A DNA stretch of 5,664 nucleotides from a virus. The stretch spans positions 1 to 5,664 of IMG/VR virus record IMGVR_UViG_3300045988_001410, one strand, 5' to 3'. Both the position numbers and the translations under genes were made by a program. A model generated the notes under the pieces. The model was not told where the DNA came from and did not search any database. It worked only from the letters and a program-made list of their open reading frames with translations. This document shows, one piece after another, positions 1 through 5,664 of the stretch (positions within the stretch are counted from its first letter, which is position 1; each line of letters begins with the position of its first letter).

Positions 1-55
1 TGCCATCCATATAGAATCATGTGGTAATGTGGCCGTGCTGTCTGTTCTCCGTATT
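1..55. repeat. Terminal direct repeat, 55 nt, identical to 5610..5664. It is the overlap of a circular assembly, giving a genome unit of 5609 nt.
   Basis: By direct comparison, tgccatccatatagaatcatgtggtaatgtggccgtgctgtctgttctccgtatt occurs at both ends of the window. The rep reading frame is continuous across the implied junction. Confidence 0.95.
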
Positions 56-386
56 CTCCTGCTACAAAATAGCGTAATTTGCCCCTATAAGCCTTTCTGA
101 GGCGTTTTAAGAATTTTTGAACGTCAGTATATAGTAACGTTTGAACGCTTTCAGGGCGCTTCTCTCCCGGCTTCCAGACGTATTGTACTTTTCGCATGAT
201 TTCGCCTGTGTTTACTATCATGCCTGGCACATGGTCATCGTCATAGGTTAGTGTTATAAACCAAACTTCTTCTCTTGGATAGTCTCGTGCTTCTAATTCT
301 ATTCGTGTTGTCCAGTCTTCCCTTTGTCTAATTCTGCATCCGATGCATTGCCCGCATGGTATCAACATGACATCTTTTCTATACAT
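1..386 (-). CDS. VP4: Replication initiator protein VP4 (HUH rolling-circle endonuclease), N-terminal 128 codons. It continues across the circular junction into 5609..5099, for 298 aa in total.
   Basis: Hand translation from the ATG at 386..384 gives MYRKDVMLIPCGQCIGCRIRQREDWTTRIELEARDYPREEVWFITLTYDDDHVPGM...RYFVAGEYGEQTARPHYHMILYGW. It carries PCGxCxxCR, the FITLTY motif 1 and the HYH (HUH) motif at 21..29. The frame matches the tracked ORF 5099..5629. No clear SD precedes 386, and an alternative ATG lies at 368. Confidence 0.9.
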   Translation of the reverse strand, partial: MYRKDVMLIPCGQCIGCRIRQREDWTTRIELEARDYPREEVWFITLTYDDDHVPGMIVNTGEIMRKVQYVWKPGEKRPESVQTLLYTDVQKFLKRLRKAYRGKLRYFVAGEYGEQTARPHYHMILYGW

Positions 387-407
387 CAAATTTTCATACT
401 TTAGCTG

Positions 408-458
408 TTGCCCGCTTATTTCAGAAAAGCGGGCAAGTGAATACACCCGCCCGCTTAT
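408..458 (-). promoter_or_regulatory. Three-part repeat able to form two mutually exclusive hairpins in the VP2-VP4 intergenic space. It is a possible weak terminator or attenuator, or an ssDNA structure.
   Basis: gcccgcttat occurs at 410..419 and 449..458, with an inverted copy aagcgggc at 427..434. Pairing option 1 is 408..417 with 427..436 (10 bp, 9-nt loop). Pairing option 2 is 427..434 with 449..456 (8 bp, 14-nt loop). In minus-strand RNA, option 2 is followed by UUCU, giving GCCCGCUUUUCU. Confidence 0.45.
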
Positions 459-505
459 GTCTTTATTTTCTGGGTTGTACAGCCTTATTAACGGTTTGTA
501 ACAAC

Positions 506-1375
506 TCATTTCAAATAATCGCCTGGCTTTCTCTTTTCTCCGTATGCTCCAGTTTTGTCTTGTGGCTTCATGCTTCTGCTCTGTCCTGCGCCTTGGCTTT
601 TTTCTGGCTTTGTTGTTGCTTTTTCGATTGCTTTGCTTGTGTCGTTTCCGACTTCTGTAAGTGCTTTTTGCAGTCCGTATGGCGTCATGTGTGTTGAGCT
701 TAGCATCTGCTGCCAGCTCTCTGCAGCATTGTACCAGTCACTTTTGCTCCAGCTTGAACTAGAGTATGCGTTTGGTACAAATCCTCCGCTTCGGCTAACT
801 CCTAGTGCGCTGCTGCTTGCAAGTCCCATACTTGCACCGCTGATTGTGCCGGCGCTTCCGCCCGGTGTGCTTGCTCCCCCATTTGAGAATGCTAGGATAG
901 GGTTAAGCCCCGCTTTTCGCATGTCCTCAACGGCTCGCTGGTATGCTGTGTTTGACATGTGTTCCTGCCATTCACGGTTTGCTAGTGCTTCTGCACTGTT
1001 GTAGTTCATTGCTACGCTGTTTTCAATGTGGTTGTATACGCCTTGCATGATTGCTTGTAAGGTGTTGTAACCCATTTGTTTAAGCATGCTTTGACTGTTG
1101 TATTTACCTTGCATGGCTGCTTCTTGCCCTTGGTATGCGTATGCCTGTTTTAGCCAGTCGTTGACCTGTTGCACGTTTGTGCCGGCTTGACTTCCGCTTT
1201 CCGAGTGTCCGCCTCCTTGGCTTGTGCTGCCTCCGCTGCTTTGGCTATTGCCTGTCTGTCCCCATCCGCCAAACGCTCCGGCTACGTTTTTAGCTGCTCC
1301 TGCAACAGTTCCGATTGTGTTTGCTACGTTTCCCGCTACGTTTAGCGCTGTTAAGAATCTTGATAATGCGCCCAT
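506..1375 (-). CDS. VP2: DNA pilot / minor capsid protein VP2 (289 aa)
   Basis: The tracked ORF lies immediately downstream of VP1. Gly/Ser/Ala-rich low-complexity arms flank a conserved-looking core, NREWQEHMSNTAYQRAVEDMRKAGLNPILAF, which is typical of gokushovirus VP2. Confidence 0.85.
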   Translation of the reverse strand: MGALSRFLTALNVAGNVANTIGTVAGAAKNVAGAFGGWGQTGNSQSSGGSTSQGGGHSESGSQAGTNVQQVNDWLKQAYAYQGQEAAMQGKYNSQSMLKQMGYNTLQAIMQGVYNHIENSVAMNYNSAEALANREWQEHMSNTAYQRAVEDMRKAGLNPILAFSNGGASTPGGSAGTISGASMGLASSSALGVSRSGGFVPNAYSSSSWSKSDWYNAAESWQQMLSSTHMTPYGLQKALTEVGNDTSKAIEKATTKPEKSQGAGQSRSMKPQDKTGAYGEKRKPGDYLK

Positions 1376-1403
1376 TTAAAAATAGCCCGGATTTCTCCGG
1401 GCT
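1376..1403 (-). terminator. Rho-independent-terminator-like hairpin between the VP1 stop and the VP2 start
   Basis: The minus strand reads TAA GAAAGGAGGA AGCCCGGA GAAA TCCGGGCT ATTTTTAA ATG. This is a perfect 8-bp GC-rich stem (1384..1391 with 1396..1403), a GAAA tetraloop and a 5-T run (1376..1383) that abuts the VP2 ATG at 1375. The SD AAGGAGGA (1404..1411) lies upstream of the hairpin. Confidence 0.65.
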
Positions 1404-1413
1404 TCCTCCTTTC

Positions 1414-3093
1414 TTACAGTTTGTACAAGCCCGGTACGCTGTACAACGGCATCCGTCTTGTGGTTGCGTTTGCTATGCGGATCGCACCGAAAAATTGTGG
1501 CTCATTCTGGACGATTAACGTTCTTGCGATTTCTTCTTTTCCTTCTTTCATCCAGCCTTGTGACAGTGTCGGTGCGTTTGAATATTTGTCTGCATAGTGC
1601 CAGAAGTCTAATGTTCCTGTTGCATTGCTTCGCATTTTGCCGGATACCCGATTAGGCTTCATTCGGTAGTCTGCCCATGCTTCTTGGTATCCGAACGTTT
1701 CCTCATCCGTTGCATCGCCGGTTAACATGATTTCCTTCTTTTTTACCGGTTGCTCGCCCAGATTTGCAAACTGCGGTACATAGTAGTCCAGTCTGTCTTT
1801 TCGACTCCAGAAACGCTCCAAGCCTTGCTGGTAACTGTGATTGTGTCGTACACAACATACACCGATTATAAAGCCGTGCTCTTCAAATGATTTGGTAAAG
1901 CTGCTTTCGTTGATTGGCGTCACTGACATTGCGCCGGTTTCACCGATAGGCGTATCTTCTTGGCCCTGCTGTCCGCTTGTCTGTACAATCTGGTTGATAT
2001 TGATATGGTATCTGCCACCGCCAAGATATTCCGGCACTTGTACGGTTTTATCACTGATAACCACGTCCCACAGCGCCTGTACTTGTTCACGGTAACGGCT
2101 GCCACCTCTTGCCAGTGCTTCGTAGTATTGCTGTACTGCTACGGCTTTACGTAAGTCGTTGATGGTTGCTGCAGTTGTGTTGCTTAGGTTTGCGCCTAAA
2201 TAAGCCGTGTCGTCTACTTGTGCTGACGAGCTTGCGCTGCCTACTAATAGCCCATATCCTTTGTATTTTTCGTTTTGACTGTTTCCGATATGTGGCGCAA
2301 GTGCGTGTCCGCTTAGTGTCTGGTTCAAGAAGATTTCTTTGCGTCCCGTTGCCGTTTCAAACTCTTTTAGTGCTGTGTCTTTATACAATCCAACCGGTGC
2401 ATTACCAGTCAACGGCAGTGACGCTTCCGGCCCGCGCTGTGGATAAGGTAGGCAGCTTGTAAAGTAGTCGTGGAACTTATTTACAGGTAAGCATCGCCCA
2501 CCTGCAATTGCATTTTGCAGCATATCGTCAATATTTGCGCTTCTGTCTACGTAGGCTATGTCACTATCGTCTGTTTTGATTACTGCTGCGTTATCTACGT
2601 TTTCATCCCGGAAGTATTCGTTCCATATTTTTACGTATGCCCTGATAGGTAGTGCGTTGACACTGAAACTCTTTTTTACTTTTGTGGGCACTCCCATATA
2701 ATCTAGGATGCTTTCCTCTCTCGGTAGCCCTTCGTTTTCTGTGCCATTTATTTTAATTTCCGGCACTTTGTAATTTTTTACCGGCATCCATGGCTTATCT
2801 TCGACTTCTCCCATGAACTGTTTGAAATTATCCCACAGGATTCTGTTTGGACAGTAGAAGTAGTAGAAGTCGATGAATGCATCGTCGAAAACAGGATACT
2901 TTGGCGTCGTCATTCGGATGATTGCTGCTGTATTTACGTTGAATGTATCGCCTGGCAATACCTCGTCAACATAGAATGGAATCAGTTTGCCGGAATCGAA
3001 TGTCGTGAGAATTGTCTGGTCACGGTTGAATCGTGTTCGGCTTGCTTTCATTTCTGGAATTTGGTTGAAGTGCCGTTCATTGTTTCGGTTCAC
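1414..3093 (-). CDS. VP1: Major capsid protein VP1 (F-like jelly-roll capsid, 559 aa), with a GTG start
   Basis: This is the largest ORF. Its N-terminus, FNQIPEMKASRTRFNRDQTILTTFDSGKLIPFYVDEVLPGDTF, is characteristic of Microviridae capsid proteins. The start codon is GTG (complement of cac at 3091..3093), preceded by AAAGGAGGAAGAAAA. It overlaps the VP3 stop as GTGA. Confidence 0.93.
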   Translation of the reverse strand: MNRNNERHFNQIPEMKASRTRFNRDQTILTTFDSGKLIPFYVDEVLPGDTFNVNTAAIIRMTTPKYPVFDDAFIDFYYFYCPNRILWDNFKQFMGEVEDKPWMPVKNYKVPEIKINGTENEGLPREESILDYMGVPTKVKKSFSVNALPIRAYVKIWNEYFRDENVDNAAVIKTDDSDIAYVDRSANIDDMLQNAIAGGRCLPVNKFHDYFTSCLPYPQRGPEASLPLTGNAPVGLYKDTALKEFETATGRKEIFLNQTLSGHALAPHIGNSQNEKYKGYGLLVGSASSSAQVDDTAYLGANLSNTTAATINDLRKAVAVQQYYEALARGGSRYREQVQALWDVVISDKTVQVPEYLGGGRYHININQIVQTSGQQGQEDTPIGETGAMSVTPINESSFTKSFEEHGFIIGVCCVRHNHSYQQGLERFWSRKDRLDYYVPQFANLGEQPVKKKEIMLTGDATDEETFGYQEAWADYRMKPNRVSGKMRSNATGTLDFWHYADKYSNAPTLSQGWMKEGKEEIARTLIVQNEPQFFGAIRIANATTRRMPLYSVPGLYKL

Positions 3094-3488
3094 TTTTCTT
3101 CCTCCTTTGCTTTAGGTTCTATTGCTGGTTCTTCTTTTGCTGCTTTCTGCAGTTCTTCCAGCTTCATGGCGTTTGCCTGTGCTGTTGCAATCATGCGATG
3201 ATATTCGTGAATGTTCTGCGGAAATTCGGTGATATCAACTTCTGTTCCTTCCAGTGCTCCCTGTGACAGACTTTTCAGAAATTGCGGGTCAAAGCTCGCT
3301 TTTCTTACAATGTTTTTGATATCGCATTCGTCTGAATAGCTTTCGATTTCCTGTTGGATGTCGATTGGTTCGGTTTCTTGTAGCACTTCTTCGTTTTTCT
3401 CGTTTTTTGTCCAGACGTATTGTTTTCGGAGTGTATCTCCTGATGCCGAAAAGAAGGGCTCTCGCCCTTCTTCGTATCGTTTATTCAT
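3090..3488 (-). CDS. VP3: Internal scaffolding protein VP3 (132 aa from the ATG at 3488; the track extends it to 3542)
   Basis: It lies directly upstream of VP1. It is acidic, with the motif SYSDECDIKNIVRKASFDPQFL, which resembles the ECDINNIV block of gokushovirus VP3. The ATG at 3488 has a GGGAGGG SD 9 nt upstream and overlaps the VP5 stop as ATGAATAA. The ATG at 3542 has no SD. Confidence 0.8.
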   Translation of the reverse strand: MNKRYEEGREPFFSASGDTLRKQYVWTKNEKNEEVLQETEPIDIQQEIESYSDECDIKNIVRKASFDPQFLKSLSQGALEGTEVDITEFPQNIHEYHRMIATAQANAMKLEELQKAAKEEPAIEPKAKEEEK

Positions 3489-3720
3489 GTGGCTTGCCCT
3501 CCCAAATTTTCTCTTTCCAGTTCTGGAAAAGTCCCGTCTCATCTTCGAATTCTGCCAGTTTGTAACCTGTGTAGTCCTGCGGACTCTGCCCGATGAAGGT
3601 CTTTTCGTCCTTTGCCATTACGTTGCACATACGTGCGAACGTTGCATCGTTTTTGCTTTCGCCTACCCATGCATAGCATTTTGCTACATCGTCCCAGATG
3701 CCATAATAGTTGTGTTTCAT
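3481..3720 (-). CDS. VP5: VP5-like non-structural protein (79 aa)
   Basis: The pattern MKHNYYGIWDDVAKCYAWVGES..ATFARMC....PQDYTGYKLAEFEDETGLF matches my recollection of gokushovirus VP5 (N-terminal YD.ka..f, then P.D..L..iG.fDd.tG). The SD AAAGGAA lies 8 nt upstream. Confidence 0.7.
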   Translation of the reverse strand: MKHNYYGIWDDVAKCYAWVGESKNDATFARMCNVMAKDEKTFIGQSPQDYTGYKLAEFEDETGLFQNWKEKIWEGKPHE

Positions 3721-3737
3721 TGTTTTGATTCCTTTCT

Positions 3738-3839
3738 TTACATCCGGATTCCACCGCGCATAGGTTTCTGACTGAGGTTGATAGTTTTGGTCTTTCGTGC
3801 GGTTACGTTGAACATACGGCGGTCTTTTGTACCGTTCAT
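3738..3839 (-). CDS. Small, highly basic DNA-binding/packaging protein, J-like / gokushovirus ORF8(VP8)-like (33 aa). It is not in the supplied ORF track.
   Basis: Hand translation gives MNGTKDRRMFNVTARKTKTINLSQKPMRGGIRM*, with 9 K/R against 1 acidic residue. The C-terminal PMRGGIRM resembles the RGGxR(F/L) ends I recall for SpV4 and Chlamydia-phage ORF8. It starts 4 nt after the upstream stop, and its own stop is followed directly by the VP5 SD. No strong SD of its own. Confidence 0.6.
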   Translation of the reverse strand: MNGTKDRRMFNVTARKTKTINLSQKPMRGGIRM

Positions 3840-3843
3840 TTTC

Positions 3844-4068
3844 TTACGATATGCCATTATTGTTCTCCCTTTTCATTAATTCTAATTCGATGTTGTTTGC
3901 AAAGCTTTTCATTTGCCAAATTTCGTCTATTAGCCTTTTAGCATCTTCGATTTTTGACACTTTTTTAATCATTTTGTAACTTCCATCAATTTCTTTGTAT
4001 TTTCGTTCGAGTAGAATCTCTAGTGCTTCTGTGGTCTGGTCTCTTACGTTCCATGTTTTGTGCATCAT
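3844..4068 (-). CDS. Hypothetical protein, 74 aa, predicted helical and charged, with no TM segment
   Basis: The tracked ORF has the SD AAGGAG 6 nt upstream of its ATG, embedded in the end of the preceding ORF (GAAAAGGAGTAAACCATGATG). I recognise no motif. Confidence 0.6.
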   Translation of the reverse strand: MMHKTWNVRDQTTEALEILLERKYKEIDGSYKMIKKVSKIEDAKRLIDEIWQMKSFANNIELELMKRENNNGIS

Positions 4069-4071
4069 GGT

Positions 4072-4194
4072 TTACTCCTTTTCGCTTTCGTTGATGCTAT
4101 CATGCAGTGCATGATAGATTTCGTCAAGCTTTTCGAGAATCTGCATCATAATCCGGATTGCCTGCTTGACGTCTTTAATAGAAATCAGTGCCAT
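4072..4194 (-). CDS. Hypothetical small protein, 40 aa (MALISIKDVKQAIRIMMQILEKLDEIYHALHDSINESEKE). The tracked 71-aa form starts at 4287, inside the peptidase gene.
   Basis: The ATG at 4194..4192 lies 1 nt after the peptidase TAA (4196..4198) and is preceded by AAGGGGG. The longer start at 4287 has no SD and would overlap the peptidase by 92 nt. Confidence 0.45.
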   Translation of the reverse strand: MALISIKDVKQAIRIMMQILEKLDEIYHALHDSINESEKE

Positions 4195-4195
4195 T

Positions 4196-4588
4196 TTATA
4201 CCCCCTTTCTATATTTGCTGGTTCGTACATCGAAGTGTACCCAACTTCTGTATACGATAATGCCACATTCATCCGGTACAATTTCATTCAGTATGTTGGC
4301 TATCTGTTTCGGTGTCATTCCATTTATTCGGATGTCTGCTGCCATACCGCGCATGTGGTAGCTATATTTTGCTCCATTACATTTTTTGTTCCACTCCGGT
4401 GTTCTGTATCCGCTGGTGATAATTACCGGTTTTCCTAGTTTGCATCTTAGGATGTCCAGAACGGTATATAAGTAGTCGTCTATGAACACTACTGGACTTC
4501 CGTCTTTGCAAGCAAATTCTTTTACTTTGAAGTGTTTTGCAAGTTGTATATTTCCGTCAGTTTCTACAATGTAGCTTTTAATGCTCAT
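4196..4588 (-). CDS. Zinc D-Ala-D-Ala-carboxypeptidase-fold peptidase, M15 family (M15A / Peptidase_M15_3-like), a putative peptidoglycan hydrolase or lysin (130 aa)
   Basis: The sequence ...FKVKEFACKDGS...VIITSGYRTPEWNKKCNGAKYSYHMRGMAADI...WVHFDVR fits SGYR, the SxHxxGxAxD zinc-binding block and the distal H.D. The ATG at 4588 has the SD GAGGT 7 nt upstream. The tracked TTG at 4642 is part of the promoter -35 hexamer. Confidence 0.85.
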   Translation of the reverse strand: MSIKSYIVETDGNIQLAKHFKVKEFACKDGSPVVFIDDYLYTVLDILRCKLGKPVIITSGYRTPEWNKKCNGAKYSYHMRGMAADIRINGMTPKQIANILNEIVPDECGIIVYRSWVHFDVRTSKYRKGV

Positions 4589-4613
4589 GGCCGTTACCTC
4601 ACTTTTTGTTTTG

Positions 4614-4660
4614 ATAATATCATTTTTTTTGTCGCTTGTCAATTGTTTTTTGTTTTGAAT
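4614..4660 (-). promoter_or_regulatory. Near-consensus sigma70-type promoter (UP-like A-tract, -35, extended -10) driving the peptidase and downstream genes
   Basis: The minus strand reads ATTCAAAACAAAAAACAA TTGACA AGCGACAAAAAAAATGA TATTAT CAAAACAAAAAGTGAGGTAACGGCC ATG. The -35 TTGACA is at 4642..4637, the spacer is 17 nt, the extended TG is at 4622..4621, and the -10 TATTAT is at 4619..4614. Confidence 0.75.
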
Positions 4661-4674
4661 GGCGCTTTAGCGCC
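4661..4674. repeat. Short hairpin ggcgc-ttta-gcgcc, the first copy of the 10-mer CGCTTTAGCG
   Basis: A 5-bp stem with a 4-nt loop. The 10-mer cgctttagcg (4663..4672) recurs at 4868..4877. Confidence 0.6.
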
Positions 4675-4733
4675 TTGCCGTGCGTAGCGTATGCGGAGCT
4701 CGGCCTATCCATTCCTTGTAAGCGCTGTGCGCG

Positions 4734-4908
4734 TTTTCAACACTTTCAACACTTTCAACAGGTTTTCCACAAAATGTTGCACAATGATTTTCGTCATTTT
4801 GACAGACTTTCAACAATTCAACAAGTTTTTAACAAAACTTTTAACAGTGATTTTCTTCTTTTATTTACGCTTTAGCGTTAAATTTTAGCACTTTTCAACT
4901 TTTCCACA
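4734..4908. repeat. Array of about 12 degenerate 8-9-bp repeats (T-tract + CAACA/TAACA/CCACA/TGACA), including a 3x tandem 9-mer. Candidate iterons and/or intrinsically curved DNA.
   Basis: Copies: TTTTCAACA 4734, CTTTCAACA 4743, 4752 and 4807, TTTTCCACA 4763 and 4900, (weak) GTTGCACA 4776, ATTTTGACA 4796, ATTCAACA 4816, TTTTTAACA 4826, CTTTTAACA 4838, CTTTTCAAC 4891. Spacings between adjacent copies within each cluster are 9-13 bp; the clusters (4734..4783, 4796..4846, 4891..4908) are separated by longer gaps. Confidence 0.8.
4867..4878. repeat. Second CGCTTTAGCG hairpin (acgc-ttta-gcgt)
   Basis: The same 10-mer as 4663..4672. The two copies bracket the main block of the repeat array. Confidence 0.55.
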
Positions 4909-4943
4909 GCCTCTACTACTACTCCTACAACAAGTTAATATTA

Positions 4944-4990
4944 TATCGCGCGTGCGCGCGTGCGCGCTATCGCGCGTGCGTGCTATCGCG
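4944..4990. repeat. CpG-rich alternating pyrimidine-purine (CG/TG) tract punctuated by three TATCGCG units
   Basis: The tract reads tatcgcgcgtgcgcgcgtgcgcgc tatcgcgcgtgcgtgc tatcgcg. tatcgcgcgtgcg is repeated exactly at 4944..4956 and 4968..4980, with a third tatcgcg at 4984..4990. Uninterrupted Py-Pu alternation runs over 4947..4967 and 4971..4983. Confidence 0.85.
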
Positions 4991-5045
4991 AATTAGATTA
5001 TTTGATAGACTGGATAGTGTGATACATGGAGACTTTAGACGACAT

Positions 5046-5081
5046 CTAGCCCAGTTCCTTACTTGATAGGAACTGGGCTAG
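5046..5081. repeat. Perfect 14-bp inverted repeat with an 8-nt loop, 18 nt beyond the VP4 stop
   Basis: ctagcccagttcct (5046..5059), loop tacttgat (5060..5067), aggaactgggctag (5068..5081). No T-run follows on either strand. Confidence 0.9.
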
Positions 5082-5082
5082 G

Positions 5083-5108
5083 TGACACTATGACACTGTT
5101 AAAGTGTC
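5083..5108. repeat. GACACT repeats: two direct TGACACT copies plus one inverted copy forming a hairpin around the VP4 stop codon
   Basis: tgacact occurs at 5083..5089 and 5091..5097. gacact (5092..5097) pairs with agtgtc (5103..5108) across the loop gttaa, which contains the TAA complement (5099..5101). Confidence 0.7.
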
Positions 5109-5664
5109 CCCTTTTTTTTCATCTGCTTCTTTATCACCCTTTCTTTTGTTTTACATTGTTCTGCGAAGTCTGCGTTTTCATACTTTAGCCTGTTTTCTGC
5201 GATTGCAGCTGCCTGCCTGTTCTGTTTAATTCTCCATAACCTTTGTGGGTTTTCAGCTTCCATCATTTTTTCATAATAGCGTGGAATTTGTGCGCGTTTG
5301 CCGTTTGTGCATTGGATATACCCTTGTTTCCATATCTCTGCTTTGTGTTCTTGATAGTAGTGATCTCCTAAGCCTGGTTTAAGGCTCATACATGCGAATG
5401 GCTTTGTTTGTCCTAGTTCATAGTATTCGTTTGCTTTTGCTCCGTCTATCTCGTACATTTTTTTTGTTACATATCCTGCAACATATCTATATGTTGCGGG
5501 CACTGCTTGCGCTATCTGTATTTGACCCATGCCCCATAGGTTTTCTAGCCACTTACTTGTGAAGTATCCGTTGTGTTGTATCTTGTATAGGTGCTTTAGG
5601 TCTGTTGGTTGCCATCCATATAGAATCATGTGGTAATGTGGCCGTGCTGTCTGTTCTCCGTATT
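5099..5664 (-). CDS. VP4: Replication initiator protein VP4, C-terminal part. Positions 5610..5664 duplicate 1..55, and the true continuation of 1..386 is 5609..5099.
   Basis: The tracked ORF contains RYVAGYVTKK, with Tyr codons at 5485..5483 and 5473..5471. This is the YxxxY catalytic pair, as in phiX174 gpA YVAKYVNKK. It is preceded by HYHMILYGW, and the TAA stop is at 5099..5101. Confidence 0.92.
   Translation of the reverse strand, partial: YGEQTARPHYHMILYGWQPTDLKHLYKIQHNGYFTSKWLENLWGMGQIQIAQAVPATYRYVAGYVTKKMYEIDGAKANEYYELGQTKPFACMSLKPGLGDHYYQEHKAEIWKQGYIQCTNGKRAQIPRYYEKMMEAENPQRLWRIKQNRQAAAIAENRLKYENADFAEQCKTKERVIKKQMKKKGTL
5610..5664. repeat. Second copy of the 55-nt terminal repeat (see 1..55)
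   Basis: An exact match to 1..55. Confidence 0.95.

Follow-up and report, generated by a model that had tools for sequence, protein, structure and literature searches.

A fixed M15-family peptidase without a recognizable holin partner in a clade of gut gokushoviruses

In the mammalian gut, gokushoviruses rank with the most abundant phages, and how they lyse their hosts is still a question. To our knowledge, no activity, cleaved bond, host or lysis phenotype has been described for any gokushovirus M15 enzyme. Genes for such enzymes have nevertheless been found before. Among human-associated Microviridae, Roux et al. (2012) identified 11 members that encode M15_3 peptidases, gokushoviruses accounting for five of them, demonstrated horizontal acquisition of the genes, with four of the gokushovirus enzymes clustering with Faecalibacterium, and proposed a role as endolysins (PMC3394797). 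Kirchberger et al. (2022) counted peptidase genes among the accessory lysis genes that microviruses carry recurrently and exchange across families by recombination (PMC9239249), and close relatives of the genome analyzed here are already labelled “peptidase M15” (KX513868) or “similar to peptidase” (MG945447) in GenBank. The gene class has been known in microviruses since 2012, and the gene described here is a further member of it. What is new is its fixation in a set of relatives defined by their VP1 protein (42 of 42 circular genomes), the swapping of its alleles within that set, and a scan of 69 complete genomes in which no holin was found.

The stretch of DNA that we analyzed (IMG/VR record IMGVR_UViG_3300045988_001410, 5,664 nucleotides, referred to as the window here) is a complete circular gokushovirus genome of 5,609 nt plus an assembly overlap of 55 nt, the first 55 bases being the same as the last 55. 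The minus strand carries all genes, and VP1, VP2, VP3, VP4 and VP5 were all identified with Pfam and PHROGs models (Table 1). The nearest genomes in GenBank come from human and pig faeces and are KX513868 (95% of the genome aligned at 83% DNA identity) and KT264791 (82% aligned at 87%). In some divergent relatives, the DNA conservation of the long non-coding region exceeds that of the genes; an Rfam scan of the whole window gave no match.

TABLE 1 Features of the gokushovirus genome, given in window coordinates
Feature	Position	Strand	Basis or remark
VP4 replication initiator	across circular junction	-	
VP2 DNA pilot protein	506..1375	-	PHROGs
VP1 capsid protein	1414..3093	-	Pfam Phage_F, E 1e-136
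VP3 scaffold	3090..3542	-	
VP5	3481..3720	-	
J-like protein, 39 aa, basic	3738..3857	-	
orf74, small hydrophilic coiled-coil-like protein without TM segment	3844..4068	-	
orf40, 40-aa acidic helical protein	4072..4194	-	begins 1 nt past the peptidase stop
Putative M15A/Peptidase_M15_3 zinc peptidase CDS, 130 aa	4196..4588, including stop codon	-	Pfam, PHROGs, motifs, AlphaFold model
Shine-Dalgarno GAGG of the peptidase gene	4597..4600	-	8 nt 5' of the ATG at 4588
Sigma-70-type promoter TTGACA-17-TATTAT with TG extended -10	4614..4642	-	11/12 match
Long non-coding region with repeats and hairpins, between VP4 and promoter	4643..5098	-	

The 130-aa product matches the Pfam family PF08291 (Peptidase_M15_3) with an E value of 4.9e-21; its score of 75.3 bits exceeds the cut-off (23.2), and the match takes in positions 1 to 108 of the 108 in the profile. 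It also matches PF05951 (E = 1e-7) and PHROG 894, an “endolysin” family (E = 1.5e-41). A sequence-only reading of the window had recognized in this protein the metal signature of M15A/Peptidase_M15_3 enzymes, and the motifs SGYR, SYHMRGMAAD and VHFD on which that reading was built are indeed in place within the full-length match, as S59-G60-Y61-R62, S76-Y-H78-M-R-G81-M-A83-A-D85 and V117-H118-F-D120. The predicted zinc ligands are H78, D85 and H118, the last of them in a WVH motif, which fits the pattern of H-x6-D and a distal H in (W/F)xH, accompanied by SxYR. When Clostridia-type homologues were added to the close relatives, residues H78, D85, H118, W116, S59 and R62 were unchanged across all 68 microviral and Clostridia sequences of the resulting alignment. 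By sequence, the profile of this mixed alignment finds the zinc D-Ala-D-Ala carboxypeptidase structure 1LBU with an E value of 2.9e-8 and with the SxHxxGxAAD metal motif aligned.

An AlphaFold (AF2) model based on the same alignment reached a pLDDT of 97 and a pTM of 0.90; an earlier model from close relatives only (pLDDT 72.8, no significant PDB match) was discarded. Foldseek ranked 1LBU as the best PDB match of the model, followed by Hedgehog N-domains, VanY, Ply500, ChiX, LysECD7 and T5 endolysin, the top matches having probabilities of 0.9 to 1.0 and TM-scores of about 0.5. Catalytic domains of tailed-phage “peptidases” of 341 to 349 aa led the BFVD matches (TM 0.96 at 44% identity), which also included several peptidases from other microviruses. 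The model predicts a LAS/Hedgehog-DD-peptidase fold, and the sequence, whose match is far beyond chance, points to a single-domain M15A/Peptidase_M15_3 zinc peptidase, so that the family assignment proposed earlier from the motifs is borne out by both profile search and structure prediction. The protein is basic (pI 9.3) and has a mass of 15 kDa. It falls outside the MepK/YcbK type (Peptidase_M15_2), given that model NF053624 scored 40.7 bits against a cut-off of 185 and that the N terminus carries no twin-arginine motif.

The open frame of the peptidase extends on the minus strand from 4642 to 4196 and measures 148 aa when counted from a TTG, while translation of the 130-aa product starts with the ATG at 4588. 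The TTG at 4642 is no start codon but opens the promoter -35 hexamer, and positions 4589 to 4642 are non-coding. This start makes the peptidase colinear with its tailed-phage homologues (MAIKAY versus MSIKSY). An upstream extension of the frame, which appears in some gene calls as a protein of 148 to 200 aa, was considered as a signal or extra domain and rejected: it crosses the promoter and meets a stop codon in the window, and these longer gene calls are an artefact of the open frame. The promoter itself, TTGACA-17 nt-TGaTATTAT, agrees with the sigma-70 consensus at 11 of 12 positions, has an extended -10 element, and is the top promoter-like site of the genome, in agreement with the earlier placement of the peptidase as the first gene after a strong promoter; as a class, promoter-like sites do not exceed the expectation from shuffled sequences (12 seen versus 8.2 ± 3.4 expected). 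In many relatives, the same or a nearly identical element precedes the peptidase gene, and an additional small ORF sometimes lies between the two. Purine-rich Shine-Dalgarno-like motifs precede six of the nine genes.

The sequence-only reading had also held that M15-like genes occur only sporadically in microviruses, and here both the literature (Roux et al. 2012), the annotated GenBank relatives and our own counts speak against it. In a large protein collection, 1,358 clusters matched the peptidase at E ≤ 1e-5, and the best 120 of these were 78 to 92% identical to it and came mostly from contigs of about 5 to 6 kb or from shorter fragments; IMG/VR contained 234 contigs with close relatives of the peptidase. 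Among the 80 closest relatives by VP1 (72 to 82% identical; the VP1-defined set), 76 carry an M15 peptidase, and the other four are represented by incomplete contigs. The enzyme is encoded in every one of the 42 genomes of this set that are demonstrably circular. Divergent alleles, 45 to 55% identical to the peptidase of the window and belonging to at least four types, were found in 15 of the 80 relatives, showing that the function is kept in the clade while the allele is exchanged. In the close set, the median dN/dS was 0.15 over 2,896 pairs, and all 12 motif residues were invariant in 77 of 77 sequences. The base composition of the gene equals that of the remaining genome. Given its presence in 42 of 42 circular genomes, its low dN/dS and its invariant motifs, the peptidase gene is a fixed and selected component of this gokushovirus clade.

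Outside the microviruses, the nearest tailed-phage proteins are 137-aa endolysins of the Faecalibacterium phages FP_Toutatis, FP_oengus and Lelie, with 43 to 45% identity. We also scanned one genome per species for 185,579 bacterial species and found 419 loci with homologues of the peptidase; the best 80 of these loci (40 to 53% identical) were almost all from Clostridia (Oscillospiraceae, Acutalibacteraceae, Faecalibacterium, Lachnospiraceae). By a crude hydropathy measure, a small ORF with a transmembrane (TM) segment abuts the enzyme gene in 31 of 49 Clostridia loci versus 20 of 98 control positions located 2.6 kb away. Beyond the microviruses, the peptidase is closest to endolysins encoded by tailed phages and prophages of gut Clostridia, which usually stand beside holin-like membrane proteins and are therefore probably wall-directed enzymes. 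Since holin-like neighbors are present in the tailed phages and Clostridia and none is found in the microvirus, the enzyme appears to have been taken up without its holin. A Firmicute host would be consistent with the Shine-Dalgarno usage, the extended -10 element and the Clostridia affinity of the enzyme; we know of no gokushovirus cultured on a Firmicute so far. A scan of the same 185,579 species genomes with VP1 revealed no prophage, and one 10.9-kb contig that had been considered as a prophage is actually a chimera of two microviruses.

We then asked how such an enzyme could leave the cytoplasm. Its N terminus, MSIKSYIVETDGNIQLAKHF, is hydrophilic and shows no signal peptide or SAR segment, and its highest 19-residue Kyte-Doolittle (KD) window, located in an internal helix, reaches 1.05. 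No coding-strand ORF of at least 20 aa in the window reaches a KD of 1.6. The same holds for coding-strand ORFs of at least 25 aa in 69 complete genomes, comprising 48 from the peptidase-based set and 21 additional ones from the VP1-based set, with the exception of a 29-aa hydrophobic mini-ORF in a single genome. This mini-ORF was rejected as a clade-wide holin, as it is confined to that one genome with a remnant in another. An overprinted TM ORF of the phiX174 E type was likewise absent from the three coding-strand frames of the 69 circular genomes. Two impressions gained from the sequence alone hold up in this hydropathy scan, namely that the peptidase has neither signal peptide nor TM segment, and that no minus-strand ORF resembles a holin, be it in the window or as a clade-wide ORF; a canonical holin-endolysin cassette is absent from the genomes scanned. 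Hydrophobic ORFs on the opposite strand were rejected as hidden holins, because the plus strand is T-rich and all its ORFs therefore look hydrophobic. One such ORF, of 90 aa and located opposite the peptidase, runs in the exact complement frame of the peptidase codons; 21 of 81 relatives have it interrupted, and its conservation falls below that of the sense protein. With a KD of 1.12 in the window and of up to 1.55 in relatives, the Gly/Ala-rich N terminus of VP2 is the segment of highest hydrophobicity on the coding strand of the genome, which leaves VP2 as the sole candidate for a membrane-inserting virus protein.

Two small ORFs follow the peptidase gene, and neither orf40 nor orf74 has a significant family match in Pfam, PHROGs or NCBIfam. 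The product of orf40 is acidic (pI 5.2) and contains no TM segment. Of 81 genomes, 79 conserve it; a collection of 1.8 billion representative proteins contained no more than about 20 homologues, all of them tiny. We considered it as a peptidase-specific partner or chaperone and rejected this idea, since orf40 also occurs in five gokushoviruses that lack the peptidase (MG945157, MG945423, KT264799, MG945136 and MG945391; VP1 45 to 50% identical) and, where both are present, can lie apart from the peptidase gene. In these five peptidase-less genomes, the ORFs listed between VP4 and VP5 contain no TM segment either. Given that these distant gokushoviruses lack both the peptidase and a TM ORF in the VP4-to-VP5 region, the subfamily must have another lysis route that works without a membrane protein.

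Among a role in lysis, in entry or in something else, the evidence favors lysis, and the explanation that we consider probable is that the peptidase is a cytoplasmic endolysin for progeny release which gains access to the wall through something other than a phage holin. We infer muralytic activity, the role in lysis and the whole of the membrane-passage step. According to this explanation, an ancestor of the clade would have acquired the gene, without the holin, from a lysis cassette carried by a tailed phage or prophage of gut Clostridia. The peptidase would be transcribed from the strongest promoter of the genome, as the first gene of an operon that runs into the structural genes, and, translated from a good Shine-Dalgarno site, would build up in the cytoplasm. 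A canonical endolysin without its holin is expected to remain trapped there, as in lambda S-minus mutants, and for this reason the explanation requires an additional membrane-breaching step. Once a non-holin factor had breached or de-energized the cytoplasmic membrane, the peptidase could cut peptide bonds in peptidoglycan and so release the progeny. Candidates for the membrane step would be VP2, a soluble lysis effector shared with the peptidase-less gokushoviruses, or a host route. Enzymatic activity of the required kind has been observed in comparable proteins: the M15A endolysins ST79, Spp64 and LysPM1 are lytic on permeabilized cells (PMC13461873), and Gp7 of the microvirus Ebor degrades peptidoglycan (PMC11980548).

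We regard it as unlikely that the clade lyses its host with this holin-less endolysin by one of two undescribed routes, either the destruction of wall precursors in the cytoplasm or a membrane lesion formed by a structural protein (VP2). The first of these can be formulated as an enzymatic “amurin”, a catalytic counterpart of phiX174 protein E: the peptidase would stay in the cytoplasm and hydrolyze UDP-MurNAc-peptides or lipid II stem peptides and thereby starve wall synthesis until growing cells burst. Such a mechanism would account for the lack of holin, signal peptide and SAR segment across 69 genomes. Among solved structures, the best relative (1LBU) is a D-Ala-D-Ala carboxypeptidase whose target is the pentapeptide end, VanX and VanXY are other M15 enzymes with cytoplasmic substrates, and lysis by a single protein that blocks wall synthesis is a known strategy of small phages. 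However, the enzyme is colinear with and 43 to 53% identical to tailed-phage and prophage enzymes that are encoded beside holin-like genes and hence probably wall-directed, and no sequence feature sets the microviral copies apart from these. Moreover, toxicity of a first gene with the strongest promoter and a good ribosome-binding site would set in early and could risk lysis before assembly, and we know of no precursor-cleaving enzyme of this kind that acts as a lysis effector. Taken as a separate proposal, the enzymatic “amurin” is therefore quite unlikely.

A continuous, holin-independent export by a host route, such as non-classical secretion or transport together with a wall polymer, with the enzyme kept inactive at the wall until a late collapse of the membrane potential, appears very unlikely to us. 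The idea draws on the likely Firmicute hosts (strong Shine-Dalgarno motifs in six of nine genes, the extended -10 element, Clostridia donors), since potential-gated, holin-independent endolysins do occur in Firmicute phages, namely in pneumococcal and oenococcal systems, and the basic character of the enzyme (pI 9.3) would also fit. However, the protein has no N-terminal signal and no extra domain, and in tailed phages, its homologues of equal length still have holin-like neighbors.

It is scarcely probable that the peptidase is instead an entry enzyme that travels with the virion, inside it or on its surface, and makes a local opening in the wall for genome delivery. As a free-standing 15-kDa protein, it is fused to neither VP1 nor VP2, and the T=1 capsid of gokushoviruses has little spare volume. 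Its closest relatives reside in lysis cassettes and not in structural modules, and gokushoviruses without the peptidase still infect their hosts. These points have to be set against the occurrence of M15-type domains in tail-associated lysins, the Gp5-like and very long proteins among the BFVD matches of the model, and the trace amounts of Ebor Gp7 found in purified virions (PMC11980548). Finally, a passenger or decaying acquired gene without a role in the virus cycle, as its horizontal acquisition and its absence from more distant gokushoviruses might suggest, is effectively refuted by selection and fixation (dN/dS of 0.15, catalytic residues invariant in 77 of 77 sequences, presence in all 42 complete genomes within the VP1-defined set), and the genome-like base composition of the gene and the tight size limits of a 5.6-kb genome argue in the same direction.

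With the endolysin explanation as the preferred one, the clade offers a concrete handle on gokushovirus lysis, as it combines a fixed and conserved wall enzyme with no convincing membrane protein in 69 genomes. The route by which a signal-less endolysin reaches the wall would lead either to a new membrane-breaching function, in a virus of five to nine genes, or to a new enzymatic block of wall synthesis. The question of membrane passage is real but was already implicit in earlier work, and it is sharpened here by the 69-genome scan.

When compared with known systems, the clade resembles phiX174 in having a microviral lysis function without a holin-endolysin pair. However, phiX174 protein E is a small TM protein that is overprinted in another gene and inhibits MraY non-enzymatically, and no such ORF exists in the clade of the window. 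The Streptomyces albus G zinc D-Ala-D-Ala carboxypeptidase 1LBU, the type enzyme of M15A, is the best relative of known structure both in the profile search (E = 2.9e-8) and in the fold comparison (Foldseek probability 1.00), but it is a secreted protein of 213 aa with two domains, and with an identity of about 20 to 25% and a TM-score of 0.50 its bond specificity is not transferable. Closer in architecture are LysPM1 of Proteus phage Homer, the ST79 peptidase M15A and Spp64, each consisting of a single Peptidase_M15_3 domain of about 116 to 130 aa (PMC13461873, PMC5025407). Like the microviral enzyme, they have an H...D...H zinc triad and a (W/F)xH motif and find their best structural relative in 1LBU, a likeness drawn from architecture and motifs; they differ in coming from tailed phages that infect Gram-negative hosts and use holin/spanin systems. 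Ebor, a member of the “Tainavirinae”, likewise encodes an accessory microviral peptidoglycan hydrolase, Gp7, whose activity was observed by zymogram (PMC11980548). It represents another microvirus lineage, and the HHpred match of Gp7 to 6SSC indicates a possibly different enzyme family (PMC11980548). Ebor also encodes a predicted membrane protein of 45 aa, in contrast to the clade of the window (PMC11980548).

The endolysins of FP_Toutatis, FP_oengus and Lelie are like the peptidase of the window in their single-domain architecture, N terminus and motifs. In these Faecalibacterium phages, membrane proteins are encoded after the enzyme, namely an ORF of 131 aa with a KD of 2.59, an XhlA-like “hemolysin” of 105 aa and, in FP_oengus, an annotated holin, whereas the microvirus has none. 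The closest described systems are the M15_3 peptidases of gut Gokushovirinae (KX513868, KT264791, MG945447), whose proteins are 65 to 86% and whose genomes are 83 to 87% identical, the latter at the DNA level, to those of the window. They have in common with it the Faecalibacterium/Clostridia affiliation, the proposed role as endolysin and the absence of a holin, and no substantial difference separates the enzyme described here from them.

We compared the M15 enzyme and the capsid protein of related microviruses with those of the window. In 15 genomes (L177, L184, L191, L192, L195-L198, L205-L207, L210, L211, L214 and L219), VP1 is 73-76% identical to that of the window, while the M15 peptidase is only 45-55% identical to the window enzyme. 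These divergent peptidases fall into at least four types, and their co-occurrence with a window-like VP1 indicates that, within a single capsid lineage, the M15 allele was replaced repeatedly or acquired independently. A Cys-rich ORF of 58 amino acids was observed in two peptidase-less GenBank relatives (L085 and L088), at roughly the position that the peptidase occupies in the clade.

Among the 69 complete genomes searched for holins, the sole holin-like candidate was a 29-amino-acid mini-ORF in L210 (IMGVR_UViG_3300045988_042857), one of the genomes with a divergent M15 allele. It sits within an insertion of ∼100 nt, with the J-like gene on one side and VP5 on the other, and a remnant of it is found in L198. 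Two long plus-strand ORFs of the window, one opposite the peptidase and one opposite VP5, also contain TM-like stretches and are open in 60 of 81 and 31 of 45 relatives, respectively. Both lie in the exact complement frame of the sense codons. We rejected them as holins; they are a compositional artefact, most likely kept open because the sense genes are poor in TTA, CTA and TCA codons. Such an artefact could misdirect holin searches.

Features of the window and of related genomes
Feature	Position	Strand	Description
Terminator-like hairpin	1384-1403	minus	strong; 8-bp stem, 6 G-C pairs, then T-run
Antisense ORF	3358-3771	plus	complements VP5 codons
orf40	4072-4194	minus	MALISIKDVKQAIRIMMQILEKLDEIYHALHD...; conserved, acidic, 34-47 aa across relatives
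Antisense ORF	4166-4438	plus	complements peptidase codons
Non-coding region	4643-5098		between VP4 and promoter; many repeats and hairpins
Hairpin GGCGC-TAAA-GCGCC	~4661-4674		directly upstream of -35
GTTGAAAGT-type units	4734-4757		three units
Direct repeat	4754-4799, 4817-4862		46 nt, copies 63 nt apart
CG-rich tract	4944-4990		period 8 nt
Hairpin	5043-5084		17 bp, directly after VP4
VP4	5099-5664 joined to 1-~509	minus	339 aa, across circle junction
Mini-ORF	L210 3251-3340		29 aa; GTG start; hydrophobic core, Kyte-Doolittle 2.05
Cys-rich ORF	MG945157 1469-1645; MG945136 1621-1797		C-x3-C-x2-C...C

The small protein orf40 is present in 79 of 81 related genomes and also in gokushoviruses without the peptidase, and is mostly unannotated or misannotated in GenBank records. 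Its homologues comprise ∼20 tiny proteins and none beyond these.

Positions 1-55 and 5610-5664 form an exact terminal direct repeat of 55 nt; the genome is a circle of 5609 nt and the terminal 55 nt are assembly overlap. The over-length "microvirus" contig L018 (IMGVR_UViG_3300045988_007630; 10.9 kb) encodes two distinct capsid proteins; one VP1 shares 73% identity with that of the window and the other 50%. It is therefore not a prophage but joins two microviruses, as a chimera or a heterodimer. L195 (10.7 kb), L204 and L206 are possibly further over-length contigs.

Outside the genes, the terminator-like hairpin lies between the stop of VP1 and the start of VP2 and could keep expression of VP2 below that of the capsid protein. 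The long non-coding region, for which Rfam gave no matches, may serve as an origin, in packaging or in regulation. Its segment 4649-4846 shares 91% identity with MG945162, a genome without megablast-level gene matches to the window.

Follow-up and report, generated by a model that had tools for sequence, protein, structure and literature searches.

The sole long non-coding stretch of this gokushovirus genome carries a 213-bp cassette that we read, with a probability of roughly 0.9, as an array of DnaA boxes coupled to a DNA unwinding system, such that the whole forms an oriC-like module resembling the chromosome origins of Oscillospiraceae and Ruminococcus. That the cassette actually unwinds or works as an origin is a separate claim, which we consider somewhat better than an even bet.

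Genome context and structure of the repeat array

The window, that is, the whole stretch of 5,664 nucleotides analyzed here, holds a circular genome of 5,609 bp (bases 1-55 are identical to 5610-5664, the terminal redundancy of the window) from a gokushovirus whose closest relatives in GenBank are gokushoviruses from the gut of humans, pigs, and monkeys. The minus strand carries all of its genes (VP4/Rep, peptidase M15, two small ORFs, VP5, VP3, VP1, and VP2). Read along this coding strand, the rep stop codon is followed by the non-coding stretch (4643-5098) and then by a promoter, and the array thus sits downstream of rep and upstream of the strong promoter, just as a preliminary description of the sequence had placed it. 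The features surrounding the cassette are the following.

VP4/Rep, minus strand, spanning the circle junction with its stop at 5099: HUH rolling-circle initiator.
4947 to 4990, no strand assigned: alternating CG-rich tract, (CGCGCGTG)n, which flanks the cassette and lies outside the unit that is inverted in some relatives.
4614 to 4642, minus strand: near-consensus promoter, TTGACA-17-TGnTATTAT, with an extended -10 (11 of 12 hexamer matches and TG before the -10).
4588 to 4196, minus strand: peptidase M15.
4287 to 4072 and 4068 to 3844, minus strand: two small ORFs without a family match.

The promoter (4642-4614) is predicted to drive peptidase M15 and the genes downstream of it, and the nearest box is 92 bp away. 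Rfam returned no match in the non-coding region and a single weak match elsewhere (E = 0.74). The cassette itself is made up as follows, with "box" used throughout for the repeat unit.

4734 to 4946, plus strand: whole cassette of 213 bp, box array plus predicted basal unwinding system (oriC-like module).
4734 to 4771, plus strand: box cluster 1, with TTTTCAACA (4734), CTTTCAACA (4743), CTTTCAACA (4752), and TTTTCCACA (4763).
4775 to 4783, plus strand: weak box-like TGTTGCACA, one mismatch from TTWTNCACA, which we take to be the relaxed DnaA-box consensus.
4796 to 4804, plus strand: degenerate box-like ATTTTGACA, a unit of the preliminary description and the weakest member of the array.
4807 to 4846, plus strand: box cluster 2, with CTTTCAACA (4807), AATTCAACA (4815), TTTTTAACA (4826), and CTTTTAACA (4838).
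4892 to 4908, plus strand: tandem box pair TTTTCAACT (4892-4900) and TTTTCCACA (4900-4908), like the end of host oriCs.
4909 to 4912, plus strand: 4-bp spacer GCCT at the position of the GC cluster.
4913 to 4933, plus strand: putative DnaA-trio tract CTA CTA CTA CTC CTA (4913-4927), then CAA CAA (4928-4933).
4934 to 4946, plus strand: 13-bp AT-rich GTTAATATTATAT, candidate DNA unwinding element.

About 12 T-tract/CAACA repeats in one orientation and three clusters had been reported at the outset, and this count was borne out. At ≤1 mismatch, TTTCAACA occurs 14 times in the window, with 10 occurrences falling within 4735-4908 and all ten on the plus strand, against a composition expectation of 0.08-0.26 in 175 nt, and in 20,000 rounds of shuffling the array never gave more than 4 matches. 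Adding the two degenerate units, TGTTGCACA and ATTTTGACA, brings the total to ~12, and the motif said to occur exactly three times is CTTTCAACA, which starts at 4743, 4752, and 4807. The spacings of the units run 9, 9, and 11 bp, then 44 bp across a cluster gap, then 8, 11, and 12 bp, then 54 bp across the second cluster gap, and finally 8 bp, and the first cluster is arranged head-to-tail (starts 9, 9, and 11 bp apart) in a tandem pattern common to host oriCs. Fourier analysis of a TTT indicator revealed one sharp peak at 10.5 bp that 0 of 2,000 shuffles matched, and the units therefore lie on one helix face across all three clusters. Helical phasing had been proposed within clusters; the phasing is there, but it spans the whole array rather than stopping at cluster boundaries. 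Curvature, which the phased T-tracts make plausible, would seem to be a by-product of the box phasing. On a larger scale, TRF detected a higher-order repeat of 63 bp at 4742-4862.

Comparison with 143 aligned modules from relatives qualifies the individual units. At TGTTGCACA, which we infer may be a DnaA box, 87 of the 143 have an unchanged GTTGCACAA, the aligned 9-mer offset rightward by a single base (4776-4784), and at the position of ATTTTGACA relatives mostly have ATTTTGACG. The box aligned to 4826 is TTTTCAACA in 92 modules and the canonical DnaA box TTATCCACA in 19, while TTTTCCACA, with two copies in the window, is itself one mismatch from TTATCCACA. Counted over the whole window at ≤2 mismatches, canonical TTATCCACA is not enriched (15 observed versus 15.4 expected), such that the DnaA-box signal becomes visible only through a variant-aware analysis.

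Chromosome origins of probable hosts share the motif and its layout

A search for sets of three TTTCAACA units in close succession, run on one genome each from 185,579 bacterial species, returned at least 120 loci. Among the matches listed, at least 46 loci belong to Oscillospiraceae, Ruminococcus, or other Clostridia, and a DnaA homologue adjoins the match at at least 10. Nine dnaA-dnaN intergenic regions were analyzed, all from Oscillospiraceae, Ruminococcus, or unclassified Clostridia and including most of the box-richest matches listed; Pfam confirmed DnaA, DnaN, and RecF at locus L118. These regions are densely filled with the motif of the phage array, as TTTTCAACA-type boxes reach 11-53 per kb within them versus 0.6-2.9 per kb in their flanks, and canonical TTATCCACA-type boxes come to only 0-7 per kb. 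The layout is shared as well. In 6-7 of the nine regions, the final box or box pair is followed by 4 bp of spacer (CCCC, GCCC, or TACC), then by CTA repeats (e.g., CTACTACTACTACTA; CTACTACGACTACTAATA in L118), and at the end by AT-rich DNA. Most phage modules likewise have a 4-bp spacer, as do most host origins.

Given this density in host origins, the replacement by TTATCCACA in 19 of 143 modules, and the closeness of TTTTCCACA to the consensus, the array units are best read as DnaA boxes of the Oscillospiraceae/Ruminococcus lineage, in the variant form TTTTCAACA/TTTTCCACA. An early suggestion that the repeats are multimeric protein binding sites on one face of the helix, with a host factor among the possible binders, agrees with this reading, although the units had not been identified as DnaA boxes. 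From motif and layout only, we infer that the host is probably a member of Oscillospiraceae/Ruminococcus; the Oscillospiraceae loci retrieved contained no microvirus. DnaA proteins of these hosts carry an R(D/N)HST motif where solved DnaA structures align RDHTT, and TTTTCAACA points to a lineage-specific DnaA-box variant paired with this motif.

Aligned by blastn, the cassette and the host oriCs have an identity of only 62-73%, which is driven by the repeats. Direct capture of the cassette from a host was considered and set aside, as such identity is insufficient for it and capture is here indistinguishable from convergent mimicry.

The element extends into a predicted unwinding system

The bounds first given to the element, 4734-4908, locate the box clusters correctly but stop short of its end, as it runs on to 4946 through the trios and AT-rich DNA (4913-4946). 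The cassette ends, in order, with TTTTCAACT TTTCCACA GCCT CTACTACTACTCCTA CAACAA GTTAATATTATAT, and the minus strand over 4913-4927 reads 3'-GAT GAT GAT GAG GAT-5'.

This end can be set against a search rule for bacterial basal unwinding systems (BUS). The rule takes as its box any sequence with ≤2 mismatches to the standard box of the species or to TTATCCACA (PMC8287927); here, TTTTCCACA at 4900-4908 has one mismatch, and the TTTTCAACA type is dominant in the nine Clostridia dnaA-dnaN origins. Box and trios may be 0-16 bp apart, the box being typically the second of a tandem, and the GC-rich gap averages 4 bp with the upstream box typically 10-13 bp from the first trio (PMC8287927), compared with a 4-bp gap (GCCT) and 12 bp from upstream box to first trio in the cassette. 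At least 3 consecutive (.A.) trios are sought opposite the 5'-TTATCCACA-3' strand, with 3'-GAT-5' preferred by the box (PMC8287927), and the cassette has a run of five (.A.) trios, with GAT in the three beside the box, in the same orientation as in host oriCs. Duplex stability is low at the expected place, with nearest-neighbor free energies putting the least stable 13-mer of the 5,609-bp genome at 4935-4947 and the least stable 20-mer at 4926-4945; the low-stability part of the system is a short AT-rich segment (13 bp) that adjoins the very stable CG-rich tract. Judged by these features, the box pair, 4-bp GC spacer, DnaA-trios, and AT-rich segment together are a complete, predicted oriC-type basal unwinding system. 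Of the roles first considered for the array, being part of a replication origin is therefore probably correct in view of this oriC-like layout.

Conservation, inversion, and relocation of the cassette

Searching by blastn with the non-coding region matched 56 phage records, and in some GenBank microviruses (H19-H24) this region was the only part still alignable by megablast. To this we add 80 IMG/VR relatives picked solely by their VP1 (72-82% amino-acid identity), with no regard to the array. At least 6 boxes within 200 bp occur in 71 of them, against a background of 0.23, and 6 of the 9 array-less genomes are contigs of ≤5.1 kb. Conservation among relatives, which the preliminary description had proposed as a check on the repeats, thus holds in this sample. 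Across the 143 distinct modules aligned, box columns are 90-99% conserved and spacers 40-70%, which argues for selection on the boxes. This alignment was anchored on the trio tract, such that trio conservation is biased within it and the array-blind sample gives the unbiased check; the trio/AT-rich tract is kept in nearly all relatives examined.

Position and direction of the cassette vary. Among 133 complete relatives, the box strand is opposite the genes in 113, where the cassette lies between VP4 and either M15 or a small ORF. The other orientation is found in 16, with the cassette between VP2 and VP4. In the remaining 4 (L249, L271, L320, and L208), the exact 4734-4946 segment is inverted between identical flanks, bordered by the CG-rich tract toward rep and by 'acgcgcacagcgct' toward the promoter. 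The CG-rich tract is on the rep side in both orientation classes located between VP4 and M15, and the VP2-VP4 genomes inspected at the sequence level showed none beside the cassette. A conserved hairpin further upstream has a fixed orientation while the cassette flips. Inversion and relocation argue against a packaged-strand-specific signal, against a Rep nick site within the cassette, and against a distance-dependent promoter element. An activator role for the strong promoter, as once suggested, is hence disfavored by the 4 inverted and 16 relocated cassettes, and nothing was found that points to a packaging signal, another of the options first listed. Because both orientations and two genomic positions occur, the cassette most likely acts on the double-stranded replicative form.

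Three ORFs overlap the array (4636-4875 and 4691-4888 on the plus strand, 4667-4816 on the minus strand). They were set aside as probable by-products of the repeats ('FNTFNTFN') on the strength of the box-versus-spacer conservation pattern and the inversion of the cassette.

Outside this group of phages, the same array followed by a box-CCCC-CTACTACTA-AT-rich element is found after the tail genes of a 39-kb siphovirus-like gut-metagenome contig (L204) that has no VP4, a finding that adds plausibility to an origin role for such elements on the mobile DNA of these hosts. A scan of IMG/VR for TTATCCACA followed after 2-8 nt by CTACTACTA gave 41 matches, with one microvirus among them (L360) in which the array is absent, and this canonical-box scan did not find the module in other microvirus clades. 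A plasmid collection held no DNA match to the cassette. The VP1 protein matched nothing in that collection except a distant gokushovirus prophage (43% identity), which adjoins xerC in Pusillibacter faecalis (Oscillospiraceae) and carries no box array.

Alternative explanations

The main rival, which we judge improbable though worth real weight, is that the array is a DnaA sink or sensor that works without origin firing, either titrating host DnaA as replicative forms accumulate and thereby shutting off host initiation, like datA or the DnaA-box clusters of B. subtilis, or coupling phage expression to DnaA-ATP. With ~12 boxes per genome copy, a high copy number would provide many sites, and titration is orientation-independent, matching what is observed. 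The location of the array 92 bp upstream of the main promoter would suit a sensor, and host genomes have the triple box also outside oriC, e.g., upstream of mraZ (L114). Two relatives (L265 and L278) retain box clusters 1 and 2 without the box pair and trios, such that their boxes may serve a non-unwinding function, or both assemblies may be defective. Titration loci, however, need neither trios nor an AT-rich element, yet nearly all relatives examined keep both, and the box pair, trios, and least-stable AT-rich DNA are kept together with the 4-bp spacer of most host origins. Promoter control by a sensor is also hard to square with a cassette that inverts and moves to between VP2 and VP4.

Considerably less probable is DnaA-dependent priming on the incoming single strand, in which DnaA on the packaged strand would recruit helicase and primase at a complementary-strand origin. 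The trio strand is the one that DnaA binds as single-stranded DNA, and the coding strand, presumed to be packaged, bears the 5'-TAG-3' (3'-GAT-5') trios in the window and in 113 of the 133 complete genomes, but the opposite strand is on the coding side in the other 20. An 'A site' hairpin, reportedly the signal of the ABC primosome in the work of Masai and Arai, offers a comparison; here, the boxes all run in the same direction, and no hairpin would rebuild a double-stranded box. Single-strand folding of the non-coding region gave an overall z-score of -4.1, with robust structure only in a hairpin at 5043-5084 and in small hairpins outside the boxes, and no stable structure was predicted across the box array. 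Domain IV of DnaA, moreover, requires duplex boxes (PMC10201434).

We give very little credence to the repeats being iterons for a phage protein (Rep/VP4 or a small unannotated ORF) that mark a rolling-circle origin or an autoregulatory site. Phased direct repeats adjoining rep do resemble the iterons of geminiviruses, circoviruses, and plasmids, and the two small ORFs (4287-4072 and 4068-3844) would be candidate binders, having no family match. Iterons are specific to their element, however, whereas this motif also occurs in host dnaA-dnaN origins and on the siphovirus-like contig, which has the element and lacks VP4. In the Clostridia origins, motif and layout fill the region without any microvirus genes, which tells against Rep (VP4) as the binding protein, an option that the preliminary description had offered. 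The canonical DnaA box also substitutes in 19 of 143 modules, the cassette is found in both orientations with respect to rep, unlike a rolling-circle nick site, which is confined to one strand, and a phiX174-like 30-mer origin is absent.

Just as remote are sites for another host regulator, with Spo0A suggested by a complementary-strand TGTTGAA that is one mismatch from the '0A box' TGTCGAA used by phi29-type phages for silencing in sporulating cells, or passive curved DNA as an upstream promoter element, suggested by T-tracts phased at 10.5 bp with a strong promoter 92 bp away, as both leave unexplained the trios at a fixed 4-bp spacer, the match to oriC layout, and the interchange with TTATCCACA, the promoter lies at no constant distance or direction from the boxes, and the variable box position shows T and G rather than the C of the 0A box.

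Proposed mechanism and implications

If the cassette is a DnaA-box array with an unwinding system, as we favor, ATP-DnaA would fill the helically phased, head-to-tail boxes of the replicative form, spread as an oligomer from the last two boxes along the 3'-GAT-5' trios, and melt the AT-rich segment next to them. DnaA itself would be the opener, since the boxes come with DnaA-trios. Helicase loading by the host machinery (DnaD/DnaB/DnaI-DnaC type in Bacillota) could then take over, such that the phage duplex would be replicated from a host-controlled origin, alongside or before VP4-driven rolling-circle synthesis. DnaA binding, unwinding, helicase loading, and origin activity are in this way steps that we would expect at the cassette from its resemblance to host origins.

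In Microviridae, by the textbook account, a rolling-circle initiator encoded by the phage drives replication. The phage already encodes the HUH initiator VP4, so a second origin is not obviously needed. If our reading is true, more than 140 gokushovirus genomes would have, in a conserved and complete origin module of host type, a second, host-initiator-dependent route of replication or persistence, and it could help explain the upkeep of very abundant gut phages in slow-growing anaerobes. A bolder version, which we put forward tentatively and regard as doubtful, is that the replicative form is a DnaA-controlled mini-chromosome that undergoes bidirectional theta replication from its host-origin mimic and leaves VP4-driven rolling-circle synthesis to the production of progeny single strands only. 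Were this so, the phage could adopt a plasmid-like carrier state tied to the host initiation cycle, which would be a persistence strategy of Microviridae beside lytic growth and Xer-mediated integration.

Beyond replication, the box variant and its layout may permit sequence-based host assignment (Oscillospiraceae/Ruminococcus) for a large clade of uncultured gut microviruses with no host in culture. The basal unwinding system also appears to be portable, as phages seem to move and invert a 213-bp cassette, and such cassettes might serve as natural minimal origins for the study of DnaA-trios. The literature searched, mostly outside subscription journals, contained no paper connecting DnaA boxes or oriC with Microviridae, microviruses, or gokushoviruses, and no account of this element in work on DnaA-trios and phages.

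Comparison with known systems

The cassette has much in common with the BUS at incC of B. subtilis (boxes 6/7, trios, and AT-rich DNA; PMC8287927, PMC10201434), including head-to-tail boxes with a terminal tandem pair, a GC spacer of ~4 bp, at least three 3'-GAT-5' trios opposite the box strand, and a least-stable AT-rich segment beyond them. The strand facing the trios reads 5'-CTACTATTACTTCTACTA-3' in the B. subtilis oriC (PMC10201434), compared with CTACTACTACTCCTA in the cassette. With the dnaA-dnaN origins of Oscillospiraceae and Ruminococcus, the cassette shares both the layout and the 4-bp spacer. Unlike a bacterial oriC, it belongs to a 5.6-kb single-stranded-DNA phage with a rolling-circle initiator of its own, lies between rep (VP4) and peptidase M15, and has no flanking dnaA or dnaN, and on account of this phage location we class it as an oriC-like module and not as an oriC. 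It is also compact, with ~12 boxes of the TTTTCAACA variant in 213 bp, and has 13 bp of AT-rich DNA directly next to a CG-rich tract.

DnaA boxes are accessory sites in the origins of several plasmids and phages (pSC101, F, RK2, R6K, and P1 oriR), where 1-4 boxes lie beside iterons and the element's own theta-type initiator opens the DNA. As predicted for the cassette, these mobile elements recruit host DnaA beside an AT-rich region. The gokushovirus genome differs in having no theta-type initiator and no second repeat family, and in possessing DnaA-trios.

In phiX174, the origin is a conserved 30-nt sequence, CAACTTGATATTAATAAC..., that lies within gene A on the viral strand; a phage protein recognizes it, and it is strand-specific. 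Both it and, putatively, the cassette are replication signals of microviruses, but the two are unrelated in sequence: the 30-mer had 0 matches at up to 3 mismatches, and the cassette, being non-coding, present in either orientation, and similar to host origins, is not a rolling-circle origin of the phiX174 type.

DnaA boxes are also densely clustered away from the chromosomal origin in DnaA-titrating loci, such as datA of E. coli and the DnaA-box clusters of B. subtilis, which are not known to carry trios or an unwinding element, or to fire. The cassette shares the dense clustering with these loci and differs from them in keeping both the trios and the predicted unwinding element.

Elements flanking the DnaA cassette

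Beyond the AT-rich end of the DnaA cassette, the candidate mimic of a host origin (oriC), the following elements lead into rep (VP4):

4947-4990: CG-rich alternating purine-pyrimidine tract, (CGCGCGTG)n, repeating every 16 bp and abutting the AT-rich end of the cassette
5043-5084: strong hairpin directly past the rep stop codon; its stem measures 14-17 bp, and its loop, read on the non-coding strand, is TACTTGAT
5092-5120, + strand: terminator-like hairpin with a T8 run after it, antisense to the genes and within the 3' end of rep

The CG-rich tract has a propensity to form Z-DNA or cruciforms, and one breakpoint of the cassette inversion coincides with it. In genomes with the cassette between VP4 and M15, the tract is conserved on the rep side whichever way the cassette is oriented, and no CG-rich tract was seen next to the cassette in those VP2-VP4 genomes whose sequence was inspected. 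Of 139 related genomes, 110 have the hairpin past the rep stop codon, which keeps its orientation when the cassette is inverted. Pairing in this hairpin is preserved despite sequence change, the stem reading GTTCC/GGAAC in the window and GTACC/GGTAC in other relatives. In Pusillibacter faecalis, a distantly related gokushovirus prophage ends in a similar hairpin followed by GTGACAC (L325, about 8830-8875). We consider that the hairpin of the window could be the real Rep site or Xer-related site. The terminator-like hairpin, for its part, would stop transcripts entering rep from the non-coding region.

DnaA boxes and DnaA proteins of candidate hosts

The conserved triple TTTCAACAC TTTCAACAGAG TTTTCAACA was also found outside oriC in Oscillospiraceae genomes (L114 1857-1886; L054 3908-3936; L085; L127), with one copy directly upstream of mraZ and another within a mutL reading frame, and these triple boxes may be DnaA-regulated sites. 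The DnaA proteins of all nine Oscillospiraceae, Ruminococcus and unclassified Clostridia genomes with analysed dnaA-dnaN origins (L118, L021, L026, L036, L049, L051, L063, L074, L102) carry R(D/N)HST, in a region aligning with the RDHTT of the DnaA structures solved for B. subtilis, M. tuberculosis, Aquifex and E. coli; the replacement of Thr by Ser may accompany the TTTTCAACA box variant.

Occurrence in relatives and other phages

Two relatives (L265 and L278) retain box clusters 1 and 2 but have neither the terminal box pair nor the trios nor the AT-rich segment. Genome defects or variant assembly could account for this; another possibility is that the boxes serve a role independent of unwinding.

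A further array was observed in a 39-kb IMG/VR contig (L204) with siphovirus tail genes (Dit, a Gp37-like protein and a tape-measure-like protein):

L204, about 1800-1980, minus strand: 14 TTTCAACA boxes plus TTTCAACC GCCC CTACTACTA TAAATATAATAT, downstream of the tail module

Because this siphovirus-type contig has both the boxes and the sequence accompanying them, the host-origin mimic extends beyond microviruses.

The Pusillibacter faecalis locus (pMM59_01, 233063-238089) is an integrated gokushovirus prophage, with a VP1 43% identical, that adjoins xerC on a 504-kb replicon of this Oscillospiraceae isolate, which supports Oscillospiraceae as gokushovirus hosts. The DnaA-box array is absent from this prophage, which hints that integration and an origin mimic may be alternative routes to persistence.

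Comparison with known microviruses

The first gene past the promoter sets the window apart from the classical microvirus gene set, which is without it:

4196-4588, - strand: peptidase M15, endolysin-like (PHROG 894)

Two small ORFs neighbouring this gene (71 and 74 aa) gave no family match. At the hairpin past the rep stop codon, ACTTGATA is identical to the 8-mer at the core of the phiX174 origin, yet in the window this 8-mer is found on the strand that does not carry the genes.

Follow-up and report, generated by a model that had tools for sequence, protein, structure and literature searches.

The hairpin that follows the rep gene in the window (the whole 5,664-nt stretch of viral DNA analysed here) is a member of a widespread family of gokushovirus hairpin elements with the loop TACTTGAT. 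This hairpin is likely to be the rolling-circle (viral-strand) origin; it would correspond to the origin of phiX174 and be read on the plus strand of the window. Because the element and the genes have opposite orientations, the strand to be displaced and packaged would be the non-coding one; under this reading, the plus (antisense) strand would probably be displaced and packaged in the clade of the window. On a more tentative level, the origin may have been flipped in this abundant clade of the human and animal gut, as well as in five or more further independent microvirus lineages, which would then package the antisense strand and represent the first 'negative-sense' Microviridae. It is suggested with the same reserve that the flip might be visible as a full reversal of the third-position T bias typical of ssDNA phages.

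Organization of the genome

The window is a complete circular gokushovirus genome of 5,609 nt; the circularity follows from its first 55 bases, which are identical to its last 55 (positions 1-55 repeat 5610-5664). The minus strand carries every recognisable gene (Table 1). The only Pfam family found in VP4 was PF23343 (E=3.8e-18), and no helicase domain was found in this protein. The nearest GenBank records are gokushoviruses from the human and pig gut, with 76-87% identity to the window. There is only one long non-coding stretch (4643-5098), and the hairpin is located at its rep-proximal end. The Rfam 15 scan of the window gave nothing relevant; the sole match was sub-threshold (Termite-leu at 374-459, E=0.74) and away from the hairpin.

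Table 1. Genes and origin-like sequence features of the window
Feature	Position	Strand	Remarks
VP4/Rep initiator (339 aa), 5' part	1..509	-	ATG at 509-507
ORF of 289 aa at the VP2 position	1375..506	-	
VP1 major capsid	3093..1414	-	Phage_F, E=1e-136
VP3 scaffold	3542..3090	-	
VP5	3720..3481	-	
M15 peptidase	4642..4196	-	
GC-rich alternating pyrimidine-purine tract	4943..4990	.	Precedes the hairpin on the TACTTGAT strand
Further, degenerate copy of the loop motif, TTATTTGATAG	4998..5008	+	Outside any hairpin
Whole conserved element, hairpin and 3' flank	5040..5090	+	Full-length match to covariance model R1
Stem 5' arm, CTAGCCCAGTTCCT	5046..5059	+	Covaries with the 3' arm among relatives
Loop TACTTGAT, 8 nt	5060..5067	+	Core ACTTGAT identical to the phiX174 nick-site core
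Stem 3' arm, AGGAACTGGGCTAG	5068..5081	+	Compensatory changes among relatives
Flank motif GTGACAC	5082..5088	+	Candidate Rep-binding sequence; spacing conserved across elements
Direct TGACACT copies, iteron-like	5083-5089 and 5091-5097	+	
VP4/Rep, 3' part	5099..5664, continuing at 56-509 across the junction	-	Stop codon 5099-5101
Inverted copy AGTGTC, within the last rep codons	5103..5108	+	6-bp hairpin with 5092-5097

Hairpin and repeats in the window

The perfect 14-bp inverted repeat with an 8-nt loop described in the original prediction is present (5046-5059/5068-5081), and the stem reaches 17 bp with one mismatch (5043-5084). Its adjacency to the VP4 stop codon was also found; the gap is 17 nt and not 18 nt as previously given. 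Folding of 5030-5125 as DNA gave -21.7 kcal/mol, compared with -6.3 +/- 2.0 kcal/mol for shuffled sequences (z=-7.6), and none of the 200 shuffles equalled this value. By our own estimate, a short-loop inverted repeat with 14 perfectly matched base pairs is expected about 4e-4 times in 5.6 kb. The hairpin is thus far above the chance expectation.

The short repeats are arranged as predicted. The two direct copies of TGACACT and the single inverted copy surround the end of rep, and the stop codon of rep lies in the loop (GTTAA) of the small hairpin GACACT/AGTGTC. The distance from TACTTGAT to the flank motif GTGACAC is 14 nt (5068-5081). The octamer ACTTGATA (5061-5068, plus strand) runs across the loop, and the second TTGATAG noted at 5002-5008 is present. 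When up to one mismatch is allowed, TACTTGAT is found four times in the window, always on the plus strand.

Conservation in close relatives

A close set of 80 IMG/VR genomes (Rep 89-96% identical) was gathered by protein similarity, independently of the motif. The hairpin was located directly after the rep stop in all 76 relatives having sequence there, and the loop was ATCAAGTA on the rep strand in 76/76. Covariation of the stem arms had been proposed as a check, and the arms were indeed conserved as pairs with compensatory changes. For example, CCCAGT/ACTGGG is replaced by CCAAGT/ACTTGG or CCTAGT/ACTAGG; moreover, GTACC/GGTAC is replaced by GTTCC/GGAAC in the window and by GTGCC/GGCAC in one relative (L077). 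On the rep strand of the close relatives, one to three copies of RGTGTCAY precede the hairpin, and a second copy of the loop motif is kept as CTATCAAATA.

The element family in other microviruses

IMG/VR was scanned for the pattern GTGTCAC-N(8-22)-ATCAAGTA and two sub-patterns, which revealed at least about 340 microvirus genomes with the element, from at least 80 Rep clusters. The VP1 proteins of these genomes are only 24-50% identical to that of the window. The arms were always self-complementary, with very different sequences. The invariance of TACTTGAT and GTGACAC in this set is by construction, because the patterns fix both motifs. The set was reduced to 272 unique elements in 84 Rep clusters (60% identity), with 163 different arms in total. 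The mean length of the longest perfect stem in the 272 elements was 10.5 bp, compared with 4.0 bp when the 5' flanks were swapped between Rep clusters, and the spacing from TACTTGAT to GTGACAC was 13 or 14 nt in 267 of them. The alternating tract upstream of the hairpin is found within 300 nt of the element in only 2/84 Rep clusters; in both it lies 5' of the element on the TACTTGAT strand, despite their opposite gene orientations.

A gap-free alignment (A1) was made from 38 elements of other microvirus lineages, with the clade of the window excluded, and it was the source of the covariance model R1. Changes on both sides were found in 13/13 pairs of A1. The paired cells amounted to 85%, compared with 65% in shuffles (0/500 reached the observed value) and 27-40% with the partners slid. 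The model R1 recovered the window element with 52.8 bits (E=3.5e-15), and it found one element per genome. The possibility of another origin-like site, on the coding strand, was considered and dropped, given this single element and the near-matches of TACTTGAT being all on the plus strand. A conserved coding-strand block, AACTTGTTGT, was likewise rejected as an origin; it has two mismatches, lacks a hairpin, and is inverted in some relatives.

The element is also found in named phages. In the Chlamydia phage Chp2, an isolated gokushovirus, it lies between VP3 and ORF8 and its gene-strand sequence is CTAGCGTATAACAG-tcTACTTGAT-CTGTTATACGCTAG-GTGATAGC (R1 match at 2898-2950, E=0.0014). The microvirus MH572425 from the Ciona gut shares the loop and flank; in this genome they are on the gene strand, between VP3 and rep. 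SpV4 has a weak relative only (hairpin 512-544, loop atTACTTGTTata, E=1.2), and no element was detected in phiMH2K by searches that included R1.

Since the pattern scans fix both motifs, a further sample was taken by Rep protein alignment only; this sample and the close relatives are the only two motif-unbiased sets. A significant R1 match was obtained in 60 of the 61 new genomes, usually about 200 nt upstream of rep, and therefore the element is near-universal in this part of Gokushovirinae. Related flanks (GTGACAG and GTGATAG) were seen in the genomes gathered without use of the motif. In the canonical genomes the element lies between VP3 and rep, about 200 nt upstream of rep; in the window it lies past the rep stop. 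It adjoins rep in every case. The invariant loop, the covarying stem, the GTGACAC at fixed distance and the wide conservation support the original proposal of an origin-like element for an HUH Rep.

One element-bearing phage is tied to a gammaproteobacterium via a CRISPR spacer. Among the matches in bacterial genomes, L405 is a CRISPR spacer with a boundary at TACTTGAT; this boundary is uninformative on the nick site, because the TTC PAM explains it. Another match, L410, is an orphan 30-nt fragment with phage genes absent nearby.

Orientation of the element and strand bias

Of the 84 Rep clusters, 76 have the loop TACTTGAT on the gene strand, like phiX174 and Chp2, and five have it on the opposite strand: the gut clade of the window (118 genomes), L132, L110/L249, L260 and L190. 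The inverted clusters outside the gut clade retain the usual position between VP3 and rep. The five clusters represent four independent lineages, because L132 and L260 group together by VP1 and Rep similarity. The nearest relatives of each inverted lineage are canonical and have a much lower skew, which was calculated for the coding strand as (A-T)/(A+T) over the fourfold-degenerate sites of both VP1 and rep.

The skew of the canonical clusters ranged from -0.92 to +0.58 (median -0.47), and that of the five inverted clusters from +0.57 to +0.72. The genes of the window gave +0.67 (A 298, T 58, 522 sites). Values for known phages were -0.58 in gene A of phiX174, -0.33 in Chp2, and +0.25 to +0.34 in phiMH2K, where the element was not detected. 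The inverted clusters hold 5 of the 6 top skew ranks (Mann-Whitney p=1e-4, or 4e-4 when counted as four lineages). The marker is imperfect, as 3/76 canonical clusters (the L120 cluster, L312 and L321) are at or above +0.5, and phiMH2K likewise has an A-rich coding strand. At fourfold sites, GC skew gave no consistent signal, and the expected flip was absent.

The motif-unbiased sample also provided a prospective test. Here, R1 detected a related pair of inverted genomes (L449 and L454) and a third one, L466; all three have the flank GTGACAG and had for this reason escaped the pattern scans. Their skews (+0.75, +0.73 and +0.67) are the top three of the sample, in which the canonical genomes have a mean of -0.20 and a maximum of +0.48. 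Neither L449/L454 nor L466 is closest to the earlier inverted lineages, so that there are six independent inverted lineages. The coding-strand skew is strongly reversed in all six (+0.57 to +0.76). In other words, the six inverted lineages and most of the canonical ones agree in that the TACTTGAT-bearing strand is the T-rich one at fourfold sites; the L120 cluster is among the exceptions.

According to the textbook rule for Microviridae, the mRNA-sense strand is packaged. For this reason, the original prediction had warned that the phiX-like octamer is on the strand not expected to be nicked by Rep, and that the resemblance might be coincidental. The octamer is on the non-coding strand; however, the premise that the mRNA-sense strand is packaged is suggested to fail in this clade. 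Nor is the resemblance coincidental, because in most of the conserved elements the gene (viral) strand bears TACTTGAT, which is also the arrangement of phiX174. The ssDNA phages are T-rich at third codon positions, which has been attributed to the deamination of C to T in the single strand (PMC3278643). The simplest reading of the skew data is that the TACTTGAT strand is the strand existing as ssDNA, whatever the gene direction. In this clade the candidate origin, and not the gene set, appears to define the single-stranded strand.

Comparison with the phiX174 origin and proposed mechanism

The phiX174 origin is a sequence of 30 bp cut by the gene A protein, which consists of a recognition sequence, an AT-rich spacer and a key binding sequence. 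The origin core given in the original prediction was right: the phiX174 record J02482 reads CAACTTGATATTAATAACACTATAGACCAC, and its rep_origin feature ('origin of viral strand synthesis') is placed at 4306, the A immediately 3' of CAACTTG. The octamer ACTTGATA of the window is identical to phiX174 4301-4308 over 8 nt; the two bases 5' of it differ (TT in the window and CA in phiX174). Thus, the nick-site core ACTTGAT(A) is common to both. By our own estimate, the probability that the loop core matches the phiX174 recognition decamer by chance is roughly 1e-3. The initiators are also homologous. The segments RPHYHMIL and YVAGYVTKK of VP4 align with RLHFHAV and YVAKYVNKK of the phiX174 A protein, which correspond to the HUH and Y-x3-Y motifs. 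Both phages belong to the same family with a rolling-circle logic, and the canonical gokushovirus motif is on the gene (viral) strand, like that of phiX174.

There are also clear differences. The phiX174 site lies inside gene A with an AT-rich spacer and without a hairpin; whereas the site of the window is intergenic, in the 8-nt loop of a covarying 14-bp stem. The tripartite layout of the 30-bp phiX174 origin is not found in the window, where a stem arm takes the place of the spacer. Moreover, in the clade of the window the motif is opposite to the gene strand. Beyond the core of 7-8 nt, the similarity between the 30-bp phiX174 origin and the window is at about chance level, and R1 gave no match on phiX174. 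A 'GAC' at equal distance in the phiX174 30-mer was dropped, since by count it is not above chance. The site of the window is therefore a different variant and not the 30-bp unit of phiX174, because the similarity ends at the core and phiX174 has no hairpin.

In the proposed mechanism, the 14-bp inverted repeat would extrude or melt in supercoiled replicative-form DNA and expose TACTTGAT as an 8-nt loop. VP4, as an HUH endonuclease with two catalytic tyrosines, would dock on the neighbouring GTGACAC repeats. It would then cut TACTTG|AT between 5065 and 5066 and remain on the 5' end. The 3' OH would be extended by the host polymerase with displacement of the plus strand; one round later, the regenerated site would be cut and the displaced strand ligated to a circle. 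The predicted nick at G5065|A5066 is placed by analogy with phiX174, and cleavage by VP4 at the hairpin, the role of GTGACAC as its binding site, and cruciform extrusion are likewise putative. An inverted origin would entail head-on replication against transcription, which is unusual but not forbidden.

Alternative functions of the hairpin

The orientation result excludes polarity-independent duplex functions, as well as functions tied to the direction of transcription. Two strand-polar roles in replication are left, namely the nick origin of Rep, which is the best reading, and a complementary-strand origin, its main rival. In the latter case, the hairpin in the virion DNA would be the site where host primase, RNA polymerase or a PriA-type primosome starts the second strand. 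This is considered unlikely, although the hairpin is stable as single-stranded DNA, and its strand-polar orientation follows the T-biased strand exactly as this role predicts. The polarity evidence cannot separate the two origins, because a complementary-strand origin would also be on the packaged strand with the same skew association. The known examples, the primosome assembly site of phiX174 and the complementary-strand origin of G4, are also intergenic hairpins on the packaged strand with a single active orientation. However, these are recognised by the host PriA or DnaG and are not beside rep, and we know of no sequence that they have in common with the TACTTGAT element.

The nick origin is favoured for several reasons. 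First, the loop heptamer spans the cleavage site of phiX174, whose initiator is homologous at the catalytic motifs, and the invariant loop is no known priming signal. Second, the same loop and flank are kept across the phages of Chlamydia and of a gammaproteobacterium, which fits recognition by the phage protein better than by host priming factors; single-strand origins dependent on host factors are usually host-specific. Third, the element always adjoins rep and has iteron-like repeats. A comparable case is found in the roodoodoo- and reekeekee-microviruses, for which the available part of one report (PMC9865509) describes conserved intergenic hairpins near rep with an identical loop, compensatory stems and unproven function. 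The authors leaned to a primosome-type complementary-strand role, and this tentative assignment of invariant-loop hairpins speaks for the same role here. However, those hairpins belong to other clades, and in that part of the report no sequence motif is given for them and they are not linked to the phiX174 nick site or to strand polarity.

It is improbable that the hairpin is a protein site with a function other than nicking, such as a rep operator, a signal used by VP5 or VP8 in packaging or in the ssDNA switch, or another single-strand role. The asymmetric GTGACAC flank with its variable extra copies resembles a binding array, and about 200 nt upstream of rep, as in the canonical genomes, is a possible operator position. 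However, an operator should hold its orientation and position relative to rep, and here the element is inverted and past the rep stop. A role restricted to dsDNA leaves unexplained why the skew at neutral sites follows the orientation. To our knowledge, there is no packaging signal apart from the origin in Microviridae.

An intrinsic terminator or 3' stabiliser of the rep mRNA is very improbable, even though the hairpin lies directly behind the last gene preceding the large intergenic region. On the coding strand of some relatives, the stem is followed by a short T-rich stretch, for example GGGCTTTTGTCGTC. However, a terminator scan of both strands did not flag the 14-bp hairpin, and in the window no U-tract follows its stem on either strand. 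The original prediction that a T-run is lacking thus holds for this hairpin and not for the small one (5092-5108), which was flagged on the plus strand and is followed by CCCC and T8. This is at chance level (one site compared with 0.9 expected), and the T-run is not conserved among the close relatives. In the canonical genomes, where the element is between VP3 and rep, the order on the coding strand is hairpin-GTGACACC-AAAA, with an A-run instead of a T-run. Furthermore, a terminator does not need an invariant loop and a flank at fixed distance across Rep clusters that are about 30% identical, and the inversion relative to the genes is incompatible with it.

Least probable of all is a core site for a tyrosine recombinase (Xer/dif-like or lox-like) for integration or dimer resolution: the 14-8-14 palindrome has the geometry of inverted arms around an asymmetric 8-bp spacer, and some gokushoviruses integrate at dif via XerCD (PMC7062461), but the conservation is reversed, with an invariant spacer and free arms, the microvirus sequences on bacterial contigs of 30-44 kb (L399 and L400) have intact elements between phage genes, and an orientation that follows base skew is unexpected for a double-stranded recombination site.

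Relation to other origins and implications

The rolling-circle origin proposed here also resembles the origins of CRESS-DNA viruses (circo-, gemini- and nanoviruses) and of pMV158-type plasmids, in which the loop of a hairpin likewise carries a conserved nick motif. In these origins, short iterons are found beside the stem, and the stem is variable and the loop conserved. Iteron-like repeats of this kind, two direct TGACACT copies and one inverted, are present in the window, and one to three copies in its relatives. However, the loop of the window is TACTTGAT and not the nonanucleotide NANTATTAC, and VP4 has two catalytic tyrosines and lacks the SF3 helicase domain of the CRESS-DNA Reps. The CRESS-like architecture noted in the original prediction is therefore best taken as an analogy between different virus realms and lineages; it does not extend to membership.

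The Gokushovirinae are the dominant microviruses of gut, marine and freshwater viromes. In the open-access literature, no mapped origin or origin motif of Gokushovirinae and no microvirus nick sites were found, and the paper on the resurrection of an enterobacterial gokushovirus contains no discussion of the origin; the older genome papers on phiMH2K and Chp2 may mention the hairpin. The element described here provides a precise origin candidate for this subfamily, with a 50-nt site, a predicted nick, a candidate binding motif and a link to phiX174.

In practice, the element may serve as a marker to orient microvirus genomes and to set their start position, and as a minimal origin for gokushovirus-based vectors. 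If the flip is true, the textbook description of mRNA-sense packaging would not hold for a major gut clade. This would affect strand-specific libraries, mutation-bias models, host prediction from codon usage, and probe design.

Genome form and gene order

A direct repeat of 55 nt at both ends identifies the window as a complete genome (5,609 nt) in circularly permuted form; the window ends interrupt the rep gene. In the clade of the window the genes are arranged in the order rep, hairpin, intergenic region, peptidase, VP3, VP1 and VP2; whereas the canonical order is VP1, VP2, VP3, hairpin and rep. A near-consensus promoter of the sigma-70 type is located directly upstream of the M15 peptidase gene, and its sequence hints at a host that uses canonical sigma-70 promoters. 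The coordinates of these and the following features are listed in the table.

Features of the window and related elements in bacterial sequences
Feature	Position	Strand	Description
Terminal direct repeat	1-55 and 5610-5664		55 nt
M15 peptidase gene	4196-4642		
Sigma-70-type promoter	4642-4614	minus	TTGACA-17-TATTAT with TG, 11/12 matches
Module inverted in some relatives	4733-4945		AACTTGTTGTAG; (TAG)n run; approximately eight repeats resembling TGTTGAAA
Conserved non-coding block	4892-4946		Part of the module at 4733-4945
GC-rich tract	4943-4990		Alternating pyrimidine-purine, CGCGCGTG-type, Z-DNA-prone, partly palindromic
Second copy of the loop motif	4998-5008		TTATTTGATAG
CRISPR spacer	L405, 3535-3563		GGTGTCACCTAGACCAGTTACATCAAGTA
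Orphan element fragment	L410, 2774-2802		About 30 nt, intergenic

Intergenic region beside the hairpin

The intergenic region includes a module of about 210 nt. In six of the 80 close relatives (L009, L020, L035, L051, L058 and L061) this module is flipped with respect to both the hairpin and rep; the orientation of the flanking sequences is unchanged in these genomes. The inversion has its breakpoints next to GCGCACAGCGC and the GC-rich tract. Among the gut gokushoviruses, no other non-coding block is as widely conserved as one segment of this module.

The GC-rich tract stands in a genome of otherwise 44% GC. Such an alternating tract within 300 nt of the element was found in only two of the 84 Rep clusters. 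Read along the strand that carries the invariant loop motif TACTTGAT, the tract is 5' to the hairpin in both clusters, despite their opposite gene orientation. The loop region itself (TTACTTGATAG) has a second copy with one mismatch. This copy is found on the same strand, 61 nt further upstream and outside any hairpin, and is kept in the close relatives as CTATCAAATA on the rep strand. In one close relative (L023), the rep stop is separated from the GTGTCAC flank of the hairpin by an insertion of a 24-nt unit, GGTTAGCCTGACTAACTGGGCACC, repeated three times in tandem.

Skew exceptions and element counts

The inverted element generally accompanies a coding strand that is A-rich at fourfold sites. 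The exceptions to this rule are L120, L125, L135, L312, L321, L140, L384 and the L307 cluster, in which the coding strands are A-rich despite the canonical orientation, and phiMH2K (L199), which likewise has an A-rich coding strand but in which no element was detectable; the values of these exceptions range from +0.25 to +0.62. Some of the IMG/VR microvirus contigs, such as L110 (8,974 nt) and L439, consist of about 1.9 genome units joined head to tail as concatemers, which should be borne in mind in counts of elements per genome; for example, L110 contains two element copies 4,708 nt apart.

Element sequences in bacteria

An orphan fragment of the element is present on a 489-kb contig of a Methylobacillus MAG (L410). 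It comprises the flank, one arm and the loop; the second arm is absent, and no microvirus genes were found within 8 kb. Element sequence also occurs as a CRISPR spacer in the chromosome of Natronospirillum operosum G-116 (L405; NZ_SRMF01000001.1), in an array with 32-nt repeats of a type I-C-like sequence (GTTTCTATCCGCGCGCCCGCGTGGGGCGCGAC). The protospacer begins at TACTTGAT and is preceded by TTC. This spacer links one lineage of canonical gokushoviruses with a gammaproteobacterium as its host; it also shows the invariant site of the element to be a target of host immunity.
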